Notes under the pieces: model-generated
The model's database searches: none
Told to the model about the DNA's origin: nothing
What the model saw: the letters and a program-made list of their open reading frames with translations, nothing else
Shown here: in pieces, positions 1-64,000 of the stretch
Layout: the number at the start of each line of letters is the position of its first letter
How positions within the stretch are numbered: the first letter of the stretch is position 1
Program-made: the position numbers and the translations under genes
Origin: Eledone cirrhosa
Lineage: Eukaryota
Assembly: GCA_964016885.1 (NCBI GenBank)
Contig: OZ024740.1
Span: forward strand, 221,340,001 to 221,404,000
Direction: 5' to 3'
Length of the DNA: 64,000 nucleotides

Positions 1-254
1 TCGTTTCCTTTTTTTCCGTTTATATATATATGTAAGTATGTTTTTAAACAGTGAGCAGGTTTGAAATTAGAAAATATATAGCTTTCACCGTATTTTTGAC
101 TAAAGGAATTTTAGCCTGATAATGGGGTTTAGAACCCTCAGATAAATGGAAAAAGATGAGTATTGACGTATATATATATAAGAATTAAAATACTAGAGTG
201 TGTTGGAGTTAAACATGGTTGTATTGGCCGATAGTGCTTCTTGTAGCTTTACTT

Positions 255-293
255 GCCCTGATGAGTCCTTAATAGGACGAAACATTGTTGGCT
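255..293 (+). ncRNA. Minimal type I hammerhead ribozyme motif
   Basis: GCC-CTGATGA-GTCCT taat AGGAC-GAAAC att GTT-GGC, followed directly by AATAAA (294-299) and a (TA)n tract. Confidence 0.85.
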
Positions 294-364
294 AATAAAG
301 ACTTTTGATGTATTGAAGGCTTCTTTGGTTTATTTTTTATAATATATATATATATATATATATA

Positions 365-3050
<2,686 letters not shown>

Positions 3051-4045
3051 GCTTGTCGACACCTGGAATACATATTAAGTGAAACTTCACAATCAGGAGG
3101 TTCTGTTGAAGGAACCCTTTCTGCTTTTGTCACCCTTATTTCAGCCTTAAAGAATTAGCTTCTAAAGAATCTTCCTTTTCTTTAAACCATTGAACCCCAC
3201 CCATCCTGTAGACACCTGTCTTACAGGCATTATTAGTCTAAGTGATAAACAAGGATTGGTATTCCAATTTTGAATTTGTTTACACTATTTTTTCTGTCTT
3301 TGTTAATATTATAGCTTTAAAGAATTAGCTTTTAATGAACTCCCTTTTCTTTAAATCCTTCAACCAATGACCTCCACCCATCCCAACCCCCACCCTCTCC
3401 TACCACCAAAAAAAGGAAAGATATAAATATGATGATTTCTCACGAATGAAACAGTTCTAGTCCTGTAGAAGCTCTTCTATATTAAAACTTTTATACTCTG
3501 TAATATACACCATCCCTCATATGGACTATCATACATGTAAGGCTACACCACTGCTAACCAACTATTCTTTTCACAGACTCTTGCTTGCAAACTCTATTGA
3601 TCTGCCTGTACACCCTCTTTTTGCACTGCTTGTGCTTTGATGTATCTATGCTTTGCTTTGTTTTATATTTCCTTGGGGTTTCCGGGCTTTTTGTTCCTTT
3701 ATTGTTTTGTATTTTTATATTTATCTCTTTTATTATCCCTGTATTTTTGCACTTTTTTCTTTATTTATTATTTTCTTATTGTTTCTGATCATGCTGAGTA
3801 ATACCCTCACCCATCCCTTGCTACCCTCTCCCAACCTCTATATCATCTATGGCACCATCTAAGTGATACATTTTTGGTGTAATTCTTAATTTTTAAATTT
3901 AAAGACATTTTATGACATTATGTGCATCATGTATTCTGCCTTTTTCCATATAGCGCTGCCTCAGGACCCCCCTGCTGCTCCTTTAACCCTGTTCTGGTGA
4001 TGCAGCTCGATGGAGCATGCAACTACTGATATACTCATGTTTATA

Positions 4046-4092
4046 AGCTCTGATGATTCCTTCCATGGTGTATGGATGAAACACTGTTAGCT
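4046..4092 (+). ncRNA. Type I hammerhead ribozyme motif
   Basis: AGCT-CTGATGA-TTCC...GGAT-GAAAC act GTT-AGCT followed by AATAAA (4093-4098) and (TA)n. Same layout as 255-293. Confidence 0.8.
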
Positions 4093-4133
4093 AATAAAAC
4101 AATGTATTTCTAAGTACTCTTTGGTTATTCCTA

Positions 4134-4212
<79 letters not shown>

Positions 4213-4214
<2 letters not shown>

Positions 4215-4990
4215 CTTCTCTCTTCATAATGTATTTTTAACTCTGATACTGGTTCAGTCTGGTTCAAACTGAATTGGTCTGTCCCAGTCATTCATTGAGC
4301 AACATCGGTGAAGTTGGCACCCATAACTCACAGTTGGGTGCGGATGCATTCATGTATATATGTGTGTGTCCGCATGTATCTGTGTGTTTCTTAATATATT
4401 AATAACTCCCTCTGGTCGAGCAATCTTTGAAGTGTGGGGACAACTGGAAAGCTTCCATTACTCATACTTCTCGCCTTCTTCACTACCTCTTCTACGGCCT
4501 CGATATGAATACCCCCTCCGCCTCCGTGGTATTTTCTTCGTGGTTATAAGAGGCTTAGCTCTGTTTCTCGACCGTTATATCGCGTGACTATCTCCCCCTC
4601 CGCCTTTTGGGATTCTTTCTCACGTCGTGTAGACGCGTTCTTGAGACTAGTAAAATGAGGTATCCTCTTGATAAGTCGGTAGACCTCGCAAGGACTCTAT
4701 ATCTTTGATATATTGTTTTTGTTTATGCCACGAAACTACGTAGTCGAGGAATTTAGGAACAGTTTAGGTATGATACATTTTATTACTAATTATATCTAAA
4801 TGTTTCTTCTCTCTTCATAATGTATTTTTAACTCTGATACTGGTTCAGTCTGGTTCAAACTGAATTGGTCTGTCCCAGTCATTCATTGAGCAACATCGGT
4901 GAAGTTGGCACCCATAACTCACAGTTGGGTGCGGATGCATTCATGTATATATGTGTGTGTCCGCATGTATCTGTGTGTTTCTTAATATAT
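4213..4990 (+). mobile_element. Non-coding retrozyme-like element: 591-nt unit plus about 185-bp terminal redundancy, inserted in (TA)n
   Basis: Near-identical direct repeats 4215-4399 and 4806-4990, with an internal hammerhead at 4663-4750. Confidence 0.75.
4663..4750 (+). ncRNA. Type I hammerhead with compensatory U3-A8 core and extended stem II
   Basis: TCCTC-TTGATAA-GTCGGTAGAC...GTTTATGCCAC-GAAAC TACGTA GTC-GAGGA. 5-bp stem I, palindromic stem III, GUC site at 4743-4745. Confidence 0.8.
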
Positions 4991-5068
4991 ATATATATAT
5001 ATATATATATACCTATGTATATATATAGGTATATATATATACATACATACATACGTATATATATATAT

Positions 5069-5101
<33 letters not shown>

Positions 5102-5103
5102 GA

Positions 5104-5329
5104 CGTGGGTGGGCTGAAAAGTTTATACGATGATTATGAAGGAGTGATGCTAGTGCTGTGAAACTTTGGATACATTACTTTCAACTCTTATTCTTAATAA
5201 CATCACTGCAATGTTTCTTTTCAGGGAATATTTTTTTTTTTTTTTAAAACCTCATTTGGTCCTTCCATCAGAGTATCTTAGTCATCTCATTCACTTTGAA
5301 GCCTATGAAATTTTCAACCAATCCCCGTA
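5104..5329. mobile_element. Mariner-type MITE (degenerate)
   Basis: Imperfect TIRs cgtgggtgggctgaaaagtttata / tatgaaattttcaaccaatccccg+TA. Related copy at 30213-30381. Confidence 0.6.
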
Positions 5330-5543
5330 GATCCTGCTAACAAAAGCTTACGATTGATACAATTGACGTAGAAGTTAGTTAGCATTGTATTGGGAATTCC
5401 TTGCTGAATATCTAAGTTTGAAATCATATTATCTAGTGAAGAGTATTTGAATGACACATTTGTGAATTACTTCATTTACTCTCCGTCATATGTTCTATGC
5501 ATACGTGTATACATACATTCATAAAGACATACATATACATACA

Positions 5544-5608
<65 letters not shown>

Positions 5609-5664
5609 GTTTCTATATATCTACATACGTACATACTTATGTCTGTGTGTATACACACACACAA

Positions 5665-5761
<97 letters not shown>

Positions 5762-6229
5762 CACACAGACATAAGTATGTACGTATGTAGAGTTATAGAA
5801 ACGTACATACCTGCGTATGTGCGTACAACCATCCATCCATAAAAACGTACATACATACATACGTACACATATACATAAATACATACATACATACAAATGT
5901 ACATACATACATACATACGTATATATATATACATATGCACATGTACACATACAATTCAAACACATCCACACATACAATAACATTCATACCTGTACACACA
6001 CGCACGCATGCAGACATGCATACATATTACCTAGTTGATGCTGTCTAAATTCCAATGAAAGAGTCTTGTATCTATGTTAGAAACTGGCTAACTCTCTAAA
6101 TGGTCACCATTTATAAAATTATGAAACCAGAAGAATATACCTTCATACATACATACATGATGGCTGCAAACTCTGCTAAGAGTATTGCAATCGCTTGTCA
6201 GATTATAGAGTTTGGTGCACTTTTATACT

Positions 6230-6895
6230 ATGGCCAGCCACACGAACCTGTAACATATCCTGAACAAGTAATGCCTGTGCTTTGAAGGTTTTTTAAGAAG
6301 GGAAAGGCGTTGCATTCGACCAATCCCACTCTCTGAGCATCGAAAACACTACCCGAAAAGGAGAACTGGTCAACATCATCGAAGAAAGTTGTTGTGACAA
6401 CAACTGGGGGCATTTTACTCCCAGGTAAAAAAAAAGCACTATTTGGATGGCCGTTGACTCTGCTGATTTCCTCCGCCCTTAACCGGATCTTGTATTTCAT
6501 CCCGCAGGGTTTCCAAATATCACCCTTCTCACCAAGCAAGCTTGTGAATTGCCATCCCATGACCTTCTTCTCATACATGGGTGGGCCAAACTGTTTAGCT
6601 CTGCCAATGAGATAGCTCCTTTCTGCAAATGCTACAGCTAAAGAATAGGCTATGCTCACGCAACCCACGCGGAAGTTGGTTAGATCAAGTGATCCATATG
6701 TTTGAAGCCTTTTTAAGTGAAGAAATTCCTTGCACTGGACCAATCCCACTCTCTGCACAACGGTGACAGGTATCCAAAAAGAATGAACAGGTCAACATCA
6801 TTGGCTGTCATCAAGTCGCAGGTTTTACATCAGTGTTTTCCGTCTTCTCGAAGGATCTCCTTACAACAACCAAGGGTCTTTACCTCCCGGTGAGC
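6230..6895 (-). repeat. Degenerate repeat related to the 11222-11828 element, with internal duplication of about 420-bp period
   Basis: Block ttgca..gaccaatcccactctctg...ggtcaacatcat occurs at about 6310-6380 and 6730-6803, and matches 11470-11543. Confidence 0.55.
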
Positions 6896-7583
6896 TAACC
6901 GCGCTTTCGTTAAACAAAAGTAATAAACTCAGAGACTCTTTTCAGCCGAGTTTACTGGAACAACTGCAAATAAAATATCTTACTCAAGTAGACAACGAGT
7001 CTACAGATCAGGTAACAGAGCCATCAATTTTATTATCCTTTATGATCATAAACCAAACGCTCTTACATCTAGGCCACGTATCGTGAAAACAAATTATCAG
7101 TTGCAGAAGAAAAAGTACTATTAAAGATATTCAGCTGTAAAGTACAAGAGATCGAAAATCTGTTGGACTTAACAAGTGATAATGACATTTCAAGATTACA
7201 TGTCATTTACTGAGTGAAATTTCTTGATAAGCTGACTAATAAGAGCAAATCAAAACTATACAGCCGTCTCTGCCGTGAATCTAATTACATCTGGTGATGA
7301 AAGTTTCTCCACCTACATCCTGTTGCTGTCAACGAACTGACGATAGCGTATTGCTTACCTACTGACAGATCTTTCACCTCAAGTAAGCCATGCGCGCGCA
7401 CACATACACACACACACATACACACACACACATGCCTACACAAACACACATACATGCACGAACACACTGACACACATACACACAAACGCATACACAAACA
7501 CGTATGCACACAAATGCACACACAAGCACACACATACACATCAACACCCACACACACAAACGCATACACAAATACACACACAT

Positions 7584-7620
<37 letters not shown>

Positions 7621-7959
7621 TCTAATCCTATCCAGTATTGAATCAGAATTAATTTATTGACACCGAAAGAGTTAAAGGAAAAGTCAACTCAGCGCCGATT
7701 TGTGAAGTTAGGCTTAAATCCACCATTTTACGTTCATGTTTTCATGCTTGCACGAGCTATATGAAGCTCGCAACTTATTCTTGATTCTCGGGCCTTATAT
7801 GACACTAATCCGCAGAGATAACCCCGAGCTGCCGCTGGTACTCATACTGGGTGAACTGGAGCAACACAAAATAGAATGCTTTACTCGGTCTAAAAATCAA
7901 ACTCATGGTCTTATGATCATGTGACCAGCATCCTATCTACCAGGAGATGAGGGTTCACT

Positions 7960-8475
7960 AAACATAAAGGAAATTACCATATATGCTCGAATATATGTCG
8001 ACCTCACTATTTTATGTCTGAGAAATGGGCAAAAATTCAAACCTCAGTTACGTAGAATTTGAAGTTGGTGAAAATCATCAAAATATTACACCGAATATAA
8101 GTCGACCCTTCTACCATCGATGTTTTGGTCACATCTTCTACGACTTATATTCGAGTATATATGGTCTGTAATGGATAGTAACTAATGTTGAAAATACATT
8201 TAAAAGCTTTCAATGAACGTAAAGGAAATGACTGTATATACTTGTATATAAGTTTACTCCACTATTTTATGCCTGAGAAATGGGTAAAAATACAAACCTT
8301 ATTTACGTAGAATTTGAAGTTGGTGAAAATCATCAACATAGTTACTCTGACTATAAGTCGACCCTCTCCTACCATCAATCTTTTGGGAAACATAATCCTC
8401 GACTTATATTCGAGTATATACGGTAACTAATATTGCAATGTAATGGGTAGTAACTTATGTTGAAAATACATTTAA
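7960..8475. mobile_element. Tandem duplication of a pogo/Tc1-type MITE with its flanks
   Basis: Copies at about 7977-8164 and 8232-8423 with TIR-like ends (ccatatatgctcgaatatatgtcga / tcgacttatattcgagtatatacgg+TA). Flanking sequence is also duplicated. Confidence 0.65.
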
Positions 8476-8739
8476 TATTTCACTCCACGTCGTATTATTT
8501 CTTGTACTAACATTACTACACATGGTTAAGAATAGGGGTTTATAAAATTGGCACAAAGTCATATATTTGGTGGAAGGATGTAATGAATTAAATCAACACT
8601 CAGTACTTGGCTGGTAGTATTTTATTGAAGAATGAAGTTGACGCCAACGTGATCTGACGGGACATTGTTGTTGAAGAGAACATGTAAATTTGAATGGCTC
8701 CAGCAAATAATCCTTTAATAGGTTACTTGAGATATTGAT

Positions 8740-9085
8740 GAGAGAAAACCATTCAGTTATCATTGGTAAGCCCCAGACGAGATAGCCTTTTTCCTGTTTG
8801 ACAGGGGTAGGTCACTAAGCTGGGACGCTTAGCATTCTGACACTTTCTAAGGCTTCACTCTTAATGCCCTCGGCAAAGCTGCTCACAAAACAGAGGAATG
8901 GAATGTGATCAAATATAATTCATTAATGGACAAATTCGCGCCGCACGTTGTTGATACCTTTGGTATCCTAGGCCCCCTGATCACTGTTTTCTTTCATCAT
9001 ATAGGGTTGAGAGCATCACGCCCTAGGAGGGTGGCTTATGAGGCGAAGTGGTGGATGTAGTGAATATCGTCTGCTATATTTTCCA
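8740..9085 (+). mobile_element. Degenerate C-terminal restriction-like endonuclease of a CRE-type non-LTR retrotransposon
   Basis: PDEIAFFLFDRGRSLSWDA*HSDTF*...GKAAHKTEE...KYNSL..FAPHVVDTFGILGP...IG... resembles the RPDG-x-WD...KY..L..F.P..VET.G..GP pattern. Confidence 0.7.
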
Positions 9086-9617
9086 CACTGTAAAGTGGTC
9101 ATGTAGGCGTCACGACAAAAGGCACCCAGTACTCATTGTAAATGAGGTTGGCACTAGGAAGGCATCCAGTTGTAGAAACGAAGCAAACAAAATCGGTTCT
9201 GTATGAGCATGACATGGCCACCTGACCTAACATTGCTCACAATAGGTTAACTCGTCTAACCCATACCAGCGTGGACAAATGGACGTTAAACGGTGATAAT
9301 CATGTTGATGATGATGATGATGGTGATGATGTTGTCCGTGGCGTGTTTGCTATGTTGTCTGTGGAGAGTTTGCTATGTTGTCTGACTGAGAGTATAGAGT
9401 TTAGCCTCCTCTTCGTTATTTAAAAAAAATATTACTTTTGTTTTTTATGGATTCTGAATAAATATAATTTTAAGGAACAATAGCATAAACTAAATTTATA
9501 AAATTAAAGGTCCAGCACACTGTACCACTGCACAGAGAACATTAACGGAAAAATGGTTTAAACGAGAAAATCGACAAATATGCCAATTCCTAGGCGAGAT
9601 AGAAAATTGTGACTTAC

Positions 9618-9962
9618 AGTAAAGTAAAGAACCCCCCTCGGTCACGAATGACCATGGGATTTGCACCTAGAAAGTTTTCCTCCGAGGCACAAGTCCGGGC
9701 AGGGTTGTTTGTGGAAGACCAGCAGTCGCCCATGCATACCAGCCTCCCCTCTCCACGCCACCGATGATGTCCAAGGGAAAGACAATGGCCGATACAGCTT
9801 GGTGCCAGTGACGTCGCAACTCATTTCTACAGCTGAGTAAACTGGAGCAACGTGAAATAAAATGTCTTGTTCAAGGACACAACGCATCAGCCGGTCCGAG
9901 AATCGAACTCACAACCTCTCGATTGCAAGCCCAATGCTCTAACCACTACGCCATGCGCATTC
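9618..9962 (-). mobile_element. tRNA-derived SINE (family B, CORE-like body), full length
   Basis: Minus strand: A box TGGCGTAGTGG, B box GAGTTCGATTC, then tgtgtccttgaacaagac...ctcagctgtagaaatgag. Homologous copies at 59495-59830, 51725-51855 and about 48050-48150. Confidence 0.85.
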
Positions 9963-9989
9963 ACCGTGACTTACAGTTGAGCAGTAATA

Positions 9990-10030
9990 ATGACGACAAC
10001 GATGATGACGACGACGATGATGACGACGAC

Positions 10031-10089
<59 letters not shown>
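9990..10089. repeat. (GAT/GAC)n trinucleotide microsatellite
   Basis: Directly visible. Confidence 0.95.
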
Positions 10090-10090
<1 letters not shown>

Positions 10091-10304
10091 GATCCCTGAT
10101 CCTCCACATCAAACCAAGAACAAACTGTTTCTATTGTTCTTTCCCCGTTGTCGACTTTATTTGTCGATCACAACTCCTAACAAATGTGCCATCTATGTGA
10201 ACTATTGAAGCGCTGCGTAATATGAACTCGTTATTAAAAAAACGTTATTAAAAAAACCCATATCTCGGGTTCCCGAGATATGGGTTTTTCTGGGTACCTT
10301 CATA

Positions 10305-10380
<76 letters not shown>

Positions 10381-10510
10381 ATGAGAGAGAGAGAAAGAAA
10401 TAGATAGAGAGTAAATTGAAAGAGAGACATAGTGTGAGGGAGAGGAGACAGAGAAGGAGAATGGAAGAGAGAACTGGTGGTGTTGTTGTGTGTATATATA
10501 TATGTGTGTG

Positions 10511-10568
<58 letters not shown>

Positions 10569-10600
10569 TATGACCAGTGTATAGAGATCACAGACCCCCC

Positions 10601-10632
<32 letters not shown>

Positions 10633-10744
10633 GTGGTAGAACATAGGAAGGTAATATTACTTTCCCGAGGATCAGCTAAGGTGAAACAATTGTTCTCGGT
10701 ATGGTGAACTAACTGCTGTGTATCCACGTCTCTCTCTCTCTCTC

Positions 10745-10810
<66 letters not shown>

Positions 10811-10814
<4 letters not shown>

Positions 10815-11112
10815 ATCAAAAGATGGTTAAAAGAGTTCCATGTATTTTATTATGCGCATTTCAAAAACAAATATCATCATGCGATGACATTTGCGTTTTC
10901 GTCAGATAAAATAGGGAGACATGATATGAAGGTTAAAAAACACTTGTGAATAGTTGATTTAAAACTCCACTATTCACAAGTGTTTTTTAACCTTCATATC
11001 ATGTCTCCCTATTTTATTTGACGAAAACGCAAATGTCATCGCATGATGATATTTGTTTTTGAAATGCGCATAATAAAATACATGGAACTCTTTTAACCAT
11101 CTTTTGATCTTA
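10811..11112. repeat. Fold-back palindrome (about 143-bp arms) with a degenerate hammerhead in each arm
   Basis: 10811-10953 is the reverse complement of 10970-11112. Arms read TTAT-(C/T)TGACGA-long hairpin-GAAATGCGC-ATAA-TAAA (10850-10909 minus, 11014-11073 plus). Confidence 0.85.
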
Positions 11113-11221
11113 TATATTATTTATACTCCAGTCCTACAAACTGTAGAGTGCTACTTGTCCGATATCTGCATTGCTTTATTGTACTACAATAAAACTCACC
11201 TCCTACATTATATATATATAT

Positions 11222-11828
11222 ATGGTGGCTGCCAACTCGTTTTCGAGTACGGCCACTACTTTATATCCATGTAGGAGAACCCCTACCGATGCGCTGAACG
11301 AGTGTGACTTTTGAGTCCAGCCAGCGACTTGATAACTCTGGTACAAACACTACACTTGTGACAATTATTGACACATAGTGCTGGGCCCATGGTACCATGT
11401 GACAAGTGCAGAGATCTCCAGATATAAAGCAATGCCTGTGCCATGAAGCTTTTATAGTGAGCAAAGGCATTGCACAGAGCCAGTCCCACTCTCTTAACCA
11501 AGATGATATTTACCAAAAAGTAGAACAAGTCAACATCATTGGATACCATCAGGGTTGCAGGTGTTATATCAGAGTTTTCCTTCTCCTAGAATTCTGCCTT
11601 GACAAAGGCTAAGGGGTCATCTCTCCCGGTGATTTTGGATGGCCATTGACTCTTAAGAGCTCCTTTGCCCTTTGACAGGTTTTGTTTTTAGTCCTGCAGG
11701 ATGTCCAAAGTCACCCTCCTCACCAAGAAACCTTGGTGGGGTTGCCAGTTTAGTCGCCAACGACCCGACCATGAAACAGGTTGTACTGGGATACATGTTA
11801 CCAGTAGCACCAACTGGTGACCTGACAT
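11222..11828 (-). mobile_element. About 600-bp non-coding interspersed element in (TA)n, with an RTE 5'-UTR-like motif
   Basis: Near-identical second copy from 63738 to the window end. Minus strand carries CTAGGAGAAGGAAAACTCTG, which I recall from RTE 5' regions. Confidence 0.65.
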
Positions 11829-12564
11829 AATATATATATATATGTGTGTGTATACAGACACACACACATTTATATATATACATACACACATGTGTATATA
11901 TGGGCCTTCCAGTTTCATTTCACATTATATACATGTCCGTGTATATTTTAATTCTTTAAAAATTATTTTTAAGTGAAAATGATTTAGAAAATGTATTTTG
12001 AAGTGAATGTGACGCAATGGGTCATGGATGGTCTAGTTATTTATAACAATCGACTGTTCTTACAGTTATTCTTGTACTTGGGTTACCTACATTTACTATA
12101 AAAATAGATAAAAAATAGATAAAAATAGATAAAAAATGCTTTTTTTTTTTAACAATCAGGATTTGAACTCAGAGCACACAGTACCGGAATAAATACAGCA
12201 AGGTAGTCTATCCAATATTTTCACAATTCCGCGCCAATCCGATTATATTGATTTCAGTACACCACTAGTTTATTTTATCGACTTCAGATAGCCGAAAGGT
12301 AGAGTCGGCTTTGGAACAATCACAATCACAACGCAAAAAGACTTATCAAAACACCAGAAGGCATTTTCTCCTACAACGATTTATCGATTCTATATAAAAA
12401 ATAAATCACAAGTAAATAGGGATGGTGATTCCTGATATAGTAGAATACTAGAAGATGGTTTTTTGAAAGATTTAGTGTGTTATCCCTTGTTAATTCCGGG
12501 TTTCAATCTCACTGGACTAGCTGAGTCTTTCATCCCTCATAATATCTATGAATATCTATGAATA

Positions 12565-12634
<70 letters not shown>

Positions 12635-12829
12635 CATACATATATACATACATATGTATATATATATATACACATATATATATATACATATACATACATG
12701 CATATATATATGTACATATAACATACATGCGATATATATATATATACATATACATATATATATACACACACATTATATATTATATATATACATTAATATA
12801 TATAATATTATATATATATATATATATGT

Positions 12830-12875
<46 letters not shown>

Positions 12876-12927
12876 TATATAAGTGTGTGTGGGTATGTGT
12901 ATGTATAGACGTATGGATATGTATATG

Positions 12928-12960
<33 letters not shown>

Positions 12961-13000
12961 GTGTGTGTGGGTATGTGTATGTATAGACGTATGGATATAT

Positions 13001-13185
<185 letters not shown>

Positions 13186-13229
13186 GTGTGTGTGGGTATG
13201 TGTATGTATAGGACGTATGGATTATATAT

Positions 13230-13320
<91 letters not shown>

Positions 13321-13385
13321 AAGGATATTGTTTCGTCGGCCATATTCTTCAACAAATTTTGACCTTGTAACGTACTCAGAAGAAA

Positions 13386-13585
13386 NNNNNNNNNNNNNNN
13401 NNNNNNNNNNNNNNNNNNNNNNNNNNNNNNNNNNNNNNNNNNNNNNNNNNNNNNNNNNNNNNNNNNNNNNNNNNNNNNNNNNNNNNNNNNNNNNNNNNNN
13501 NNNNNNNNNNNNNNNNNNNNNNNNNNNNNNNNNNNNNNNNNNNNNNNNNNNNNNNNNNNNNNNNNNNNNNNNNNNNNNNNNNNNN
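13386..13585. other. Assembly gap (200 N)
   Basis: Run of n. Confidence 1.
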
Positions 13586-13951
13586 AACAGGAGAGAGTTT
13601 TATATAATGTAATATATAAAGATATTCCAATATATCAATATATCGAACAATCGTATTGAATAGCCAGGCAATTAGAGATGATATGAATATGGCAAAATTG
13701 GGAACTGTGTGTAGCGGGGCGTGGTTGGTGGTGGTGTGGAGGAACCGTGGGTTAACAAAGAGTTTGGTAGAAAGTTGAATAGAGATGCATTGCTGAGGAA
13801 AGCGAAAGACAGTTATATAGTCTAAAGGGATATATATATATATATATTATATATATATATATAGAGAGAGAGAGATAGATAGAGAGAGTGAGAGAGATAT
13901 TCAAAGAATGAAAGGCAGGATTAAATATTCAGAAATATCGATAGATGGATG

Positions 13952-14050
<99 letters not shown>

Positions 14051-14244
14051 AGAGACAGAGAGAAAGAGGAAGAGAAAAGAAAGAGTGAGAAATATTTGAC
14101 GGAGAATTGAATAAAAAAGGAAATGGAATGAAAGACAAACAGAGAGACAGACAGAAAGAAAGAAGGACAATGAAGGCAAAACAAAAAAAGCATCGGTAAG
14201 GGATTGCATATTCCGAAAAAATAGAAACCCGGGAAATTTATATA

Positions 14245-14505
14245 ATAATTGTTTCTACTTTTGGCACAAGGCCACCAATAACTCAGTACATTACTGGTAC
14301 TTTATTTTATAATAATTGTTTCTACTTCTGGCACAAGGCCAGCAATTACCCAGTGCATTACTGGTACTTTATTTTATCGACCCCGTAAGGATGAAAGGCA
14401 AAGTTAACCTCGGCGGGATTTGAAATCAGAATGGCAAGGGCCGTAACTCTATGCGTCAAAGCATGGCGTCCGTCCCTCTACCGGTACTGCCAATCCACCG
14501 CCCTT
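14245..14505 (-). mobile_element. tRNA-derived SINE (family A) with duplicated 3' end
   Basis: Minus strand: TGGCAGTACCGGTAGAG (A box)...GATTTCAAATCCC (B box-like)...gcctttcatccttacggggtcgataaaataaagtaccag...ggccttgtgcc. Confidence 0.85.
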
Positions 14506-15076
14506 TATTTTATAATAATATTAGCTAAAAGGAAAAGTAGCAGTGTAATGTGTAGAAAAACAGTGTTACTGTTTTAAATGAACAGAGAGATATAATATAT
14601 ATATATAAAAGAGAAAGCGAACGATGCATAGATAGTTGATGGATAGATTGATAGATAGTGGATACTATATATAAGTTAAGATGTGTAGATCTAGTCATTC
14701 CGGTTAGCAAATCTTGATGTAACAAGTTAAATCACTCGATGTTATGCAAATCATCCACCATAGATGTGGTATGAGGTCGGTGGTGGAGGACCGGAGTTGA
14801 CTATTTAAAAAAAAAGGCATTAATGAGTGTGTGCCATTCGGAGATGGTTCGCTGCAATAACAACACCGAATTGGCAGGCCATCGCCGAATGAAGTCTATT
14901 CCCTATTCTGTCTGTTTGGTGTAGTTTTGTGATCGATTACTTAATCTTTGCAATCCACACCTGATAACGTCGCGAAAGTCTTACACCATGATCTGATGAT
15001 GTAACTAGGTCATAAATACATATTGTGATTTTAAAACATTAAAAGAATATTTCGAGTCCAGCCTTCTGCTGACTTG

Positions 15077-15163
<87 letters not shown>

Positions 15164-15239
15164 GAGAGGTATAGAGATTGTTTTAGCAAGAAGCTAACGG
15201 CATTCTATAACATATATGCGACTATATATATATATATAT

Positions 15240-15730
15240 ATGAATAAAAATAGACAAGGGTTAAAATGTCCTCTTCAGTAGACTGCTGATTATCGTTGGT
15301 ATTTCGACGCATTAAAGACTAGATACCTAAAATCAGTGCGAGCGATAACTCAATTAAGTTATCGGGACAGTGGGAAAACAGAGGGAAGGAAAAAAACACA
15401 TGGTGGTATGCAACGTAAAGAGAGGAAAATAGAGACAAGTCAATGAATCCTGTGGGCTTAAGCCCGACATATCAAATTGACGAGGAGAAAAAGACACGTC
15501 CGAGCCGCGAGAAGATTGAGAGAGGAAATAAATTGAAGCAGGTCAGACGGGAGGAAGTGAGAAGGGAGGAAGAAGCAGAGAGGGAGTGAGTGAAAGTGGG
15601 AGGAAGGGCCAGCCGAGAGTGAGTGACCAGCAGCGGGAGTTGAGGAAGGCAAGAGGTGAAGGAGAGAGAAAGAGTGATAGCAGTAAAGTGACAGAAAAAA
15701 TACGAACCACAGCGAAGGGAAAAAATATGA
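15240..15730 (-). mobile_element. Non-coding (TA)n-inserted element homologous to 52783-53378, carrying a permuted hammerhead-like motif
   Basis: Collinear similarity (reverse complement) with 52820-53330, e.g. cccttcgctgtg, ctctttacgttgc, agttatcg. Confidence 0.7.
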
Positions 15731-15750
15731 TATATATATATATATATATA

Positions 15751-16916
15751 TATTAAATTCAAAGGGGTATATATATATAATTAGACATAGTCACAGATAC
15801 ATATATGAGTTTGGCAACCTTTCATGGTGTGGCTCAATGAAGAATTAATTAAGCAAATAATTATTAATCAGAGCTATATATAAAAATGCAAGTCCGAAGA
15901 ACCATTAAATAAAATATATACAATATTTCCTCTCCCAATCAGTATAAATTAACCACATAAAAATCATTTAAACGAGGCTATAAATTTAAAATGTACTTAT
16001 GAAGAAATAATAGACAAATGATACAGATTATTTTCCGCGATGTACAGCCATATGACACTTATCTAATTATTTCTTCTAGCCTGTAGAAATTGACTAGACA
16101 AATAGTTAACTACACGGAATTAGGTACAAAATAGAAGTTTGAAGAAAAAATGCACATAAATTTTACCAAAATTCTCCTAGTCTCGACCACCGTTGGTTTC
16201 TTCCACTTTTTGGATATATCCGATCTTGGATACGTCCACGAGGCCTGGAACTCTTTAGGAGATATCTCAGACTGGACTAAGTTTCTTCTACCATGATCTC
16301 CGCCAGAAATGAATTCAAAATGGCTAAGAACTATCACGTGGCTAGCGGTCAAGGCAGAAAGTTTGTGATTGGTGCCTGTCGGCGAGTAGGCTGTTTGCTA
16401 GAAAGCGCAGCCGAATATTGCCTAAAGTTTTACTCAAACTTACGGGAGTATATATTAAATTCAAAGAGGTATATATATATAATTAGATATAGTCACAGAT
16501 ACATATATGAGTTTGGCAACCTTTCACAGTCTGAGGTATCTCCTAAAGAGTTCCAGGTCTCGTGGATGTATCCAAGATTGGATATATCCAAAAAGTGGAA
16601 GAAACCAACGGTGGTCGAGACTAGGAGAATTTTGGTAAAATTTATGTGCATTTTTTCTTCAAACTTCTATTTTGTACCTAATTCCGTGTAGTTAGCCATT
16701 TGTCTAGTCAATTTCTACAGGCTAGAAGAAATAATTAGATAAGTCTCATATGGCTGTACATCGCGGATAATAATCTGTATCATTTGTCATTTATTTCTTC
16801 ATAAGTACATTTTAAACTTATAGCCTCATTTAAATGATTTTTTATGTGGTTAATTTATACTGATTGGGAGAGGAAATACTGTATATATTTTATCTAATGG
16901 TTCTTCGGACTTGCAT
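15751..16916. mobile_element. Inverted/direct rearranged non-coding element with two hammerhead-like motifs (core CTAAAGA)
   Basis: About 390-bp inverted arms 15885-16274 / 16527-16916 and a direct repeat 15751-15824 / 16453-16526. Motif TCTC-CTAAAGA-GTTCCA...TGGAA-GAAACCA acgg TGGTC-GAGA at 16539-16620 (+) and 16181-16262 (-). Confidence 0.8.
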
Positions 16917-16945
16917 ATATATATATTTATATATCAGTGGTACTG

Positions 16946-17017
<72 letters not shown>

Positions 17018-17019
<2 letters not shown>

Positions 17020-17549
17020 GTGCTTGGGGAGGGTCTTATTGTTATAATATTGCCAAAAATAACGGTTAAAAATGTAGATATAAATATACATCAACTAGAA
17101 ATAGATTGACATATATATATATAAAATAAATACATGAAACAATCACAGGGAATAATTTGCAAAGAATGCAAGCACACATAGCTAGGTAGGCAACTAATTA
17201 AAGTTTGACTAGAACTTCAAATATAGATACCTTTTAAAATGATTAATCTCTTTTGTATATATTTCTTTAAGTAAGAAATATATTTCACCTATTAATCCGT
17301 AAATCACAGCAGTTAAATTCTTGGATATTCACCAAAGGAGAAGAAAATAACCATCTGTGTTTACACAGCAAATACAAATCTGTGAATGATTCGAACCACA
17401 TGTTGCATTTAAAAAAAAAAATACAAGGAGATTAATCATTTTAAAAGGTATCTATATTTGAAGTTCTAGTCAAACTTTAATTAGTTGCCTACCTAGCTAT
17501 GTGTGCTTGCATTCTTTGCCAATTATTCCCTGTGATTGTTTCATGTATT

Positions 17550-17602
<53 letters not shown>

Positions 17603-18045
17603 AATTTATTTCTAGTTGATATGTAATGCTCGGATCTAATCTTTGAGCTTATTCTACGGTGGATATGGCGCTTGTCTCTCAGACGTGACAACCCTTAATT
17701 TTAATTTTGGATATATAGATATAAATATATATATATAGTCTATCAAAGTTCTTTCATCACACACCAGCGACATCATCAGTGGTACTGTTATGTTTCCTCC
17801 CGTTGTATTGTAATGCCTACGCCATTTTTATTTAATTTATTTAACCGTTGGTCAATCAATGATAAACATTGATTGCCAGATAAATTAACTATGGAGATAT
17901 AAAAGATACAAAAGCGAAAACAAACCCAAACCAAACAGTGAATGTCTTCTGTTATTATTTCTGGCAATATTATAACAATATGACCCTCCCCAAGTATAAC
18001 AATATTTGTTTCGACACACGATTTCATATAAAAACTTTGCAAAAA
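17018..18045. mobile_element. Rearranged non-autonomous Penelope terminal-repeat fragment (family of 24138-24929), interrupted by a palindrome
   Basis: Terminal motif cttggggagggtc at about 17023 and inverted at about 17982-17994. Hammerhead TACCA-CTGATGA-TGTCGC tggtgt GTGAT-GAAAG aa CTT-TGATA at 17741-17784 (-). Confidence 0.7.
17085..17625. repeat. Inverted repeat (about 165-bp arms, about 175-bp spacer) spanning (TA)n tracts
   Basis: 17085-17250 is the reverse complement of 17428-17625, apart from TA tract length. Confidence 0.85.
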
Positions 18046-18364
18046 AAAAACAAAAAAAATTAAAGGTGTTCGCTCTAACATGGCTGTATTCATATATAAG
18101 TATGAGTATTTTGTATATCTAGCGATATACGGTATGTTTATGAATAAACACTTTGAAAGCCTTCAGCTATGGAGTTTGGAAATTGATGGCGCAGCACCAT
18201 TTAGCGGATTTTAGCAGAAGCAAGGGTGAGTAACTGTCTGACTGGTCGTTATCAAGACAGTGCTCTCTTACCCTGTTCTTTACTGGAACACAATATAGAC
18301 GAAAACATATAGTTTTAACACCTATGTACATGGGATGATTATTTGCATATAGAGCTGTATAGAA

Positions 18365-18475
18365 TTAAGGTGTTTTCCTCCATAAAATTGGGAAGATGGC
18401 AGTCCACTTGAGGAAGGACCCTCGTGAAGTGGGGTGGCTATTGCAGCGGGTCTCGCTTACCATTCTGGATGAGAT
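18365..18475 (+). mobile_element. CRE-type retrotransposon C-terminal fragment
   Basis: GVFLHKIGKMAVHLRKDPREVGWLLQRVSLTI is homologous to the 58370-58610 fragment. Confidence 0.6.
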
Positions 18476-18614
18476 ATTACATCTTAAGATCAGTCAGATC
18501 ATTATTCAACTTAGTATCATTTCTATATTTAAGAAAAATAGAGTGTCGATATTACTATAAGGATCATTTGCTCTACGGATTAGTTTAAACGTTGGATAAA
18601 GAATCCTTATAACA

Positions 18615-18995
18615 ATAATTATTTCTACTTTTGGCAGAAGGCCAGCAATTTGAAGGGATTAAATCGATCTCAGTGCGATTCTGGTACTTATTTTATCGAC
18701 CCCGTAAGGATGAATGGTAAGGTCATCCTCGGTGGAATTTGAACTTAGAATGTCGTCAAGTGCCGCGAAGTATGTTGTCCGACGCTCTACCGATTCAGCT
18801 AATAAGAGTTTCTAAATTTGGCACAAGGCCAGCAATTTGTTGGGAGGGGAATGTACTTAACTGGTAGTCTGTTTTATCGATCAAGGAAGGGTGACAGGCA
18901 AAGTTGACCTCGACGGGATTTGAACACAGAACGTAAAGGAGACTAACTATATGACACAAAACATGTTGTCCGACGCTCTACCTAGTTCTGCCAAA
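18615..18995 (-). mobile_element. Two tandem SINE family A copies
   Basis: ttttatcgaccccgtaaggatgaa...ggaatttgaact motif twice. Confidence 0.75.
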
Positions 18996-20269
18996 CTTAA
19001 ATATTAATAATGACAAGCGCATGTCGTTTCCAACAATTCTATGATGATATAACGTTATGTTTAGCCATAACTGATGTATAACACCTTAGGTGATCTTCGC
19101 ACTTATCAACGTACGTCTATTATCTGGGTTTTCATGGATTAAAGGAAGGGCAAGACAAGGTCATTATATCTAAGGGAGACAACTAGGTCCAAGGTTAGTC
19201 AAGAAAATCATCAATGCTAGAGTCAAAAACCTTAATGGGACTCTTTAATAGTGCGTATTCGAGTTGTAGTCTTGTCAGAGTGTCCCTCAACACTCCCATG
19301 GAACATGTAAACATCATTTGAGCAACACGATAATATAATCTGGCTTGGATCAAAGCATGGTTAAAATTTGTTTGTACGGGAAGAGAACATAACTCCGTAA
19401 TTCATAGACAATCAACACCTGAGGCTATAAATATTTGCAAGATGTATTATTTTAAGTAAAGGGTGAATAGTTGTACAAAGAACTACGTGGCAGTGTATAT
19501 ACAGTTTAAAGTTATTTTTACCACTTAGGTAATAAAGCAATAACAACAACAAAAACCTATTGAAATATCAGCCAGGAAGTCATATACATACATAAATACA
19601 TACATACATATACATACTTATATACATAAATACATACGTACATTCATATACATATATAGATATACCTACATATATACATAAATACATACATACGTACATA
19701 CATTCATATATACATGCGTATATACATAAATATATACATACTTAAATACATACATACAAAGCTGCCTACATGAATATATATACATACATGGATGCATATT
19801 TACGTATATGCATATATATATATACATACACGAATGCGTACATACTGCATATAGACACATATATCCATCCATACATACATACATGCCTGCATGCATACAT
19901 ATACGCCTGCATACATAAATAGATAGATACATACATACATACATACATACATACATACATACATACATACATACATACAAACATACATACATACACTCGA
20001 CATTATCTCCACCCTAGAAACAAACATCCAACGAAGGACCTTTGTTTCTAGGTTGGAAACATGAAATGGACTTCCTCCACACAAATTGTTATATAAACAG
20101 TAGCATCTGAATGAACCTTTGATGGTCTGCACTGGCAAATAAAGTAAGTATAAACAGTTCAGAAGTTGAATAAATTGGTTTCTAACTCGGAGAGAGAGGT
20201 GTTTTTCTTTTGTATACATAGTATTGAATAAATAGGCGGTATAAATTGCGGTATAAATTGCGGCTCTTT

Positions 20270-21800
20270 TTCTACTCTCTGAGTTCAAATCTCGCCGAAG
20301 TAAACATTGCCTTTCATCCTATCCAGGTCGATAAAAAAGTACCAGTCAATTACTGGGATCGATTCTTCCACTATACTTCTTTCTCACTTCCATTTTCTCA
20401 TTCTTTATCCTTCTCTGGGACAAATCTGCTGTATTCAAACTTGGAGAGGAGATGGGCCTCGCCGGGTTTTAAAAATGCCAAAGAAAAGCCACATGTCAAT
20501 ATGTCGCCCGTACAACTCCATCAGGAGTTACGGGTCCATACACACCATATATACATTAAATAAATAGGTGTGAACTGAACGAGCGGAGGCTGCACTTGTA
20601 TATCAGAATTAACAGAGTCTTTAGAACGTCGGATAGAATGCTTTGCGGTATTTGTTCCGGCTCTCTGCTCTCTGAGTTCAAATCCCACTGATGCCTTTCA
20701 TCCTTTCGAGGTCGATAAAAAAATTACCAGTCCAGTATAGGGGTCACTTCTTCCTCTATATCTCTTTCTCACTTCCATTCTCGAACTTTCTATTCTTCTC
20801 CGGAGGAAATCTGTGTTCAGACCTGGAGAGGGATGGAATCCACCAGGCTTAAAAATGGCCAAGAAACGCAGTATGTTACTACGGCACCCCTACGTCTCCA
20901 TCACGAATAAAATGCCTTGTCGTATTTAGGGTCTGTCTTTACTATCTGAGTTCTAATCTCACCGAATTCAACTTTGTCTTTCATACCTGCAGGTACTTAC
21001 AATAAACACTAGTTAGGTATTGGGGAAGTGAATTGGCTGAGTACTGGTTGTTAGGGTGTTAGATTAAATGCTTAATGGTATTTGTTCTAATCCCGCCGAG
21101 GTTAACTTGGATTTTCCTCCTTTCAGGGTCGATAAATAAAGTACCAATTCAAGGGCAGTGATTTGGCGGAATTGTTAAAACATCGGTTGAGATACCTTGT
21201 CGTATCTATTCCGGAATTTCGTGTTCTGAGTTCAAATTTTATTGAAGAAGTCAAATCCCACCATAGAACCACAACTGATTCTCAAAGCTGCAATGGCTGA
21301 AAGAGAATTATGATCGTCTGTTACTGCTGTCGAACGATGATGATGGTGAATGTGGTAGATTTAATAGACTGATAATAGTCTCTCAGGCTTATTAATAGAA
21401 AAGACGATGTTGGAAGATCACGTCACTAACAGTTATTCTTATTGCAGTCTGAGATTTAACGGCAAATAAAGTTGTGAACTATAAGCAGCGAAATGGCAGA
21501 GTCATTAGAACGTCGGATAGAATGTTTCGTGGTATTCCTTCCGACTCTCTGTTTTCTGAGTTCAAATCCCACCGAGGCCAGCTTTGTCTTTCATTCATTT
21601 AAGATTGATGAAAAAGTATCAACCAAGTACTGGGATCGATTCTTCCTCTATATCTCTTTCTCACTTTCTTTCTCTCTCGCTATCATTCTTTCGAAGAAAT
21701 CTATAGTGATTGGCTCCACCAGGTTTTAAAATGCCCCAGAAACGCCGTATATCAATACGGGGCGCCTACCACTCTCTCAGGAGTCACGGGTTCATACAAT
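20270..21800 (+). mobile_element. Cluster of SINE family A variants, some with a longer 3' tail
   Basis: Repeated tctgagttcaaatc...gcctttcatcct...gtcgataaaa..gtaccag at about 20278, 20670, 20945, 21085, 21225 and 21555. Tail ...caggagtcacgggttcatac. Confidence 0.75.
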
Positions 21801-23564
21801 ACAATTCAAAGTTGTGAACTCCAACAGCTACAACATTCAAGTTTGAAATCAACGACACCCGGTATTATTAGCTTTAAAATAGTACGAGAAACGAATTGCA
21901 GCTGTATAAAATTATATGGGGGCTCGACTCGGCTGATTGTTATCAGGACTATGGCATCATACATGATGAAGGAAACTTGCCATGTAGAATAGCTGACGCA
22001 GTGAGTATCGTTGACAACTTCACGGCAATGCTTTCGTTATATCGGAGATATGCGGTTTAGCCAAGAAGTTTTCCCCTCCCCATTTCTCTTCATCCTCCTT
22101 TTTCTCATCTATATGAATAAAAGTATTTACATGGTTATGAAAATCCAGTCAAATTACATTTTATGTTCTAAGGACTAAACTGTTTCTTTTTCTAATAGCT
22201 TTAGAGAACATCGTCAGCAGGAGGTTTTAAATTTGAATGCGAGCAAAATTTCGTCCACAGTCGAGGATTTTTGAACCCATGATAAAAACTTCATCGACGT
22301 CTGCTGTGAACAGGTTTGTTGTTATTTAGTCCTAAGAAATCCATAGTCGACAGGGCGTATCACTAAACGCATTCTAATCGTAACTATCTCGTTTTTGAGT
22401 TTATCTCAGACTACATTATTTATCATCCTTACTTTTTTAAAAAGATGGTATGGTTGATTTGAAGGCATACTATCATCTAGTAATTAGAGTGTTAACGCAA
22501 CTAAAACCAGTTGACGGAGGGTCACCACGCGACGGACTGGCGTTCCGCATAGTATTCTTGGTGGCGTAATGCCACAGGAAACCATATTAAGATCCTAGGA
22601 TCAAGAAAGCTTTTAAAATCAAATAATACTTTTAATCGTGAGGTTTGAGAGATTTGACTGATGTTTTAGTAGGTCGTCTGACAGTATCGAGCACTCTCAT
22701 TGTTTCTTTCTGATAACAGTTGTTTTAAGTGTTGCCGTTATTGTTATTTAAACTCGAGCCAAATTTAATAAAACAAACATATTTCTTAGTTTTTCATATT
22801 TTAGACAAAGTATTAGTTTAAAATTATATTATTCGATGCATTAAAATTAGCGGATGAAGTCCTCAGAGTCAACGGCCAACCACCTCAACTATGGGTTAAA
22901 TAGCCTCACCAACCCGCAGTTGGCTAAGCGTGGTTTGTATAGCTACACCCCTGAAGACTTGACCGAACCCAAACAGAAAATGTGGAGGTTAACCTTGGAG
23001 GGATTCCTCCAACAGGAGTGAAAGGACCTGGGTTGGAATGGATTGGATTGGATTTTCACTATTGTTTGGGTGTCGGATGGAATGTTTTACTAATTTGTTC
23101 CGACTCCCTATGTCTTCAAATCCTGCCGAGGTCAACTTTGCCTTTCATTTGAGCTGAAGTCAATAAATAAAGTAGTAGTCAAGTACTGGGGTTGACTTTT
23201 ATCTCTGTCTTTGTCTAACTTCCTCTTCGTGTGTATATTGTCAGTCTGCCCCTCTTTGAGTTGGTTACGTTGTACCGTGAGGAGGGTTATAGATGACCAC
23301 TCACAACGAACCTTTCTCTAGAAATGGAGGAGGGTTCAGCATGGAGATTAACAAATTTTCTCAGAAAAACTATGAAAATATGTGATTTGAGGAGTAGTTG
23401 TCTAGTATTCCTATCAGGCAGATCATATAACAACGTAGATAATCACCCAGTGGCTTGAAACAGATACTAAGTGGCTCTCTTGACAACAATTATATATGTA
23501 AATATATCTGTATTAACAGCTAGACATACATTTACATATACACACATACACACACGTGTATATA

Positions 23565-23629
<65 letters not shown>

Positions 23630-23638
23630 CTATAAATA

Positions 23639-23699
<61 letters not shown>

Positions 23700-24137
23700 C
23701 TTTAAATATATATATATATACATAAACATAAGAAAAAATATATATCGTGTCATATATATCATATATGGTATATATGTATGTGTCCCTATGTGGCCGTTTG
23801 TATATACATACATACACTTTATACAGACACACTGCAGACTGCAGTCTACTGACTGTTGCTTTCGATATTTTTCTTTTGTTGACTTAATTATAGGTATAAA
23901 GTTCTGTCACCCCCCTTCCCCACTTTTAATCAGCAGCCATGTTCAATATATGTGAACATTAGTGTCTGGTGACAGCTATTTGACAAATATGTGTCCTAAT
24001 TACTGTTATCACTAAGCTTAATAACAGGAAAGAGCAGTAAACCTTACATGCTATTTCATTTAATATACTAATGCAAATAGTGTCGATCACGAAGGCTCCC
24101 GCTGATTTATTGTTTTCATATATATACATATATATAT

Positions 24138-24929
24138 AGTTTTGCGAGGTTTTTGATATGAAATCGTGTGTCGAAACAAATATTGTTAATACTTGGGGAG
24201 GGTCATATTTGTGTAATATTGCCAGAATTAATAACAGAACACACTCACTGTTTGGTTGGTTTTCGCTTTTCGCTTCTGTGTCTTTTATATCGGTAATCTA
24301 ATTTATTCGGTCCTCAATGTTGTCATTGACTGACCAACGGTCAAAAATAATACAGATACAATATAGACACAAACACATATATATAGTTTATCAAAGTTCT
24401 TTCGTTGCACATCTGCAATATCGTCAGTGGTGCTATTGTTTCCTCCCGTTGCATGGTATTTTCTACGCCATCTTTATTTAGTCTGTCTATATATTTATTT
24501 ATTAGTTTATTTTATTTTGTCTTCTTTGCGCATGCGTTTGCGTGTGTGTATAGTGTTTTGTTTGATGTGTGTTGGTTAATGTATTCTATCTTTACTAGTG
24601 TGTGTTTATATGTGTTTGTTGTTATTGTGCTTGTGTATGTATTTATGTATGTATTTATTTATCTATTTATTTATTTATACTTCTCTTAGGTCAGTGTTGT
24701 TTGTTTGGGTGTTGTTATTCCATTCATTCTTTCTGTTTAGCCTTGGCCTTCTAAGTTCTATTTCACTGGCCTCTCTGATTTGCCTATCTGCTGGGTCATT
24801 TCTATGTTTAGATATTATTCTAATTTCTATGTTGTCTATGTTACCGTCGTGTTGTTGTCTGGCATGTTCGTATAGTACTATACGAACATGCCAGACAACA
24901 ACACGACGGTAACATAGACAACATAGAAA
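24138..24929 (-). mobile_element. Severely 5'-truncated Penelope-like element ending in a snap-back palindrome
   Basis: VLYEHARQQHDGNIDNIEIRIISKHRNDPADRQIREASEIELRRPRLNRKNEW aligns with the C-terminus of ORF 36458-37080. Hammerhead CTGACGA...GAAAG aa CTT at 24390-24431 (-). Perfect palindrome 24824-24929. Confidence 0.85.
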
Positions 24930-24956
24930 AAGCACCATAGCAACCATTATACACAA

Positions 24957-25002
<46 letters not shown>

Positions 25003-25639
25003 TGTGAGCTAATAGACATACATATAAATATATTATAAATATGTATAAATATATACTTATATATATATACATATATATATATGTATGTTTATATATGTAC
25101 TGTATATATGTATATATATATATGTGTGTGTGTGTATATGTATGTATATATATATTCCAGTTATCAATTTGTGTGCGGTTAGTCTTTCTCATTTAATCGT
25201 CATAATATATATGTATGTGTGTGTATGCAGGCTAGAGCACTCAAACGAGGTGCGTAGGTGAATCTGTTTCCTCCGGAGTAACTCAACAGGTAAGTCAACA
25301 GGTTAAAATTAACTTTGTTTATTCATACTCACTGCAATATATATTTCGGTGATAACCATTATTCAACAGTTATGACGGCATCAGGCAGCTAGAACTTGAA
25401 CAGAAAAAACAGGGAAACAAAATGGTAGAATAGAGTTTACCTTATTAATTCGTTGAGTTACTCCAAGATCCGAAATGTGGTGTCGTTAATTCAAAGAACT
25501 GGTGGCATATGAACTAAAATGAACGAACTCGAGCATCAGAAGGCTATACTTTTCTCTCAATCGTTGTATACGATCCTAACAGGTCAGTTGTCCCTGAAGC
25601 AGGTCAGTCTGCTAGGGTTGATTTGAACAATCAGCTATA

Positions 25640-25830
25640 ATTGTTTCTATTTTTTGGCACAAGGCCAGCAATTACCCAGTACATTACTGGTACTTTATTT
25701 TATCGACCTCGTAAGGATGAAAGGCAAAGTTAACCTCGGCGGGATTTGAACTCAGATCATAAAGGGACGTAACTCTATGCTTCAAAGCATGGTGTCCGAC
25801 TCTCTACCGATACTGCCAATCCACCTCCCT
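25640..25830 (-). mobile_element. SINE family A, full length
   Basis: Nearly identical to 14310-14505. Confidence 0.85.
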
Positions 25831-27257
25831 CATCAGCTATAATAACCGTATGTGGGGGAGTTTTGGTCTAGTTGACTTATTTTACTATAGTGGCAGTGGT
25901 GTAAGCCGGTTAGCCACTATCTCTCTTTTGTGGTAGTATTGTAGTTGCTAGAGAAGAATTTATCTGTGTAGCCCGATATGGGTTCATCTGGAAGCGTGAG
26001 TGCTTATCCATATCCTGATAGTAGGAGGTGTTAGAATTATAACTGTAGGTGTTAAAACCTATACGTGTAAAACTTTATAAGTGTTAAAAATTAATGTGTT
26101 AAACATTATAATCGATATTTTAAACATTTAGTACATACCCACAAACAGATATCTACGTATCCCCGCACGTACATACACATATATACATGCTTGCACACAC
26201 ACACACACACACACATCTATACCTTCACATACATCTATACCTAAGTATATCTGTGTACACATCTATACATGCATTCACACGAGTACACACACACACACAC
26301 ACACAGACACACACAGACACACACACACACACGTGTACCCTTTGGAGGAGTGGGAAGAGAAATAATAGGTGCTTCGTATTTACTTATCACTGTTAGTACG
26401 GATTTTTGTGTGCGAAAGAGGTTAGGTTTTCAGTAGCTTGTCCTTCGAAGAACTTGATCACTGCTCGGGGGAGGATGGTGAACCCCGGTGGTCGGAAATG
26501 TGGGGGGCATGGAGATCACCAGTGTAGAACCCTGCCAAAGTATATTATCTCGCTAATTAACTAGTGGCCGTTAACTTGGGTTCGAACTAAGGAAGTGAAA
26601 AGGGAGGGTGAACCACAGCGATGCGAGGCACAGGCGTAGCCACTAAGTAATGGTGGCTCTGTGGTGTTTTAAATGCGAGTCGAGGAAAGAAGGGAGGAAA
26701 GAAAAGAGGTAGGTCCAGTGGGCGGGGTTAGTGTCTCTGGACCTACCTTTGAGAGGGGGAATTGTGAGAGAGTAAGGTATGTTGTAGGAAATAGAGGGTC
26801 GCAGAGAGTTTGGTGGTTTAGTGAGAGAGCAGCTTGCCCTTACCATTATTAACAGTGACTCTATCACCACCACAGCTGCTTGCCGCCTCCTTCTACTCCA
26901 CCCACCCATTCTCCATCTTCCACTTCCTTACCATAGCCCTGGTATTACTATAACACCTATCCCCTGTCCCTCACTCTTCTTCGTCTTCTTCTTCTCCCCC
27001 CTCCCACTTTCTCTTCCTCCTTCTTCTCCTGCTTCTTCTCGTTCTTCCTTTCCTTCCCCTTCTCCCCCTACTACTACCAGTCGAAACCAATAATTGAAAC
27101 TGCTACCACCTCTCTTGGTCAACAATAACAGAGAATGAAAGAAAATTTCGGACAAAAATATGAACTTTCCGCTCTAAATATGTATGTAAAAACTAAAAAT
27201 ATTTTTTCACCATTTTATTATTATTCGTATAAATATGCAATTTAACTGCACCATTCA

Positions 27258-27900
27258 CTTCCGTCAGCCAGATTTGCATATCAGCAGACTGTCCAGTCAG
27301 TTTATGTATATGAGCGATAAATGGCCGGCTTTGCCAAATTCACATGCCAACACAAGAGCAAGAATGAACGGTTCATTCTACTGACATGGCTATACAATTT
27401 AGGCTTGTTTGCATAATTGCAAACGAATCGAATGTTATTATTAATATTCGAAAAACTTTGATTACATTTATTGTAGACGAAAATTTTCTTTTTTATTTGA
27501 ATTTGGCAAAGCAGGCCATTTATCGCTCGTATACAGGAAATTGACTGGCCAGTCTGCTGATATGCAAATCTGGCTGATCAGTGGATCTGCTAATATGCAG
27601 ATCTGACTGATCAGCCAGTCTACTAATATGCAAATCAGGCCGATCAGTCACTGTGTGTTTTTGAAAAGAGAATATATTTTCACTAGCTCTGACAGTTGGC
27701 AGGTGAACAGTGAGCTGTACTGATGAAGGGTGATACCCAGAAACATTATTGTCTGCAGTTCTGTTCACATGCCAACACAAGAGCAAGAATGAAGGTTTCA
27801 TTCTACTGACATGGCTTTAAAATGAGGCTTGTTTGCATAATTGCAAACGAATCGAATGTTATTATTAATATTCGTAAAACTCAGATTACATTTATTGTAT
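27258..27900. repeat. Composite inverted + direct + 33-bp tandem repeat block
   Basis: 27264-27341 inverted at 27499-27578. 27340-27475 directly repeated at 27765-27899. Three about 33-bp units at 27550-27648. Confidence 0.8.
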
Positions 27901-27924
27901 TCAGCCGTGTAGAGCGAACATTTG

Positions 27925-27971
<47 letters not shown>

Positions 27972-28137
27972 TTCTGTTTCAACTATATATACACATATAC
28001 ATAGTATGTAATTTATGTGAATTTATTTGGAATTTCTAGCAGGTTGAGCGACTACGTGAAGATATATTCGTTGATACAATTGGTTTACATCCAGAGTATG
28101 ACGGTGAAAATCTCTTAATATCCATCATCATATAGAC

Positions 28138-28315
28138 CAGGCATGTCTGCCCTTTACAAACACACTTCCGGCCCGCACAAAGGTTTTTATTGCGCGAGCA
28201 TGTTTTATCTTCGTAAAATTAGTTGTAATGTACGCAATTAGCTGTCGTGTGTGGCCCTCAGACAATACATATGTGACCATGTGGTTCTCGGAGGACCCTC
28301 AGTTTGACATGTCTG
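28138..28315. mobile_element. hAT MITE
   Basis: TIR caggcatgtc / gacatgtctg. 8-bp TSD atatagac / atatagat. Confidence 0.75.
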
Positions 28316-30212
28316 ATATAGATATGAAATATACTTGAACAATTCCCTACCGATCTTTTTAATCTAATTTAGTTACATATTTTCACTAGAAACATATATC
28401 GAATCTATTAGCTTATCTACATTAAAATTCTTATTACAATATTATATTATTGTATTCTCGTGTTCTAAATAATAGGGGGTGGGGTAGATAAGCAGGGGAG
28501 GGTTGGAAAATCAGTAATTTTTCTAGGTTGTCGCCTTTGATTTAAAAAAAAAACCAGAATTAGTCGTTTAGTTTTCATATTGAGACCCCAACCCATCCTG
28601 TTTATTTTATGACGCATGGGATTTCTTGTAATATTGTTTTGTTATGTATGATATTTTTAATGTCTACAGAAAATAAGCGGGGATAGGGACGATTATTCGA
28701 GACCCGAGAGTACCTGTTTGGGTTTACATAGCAGCTGCATAGCGTGTACACCTCAGAGAAGTGCATTACTGAACCTTAAAGGATCACTCTTCCATACATA
28801 TTTGTATAATGAAACTAAATATATAATAAATTCCTGCATAGTAGCGTTGGAGAGGGTGGTATAAATTTCTGACCTATAACATGATTTGGTGTTGCTGAGT
28901 ATGAACTGTGTAGTAACAAATTGAGGCTTATTAATTTTCTTAGTGTGATCAGAGAAAGAAGTGTAAAAATTAGGTTTGTCAGCTTGCTAAACTGTAATTT
29001 GAAATTATTTTATTTGGGAGAATAACTGGGATAAGGAGACATACATTGTTGGACTCACCTAGGTGTTAAATACCCAGGCGTCAACCATAGGTTTACAAAA
29101 ATAGGATCATTTGTTAAAACTAAATATAATGGAAGAATGGCTTAAATCACAGAAATTACTCCCACTGCTAAAATGACTGTGTCGAATTTAGCTGAGAAAT
29201 TTAAACTGGAAAGTTTTTGCTGCAAAAAAGAAAGAGATACTTTACGGAAACTAGAAATGTCTTATTGTGCTAATGATTCTATCATTGGTTAATAACTGTT
29301 TCTACTTTAGTCACAAGGCCAGCAATTACCCAGTACATTACTGGTACTTTATTTTATCGACCCCGTAAGGATGAAAGGCAAAGTTAACCTCAACACTTAT
29401 TAATGTATTCAAGTGAAATGAATCCGTTAAAGTAGAAAGATATTAGCAACGTTGATCTGTTATTATCATTACAAAGACATAGCTGATGCTAGTTGAAATG
29501 ATACTATGTAAATATCAATTTCAGTAAGGTATTAAGTATCATTAGAGAGACTATAACTCTACTAGGTTATATGTTATTTTCTCTGAGACATTAACACTTG
29601 TTGGTTTATCTATCATCGTTAAACTAATACAGACATTAATTTCCTATGTGTTGTAATTATCGTGTCAGACTACGAATATTTTCAATGTAACTGAAAGAGA
29701 AAACACCTCAGGGAGTGTTCTGCATACTAAATACCAATACGTTAAGATCTCGCATATATAATATAGCAGTCTGAAAACTTGCTATTAACTGTGCTTATAC
29801 GAGCAAATAATAGTAAAAAAAACCCTCTAAGGTGTTTTATATCTAAAGACAACAAACAAAGAAAATAATTCTAATAACAGCAATTGATCGAAAGTTTTGG
29901 ATGATATAGACAATGTAGATTTGCGAGGATTTGTTTTTAAAGCCACATGGTGAAAACAGGGGACATGTTTCGGTCTTATTCAACCTGCTCAATAAAGCAC
30001 ATTCTATTCATTTGTCATGACCCTCTCTAGAAGGAAATTATATCAGGTAATTGCTTAGATAATCTCGGTTGATTGATGTGTTTCAAACCACTACTTTACA
30101 TGTTAGACAATACTTATTTGTATATATTATACAAAATATTCTTCTGAATAATTTGCCTTCCGCCATATTGTTGATATTCATTCTCATTGTCACTACATTT
30201 CCTCTATTTCTC

Positions 30213-30381
30213 TGAGGGTCGACTGAAAAGTTCATAGGGTGACCAAGATACTCTCATGAGGTTTATTTTGCAACATAGTTCCTGGAAATGCAGTTATTAA
30301 TAAGAAGAGTTAAAACTAATGCATTCAAGATTTCACAGCATCATCCTAGTTAACCTATGGACCTTTCAGCCGAACCTCGTA
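30213..30381. mobile_element. Mariner-type MITE
   Basis: TIRs gagggtcgactgaaaagttcatagg / cctatggacctttcagccgaacctcg+TA. Confidence 0.7.
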
Positions 30382-30390
30382 TATATATAT

Positions 30391-30477
<87 letters not shown>

Positions 30478-30875
30478 AGTATGTATGTATGTATATATAA
30501 GTTAAAACAATGAAATAAAAAATCAAGTCATTAGAGATATACTTCACTGCTTTACGATCGTTTCTAGATGGTGATAATACATTGTATCTATACTCAGTTA
30601 TTGATCTATGTAAGTTTACAAACTATCAGATAGAGAGAATATTTACTTACATGCATATCACCAGCTGTTTTCAAAAGCAATAATAATTTTATTCAATAAT
30701 AATTTTACTCAGAATTAGTAGCATGTTAGTATCATGTCCTTCAAATGGTAGGCCCTCCATCTCATTTTCCTAATAAATTGGTTAGTTTTTTGTATGAGTA
30801 AGAGTAGATATTCATCTTTAGATGGAATTGTAATATTCCTCAACGAAGTACCCAAATATTATTTTTCCATTACAG

Positions 30876-30964
30876 GAATTAGATAAAAAAAAAGAGCTCA
30901 ACTAAATGTTATAATCAATTATGAAAAATATATTGAAGGAGCAAAATGCACAGAAGTAGCCACT
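30876..30964 (+). other. Candidate isolated exon (open only if the A9 run is A10)
   Basis: ttttccattacag acceptor and gtaagt donor. With one extra A it gives a 90-nt phase-0 exon [30 protein letters not shown]. Product not recognised. Confidence 0.3.
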
Positions 30965-31039
30965 GTAAGTTGTGGGGTCTATTCTGCATGAAGAACTCGA
31001 TGTAATCCATATGTTGAAAATGTTGTAGGTTAAGATAAA

Positions 31040-31203
<164 letters not shown>

Positions 31204-31340
31204 TGAAATTGGAAATAGCACGGAAAATATATTTAAGTGTCTGTTTTTCTTGTTTTCCTTTCTTTGATTTGTTAAAGTGACATTATTGGCAAAATGAGAG
31301 GGACAATTCTTTTAAAAAAGAGTTATATAAAGTATATAAC

Positions 31341-31386
31341 GTATAACCGGTTTCGATGTATTAGTAAAATTCATCTTATCAAATGT
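31341..31386 (-). ncRNA. Minimal hammerhead motif with U3-A8 core
   Basis: ACAT-TTGATAA-GATG...CATC-GAAAC cg GTT-ATAC. Palindromic stem III AACCGGTT, weak stem I. Segment bounded by microsatellites. Confidence 0.65.
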
Positions 31387-31689
31387 TGAGTATTACAATT
31401 AAAAAGAGTTAATAAGAATTAAAAACTAAAAATTAAAGATTTAAAATTAAGTGTTGAGGCAAGTTTTTTTCATCTGCCTGAGAAAGAGGCTGGAAAAATG
31501 AAATCTTGTGTATATAGAGAAAGGTGTAGTCATATATATATATGTTGGTCTCTCTTAGTCTTGCCAGCTGAGTAGAATATAGTTTGCCGAGGCTAGGAGA
31601 TCTAAGACCGAAATATGACCTTTGCTTTCAATATTTAACTATAAAGACCAAATTCATTCCAATCTGAATTGTCAAAATTTTAAACACTT

Positions 31690-31925
31690 TTACACAGAGT
31701 TTTGTCTGATAATTGCTTCATGTTCCCGTAATTGGTCCAGCCAGTCGTTGTGGTGCCACTCTAGACTCTAGACGCTTTTGCAGTGAGTCCTCGTCATTGG
31801 TCTCTATTCTCCGTCATGCGTAAAAAATTTTCGGTGTTGAGACCAGTCCAATCTTTGATGTTATCGGCCCAGGATTTTCTTTGTCTGCCTCTTCTTCGCC
31901 CTTCCTCGACTGTGACCTGAAGATT
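31690..31925 (-). mobile_element. RTE-type LINE 3' fragment
   Basis: Minus strand ...TVEEGRRRGRQRKSWADNIKDWTGL..., a typical RTE C-terminus. Confidence 0.7.
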
Positions 31926-32330
31926 TTTTCCACTCTCTATGTTATATATTTCAATCTCACTCTATCATATTCAAATATTTTCATTTGCCCTCAGTGTCTC
32001 ATTAACATGTTCGAATCAGTATGTTATTATTTAGCATCCTTGTACTATGAAATAATACATAAATAGATATGTACTCATTGGTAGCATACCAAAAACTAAG
32101 CATACGGAACACATTTCGTTACACACAACATCACACGCACGGAAAAAAACAACACCTTTTTCAATATGAAGTAGATATAAATAAGCTATTGAAAGGAAGA
32201 GAAGAAGAGGGAGAAGAGGAGAGAGTACCCATGACTTTTGCAGGTATTTCCAGACTGGTGATATGGTGATAATGTTACTGCTCATGTTCAGTTTGAACAT
32301 CTGTAAATATAGATCTGTGTCTGCAGACAG

Positions 32331-32466
<136 letters not shown>

Positions 32467-32621
32467 GGATACTATTTATGGTTATGTATATACTAAAACT
32501 TTTTATAGTTATATATATTTTAAACCCTAAACAGTGAAGGTCAGTAATTTATTACTACCTTATTACCAGTAAGATAAATAGCTCAATGTAATAACATCAG
32601 TTGTTCTACAGAGCAGTTATA

Positions 32622-35600
32622 TAGAATTCACAAGAATCAAAGCTATGTTCAAACCATTTATTCACTTACAATTGTTTCATCCAAACCTAGGCTTGAAGTC
32701 TTCGGACCATTTTTCAATGTTTGTACACATGATTGACCCCCTTTCCAACGCAAGAGACATACAGATACATATGTATATATTGATGTACAGTGGAGTGACA
32801 TATATTATATCATATTATTTCCGTATATCAATTCAAATTCAATATCAAAATTAAAACCAAATTAAAACAAAATTAAAATACATTCGGCAGTTAACATAGA
32901 TAATGCAAGAGGATAGTTTGTTAGTCAGATGTAGTAGTTATTGTATGCGTTAGTTACGTGTGTCTCATTTATATATGATTATTGTGTGGCAGGGTGTTAC
33001 ATGTAATACAAGCACTTTACGTGGTAAGTAAGAGTATTATGGAGGTTGTAGTGGTAAGGTATTTTTTGTATATAATAAAAAAGTATGTGTGCAGAGAAAT
33101 AGAAATAGAAAGGAAATGTAATATATAGTTTATACATCCATCAAATAATTAACGATGATTCCGTATTGGATGTTTGATGCATTAAATTAAAATTATTTTA
33201 GATTATTGCGGCTCAGTGTTCTTTAATCCAATTTTATAGAGTAGGTTGTTTCTGCCTCGAGAATTTACATCGGTTTATTATTCGGAAGTATGTGTGTAAT
33301 TAATGGGGGGGGGGGGGGGGGGGGGTTAATGCGTCAGGGGAGGTAACTAGCTGATTTCCATAATTAAATTATTGTTCTAACATTCATTATAAGGTGTCTC
33401 AATTGAGTCCCTTATATAGACGGTTATATATTTATATTCAGTTTCCAATTTTAAACACAGTCTACTCTATCATGATGTACTAAAGGTATTTATATTAGGA
33501 TGATTACTCCCTATCATAGAGTGCTACAACTGAATATTCCATACAAGGAGCCACATCTTTATATCAAAGTTCTTTGCAAATGTAGTCTACTCACAGAACA
33601 TGTCAGGGGACCTATTAGTACTATGTCTACATAACCCCTGGTAAGTTCTGGAGCAGCGTATGGCTGTCTGCATGGCAAGGCCAAATACATATCTATGCCA
33701 GACACAAACATCCCTCATTTACAATGTCATTAATCTATCCATCAAGTTGTACTTGCATATATAACTCACTTCCCATTCATACATAATTCATTGCACTCAA
33801 CATATAGGTTATACAGCTCTCTTATGTTAATAAATTAATCTTATATATATCCAATGTTATCACTCCATACATACAAATACATTTGCATAAATAATTCATT
33901 GTCGAATCTGGTGTTTAAAGCTTACATAGACTGCATTGTATAATTACAAGTGATACCCCATGAACACCCACCCCTAGTACAACCACCCTCAACTACTATA
34001 TAATTATAAGCAGTTGAAAGTAATTCCCCAAAAGTAGGTGCTCATGGGGATATTTCTAGGGTATAAAGCTATAGACAGATGGAATGATTTGTGTTGAGAT
34101 AGGGTGGATCAGAGAGTGTGGAGTTGTGGTGTAAGGTGTGCCCTTGAGGTGTGGTGTTAGAAGTGGCGATGGGTTCAAGTCTGACATTGTTATATATTGG
34201 GTTCAACGTTTTGGAAGGAGTGTCGGAAGCGGTGCTGGCACGACGCAAACACTTCAGTCTTTTTATTAAGGAGGTTATGGTTTGAGAAGATTATAGTATG
34301 GGTCTCTAGTAGACAGAGGTTGCAGAATTTATTAGGTGGTTTGTACGATGCCGCCTTACCTATCACTTCCCATTTAAGTGTATAAGATCTATTTTTAGTT
34401 TTTAGATAGTGTATGTAGCTAGATAGTGAAGTGGAGTTGGCTAGACTGTGTTTTTTGAAAGAATGGAGGTGTGAATTGTATCTGGTTTTGAAGCAGTTCG
34501 AAGTAGAGCCTATATAGGTTTCAGAAGAGTTGCTAGTTATGACGGTGCATGAGTATATGATGTCCTTGATTAAGCATTTTTTATCTAAAGGGCAGGTTCT
34601 ATTAGATCTACAGTTACAATTATTTTGGATGTTTACCTGCCGGTTATTATGTTGTGTAGAAGTCTGGTTGCTAGTTATTGCATTTTGGCTATGGGGGTTG
34701 TCGCTCCCAGCGTTATTGCTTACACTAATGCTATTACTATTATTACTATTGATATCAGGGTTTGTAGATATAACGTTGTTTTGAAGGTTTACCTCCTGCC
34801 GTGTTTTAGTTTGTTGGAAGTAAGTATTAATTTTTCTTTTATTGCTACTAGCTATGTGGTATGCTATGTTAGGCGTGTTAGAGTAGGAGATTTTAATTGT
34901 GTTTTTGTTTATAAGACTATGGTACTTGTGGCCAGATTGGAAGTTTTTATCCAGGAGTGAGAAGAAAGCCTTAGGTAGGTTGGTAGAGACGTTTAGATTG
35001 AAATGTGGGTTGGAAAATGTATTATTTCTTCTTCTATTTTTGTTTTTTATGTCTGGTGAATGCTTCCGTTTATTGTATTTTGGTGACTTCTGTGGTGTGG
35101 GTTACGTTTGTTGCCACCCTTCGTACTAGTGTGTGTGTGTGGTTATTACTCTTATTACTATTTTTCCTTATGGACATATTGTGCGAAATAATGTTGTAAC
35201 TATGTGTTTTTGTAGGTAGGAACACGATCTCATTATTATGGCCTGATCTAGCTAATGCCTGATTATAATATTGTGAGTTTTTGCTAAATATGTTTTCGTC
35301 ATAAGATAGATTAGAGATTCTATCGGATATTCCTTTAGAGATAGAGTTTAATATTGATCTAGGGTGGTTAGACTTGGTATCTACGTAAATCAGTTTTTCG
35401 TTAGGTTTATGGAATGGTGTATATACCCTAGAGTCTAGGTAGAGGGTGGCATCTAGGAAGTTAACGTTTTTAGTGGTTTTGTCTATGGTGATACTTAGGT
35501 TATAGTTTTTGAAAGTCTTGTGCAATAGTTTTCTAGTTCTTTCTATATTAAATTTTTTTATAGTCTATAAGGAGAAGTGCATCATCATAATACTCTTACT

Positions 35601-35986
35601 TACCCACGTAAAGTGCTTGTATTACATGTAACACCCTGCCACACAATAATCATATATAAATGAGACACGTAACTAACGCATACAATAACTACTACATCTG
35701 ACTAACAAACTATCCTCTTGCATTATCTATGTTAACTGCCGAATGTATTTTAATTTTGTTTTAATTTTGATATTGAATTTGAATTGATATACGGAAATAA
35801 TATGATATAATATATGTCACTCCACTGTACATCAATATATACATATGTATCTGTATGTCTCTTGCGTTGGAAAGGGGGTCAATCATGTGTACAAACATTG
35901 AAAAATGGTCCGAAGACTTCAAGCCTAGGTTTGGATGAAACAATTGTAAGTGAATAAATGGTTTGAACATAGCTTTGATTCTTGTG

Positions 35987-35990
<4 letters not shown>
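32622..35990 (-). mobile_element. Penelope-like element, 5'-truncated, with about 410-bp inverted terminal repeats
   Basis: RT thumb VNFLDATL...PFHKPNEKLIYVDTKSNHPRSI (35070-35525), then CNCRSNRTCPLDKKCL...YIGST...RYNSH...CNLC...CQHR to about 34195. Inverted repeats 32622-33040 / 35587-35990, each with CCGAAGA-hairpin-GAAAC aatt GTA then AATAAA. Confidence 0.92.
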
Positions 35991-36059
<69 letters not shown>

Positions 36060-36066
<7 letters not shown>

Positions 36067-37175
36067 ATACTTTGGGAGGGTCATGTTGCCAATAAGAAAC
36101 ACACGCACCAGTTGCTTTCACTTCAATTTATTATATATTTATAAATTTATAAATTTATAAATTTCTGGTTGGTTGGTTGGTTGGTTCCACAACCAGATAG
36201 TTGTTTATATATAGTCATAGTTCTTTCGTCACACACTCTGTGACCTCTTCAGTGACTGGGGATTCCTTTCTTTGTTTCTGTGCCTCTCCTTTGTTCTGTC
36301 CTACGCCATTTTGTTTCTGTGTGTGTGTTGTGTGCTCAGTCTGCGCATGCGCCACATCCGGGTGTCTGTGTGTGTTTATGTTCATTTATCTATTTGTTTA
36401 TTTACATGTTACTGGTTGGTTGTTTGTTCTATGTGTGTGTGTGTTTTCATTTTGTCCTTAATTGTAAGTTGTGATGTTGCTGTTCCACTCATATTTTCTA
36501 TTTAATTTTGGTTGTAATTCTTTTATGTTTATTGCTTCTGTAATTTGTCTAAACATTGCGTCTTTTCTGTGTGTAGATTCTATTTTTATTTCTATGTTCT
36601 CTAATTTACCCTTGTGTTCTATCTTAGCATGTTGGTAGAGTACAGATGATTCTTTATTATCTTGAAGGTCTCGCCAGTGTTCATTTATCCGTTCCCCTAC
36701 ACTACGAGCTGTCTCACCTATGTACACTATATTTTTGTCTCTACATTGTCCTTCAGTACATCTTATGCTATACACTACATTTCTAGTTTTACAGTTAATA
36801 TGGGGTCTTATTTTACAGGTTACACATTTCTTATCTATACATGAGGGTCTTTGAAAAGGGTATGTCTTGCTAATAAGTGTTTTTACGGAGGTACCTGGTC
36901 TTTCTACTATCTTAATATTGAGTTTATGTTTATTTAGGGCCCTTCTAAATTTGTAAGCTAGTTCGCCTCTAGGGGTTGTATCGATGAACATTACACTCTG
37001 GTATTTATTGCTATCATACCATGAGTTTATTCTATTAGCCTTGTTCCTAGTTCTTTCTATTCTATTCCAAAATTTGCTCATGAAATTGGCAACATGACCC
37101 TCCCAAAGTATAACAATATCGGTTTCAACACACGATTTCAGATAAAGAATCTTGCTAAACAAATTCAGAAACGAA
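36060..37175 (-). mobile_element. 5'-truncated Penelope-like element (GIY-YIG) with inverted terminal segment
   Basis: CIDKKCVTC...CKTRNVVYSIRCTEGQC...VYIGETARSVGERINEH...RQITEA...PKLNRKYEW (36458-37080). Terminal motif at 36060-36092 inverted at 37086-37120. Confidence 0.92.
36213..36257 (-). ncRNA. Type I hammerhead in Penelope 3' UTR
   Basis: AGTCA-CTGAAGA-G GTCACA gagtg TGTGAC-GAAAG aa CTA-TGACT. Stems I and II are perfect. Confidence 0.88.
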
Positions 37176-37213
<38 letters not shown>

Positions 37214-37269
37214 ATGTATGTAAAAGGTAAACAGAATTAACAACACAATCGGTACAGTATATGGAAGGT

Positions 37270-37569
37270 ATATATTAGGTTAACGTTTGATATAGCAGGA
37301 AGAGGGTCTTAACGTTTCGGACGCTAGTCCTTCATCAGAAGAAAGAATGAGAAATAAAATAGATTGAGGGGACGGGCGGGATGGAATTGGAAAAAATGTC
37401 TTTAGATAAAAATAACAGGCCCATTCATGTTGACATCTCTTGCAAAGCTGTTGGTGCTGGCGTTTTGTGTATGATTTATTTTTTAGAAAAGTGGATGATG
37501 GAGCGCGTCTACCTGAAATGGAAAAAAAAACGTTTTGTAAAAAGAGCTATACTTGAGCACGTGCGTAAG

Positions 37570-37624
<55 letters not shown>

Positions 37625-39275
37625 TATAGGTCCGTACGAAGCTAAGAAGAAATATGTGTGTATATGTGAGTAAAAGTGTGTGTGTGCATGTAAGTACGAA
37701 GCTATGAGCAAAAGTTTGTTAATATAAGGGTGTGTATCGGCATGTATTAGTTGTAAGAGAAGCTGCTAATGATCAAGAGAAAGCGATAGGAATCTATGGG
37801 TGTGATAATGAACGGGGTATTAGAGAAATTTGGGGAGCTGAGTTGAGTCCAAGAGGGGAGTAGGACTCAAGGCAGTTATTCAGAATTTGTTCAGTCCTGG
37901 GGCGCGAGGCCTGTGATCCATGGTGTAAAAGGATACCCAGGACGGAAACATGTAGGGAAGAATGACCAGGAGAACAGAAATGACAGGCGACAAGAGTATC
38001 CAAACCGAGTCTGATGTCCCTCAAATGTTCGGCAAAACGGTCCGCCATACGGCGTCCCGTTTGTCCGATATATAAAGACCCGCGAAGGGAACACCGGAGG
38101 GCGGATGTGCAGGTGAAGGAATGGCGGATACGGAAAGACCCGTTAGGGCCTGTAAGAGTGGTGAGGGTGGAAATAAAGAGACAAGTGTTGCAGCTGGAAC
38201 GGGAACAAGGATGAGAGCCGGGTGGAGTCGTGGCAGAGGACGAAAAGGAAGTGTAGGTCGCGGAGGTTGCGGGCGCACTTAAAAGCTGCAATGGGTGGGT
38301 TTGGAAAAAAGCGAGAAGTGACGGGGTCAGAAGAGAGGATACGGAAGGAACGGAGGATATGTCGCCAGAATGGTAGGGTGATGGGGTGGTAGGTGAGAGG
38401 GAAAGGAACACGGGTGTTGGGAGGGCGGGGTGGGGTGAGAGAGCTGTGGTGCGGTCTGTTTCACGGGCGCGGGTGAGACCAGCTTTGATCAAGGTGGTGG
38501 TGGTGGTGGTGGGGCGGGGGGTATCCACGCTGGATGAAGCAGGAAGCCATGCGAAGGGAATGGGTTTTAAAATCGTCGTCCTGGCTACAGAGTCGACGAA
38601 GACGGAGGAATTGGGAATAGGGTATGGAGTGTTTGGTGTGGGTTGGATAGGAGGAGGTGAAGTCGAGATAAGATTGGGAGTCTCTGTTGGTTTAATGAAG
38701 ATAGAAGTAGAGAGGGTGTGGTGAGAGTGATTAATAGATAGAGAGATATATAGAAAAGCGATAGAAGGATCGGAGACGGAGGCGGTGAAATTGAGAGCAG
38801 GGTGGAAAGATTGGACAAAAGAAAGAAACAGTTGAGCTGTTCTCGTGATAGAGAGGTGGCGCCGATACAGTCGTCGATATAACGACCGTATAGCTCAGGA
38901 GTCGGTCCTGGGAGAAGATCTGGGCTTCGACGTAGCCAACAAACAAGTTGGCATAGTTTGGACCCATTCTTGTTCCCATCGCTACCCCAACAAGCTCAAC
39001 CAGACGGAGAAGAGTGCTAGTGCTGGGGTAAGGGGTAGGGCGTAAATCTAAAAAATGCTGGAGAGCGTGGAGGCCGTCATCATGATGGATGACGGTATAG
39101 AGAGAGGTGATGTACAGGGTAAAGAGAAGGCGGGAGGAACCAGGAGGGAAGGAGAAAGAGTTGAAGAGTCTAAGGGCATGATTTGTATCGTGGATGTGGG
39201 AGGGGAGATTGCCGACCAACAAGGCGAGGATGGTGTCTAAATATTCAGAAATTATCTCGGTGGGGCAGTTGCACG
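37270..39275 (-). mobile_element. Degenerate GC-rich Penelope-type element (RT + GIY-YIG)
   Basis: LLFTLYITSLYTVIHHDDGL...GVAMGTRMGPNYANLFVGYVE, RYIDDCIG in another frame, then CSRSSCNTC...FTCTS...LYIGQTGRRMADRFAEHLRDI...PLGLN. Many frameshifts and deletions. Confidence 0.92.
37307..37342 (-). ncRNA. Minimal (dimer-type) hammerhead
   Basis: TCTT-CTGATGA-A GGAC tagc GTCC-GAAAC GTT-AAGA. Loopless palindromic stem III AACGTT. Downstream of the 37794-39270 element. Confidence 0.88.
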
Positions 39276-39339
39276 CAGAAATATATATATGCTCGTATGT
39301 GGATACAACATACACACAATCTTCCGACACACAGGTGGT

Positions 39340-39407
<68 letters not shown>

Positions 39408-39549
39408 AAATTACACACTCACATAGTAAAAACAATAGAAACATCACATACACAGCCACTAACACAGACATATACAAACGTAAACACTCGTACACACATA
39501 CATACACACTCAAATACATAAAAGAATCACCTATACACACCTGCGTGTA

Positions 39550-39626
<77 letters not shown>

Positions 39627-39967
39627 TCAACACACACGTGATAATACACAGACACACATACAATCGTACACTCTCACATACATAGAAACTACAGAAAAAG
39701 TACCCCCACACACTCTCACACGTACACACACACACACAAACTATAACCTCACAGACATACACACACATACATACATACCAGTGTGCACACTTCACTTTAT
39801 AAGACTCTGGGACACCCACGTGGCCACACACACACACATAGACTGAAGCCACGCACATTACCAATTTCTTCCCTTCGAAACACACCCATGCCACTCCCAT
39901 ACCCTTCACGCTGGCCCCCTAGGCTGGACGTTTCACCCACCTCCCCCATCACCTTTTTATTTCAATG

Positions 39968-40242
39968 TATGGCCCGCAGTTCTACTGGGAAAAAGAGCAT
40001 TGCAAATTCGAGAAAAGCTCTAGAATCACTGGACAGATTTTACGGGCAAAACCAACTGGCAGCAGACCCAGGCGTAGATTCCGAGCAAAATGGTTGAATA
40101 ACATCCATGAGCTCGGCTGGTCAAGCTTGGGAATCCGGCCGGATCAGTTGGAAACGTTTGCTTCTTACATGACCCACTGGAAGGAGTGTTTGAGGATTCT
40201 GTCTCTTCTACGACCCTCTCAAGAAGAAGAAGAAGAAGAAGC
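39968..40242 (+). mobile_element. RTE-type LINE 3' fragment with (GAA)n tail
   Basis: QILRAKPTGSRPRRRFRAKWLNNIHELGWSSLGI. Same family as 61850-62475. Confidence 0.8.
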
Positions 40243-41470
40243 AGCGTATAGGTACGGAACTACTGGCATTTACATTTCTGATTTATTATCGAGAACAAAG
40301 ACTGGATAGTTTAAATATTTAATTTCGAAAGAATCAGTCGACGTACACAGCAGGAATCCTTTTAGCAACGAATTCGTTACAGAACAGAAAGTCAATAATA
40401 GTGTTATTACCAATATTTATAGAGCAATCTCGAATGTGTACAGAATTACTTCCGAATTCATGTAGAAGATCATGAATCAACTTGTTTAAACATTTATACG
40501 TTTTATTCGAATGGATATTAAAATCAATACATATTCGAAAAGACTTGTCTCAAGTAACAAGACTAACTAAAATCAAAAAGTCCAGCAAAGAAACAACAAC
40601 AAATAACGAACAAAGAAACGAAATAAAACAAAAACTGTAGCAGAAAAGAATAAGCAATAGAAACTTTATGAGACTCACTGCTGAAAAGATAAACCAGTGC
40701 AGTTATCATAGGATGGGAAGGAAGCAGGGAAACAGTACTTAAAAAAACAAACACCATCTCTACGGTATATATCTAATCAAAATAGTAACAATGTAACATG
40801 CAAAAGAATAAATCACTCCTTGTAATACATAGCCGTGTGGTTAAGAAGTTCGCTTTACAGCCATTTGTGTGTGTATATGTTTGTATGTATGTTTTTGTTT
40901 ATGCCTGTATGCATCTGTGTATGTATGTGTCTGCGTGTCTGCGTGTCTGCGTGTCTGGCTGTCTGTATGCATCTGTGTGTCTGCGTGTCTGGCTGTATGA
41001 GTGTGTCTGTATACATCTGTGTGTGTATGTGTGTGTGTGTCTGCGTGTCTGCGTGTCTGGCTGTATGAGTGTGTCTGTATGCATGGTTGTGTGTGTATGT
41101 GTGTATGTGTGTTTGTCTCTATCTATGTTCGCCAGTCAATGCTGGAGTTATGTCCCTTTACGTCAAAACCTAACCGAGCGCTTTGATAAATATATATCAG
41201 TAAAACCCGTGAAGATGGTATTCCTGCATTCAATGATTGAAACGACTAAAAGTGTCAATTGCTACTAATTAACATTTTTTTTTACGGAAGTATGAGGTGA
41301 ATCGGAAGAGTTGTTAGAGCTAGGGATAAAAATGTCTTGCAGTATTAATATCGGTTCTCTGCACTCCGAGTTCAAATCCAGCCGTGGTGAAATTTGCACA
41401 TACTCGGTTCAGGTCTATAGATTAGGGACCTTTTCTTTCCTTCTCAACAGTTCCGGAGGATCCTGTATAG

Positions 41471-41770
41471 CAGGAGTCCCCAACACCGGGCCGTGAACCA
41501 TTTGCTGGCGAGCCGCTAAGAAGCCCATCACTATTGGTGAAGAGTTGATCCTGCCTGCCGCTAAGGGCATTTGCCATGAAGTTTTAGGAGAAGTTGCAGT
41601 TAAATAGGTAGCAATGGGTCCTCTTTCACCTAGCACCATAACCAGACGAATTGATGAAATAGCGGAGGGCATTGAGGTACAATTGTTAGAGAGGATTAAT
41701 GAATCACCGGACCGTGGAGAAAATGCCTTGCATGACGCCGGCCCGTGGGCAAAAATGTTGGGGACCACTG
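41471..41770 (+). mobile_element. Internally deleted hAT (Buster/Charlie-type) transposon, 300 bp
   Basis: TIR caggagtccccaaca / tgttggggaccactg. TSD ctgtatag / ctgtaaag. Internal KPITIGEELILPAAK...PLSPSTITRRIDEIAEGIE transposase remnant. Confidence 0.88.
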
Positions 41771-42947
41771 CTGTAAAGAATCATATGCACTGCCCTTAAC
41801 CACGAATAAACTTCCCCACCTTGCCCCAAAGGCAATAATAGTGCGTAGGAAGCATAATGTAAGAATGAAAAAAAATATATAATGGAACTTCAGTAAAGGA
41901 GTAAACACAAACCAAGAAATCAATAAGAATTATTCTAAACAACCATTTATTTATTCGGCCATCTTCGTTTGGTGTTCATCAGTATATATTAAAAAAATAG
42001 CGAGAAAAAATAAATCCATGGGGAGTATAGCGTAGAGAAATTTATCTTGGTACTTTTAATGCACTAAGTAGTTCCGACATTGGACTGCAGCACCGCCTTC
42101 TTGGACTTAAGTCGATCATATCGACCCTCAGTAGATGTTTATTTTACCCACAGATATTTATCAACGTGTTATGTTATACATAAAGGTACACAACATCAGT
42201 TTATACGGTAAACTTACACACACACACACACACACAAACATACATCCACACTCACACACCAAACAAACACACACACACACACACCCACACAAACATACAT
42301 CCACACTCACACACACACACACATATAATATAAATCCATAAACGGTTTTAGATGTTCAAAATTTGTTCGATAGCAATCGTCTTCAATCTGCCAAAGTTAC
42401 TGTTACACTTTGTGAGAAATTTACGTTGTCTTGGGTGAGGAAAGTAAAATTATTTGGTCAATATCATTCATTGAAAATAATTGTAAGAAATCAATTTATG
42501 GAATATTTTCATAAATAGCCGGCGCCCTGTGTTTATCGATACATTAAATAATTGGTACATTTCCGTTTCTCCTGCTGTCTGAATATTTAAGAGTCCGACA
42601 CGATAACATTTATCAATTGTTCGTCATAATAATACTATGTGGTGGTCACTTGAAAAGGATTCCATTTAATACGATTGCCTTAAACAAAGATATTCATATA
42701 ACATAACCTACTGAGAAAGTTACGAGATTTGATCTGACTTTACTGTATTTGTATATAAAATGCAAAACACTCCTCTGAATTATTTCCCTTCTGTTATATT
42801 GTTGATATTTATTCTAATTGTTACTACATGTCCTCTATTTCTGTATATATCACTCTCAGTCTTGCCAACTGAGTAGAATATAGTTCGCCGAGGCAAGGAG
42901 ATATAAAACCGTAACACGTTCTTTGCTTTTAATATTTAGCTTTAAAA

Positions 42948-43312
42948 GGGCGTTGGATTTGCAGTATCGGTAGAGCGTGAGGCAGCATGCTTTACGGCAT
43001 AGAGCTATGCCCATTTACGATCTGAGTTCAAATCCCGCCGAGGTTAGCTTTGCCTTTTATTCTTACGGGGTCGATAAAATAAAGTACCAGTAATGTACTG
43101 GAGTCGATTTCATCGACTTTCTCCCCCCCAAAAAATTGTTGGCCTTGTGCCTAAATCAGAAACCAATATTTAGTAGCTTTAAAATGGCGTGGATTGGCAG
43201 TATTGGTAGAGCGTCGGAAAACATGCTTATGGGGTAGAGTTACGGCCTTTTACGATCTGGGTTCAAATCCCACCGAGGTTATCTTTGTTGGCCTTGTGCC
43301 TGAATCAGAACA
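42948..43312 (+). mobile_element. Two tandem SINE family A copies
   Basis: A box TGGCAGTATTGG, B box GGTTCAAATCC, central gccttt...ggggtcgataaaataaagtaccag. Confidence 0.85.
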
Positions 43313-43456
43313 CCACCTTACCAGCAATATGCACATGCTGATTAGAAAATTAAACTATTGAAATATATTAATGTAGACATTTTTGTATTGTATGGTTCCA
43401 AAACTTTTCATGGAATCGTAAGAGCGCCGTCATCCAGCATGTCTTGGGCACGTTAA

Positions 43457-43677
43457 CCCTTTAGCATCTACATTACTCTATATTTACTATTGCATTTTCA
43501 CGGTAAACAATTTATTTCACATAATTATCTCACATAATATCGAATCTACAAGATTTTGATATTATTTATTTTGAAAATAATACCTTAACATAAGTATGAG
43601 CAGCCGGTTACAGCCAGTTTGTAAAGGAAGAGGTGAGAGAATTCTGGCCGGATACAGCTGGTTTAAATGCTAAAGGG
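43457..43677. mobile_element. piggyBac-type MITE
   Basis: TTAA-ccctttagcat ... atgctaaaggg-TTAA. Confidence 0.85.
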
Positions 43678-43684
43678 TTAAATC

Positions 43685-43942
43685 TGGTGGAACTAATCCC
43701 CTCGCCACGATGTAACGGAGTCGATTTCTTCCAGTGAAAGAGAGAGAAAGTGTGAAAGAGGAAGTAAGAAAGAAACATAGAAGAAGAATCGACTCCAGTA
43801 CTTGACTGGCATTTTACTTATCGATCTCGAAAGGATGAAAGCTAAAGTTGACATCGGCGGAATTTGAATTAAAAGATTGCAGAGCCGAAACGACAACCGC
43901 ATCCTATGCGATGTTCTAACACCTCTATTATTTCGCCACCTT
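43685..43942 (-). mobile_element. SINE family A long-tail variant
   Basis: Reverse complement matches the 20600-20850 type. Another copy at 48340-48668. Confidence 0.7.
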
Positions 43943-44647
43943 AATAATGTAGACTACAGGAAGTGATAGAGGGTTAGGATATAGAAAACGAATTAATTAT
44001 TTGATTGATTTTACTTCTTTAATTGATTCTAAAATCCACTTCTATTGTCACGTAATTTGATTAAACAGTTTGAGGAATATGGTAACTGATAGAGCGGTGT
44101 CTTCTAAATGTATTTTGTCGCAGAACCCTTATACGATAAAATAAAATAAAATAAAATAAAATAAAATAAAATAAAATAAAATAATAAAAAATAAAAATAA
44201 ATAAAACGTGGAATTTTTTTTCCTATATTTTACAAAAAATCCCCGCCATATAAAATATAAAATGAAACAAAATTCGTTTTAGAGAGAAATTTTATCAAAA
44301 AAGAAACCGGTAATTAAATTTTATTAAAAGACACCGTATCACATGGAACCCTAGAATCTATTTTGCGGAACCAGAAATCGTATAATAGAGGAACACTATT
44401 TCTTTTTTCTCTTTCAAATGATTATAAAGTAACTTCATTCTAAAAAATATGTAGGGTTGTTTATTAATTCATTCTTTAGAATTTTAATTCTTTTTTAAAT
44501 GGAATTAATTACTGATGTAATCTGTTATTTTTAGTAGTAATACAAATAATTATATGATTACCAGCACAACAATTCAGTAATAATCAGCAGATAAATACAA
44601 AGCATCTTATAGTCATTTGGTCACAGAATCCTTTAATTTAGAGAAAA

Positions 44648-44738
44648 TGGGTTGTTCAAAACTATATTTAATCTTTACTTTGATATTTGATATACTACTC
44701 CTCCCAGTTTGTGTTCTCTGTACACACTGCAAACAAGG
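44648..44738 (+). other. Candidate signal-peptide-coding first exon
   Basis: MGCSKLYLIFTLIFDILLLPVCVLCTHCKQ followed by AAG/gtatat. No partner exons confirmed. Confidence 0.25.
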
Positions 44739-46396
44739 TATATGGCATGCAGGTTGCGCATGAAACCTAGAAGCAGCAATGTAGGTGGTATCATGAACGA
44801 GTTTTGATCCAATATTTTTTCTTCCCCAAGAGAAACATTCTGGATTTACAATAGAGAGATAAATAATATAGCACTAGGTCTTATGAGTGCTTACATATCT
44901 ATTTTTATATTATCACCTCGACTGTCAGTGCGCCGATTATTGCAGATTTATTGTTTGCTTTTGTTTGCAAGCAGTAAGCTGAGAAAGATTGCAGACTTCA
45001 CTACAATAACAGAATGCGTTTAACGCCCCAGCTAATAGCTAAAACATACACCCTTAGCTCTCTTCTAAATCAAACAAACTATTCGCATAACCACCTCGAA
45101 GATTCATTCCATCCCTTGATTTTCAGTAAACAATGTGGTCCCAAAGGGTAATTTAAGTTACCGAAAATTTATCTGGTTTGGAACCGTTCGTGCCATGTAT
45201 GTCCACTTAAAAGATAGCATGAAGGAGACAGTACAACTGCTTTGAACATAGGCCATATATGGTTTGAGTATTCTTATTCTACATGTTAACAAACCACTTA
45301 GCTTTCTCAATGAATATTCACTGAAAATATATGATGTTTACTTTTGTACTTCAGAAAAATTTTGATTCTTGTTTCTTTGCAGTTCTTCATTAACTACTGC
45401 AGCATATGTAACGGTTCTACTTATATGAGTTAAGCTATAATATATTTTAAAATCTGCCACAAAATAGCTTGGTAGTAGTGAAACTCAATAAAACTAATAA
45501 AGTATCTTCTTGGATCTCATGGTTTCTCCTGAAGAAGTAAGGCTGGAGAAATAGCGAGATTAATTTTTGTTTAAAGTACTTTAAAAAGAAGAAAGTTATG
45601 CAGATAGTAGCTGTTGTATCTATTTCCATTGATACAATGAAGGCTATTAAGTGATATAACGTTTCACAGTGCTGATAGTAACTTTGAACTCAGAGCGCTG
45701 GAAGGAATACTAACCTCAAAGCATTCTATCCGACGTACTCACGACTCTGCCATTTCTCATTAAATATATATATTCCCTGATGGAGAAATGTATTAAGCTT
45801 GCACCACTGAGGGCTTTGAGACTGCTTCAAATAATTCAACTGCTACCTACCCTATTGCAGCTTCGATAAAATAAGGAATTGTAAATCAGTAAATAAATGG
45901 GGTTGATACAATATAATTGACTTCCCTCTCCTTGCCGCAAAACATCAAATTGCTGGCCTCGTGTCTAAATTAGACATCATTACTACAACAACGATTGATA
46001 CGTGATATTTGGTGGTTATAATATTATTGATGATATGAAGTATGAGAAAAGTGGAATAGAGTAAAATGAGGTCTGTGTGGGTGGCTTCCCTGTTGTTTCC
46101 CAGTTAAACGTCGGCTTTGTATTAACGACACCACACGCGGTATATTTTAAGTTCAACATTATCTTATTACGCCCCCTGCTTCCCGAAACGTTACGTCTTA
46201 CGGAACTTAGGTTTCATTCAACAAATCTGTCATCTGAAAAATATCATGATATCCGTTTGATATTTATCCAATGATCTTTAACAACAGCTAAAACTACAAC
46301 AATAACCACAAGAACAATAATGCGCACATACACATATACACATAAAACTCTCACTCCCACACATATATGTATCAATATCTCTCCCTCTCTCACTAT

Positions 46397-46443
<47 letters not shown>

Positions 46444-46528
46444 GAGAGATACATACACACATATATATATATTTATATATATATATATAGATACATACAC
46501 ACACACACACATATATATAGATAGATAG

Positions 46529-46635
<107 letters not shown>

Positions 46636-46664
46636 CATACATATATACATATATATATATATTT

Positions 46665-46709
<45 letters not shown>

Positions 46710-46829
46710 TATATGCATATATGCATATATATATGTAAGTATGTATACATACATATATGTATACAGACGTACAGTAGTATGTATATATATATGCATATAT
46801 GCATATATATATATATATATGTAAGTATG

Positions 46830-47425
46830 TATACATACATATATGTATACAGACGTACAGTAGTATGTATATATATATATACATACATGCACACATATAT
46901 ATATATGTACGTATGGGTTTACCGAACATTTATTATAATGTTCGGTTTGTTTGTAAACAAACAGCCCGAATTAAGCCGTACAGTGTTCGCCAACCATCGT
47001 CGCTCTTTTGTTCAACATTGATAAAGGAACGATGAACTAGTTTCAAGCTTATTAGCTATCGTCAGCATCGTATACCTTCCTGTCAGATGATTGTATATAT
47101 ATAAATACATGCACACACATATATATGTATGTACGAAAGTATATACTTTCAAACGTTCAATCATCTGACAGGAAGGTATACGATGCTGACGTTAGCTAAT
47201 AAGCTTGAAACTAGTTCATCGTTCCTTTGTCAGTGTTGAACAAAAGGGCGACGATGGTTGCCGAACACTGTACGGCTTAATTCGGGCTGTTTGTTTACAA
47301 ACAAATCGAACATTATAATAAATGTTCGGTAAACCCATACGTACATATATATATATATGTGTGCATGTATGTATATATATATATATACATACTACTGTAC
47401 GTCTGTATACATATATGTATGTACG
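46830..47425. repeat. Fold-back palindrome with a hammerhead in each arm
   Basis: 46830-47092 is the reverse complement of 47158-47425. CGATG-CTGACGA-TAGCT aata AGCTT-GAAAC ta GTT-CATCG at 47030-47070 (-). The copy at 47181-47221 (+) has CTGACGT. Confidence 0.9.
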
Positions 47426-47504
47426 TGTACATACTTATATTTAAGTATCAGCCGTATGCATATATATATCATGTATGCATATATATATATGCATATGTAT
47501 AAAC

Positions 47505-47606
<102 letters not shown>

Positions 47607-50118
47607 AATATTTATTGAAATATTATGACTTTTACTTTGAAGTTTCGCTGAGACTACCAGTGGCATGTTGAGTGTAATTTACTACAAAGACCCCCCCTAT
47701 ACACACTCCACACACCACACATATACACAGACATCGATAAAATACTGTTACTGTCTATAAAGATATTAATATTTTCGATGTTTGTTTTCTATTGATTTCA
47801 GACTAAACTATTAAAGAACATATTTATGTCCTACATAAAACGGTACCTATTGTTGTTGTTGATCATCATCGTCATCCGTCAGTTTCGAAGCCAACTGTTC
47901 CAAGTGTATGACACTGCAATAACTTACTCGTGAAATCAACATGTAAGTGACTGAGCATTCCTCAGACATGTGTTCCCTTAACGTCGTTCTCGCGAAGATC
48001 CATCGTGTCACAGTGTGTGGTAAAGCTGGCTACTCGAATTACAAGTATAACTCATTTTTCCCAGTTGAGTGGACTGGAACAACGTGAAATGAAATATCCT
48101 GTTCAAGAATACATTGGCGCCGCCAAGAATCGAACTCATAATCCTTCGATCGTGTACTAAACACAATAATAATTGTTTCTACTTTTGGCACAAGGCCAGC
48201 AATTATCTCAGTACATTACTGGTACTTTCTTTTATCGACCCCGTAAGGATGAAAGGCAAAGTTATCCTCGGCGGGATTTGAACTCAGGCCACTAAACGCC
48301 ATAAATAATGCACCTTCACATCCGAGACTATTGCATGCATGGTCCTTCAATTCATGAGCGAGTCGCTGGAGCTCCTATTGACATTCAGCGTTTTTTGGGT
48401 ATTTTAAAACCTGGCCGTGTCCCCCCCCCTCCCCATGACTGACTACAGTAGATTTCTTCCAGAGAAGGATAGAGGGAGAACGAGAAAATGGAATTGACAG
48501 AGGAAGCATCGACCACAGAACTTAACTGGTATTTTTTTATCGCCTGGATAAAAAGCAAATGGATGAAAGGCAAAGTTGAACACGGGGGGATTTGAACCCA
48601 AAGAGTTGAGAGCCGAAACCAATACAGCAAAGCTTTGTATCCGACGTTCTAACGACTCTCTCAGTTCGTGAATATTGGAAACCTGGTAAAGAAAGAATCC
48701 AAACTAGATTTCACTCATACTTCCTTGCTGTTTAATTTACATTACTATAATCTTTGTGTAGGATATGAACGTCGCAAGTCCATTACCTCAAGTTCCGAAA
48801 TCGATGGAGCTGATAAAATTCACAGATATATGCCTCTGACACCAAAAGGTCAAGCTATTGACTCTATCGATGGATGAATGAAGATTTGTTTTTATATGTT
48901 TTCAATCATTTGGCCGACATTTGCAAGCTCGGTTAGACTGACAAGAGTGATGTATCAAATGTTCCATTTGAGCTTCTAGAAATTAGTGCCTATATAAACA
49001 TTTGGATAGCGTTGTTATTCTATGAAGGAATGCTAGTCAGTTATTAATGGTTTCTAAATTAAACCCAAGGTCATCAAATTATGGGGTGGGAAGTAAGTCA
49101 ATTAAATCAAATCCAGTAATTGAGAGGCACCTTATTTTATTGACCCCGTAAGGATGAAAGGCAAAGTACCGGTCAAGTACTGGGTCGATTTAATTGATTT
49201 ACCCCTCTCATAATGTCCTAAATTTGAGCCTAAATAGGAAACTATTAAGTACTGATCATGGATTGGCAGAGTGTTGGATAACCTGCTTTGCGGCATAGAG
49301 TTACGGCCAGTTACAGTCTGAGTTCAAATCCCGCCGACGTTAGTTTTGCTTTTCATCCTTACAGGATCGATAAAAGAAAGTACCAGTAACGATTTAATTG
49401 ACCTTCCCCCCCCCCCCCAAAAAAAAAAATTGCTAGCCTTATGTCAAATGTAGAAAAAATATATTAATCTGCTGTTTTAGGGCGTTGGGTTGTTAGAATC
49501 GTTAGAGCATAGGAGAAATGCTTTGTGGTATTTGTTTCAGCTTTATACGTTTAGTGTTTAAATCCCTTCGAAATAAACCTTGTCATTCTTTCTTCCGGCT
49601 TCGATAAAATAAAGTACCAGACGATTTATTCTTCCATACACCAAATTTTTGCTGTCTCGCGCCTAAATTAGAAATCATGTGTTAGGAGCATAACGTAAGT
49701 TTTGTTTTCACATAAACTTATGACGAAAGATTCTGAGATTAATATATATGAACATTTAAAAATGAAGAATGTTTAATCACAGAAGCAGATTCAGTTGCAG
49801 GCGTGTTGAAGAAGATCAGCTATTTTCTCCACCCTCAAGGAGACATATGGGAATGACACATCTGTTTTTCTACAATAAATTAGCGTCTATATGTTAAATT
49901 TAGAAAGTATTGTAATTTCTCAGAAATGCACTGAAAGGGAAAGAATGATTGAACAAATGACACACTTATGGCATAGCTGTATGGTTAAGGAGGTCGATTT
50001 GCAACCAAGTTGTTTTGGATTAAGTCCCACAGCTTTTTCTATAGACTTCTCTATATCTTTTTCTATAGCCTCGAGTTGATCCATGCTTTGTGAATTAAAT
50101 TTGCTAGCAGAACCCCGT

Positions 50119-50205
<87 letters not shown>

Positions 50206-50215
<10 letters not shown>

Positions 50216-50877
50216 GATCGAGTATCGAAAAATCGGCGCACGAGTTCACGATAAACAATATTCGAAATGAGCGGCAGAGGGCTCAATAATTCAGATGAAT
50301 CAGAGCTATAACTATCGTTAAAATACCGTCACACATAGAACAAGTCTAAAATCAACCATACGATAAAAAATCGATAATAGAAGATTCGGGACAAACAGAT
50401 AAAAAATATCAATAAAACAATACATCAATAATTTAACTGAATGTAAAATCATACCCGGACCCACTAGAAAGGTGTTAAATCTAGCTTCTTGGGTTTCTGT
50501 AAATCCTTAGACTGTACTCTATCAGCTCACATATAAATATATAAGGCTTCTAGAGCAAGCGGAGTGGAAGTTTACTTCATCAACGAGCTTTTTCCTAGCG
50601 GATAAGAGGCTAACTACAAGCGAAATACGCACATGGAATCAGGCAAGGGAGATAACCTCTACATCCGCGAAAACTATTCGAGGAAATGTGGAAATACACA
50701 TATCGAATAAGAGTGCTCAATAGACATGTTAAAATAAAACAGGAGCTATTCATCACTCAATAGAATCGACAAAAAATGAGCAATAAAATTAACTGGTGGA
50801 TAGCTATGTCCAGAGCTAAAAATATTAGAAAGATTGAGTATCGAAAAATCGGCGCACGAGTTCACGATAAACAATAT
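50206..50877 (-). mobile_element. Retrozyme-like element: 616-nt unit plus about 56-bp terminal redundancy in (TA)n
   Basis: Direct repeats 50206-50261 / 50822-50877. Hammerhead GCTCG-TTGATGA-A GTAAA...TTTAC A-GAAACCCA...TGGGTC-CGGGT at 50453-50588 (-). Confidence 0.75.
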
Positions 50878-50894
50878 ATATATATATATATATT

Positions 50895-51402
50895 TCATTT
50901 TTGAATATGTTTAGCAAGATTCTTTATCTGAAAACGTGTGTTGAAACCGATATTGTTATACTTTGGGAGGGTCATGATGCTAATAAGAAACACACGCACC
51001 AGTTGCTTTCACTCCAAAATGAAAACACACATAGAACAAACAACCTACTAGTAACATGTAAATGAACAAGTAAATAAACAAATAAAAACACACACAGACA
51101 CCCGGATGTAACACATGCGCAAACTAAGCACACAACACACACTAAAACACGATGGCGTAGGACAGAACAAAGGAGAGGCACAAAACAAAGAAAAGAATCC
51201 CTGGTCACTGATGAGGTCACAGAATGTGTGACGAAAGAACTTTGACAATATATGAACAACCGTCCGGTTGTGGAACCAACCAACCAACCAACGGAAAGTT
51301 ATAAATTTCTTAAATTTATAATTTAATTTAACTTATAATAAATTGGAGTGAAAGCAACTGGTGCATGTGTTTCTTATTGGCAACATGACCCTCCCAAAGT
51401 AT

Positions 51403-51410
<8 letters not shown>
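50895..51410 (+). mobile_element. Non-coding derivative of the 36060-37175 Penelope terminal repeat, with inverted ends
   Basis: High similarity to the reverse complement of 36060-36450. Inverted ends 50950-51016 / 51345-51410. Hammerhead GTCA-CTGATGA-G GTCACA gaatg TGTGAC-GAAAG aa CTT-TGAC at 51204-51246. Confidence 0.88.
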
Positions 51411-51438
<28 letters not shown>

Positions 51439-51928
51439 CAAAGAGGGTGTGGTAAGATACCAGGTGGATTATAACGCACCAGAGTACTCAATACTTGGGG
51501 TAGTAGAGTGGGTAATAGGAAAAGAGTTAGGACCCCGGCCGTTTCGACATCTAGCGTTTGGATCTAGCTGTCGAAACAGCCCGAGATCAGCCGTCGGGGT
51601 CCTAACTATTTTCCTATATATATATATATTTTTTTTTTTTGTCGATCAACTTTCGTCAAATCGGACCGAGGAAACAATGTTTCCGTTGGTCTTTCCAATT
51701 GCTAATGCTATCTATCGGTCGCAACTCCAGGTAGAAGGAACAACGTGAAATAAAGTGTCTTGCTCAAGGACATAACGCACCACTCGGTCCAGGAGTCGAA
51801 CTCACAACCCCACGATTGCGAATCCAGTGCTCTAACCAATCAGCCACACGCCTTCTTATATATATAAGAATAAGTATGCAAAATTGGTTTTTACAACAAT
51901 ATATAATTTATATTTATGTACTTTTATA

Positions 51929-51961
<33 letters not shown>

Positions 51962-51964
51962 GTG

Positions 51965-52041
<77 letters not shown>

Positions 52042-52415
52042 TAGTGAAAGTAAGAGGGAGAAGGAGAGATAAGGGGGAGAGAGAAAGAGGATAACTGTAA
52101 GGGAAGAGAATAAAGACAGGTCACAGCGAAGGGGAAAGCATATATGAATAAAAAATGGTGAGCTGTGTTGTTGCAATTAAGTAATATATATATATATATA
52201 TATATATACAAGTGGAAGCTTAGTAAAATCCAAGCTTTAGCTGTGGGCAAGCAAAGTCGACCAACAATAGGAATGAGTTAGCAAAGCACTCAATCAGGGT
52301 AGGTCCTTAGAGTAATAACATACGTTTAAATAGCTTGACAAATTGAACATTGCGCTAGGCAAAACCCAACCACATAATACCAAAGTAACGAAAGAACTAA
52401 CAGGTTAAAAATACA

Positions 52416-52540
52416 CCTGGACAAATCAAACGATATACGTCTAAAGTGTTTCTATGAATCCGAAATCAGTTATCCAACTTACGTTACACGAACGCTCGTG
52501 GTATTCCATGATCGAACAGAGGATTCATTTCATCAACAGG
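52416..52540 (-). ncRNA. Hammerhead with UUGAUGA core and extended stems II and III
   Basis: CCTG-TTGATGA-A ATGAATCC...GGATTCAT A-GAAACA...TGTC-CAGG, within an about 500-bp segment (52209-52705) between microsatellites. Confidence 0.78.
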
Positions 52541-52713
52541 GATTCCGTTCTGCCTCAAAGCGGAGTGAACAAACTAAATGCGGCCGATAAGAATGCAGCC
52601 AGCGAACACTTAGTTATCACGTGTTATTTCCAACAAGGAAAGCAACCCCCGGATTTTGGCAGGTAAATTCAAAGTATTAACAAGTGAAATATTATAATTT
52701 CCGCTCAAACACA

Positions 52714-52782
<69 letters not shown>

Positions 52783-52786
<4 letters not shown>

Positions 52787-53372
52787 CTTAATTGCAACAC
52801 CATTTTTTATTTATATATGCTTTGCCCTTCGCTGTGACCTGTCTTTTTTCTCTTCCCTTACTGCTATCCTCTTTCTCTCTCCCCCTTCTCTCTCCTTCTC
52901 CCTCTTACTTTCACTCACCCCTCTGCTAGTCACCCTATCTTGGCTAGCCTCCTCCTCGCACTTTCACTCACTCACTCTCTGCTACTCACCCTCTCTCTCA
53001 CTTCCTTCATCGTCTCACACCGTACGAGATCCTTTTCCTCGCTCATATCCGCACGGCTAAGATATGTCTTTACCTTCTCGTCAAAATTCGCCCGTTCTTA
53101 TGTTCGAGATGAATTATTGACTTGATTTTTTCATTTTTTCCTCTCTTTACGTTGCCTCACCATTCGTCTCTGTTTACCTGTTTCTCTTTCTCCACCCAAC
53201 TCTTTTTATTCCAATAACTTATTTTAGTTATCGTATCGCCCTAGCTTGAGGTATATGGTCTGTAATGTGAAGAAATACCTATGATGGCTAGTAGACAACT
53301 GATGACAGATATTCCTAACTTCTATTTCTAATTCTTCATTTATTATACTTAATTGCAACAACACAGCTCGTC

Positions 53373-53378
<6 letters not shown>
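52783..53378 (+). mobile_element. Non-coding 561-nt unit with terminal redundancy and an upstream inverted partial copy
   Basis: tacttaattgcaaca at 52785 and 53346. Inverted partial copy at 52043-52186. Homologue at 15240-15730. Confidence 0.75.
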
Positions 53379-53455
<77 letters not shown>

Positions 53456-53707
53456 ATGCATATGTATCTGTATGTACATGTTTCCGTTTGTATCCGTGTT
53501 TGTGATTCTGTCCCGTAAATTAGCGCTTCGGAAAAAGGAGATCGATAAAGCAAGTACCAAATATGATAAAGATAAGTATTGGTTTCGATAAGCTTGATTT
53601 TAACATGGTTTTTCAGTATAATCACCAGTAAATGAGCGAAAGGAAATTAAGTGTTTAGTCAGCCAAATCAATAAAACGTTGATTTATATCAACATTGAGC
53701 GCATTGA

Positions 53708-53737
53708 ACACTTAGATATTTGTACACAAAATATTCA

Positions 53738-53769
<32 letters not shown>

Positions 53770-54181
53770 GTGAGGTTTTTTTTTTACAAAATGAAAAATA
53801 ACCGAGGTGTCCTACACGAGTGAAAGTATAAAGAAAAAGAGATGAAATCGAAAATGCAACTGGAGTCTTATTTCTTTTTAAAATATATATATTTATTTGG
53901 TTCCTTTACCGGTTTCACAGTTCTTCTGCTTTTCAAAAGGTGAGTTGAGATGGAGGGTCTGTGGTTTTTCTCACATCTGTGAAAAACCACAGACCCTCCA
54001 TCTCAACTCACCCTTTGAAAAGCAGAAGAACTGCGAAACCGGTAAAGGAACCAAATAAATATATATATTTAAAAAAAAAATAAGACTCCAGTTGCATTTT
54101 CGATTTCATCTCTTTTTCTTTATACTTTCACTCGTGTAGGACACCTCGGTTATTTTTCATTTTGTAAAAAAAAAACCTCAC

Positions 54182-54213
<32 letters not shown>

Positions 54214-54244
54214 TGAATATTTTGTGTACAAATATCTAAGTGTC
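53708..54244. repeat. Near-perfect 537-bp palindrome with a U3-A8 hammerhead in each arm
   Basis: Centre about 53978. CCTT-TTGAAAA-GCAG aagaa CTGY-GAAAC cg GTA-AAGG at 53903-53940 (-) and 54011-54048 (+, stem I CCCT), followed by AATAAA. Confidence 0.9.
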
Positions 54245-54249
54245 TAATA

Positions 54250-54297
<48 letters not shown>

Positions 54298-54379
54298 TGT
54301 GTGTGTGTGTGTGTCTTCTATATACTGTACCGATTGTGTTGTTATTTCTGTTTACTTTTACACACACACACACACTCAT

Positions 54380-54462
<83 letters not shown>

Positions 54463-55104
54463 CACACACATAGGTTGCCGCGTATTAAATATGTATATAT
54501 ATATTTATTTACGTGTGCACGAACATATGAAAGAGTGTGTGCGTATGTATATTCATACATACATAGATACGCTGTTGGGATTTGTGTTTAGGAAAACTCA
54601 TGGGATATATTTTATTGAAATTTCTTGTTAGTAACTTCTATATTCACTTTAAATCTGATACCTTTTGCTTTTTGTTTCAAATCTTCTGACAAAACCAAAT
54701 ATTCTTATTTACTCTATTCTCATAGATATATATTTTATTCTAATATATTATAGATGTTGCAGGCGCCTTATTGCCGACGTTACATCTTTTGGATCCGAGG
54801 TCACGACCCTATTTTGATTCCCCATTGATTCCCCTTGTTGAAATATGTTACTAATGCTCTTGGGAAAAAAATTTGAATATATGAACTTTTTATTTTCTCT
54901 CTAGAGCTTCTTACCTACTGTCTAATCTAAACAATAGCCTGCACAAAATATATATTTTCGAATGCATCATCCCATCATATAACATATAATTATTATAGCT
55001 ATCTATGCCTGGACTCATTGTCAAGGCCACAATTGACATATTGCAAACAGTTCGAAATAGTAAAGCAACTGATAAATTTATTTATTATTATTAAGATATC
55101 ACGT

Positions 55105-55322
55105 CAGGTTACGTTCTGAGTTTAAATCCCGCCGAGGATATCTTTGCCTTCCATCTTTATGGGGTCGATAAAATAAAGTACCAGTAATGCACTGGCCTCA
55201 ATGTAATCGACTTTCCCCTTCCCTTCAAATTTCTGGCATTATGCCTGAAGTAGAAACAATTATTATTAAGATAGTCACATCAGTTTACGTTCTGAGTTCA
55301 AATCCTGCCGAAGTTATCTTTG
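55105..55322 (+). mobile_element. Partial SINE family A copies
   Basis: ttctgagtttaaatcccgccgagg...ggggtcgataaaataaagtaccag. Confidence 0.75.
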
Positions 55323-55329
55323 TCGTAAG

Positions 55330-55791
55330 AGAAGGCGAGTCTTCTGTATAACTGCATAGTGCCAAATATCTCGATCCAGTGACATTGTCTTAGATAGATG
55401 TAAGTGAGCAAGGTCAGTTTTTATCACTTCGTTCCAGTTTTTTTTTTGGTCTACCCACTCCGTAGCTTCCACAAATTTTGATCGCTCTGCACCTTTTTAT
55501 ACAGCTGTTGTCCTTAATACGCATCACATTGCCATACCAACGCAATCTCCTCTCCTGCACACAACATTTGTTACCTCTTATGCTTAGTCTCTCTCTCAAT
55601 TCGTTTATACTTTGCCGTTCGCATACATTACTATTACACATCCATCGGAGCATGCAAGCTTTGTTTATTTCTAATCTACGCAAGTTTTCTGCACACAACG
55701 CCCAGGTCTCACTACCATGTAACATTGCCGTTCGTATGCAAGCATCATACAATCTACCTTTCATTTTTAGAGAAAAACCTTTTGTGGCCAA
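55330..55791 (-). mobile_element. RTE-type LINE C-terminal fragment
   Basis: KGRLYDACIRTAMLHGSETWAL...MLRWMC...ELRERL...QERRLRWYGNVMR...GRPKK. Confidence 0.9.
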
Positions 55792-56600
55792 CGAGAAAAA
55801 AATAATAATAAAAGGAGTCGCTAGAAATAATAGTCAAATCACTCTGAAATTATGCCCGTTTGTTTTACAAAAGTAGGACATATGATAAAGTAGTTTTGGA
55901 GCTGTATACCAATATGGTGCCCCAACGCTTTCATCGCGAGTCACGGGACCATAGCATACACATCTGATATTACTTTTACAATCAGGAAACAATTTAAACC
56001 CATTTGAACATGGGAGCCTAAATAAAAAGAGCAGAAGCTTATCTGAACAGATCTGTAAGATTTTGTAACATAATTCATGGAAAGCGCTCACATTAAAACA
56101 TCCATCTATTAAACAGAGACGTGGCAGAAAAATCCAATTTATTCTGAACGAAAATTGCTACCATCTGATTAGTTATCTCTGAGTGGTACTATTTAATAAC
56201 ACAGGTTGGTGCGTGTTAGTTCGACTGTAAGCTCTCCTACTGTTATAGGCTTTACAGTTGCTTCGTTGGGGGGGGGGGGGGGGGGGAAACAAAGTGGTTT
56301 CAGCAGAGAGGTAGGTGACAGGAAGGGAAGGAGTTGGCAAGTATTAATTTTCCTTTGTAACCAAATTATATGTTAGTACGGTGTGAGGTCTATTATAACT
56401 ATACAACTGTTTGCTTTTTGATTGCAATACAGCAAATCGTTGCATTATAAAAATATAATTATTTTGCACTTAATCCTCAACACCAGCATACACCCCCACC
56501 ACCCACATACACACATACACGTATATATATATACTGGGGTCGAGGTGTATAAGTATATACATACATATTTATATATATAATATATATATATAATTATATA

Positions 56601-56635
<35 letters not shown>

Positions 56636-58151
56636 ATACACATAAAAATATGCGTGTATGCTTATGTGTATGGTGTGCGTTCGTGTGTGTGCGCATATAT
56701 GTATACATATATGGGGCAAAGAACACCATGTATATGTATAAACGTGTTTTTTAGTGCTATGTGTATACGACGGAATACACACATATACGACATACATTAC
56801 ATACGACGTACATTTTTTCTTTACCATATTATACTAATAAATGAAAATCATATACATTTTTCATTCAGATATCAGAAACATATTTATCTATACCTTACAT
56901 TATTATATTAGATATCAATCCAAAACAGAATGCGCCACAGAATGATTTCCATGGAAAACCTTACTGGGATTCTTTGTATAACAACCACTTATTCATCCAG
57001 TATATATTCTATTGTAAAACATCTATATTATAGATGTAATGGCGCTATTGTAATATATTTTGAAATCCCTAATTTTTCACCCATTTTATTTCCTCTATTT
57101 GAATAGCTAATGATTCCAATTTCCTCTAATAACATTTGTCCTATTAAGCTATTTCCTATCTTTCGGTTTTGTGATTTATACAGGATACGAAGATAACAAA
57201 GAAAATAATGAAGTCCTAATAGACACAAAGAATGATCTGGAATGCTTGCTTTATGAAAGAAAAATGTCAAATAAAGAAATATTTATTTAGGTGGTTAGTT
57301 TTCTGGATTACAATATCGTATACTACATGAATAGACATTTATTCACTGTGACTAGACAATCAATAAAGATTAATAGTCATTGATAGCTACTTCGATTGAT
57401 CTCTATATAGAAATAAAGTTGTATTATAGAATGATGATGAGATAAATTCAACCATGTTGATAAATGCTCGATGAAGACCTAAGATGACACTGAACTTGAC
57501 ATAGTGCTTCAGTATACACTCTTTTATATTTTAATAAGTAGCCTTCAGCTACTGTCATCGGCATCTTTAGAGAAAGAGAAACGCTCGTCCCCAAAGAAGT
57601 ATAAAAAAAAGGGAAATTAGACGCTTTGATTCACTGCCGAAGCTGTTAAAAGGCCCCTATAAACTTACTTTCATAATCAAAAGAGATACGATAGGTCTGA
57701 ATGTACATGTATTCATTGTTTCGCGATAAATAGCTATTGTACAATCCTGATATTTTAACTAAATCCCATACAATTATCATACAAACCCGATATATTAACT
57801 GAAGCCTATATCTTCCATTTTCTAACTAAGCCAGTGTAGAACCAGCAGTGATTCACATAATTGGCCTAAAATGGTTGATGACACATTGATAAGATGAGAA
57901 GGAACTTCCAAACTTCAAAATGTGGTAAATCTATAAGAGGGCTCGACAAAGGATAGTGAAGGCACGCGGCCAGGTGATTAAGATGTTAGCCTCACGATTT
58001 TAATGTCGCACGCACGATCTTTGAACCAGGTGGCACATTGTGTTCTTGAGCACTCCAGTGAATTCAGTTGAACAATGACATCAACAGCAGCTGAAGGTTA
58101 ACTGGCGTCTTGTCCAGTGAGGAGTCTTGTACTCTCAGTTGCTTAACACCA

Positions 58152-58610
58152 ATACAACTTTATTCTTAGGTGAAGAAATTGTGTTTTATTTAATTGCAAA
58201 TATAATAGAAGTTCAGTTACACATATACACAGGTTAAGCATACAGAAATAGAAAGCAGTATTGGAAAGAACTATAAATGCTATAAATGAGAGGAAAAGGC
58301 AAAGAAGAACAAGGACTACTAGACGAATGAAGAAAGAAAGGGGGAAGGGGAGAGGGTGACAGACACTACATCTAGGTCAGAGCGGTGTTTCGGCTGCCCT
58401 CCGCGGACAAATTTGCAAAGGCATTTCCTCAGACAATGGCCAGCGACAACCGCTGTAACAGCCACCCCACCTAGAGGGGCTCCTTCCTCAGACGGGCTGC
58501 TATCGATCCGATTTTACGGGGGAGGTTAGCTGCCCGGGGTCCGGGGACTCATGAGGTCTCGATGGCGACCGGCACAAAGAAGAAGTGGCCAGACAACATC
58601 TACGAAAGCA
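58152..58610 (-). mobile_element. CRE-type non-LTR retrotransposon 3' end
   Basis: FFFVPVAIETS*VPGPRA...KIG...GWLLQRLSLAIV*GNA, followed by a pyrimidine-rich UTR and AATAAA. Confidence 0.8.
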
Positions 58611-59494
58611 CGTTTCTTAGACGTGTATGGCGAGACAGATGAAGAAAATGACCTTGCTGCGTACAAAAATTCACAATTATAAGTTAGATTAGCGTGAAAA
58701 ATAATGTGTTGATGCTTCTCATAAAGAAAGTAGTTTTACTCTATGTGAACTATTTATTACTGTTTGTCTAAAGAAGGCAACCAATTCTATATTGTACAAG
58801 TTTACTACTGGAGCATAATCGTGATTAAAATATTAGCGCATTATATTATATGTGTATATGTTGATGTTGATCATCCCGATTAAATATTCACTTGGGTAAT
58901 TCCAATATCTATTGATGGTATTTTTCGAGTGATGTTAATGTTTCTGACTCAATGATAAAGAAATTGAGCTGTTATTTATTTTTATTGATTGTAAAAATAA
59001 TTTCCGCTTGGGAATTTCTTCGAGTGATTAATAAAATATTCTATTGTTAACAATGATTTGATTTCGATTAGATTCACAATAGCATAACGTTTGTCTAAGA
59101 AATCCTTGTTTTCTGCTTCTTCCATTTTTCGAAATTCTCAAGAGATATCAAAGAGATTAAAAACAAAAACAAACAAAAAAAATATTGCAACTTACTGAGA
59201 CGCTTAACAAACATACTCGTAACTTTGAACCTTTTTATAATATGCAAATGTAGTTTATCACTAATCTCTATAAACAAACTCCCTGCAGTATGATTTAAAA
59301 TTGCAATGATTCCACATGTTATCTGAACATGTTTCTGATGTAAGACAGACATCAATAACTGAAATGCATATTAACAAGCAACACAATGCACAAAAATGTG
59401 AACATATTTTAAAACACAACAGGCCACAATAAATAAATTTAAAAATGGTGTAATTACCTATTTATTAATGTTCCTTCCTCTTAAAGAGTAAGAA

Positions 59495-59830
59495 GGGTAA
59501 AGACCCCCTTCAGTCAAGAACGAACATAGGAATTGCACCCAAAAAGTTTCCCTCCGAGACACAAGTCAGGTCAAGGTTGTTTATAGAAGACCACCAGTCA
59601 CCCGTGCATACCCATCTCCCCTCTCTCCACACAATTGATGTTATCCAAGAGAAAGGCAATGGACGATACAGCTTAGCATCACTGACGACGCAAGTCATTT
59701 CTACAGCTGAGTGAACTGGAACAATGTGAAATAAAGCGTCTTGCTCGAGGACACAATGCATCACCCGGTCTGCGAATCGAACTCACTACTGCAAGCCCAA
59801 CGCTCTCACCACTAAGCCATGTGCCTTCAC
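59495..59830 (-). mobile_element. tRNA-derived SINE family B
   Basis: Collinear with 9618-9962. Confidence 0.85.
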
Positions 59831-60292
59831 TCCCATCCCAAAATATGATGTATATAAGTATATCACCACCAATCTCACTAAACGTCCCACGAGTCTAGAT
59901 TTTCACTAACCGTCCTACTTTCTTAATACTCTTTCTAAAGCATCATGCTATTATGTTCTGCTATAAAAGAAACACATATAATGATGTACCCCCTCCCCGC
60001 CAGTTTTGACTATGAACATTCAGTTGGTTGATCAATTGAACATTTGATTTGTGAATTAACGTGTGAGTGATTGAGTATTCTACACTCAGCATGACACAGT
60101 ATGTGACAAAGCTGGATATTTGAATTATTGGTTTAATCCATTCGACAGGTTTCTACACATTTTCTCTCTACAAAATTTCACTCATAGTGGTTGGGACGAC
60201 CCTAGGCATTGTCAAAGATACCACGTAGTAGGATCGAACTCGAACCTGAAAATTGTGAAGCGAACTTCCTAATCAATGAGCCATGCCTATGT

Positions 60293-60515
60293 CCACTGCC
60301 ATCGTGCCACCTACGAGGCTGTGTCCCCATTAGTGCTTTGGAAACAACAAGCAGTCACTAATAACAGGGGGCGCAAGCTCTCCTACCCTGATGTCATCTT
60401 CAGAGATTCTGGTGTTGAAATCCAGGATTTGGCAACGGCACTAAACGACAGAGCCACGTGGGGATCAATTGTTGAGTCCATTTCGGCTGAGCCCGCCGGA
60501 TAATGATGATGATGT
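60293..60515 (+). mobile_element. RTE-type LINE 3' fragment with (GAT)n tail
   Basis: HCHRATYEAVSPLVLWK...RGRKLSYPDVI...DRATW. Confidence 0.7.
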
Positions 60516-61050
60516 CCATATAAGTATAATACACATAATAGTAGAGGTGATACAATAGCAACATTAACTAGAATAACTTTTTATCCAGATATATCTTTTT
60601 GATACAAACACTCATAGTTACCATAAGCACATGACAAATATTCCAGAAATTTTCCTTTCATCCCTTGTCCTTATTCCAGCAACACACTCACAAAACAGGG
60701 AACAAAACATAAATACTTTCAAAAACTTTACAAAACGCTACAGATAAATAAAATTACAGTTTCCAGAATTTAATAACGTCATAATCACGAACATAGAAAC
60801 ATTCAATTATAAACATTTTCAGAAAACATTCTACAAGGAAAGCGAAAGCACAGAAATTTGTCTGCAGAGCTAAAATAGCTAACCTGAAATAAATTAGGTA
60901 AAACATCAAACATGACATGTAGATATGACATACAACAGAAATCCCACCGGGATCATCTTTGCCTTTTAGCTTTTCAGGGCTGATAAAACATAGTCCAGAG
61001 CTGTGGATAAACAGAATTGTTAGTGTCAGATGAGTTGTCATGCTGCACAG

Positions 61051-61343
61051 CAGGCATGGGCAACCTTTTTCGAGAAGCGGGCCGCATGTGATATGTCTTA
61101 TCATCAGGCGGCCCGCAAGCGCTAATTTACATTCATGCCCACATTAAAATAAAAAGGGCGGTAGCTCAGGTTGTTTTGATTTGTTTCTTCAAAATTCGTA
61201 CACATTGTTTTCCTTGGTCGTAAAAATGATAGAAAGATAAATTACGGCTGAAAAGTTAGGGTAAAAAAATCAGAAAGATTTCACTTAGGTGACTAAGGCG
61301 AGCCATTCAGAAAGCTTCGCAGGCCGCAGGTTGCCCATGACTG
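61051..61343. mobile_element. hAT MITE
   Basis: TIR caggcatgggcaacc / ggttgcccatgactg. TSD ctgcacag / ctgtacag. Confidence 0.85.
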
Positions 61344-61849
61344 CTGTACAGTATATAATATAGGCGACAAATCAGTCCAGGAGCCCCTACCCTTTCCTCT
61401 CTTACTAAACAGTAAAAAAAAAAAAAAAATTGAATCTCAACATAAAGCAACTAAATAAGAATATAACTAAGACGGTAACAGGAACAATCAAAGATATTTG
61501 TTTCAACACACAACACAAATAGACAGTGTAATTAGCAACAACAATAATAACATAAACATACCGTGTATACCACACGGAAGTAAAAAATAGTAGAAATGAT
61601 CAACAAAACTTCTCAATTATTCTCATATCACAAAGAAGGGTAAGGGAAACAAAGTCTGATAAAATGAGCACTTACTGGCACCACATTTAACTAATACATA
61701 ATAGTGATGTATAAAGAATATATTAAGTACACAAATAATTATGTCCGTTCTGTCACGTCTAGCAACCTCTCCACAACTAGCCCACGTGATCACTCGTTCT
61801 ATTAGAAATAACATACCAAATCTCCCTGAAATCAAACCCTCATTCTCTT

Positions 61850-62475
61850 CCTCCTTCTCTTCGTCCTCCTCCACCACCTCCTCCTTCTTCTTCTTCTTCT
61901 TCTTCTTCTTGTCAGAAGCAACCGTTTCCAACTGTTCCGGCTGGATCCCCAAGCGAGACCAATCGAGCTCATGGATGTTATCCAACCATCTTGCTCGGGG
62001 TCTACCCATGGGCCTCCTGCCAGTTGGTTTTGCCTGTAGAATATGTCCAGAGATTTTTCTTGAGACATTATAACCACATGCCCGTAATATCGGAGCTGTG
62101 ATCTCTCAATTCGGAGAAGTAGCGGCTCTATCTGGAGCCACTTTTTGATCTCCGAGTAACGCATTCTATCGAGTTACGTCACTCCACAAACCCTTCGGAG
62201 AAACCCCATTTCGGCTGTTTGTATACGCGATCGTATTCTTTCGGTCATTACCCAATATTCATGACAATAGGTAAGGGTTGGCACGAAAACCGAATTGGAG
62301 ATAGCGAGTTTGGTTTTTATACCTACCTCTCTTCTACAGAAGCTGGCACATTACTGACCAGCTCCTATAATACTTGCACTTAATGCAGTTTTGTGCTTTC
62401 CATCACTCTTGAACACGGCCCCAAGATAATTGAACTTCTCCACCTGCTTCAGTGGAGCTCCACTCACATGTATCT
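61850..62475 (-). mobile_element. RTE-type LINE 3' fragment
   Basis: PLKQVEKFNYLG...EPLLLRIERSQLRYYGHV...GRPRARWLDNI, with (GAA)n tail. Confidence 0.88.
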
Positions 62476-62894
62476 TAAAGAAATAAAAAAAACAAACATA
62501 ATACATAAGATAACGCTCTGTTAGTTACGCTCTGTCTATATAAACAACAATAAGAAAAGCAACCACAACAGTTCAAAACTCTATGATAAATGCACATCAG
62601 CGATCTATTTAAATCTACTTTGCTGATTATAGAGTCGTCAGCACTAGAACCAACAGTCATACAGGAGAGAGAAGAATAGATATAAAAATCTTGCTTGTAT
62701 TGCCTCGCTGTATCATTTACAATAAACAATCAGGTGTAGATGTGCTTAGCATAATCCACGACATAGTGGTGAAATTTTCTATGTACAGCAAGTCTTCCTA
62801 ATGATTGTAGATTGTAATACATTTGTAAAAAAAAGAAAAAAAAAACTCTTTGCCTCTCCCCTCCTCGTTTGGTAAAAGAAATTTGTTGTATCAT

Positions 62895-63080
62895 TATGGC
62901 AGTATCGGTAGGGAGTCGGACGTCATGCTTTGACGCATAGAGTTACGGCCCTTTCCATTCTGAGTTCAAATCCCGCCAAGGTTAACTTTGCCTTTCATCC
63001 TTACATGGTCGATAAAATAAAGTACCAATAATACACTGTGATAATTGCTGGCCCTGTGCCAAAAAATAGAAACAATTATT
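62895..63080 (+). mobile_element. SINE family A
   Basis: TGGCAGTATCGG A box, GAGTTCAAATCC B box, family body. Confidence 0.85.
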
Positions 63081-63477
63081 AGATTTTTATATTTGTGTAT
63101 TTGGTTTTAAATGTATAATCACAAACTTGTACATTTTTTCAGTTAAACTTGTAAATATAACAAGCTAGAATATAGAATAAAATAAAAATTCTAAATTGTA
63201 GTCGCGACCCCATGAAATTATCTGTGACCCCCCCCCCCCCCACCTCCCGCATACACACACTAATCTAGAGAATTGAATCGGTAGAATTTTCTCAATCGTT
63301 CAAATGCCTCCTAACGAATTCTGTTGGATAAGGGTTGTCAACATGAATAATAACAGCGATACTAAATTAAATCACAGTATGTTGTTATGATATTATACCA
63401 CACAGTATGGTGTTACATTACCCCTTTCACACACAACACACACACTCACACACACACTCACACATTCACATACACAC

Positions 63478-63548
<71 letters not shown>

Positions 63549-63737
63549 GCTTAACAGGCTGACTTATCTCTGTATTACCCGTTGTTTCATACGTGTAGAC
63601 ACACCCAACTCCTTCAGGGTAATGGAGAGATAAGTCAAACTGTAATTATAAATACTCTCAACTCCCACATTAAAAGTTAATTACTCTTCTCTTTCGTTTG
63701 TCTCTACACCTATATATATATATATATATATACATAC

Positions 63738-64000
63738 ATGGTGGCTGCCAACTCGTTTTCGAGTACGGCCACTACTTTATATCCATGTAGGAGAACCCCT
63801 ACCGATGCGCTGAACGAGTGTGACTTTTTAGTCTAGCCAGCGACTTGAAAACTCTGGTACAAACACTACACTTGTGACAATTATTGAAACATAGTGCTGG
63901 GCCCATGGTACCATGTGACAACAAGTGCAGAGAGATCTCCAGATATAAAGCAATGCCTGTGCCGTGAAGCTTTTATAGTGAGCAAAGGCACTGCACAAAG
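63738..64000 (-). mobile_element. Second copy of the 11222-11828 element (runs off the window)
   Basis: Near-identical to 11222-11478. Confidence 0.9.

Follow-up and report, generated by a model that had tools for sequence, protein, structure and literature searches.

The hammerhead ribozyme was divided by Eckert, Friedrich, Weinberg and Weinberg in 2023 (PMC10085705) into three blocks, S with the cleavage site, G with GAAA and C with CUGANGA, the last of which includes a strand of stem I and a strand of stem II and is assumed to be unbreakable. In this scheme types I-III correspond to the orders CGS, GSC and SCG, and six orders are listed; type SGC, for which 583 members are predicted and five cut in vitro, is known from metatranscriptomes only, and both SGC and CSG RNAs are cut during transcription of single-unit templates (PMC10085705). 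Pair 10.1-11.1 is the second most conserved pair of hammerheads (PMC3088659). Among Penelope-like retroelements, the Naiads were reported by Craig, Yushenova, Rodriguez and Arkhipova in 2021 as being without canonical hammerheads (PMC8557442). They target (TA)n and form part-tandems and inverted 5'-truncated copies with a tail of 30-40 nt; their 3' UTRs are flagged 'HHR_core' in 10 cases and 'HHR_half_core' in eight, and in the available text of that paper the half cores are not read as a ribozyme. Non-LTR retrozymes, in turn, have been defined as tandem units with a type I hammerhead in each (bioRxiv 10.64898/2026.07.22.740005). Our literature search, which mostly covered sources other than subscription journals, found no paper with permuted hammerheads in Naiads or with a split block C; of two 2026 preprints, one contains type I models only and the other, as far as their available text goes, no Naiad, Penelope or octopus.

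The window analysed here is a stretch of 64,000 nucleotides from the genome of Eledone cirrhosa, which is 3.0 Gb long and rich in AT and microsatellites. On its plus strand lies a motif (Table 1) with all of the core letters CUGANGA, GAAA and U16.1-H17, arranged in the order S > G > C and not in the C > G > S cycle, with its nested stems, of types I, II and III. The first-pass annotation had read an AUA with its stem III strand at 53250-53255, followed by GAAA and CUGAUGA, as a complete set of hammerhead parts outside any circular permutation, and these letters, coordinates and order were borne out. It had also called the order undescribed, which is refuted, as S > G > C is type SGC and cleaves in vitro (Eckert et al. 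2023, PMC10085705). Of the new topology that it proposed, the order is thus known already, while the split block C and the upstream stem II strand set out below fall outside the six orders listed by Eckert and colleagues. The motif itself is real, but longer than had been marked, with a start near 53207. A second motif of the same layout on the minus strand has G-C at 10.1-11.1 and one private mispair in stem I. A search of the whole window against Rfam gave microsatellite matches only, among the matches listed, and a search of 53150-53375 gave no hammerhead at E up to 10.

Table 1. Features of the permuted hammerhead motif and of its repeat unit in the window.
Feature	Position	Strand	Remarks
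Helix IV, 5' strand	53207..53211	+	pairs with 53307-53311; 84.6% paired, 13 copies
Hairpin V	53212..53233	+	between helix IV and stem II; 97.1% paired
Stem II upstream strand ('10-strand')	53234..53239	+	pairs with 53267-53271; 86.2% paired
Outer helix, 5' strand	53241..53246	+	pairs with 53286-53291; 94.9% paired
Block S	53250..53261	+	stem III strand, U16.1 (53254), H17 (A53255), stem I strand
Predicted scissile bond, block S	53255/53256	+	by analogy with hammerheads
Block G	53267..53279	+	stem II 11-strand, G12-A13-A14-A15.1 (53272-53275), stem III strand
Conserved 6-nt linker (WAYGAU) and outer helix 3' strand	53280..53291	+	
Block C, first half	53293..53306	+	stem I strand, CUGAUGA (53299-53305), N10.1 (C53306)
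Helix IV, 3' strand	53307..53311	+	pairing count, 13 copies
Second motif, same layout, related subfamily	15266..15369	-	unit 68.6% identical
Non-coding Penelope-type repeat unit	52783..53378	+	561-nt period and ~30-nt tail; between (TA)n runs
Fragment of the unit's family	52040..52185	-	tail and unit start, 88%, without the motif

The motif is real, as its spacing pattern GAAA-N4-WAYGAT-N13-CTGANGA, derived from both window copies, has 452 and 11,932 exact matches genome-wide (approximately 12,400) against 2 and 1 for the reversed pattern (three in the controls). A descriptor of the order, applied de novo, matched twice in 264 kb, both times in the window and once on its minus strand at 15322; 20 shuffles gave 0-2 matches each and five in total. 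First-look candidates in the genome numbered 2106 and 1256 for the two window motifs, with 40 scored for each, and 20 evenly spaced 10-kb genome stretches contained no copy, which is expected at about one copy per 240 kb. At least three further, more diverged families share the identical spacing (loci L081-L110 and L112-L128); in one of these the upstream strand provides a G-C at 10.1-11.1, and the outer helix is 9 bp long.

The motif belongs to the 3' end of a repeat unit that had been described as terminally redundant over 561 nt, and this holds: two copies of 26 nt, 85% alike, lie 561 nt apart. Its supposed kinship with the elements that carry ordinary hammerheads elsewhere in the window does not hold, as the unit has no significant sequence in common with the eight type I-core elements (best blastn match, E 0.036 over 23 nt). 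The 43 best genome matches of the unit, with 40 of 2106 candidates scored, lie at 93-100%. Among the 30 best-match loci, in which two insertion sites are counted twice, TA is found within 30 nt of the 3' end at 26, an adjacent tandem part-copy at 14 and an adjacent inverted part-copy at eight. Measured by the insertion criteria in section 6 of PMC8557442, the unit shows the Penelope-like pattern of part-tandems, inverted 5'-truncated copies, a short tail and microsatellite targets. It is devoid of any ORF, and hence of the Naiad ORF (GIY-YIG, CxC, DKA and C-terminal RT). It also differs from a non-LTR retrozyme, in which every tandem unit has its own type I hammerhead: its copies are mostly single or part-tandem, and its motif is not type I. 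We regard the unit as a non-coding Penelope-type element, tied to a Naiad through architecture only. 

Intact Penelope-like ORFs in this genome are candidates for the protein that mobilises such non-coding units. One, with RT plus GIY-YIG at the C terminus, lies at L130:933-3263 (C1 near 92.68 Mb), and several intact frames of 775 aa are of the same C-terminal-endonuclease type with RT and GIY-YIG. The L130 frame, of 777 aa and 1.2 kb upstream of a copy, was rejected as that copy's partner because microsatellites lie between the two. An intact Naiad gene was not found in the genome, all Naiad frames found being broken; 27 of the best 30 Naiad matches are stop-containing or short pieces, and the motif was seen at none of the 30 loci, the old broken copies being too decayed to show one. 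To the eye, two decayed motifs, at L161 and L168, are similar to the Octopus Naiad end that has been published. Elsewhere in the window, eight CUGANGA cores are followed by a hairpin and then GAAA (258+, 4050+, 27720+, 37338-, 51208+, 36252-, 24427- and 17779-), and several of them have the appearance of minimal type I hammerheads belonging to other repeats of Penelope type. Near-perfect long inverted repeats at 53703-54248, 15959-16842 and 32618-35997, with arms of 271, 316 and 250 nt, are probably fold-back or MITE-like elements.

To describe the pairing we used an alignment, A4, in which 13 natural copies represent different subfamilies in the genome. It derives from 15 clusters with at least two members, 13 of them of the clade; one truncated representative was dropped, two subfamilies rich in indels are omitted because they did not align, and the window copy was brought in. 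A seven-helix model pairs 93.8% of the 468 cells of A4, both partners having changed in 17 of 36 pairs, and its score was reached by none of 500 shuffles, the slid controls giving 27-45%; as the copies are mutually related and the model was read from them, this score is not independent proof. Stems I and III of the first-pass annotation are upheld (98.7% and 100% paired, with three pairs and one pair changed on both sides), as is its outer stem across the 13 copies, five of the six pairs of which have changes on both sides. Hairpin V has such changes at four of its eight pairs, and helix IV shows a G-C/A-U swap in five among the 13 aligned copies. GAAA, which is part of the search pattern, is invariant in A4, and H17 is A or C among the two commonest triplets in 12 of the 13 clusters.

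Stem II required a different assignment from the one made earlier. The distal stem II of the first-pass annotation (53264-53268/53309-53313) is 49.2% paired and shows no covariation (355-367 of 500 shuffles score as high), and it is rejected. A contiguous stem II, with its strand right after CUGANGA, was also rejected, being 39.7% paired across the 13 copies with the first pair alone holding. In a scan of all registers, the strand that precedes GAAA was found to pair with one immediately upstream of the outer helix, and this register is the best of 14 upstream and 10 downstream ones. Folding and longer windows place hairpin V directly 5' of this 10-strand and the helix IV strand further 5', and the bases that follow CUGANGA pair upstream as helix IV, flanking hairpin V; a short-window helix test of the post-core strand against the upstream region showed no cognate preference (-4.8 versus -4.3 kcal/mol). 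N10.1 is paired with 11.1 in 11 of the 13 copies through four pair types (A-U, U-A, G.U and G-C), and in 12 of the 13 the pair is other than G-C. These pairing patterns predict a stem II that is completed by a strand 5' of the cleavage block, with block C split at A9/10.1.

The window copy itself carries mispairs at G53257.A53297 in stem I and at an A.C in hairpin V, and the first pair of its helix IV is broken; its stem II includes a G.U, and in its subfamily A53235 is bulged from the upstream strand. Within this subfamily (n = 28), eight copies have no mispair, 12 have one, seven have two and one has three, and a C.A mismatch occupies 10.1-11.1 in 25 of the 28, where an upstream U could pair instead. 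Contigs from two public runs, possibly of the assembly's own sample, contain common letters that restore the broken pairs of the window copy. All ten common variants that reads from related copies show in 53207-53311 re-form a pair, leave H17 an H or fall in a linker, and none of the common variants among these reads lies in the hammerhead core. The window copy is likely slower than its sister subfamilies, given its three private mispairs and the family-wide C.A; natural hammerheads with a mismatch at 10.1-11.1 do exist (PMC3088659). At stem I position 1.2 (53257/53297) the subfamily has U-A in 16 copies, G-C in six and mixed forms in four and two, and the coexistence of these forms hints at recombination or template switching between sublineages.

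An independent comparison is provided by Naiad loci. Relatives were gathered with a broken Naiad frame of this genome (24 of 150 aligned), 61 metagenome-contig loci were fetched, and their 3' regions were scanned with any block order allowed, 4 bp required in each of stems I and III, and the core letters required. The scan found S > G > C in 14 of the 61 Naiad-like loci, C > S > G in four, and types I-III in none of these 3' regions; 43 loci have no passing motif, and 11 of the 61 offer less than 250 nt of 3' sequence. Five shuffles of 49 kb gave one weak match. In the 14 loci the layout lies behind the reverse-transcriptase gene, and the ORFs of the eight that were checked contain DKA in all eight and an N-terminal GIY-YIG motif in seven. 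The 14 motifs are diverged from one another, with a median identity of 0.59 and one pair at 0.88, and despite the diverged stems they keep CUGANGA, GAAA, U16.1 and H17, which the scan required. Conserved core letters amid varying stems are the signature of a hammerhead. In all 14 the upstream strand forms 5-6 Watson-Crick pairs beginning with G10.1-C11.1, the commonest pair of the hammerhead class. Positions 10.2-10.5 show 2-4 Watson-Crick types each, and the register is identical throughout the 14 motifs, although the single-locus shuffle p values for the upstream strand are modest (0.008-0.17). Helix IV, of 3-10 bp, begins directly after A9 in 13 of the 14, the gap between helix IV and stem II is filled by a hairpin or a small branched hairpin, and the strand after CUGANGA makes 0-1 bp with the 11-strand in 13 motifs and 3 bp in one. 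In all 14 and in the window copy, 0-2 nt separate the 10-strand from the start of the outer helix, and again 0-2 nt the end of this helix from the stem I strand. In the four CSG motifs stem II is normal, at 5-10 bp, and the scan thus detects a contiguous block C where one is present.

Naiad consensus ends inspected by eye (two from Octopus, three from Acropora, and further ones) likewise read S > G > C with an upstream stem II strand, and consensus records of the nematode region read C > S > G. The CSG motifs with full stems I-III behind a Naiad-like RT lie at L287:3480, L291:2930, L295:2792 and L307:1696 (+); L296, L297, L313 and the cut L299 appear CSG-like by eye, and L302 is deviant. At a further locus, L285, a contiguous type SGC with a weak stem I was seen by eye about 1390 nt past the ORF match, and, if it is real, all three forms occur in Naiads.

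We propose, with somewhat better than even confidence, that the 3' end of the unit folds as a single RNA into a triple pseudoknot with an S > G > C core and an upstream stem II, and is cut after A53255. The new form of a known ribozyme class is well supported as a structure; as a catalyst it is predicted by analogy, and by the same analogy the cleavage site named in the first-pass annotation is likely right. From 5' to 3' the proposed fold would run through a helix IV strand, hairpin V, the stem II strand, an outer helix strand, block S, block G, the linker, the outer helix 3' strand, the stem I strand with CUGANGA, and the second helix IV strand, with stems II, III and I crossing one another as they do in SGC. 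A junction at which helix IV, hairpin V and stem II meet would take the place of the covalent link from A9 to stem II. This junction would come right after A9 in the metagenome Naiads and one pair later in most subfamilies here, because 11 of the 13 copies pair the base that follows A9 with 11.1. The outer helix may tie stems I and II together much like the contact between loops I and II in natural hammerheads, and cleavage would trim the retroelement RNA, as has been proposed for other Penelope-like elements. The 5' ends of genomic copies are consistent with such a site. Among 102 copies, chosen by a pattern in block C, 17 start no more than 40 nt past the predicted cut, and of the other 85 three start in the 40 nt ahead of it (p 0.004); the -60 and -100 bins, inflated by subfamily divergence, are left unused. 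In an overlapping sample, 15 of 135 ends, two of the 15 being artefacts of diverged families, lie no more than 17 nt past the site, whereas stretches of 17 nt ahead of it contain 2-8 each. The 5' ends form no sharp peak at the predicted site, and because reverse-transcriptase stalls predict the same step, the step indicates at most that the template is cut or folded there.

The same helices could also be formed with a core assembled from two copies, in which the hairpin of one copy, made up of the outer helix and stem III, would offer the cleavage site and GAAA, and the arms of the second copy would contribute stem I and CUGANGA as well as the upstream strand for stem II, so that only transcripts of tandem pseudo-LTRs would be cut. 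Cis and trans pairing are indistinguishable by covariation. As stem III tethers the two strands of the outer helix, this helix would in a single molecule have to run back from the end of stem III to the ends of stems I and II, a steric doubt that was likewise raised by Eckert and colleagues (PMC10085705). A crude span estimate, with lengths assumed at 2.8 A for each pair, 6.3 A for each single nucleotide and 10 A for the core, gives sufficient reach in 10 of the 14 Naiad motifs and in the window copy, and leaves the outer helix 3-9 A short of the stem II/III ends in the other four; no trade-off between outer helix length and linker length was seen (rho -0.11, p 0.68). The shortfall in these four, together with the fact that the minimal hammerheads of animal Penelope-type elements act as dimers (PMC4209133), keeps the dimer a real rival, and the tandem part-copies adjacent to 14 of 30 loci would provide the transcripts. 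Stem III, however, is long and non-palindromic, unlike that of dimer-forming minimal hammerheads, and single-unit templates suffice for the cutting of SGC and CSG; weighing the two sides, we consider the two-copy form unlikely.

A less probable reading still is that the 3' end is a structure derived from a hammerhead and kept as a binding signal for the retroelement protein, with catalysis lost in the subfamily of the window copy. The C.A at 10.1-11.1 in that subfamily, the scarcity of G-C at this pair in the genome copies and the poor cutting in vitro of minimal hammerheads from Penelope-like elements (PMC4209133) would fit this reading. However, 10.1-11.1 is kept paired by way of four pair types, H17 stays A or C in the commonest triplets and the reads hold no common core variant, and the 14 Naiad motifs keep their core letters, albeit letters that the scan required, while their stems diverge. 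Least probable, and in our judgement very improbable, is a standard type SGC with a stem II of 1 bp and an upstream strand that acts as an off-switch released before cutting: the pairing of the base after A9 with 11.1, the natural hammerheads known with stems II of 1-2 bp (PMC3088659) and the SGC-like L285 locus speak for it, but the canonical G10.1 sits on the upstream strand, in register with C11.1, in the 14 Naiad motifs, where helix IV occupies the strand after A9, and the contiguous stem II is poorly paired in A4.

Returning to the single-RNA fold with a split block C, we think it somewhat more probable than not that an active seventh hammerhead topology, split between A9 and stem II, is together with CSG the usual ribozyme of much of the Naiad clade, and that permuted forms are common in animals. 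If this is true, the Naiad span would comprise cnidarians, molluscs, nematodes and others, with more than 12,000 copies in this genome, and non-circular permutations would no longer be rare oddities of metatranscriptomes but would be present in animal chromosomes at high copy number. It would break the rule of three uninterruptible hammerhead blocks with a layout beyond the six listed in 2023, and would offer a testable answer to the published puzzle of Naiads that seemingly lack the hammerhead of other Penelope-like elements, the layout explaining why standard descriptors and Rfam miss it. CSG and split forms within one retroelement clade would furthermore provide a natural series on the origin of permutations, a matter left open by Eckert and colleagues in the available text of PMC10085705, and the four CSG Naiad loci of the scan, with four more recognised by eye, compare with only two CSG sequences in that paper.

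Among the known systems, type SGC (HRIMA-1 and its variants; PMC10085705) is the closest to the window motif, with which it shares the order S > G > C, all core letters, a short linker between stems I and II, and a helix that joins the far ends of these two stems. We infer that our outer helix, which joins the same ends, is the counterpart of helix 'I' of Eckert and colleagues. The two differ in stem II: in SGC its strand follows right after CUGAUGA(U), whereas in the window motif the strand at that place pairs upstream as helix IV, and stem II is supplied from the 5' side with hairpin V in between. As its block C is not contiguous, the window RNA is not a standard SGC. CSG, represented by two metagenome sequences in PMC10085705, belongs to the same non-circular class and has a contiguous block C. 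If the piece with stem I and CUGANGA were shifted to the 3' end of a CSG, the window order would result; the form may thus be understood as the CSG/SGC class permuted circularly, with the opening inside block C, and tandem pseudo-LTRs would be a plausible substrate for this. The Naiads (PMC8557442) share with the window unit the (TA)n targets, the tail, the part-tandems and, by eye, the layout, and differ from it in that the unit has no ORF. The minimal type I hammerheads that Penelope-like elements and non-LTR retrozymes carry (PMC4209133; bioRxiv 10.64898/2026.07.22.740005) resemble it in having a core near the 3' end, but they are ordered C > G > S, have a short palindromic stem III, are without the extra helices and share no sequence with the unit.
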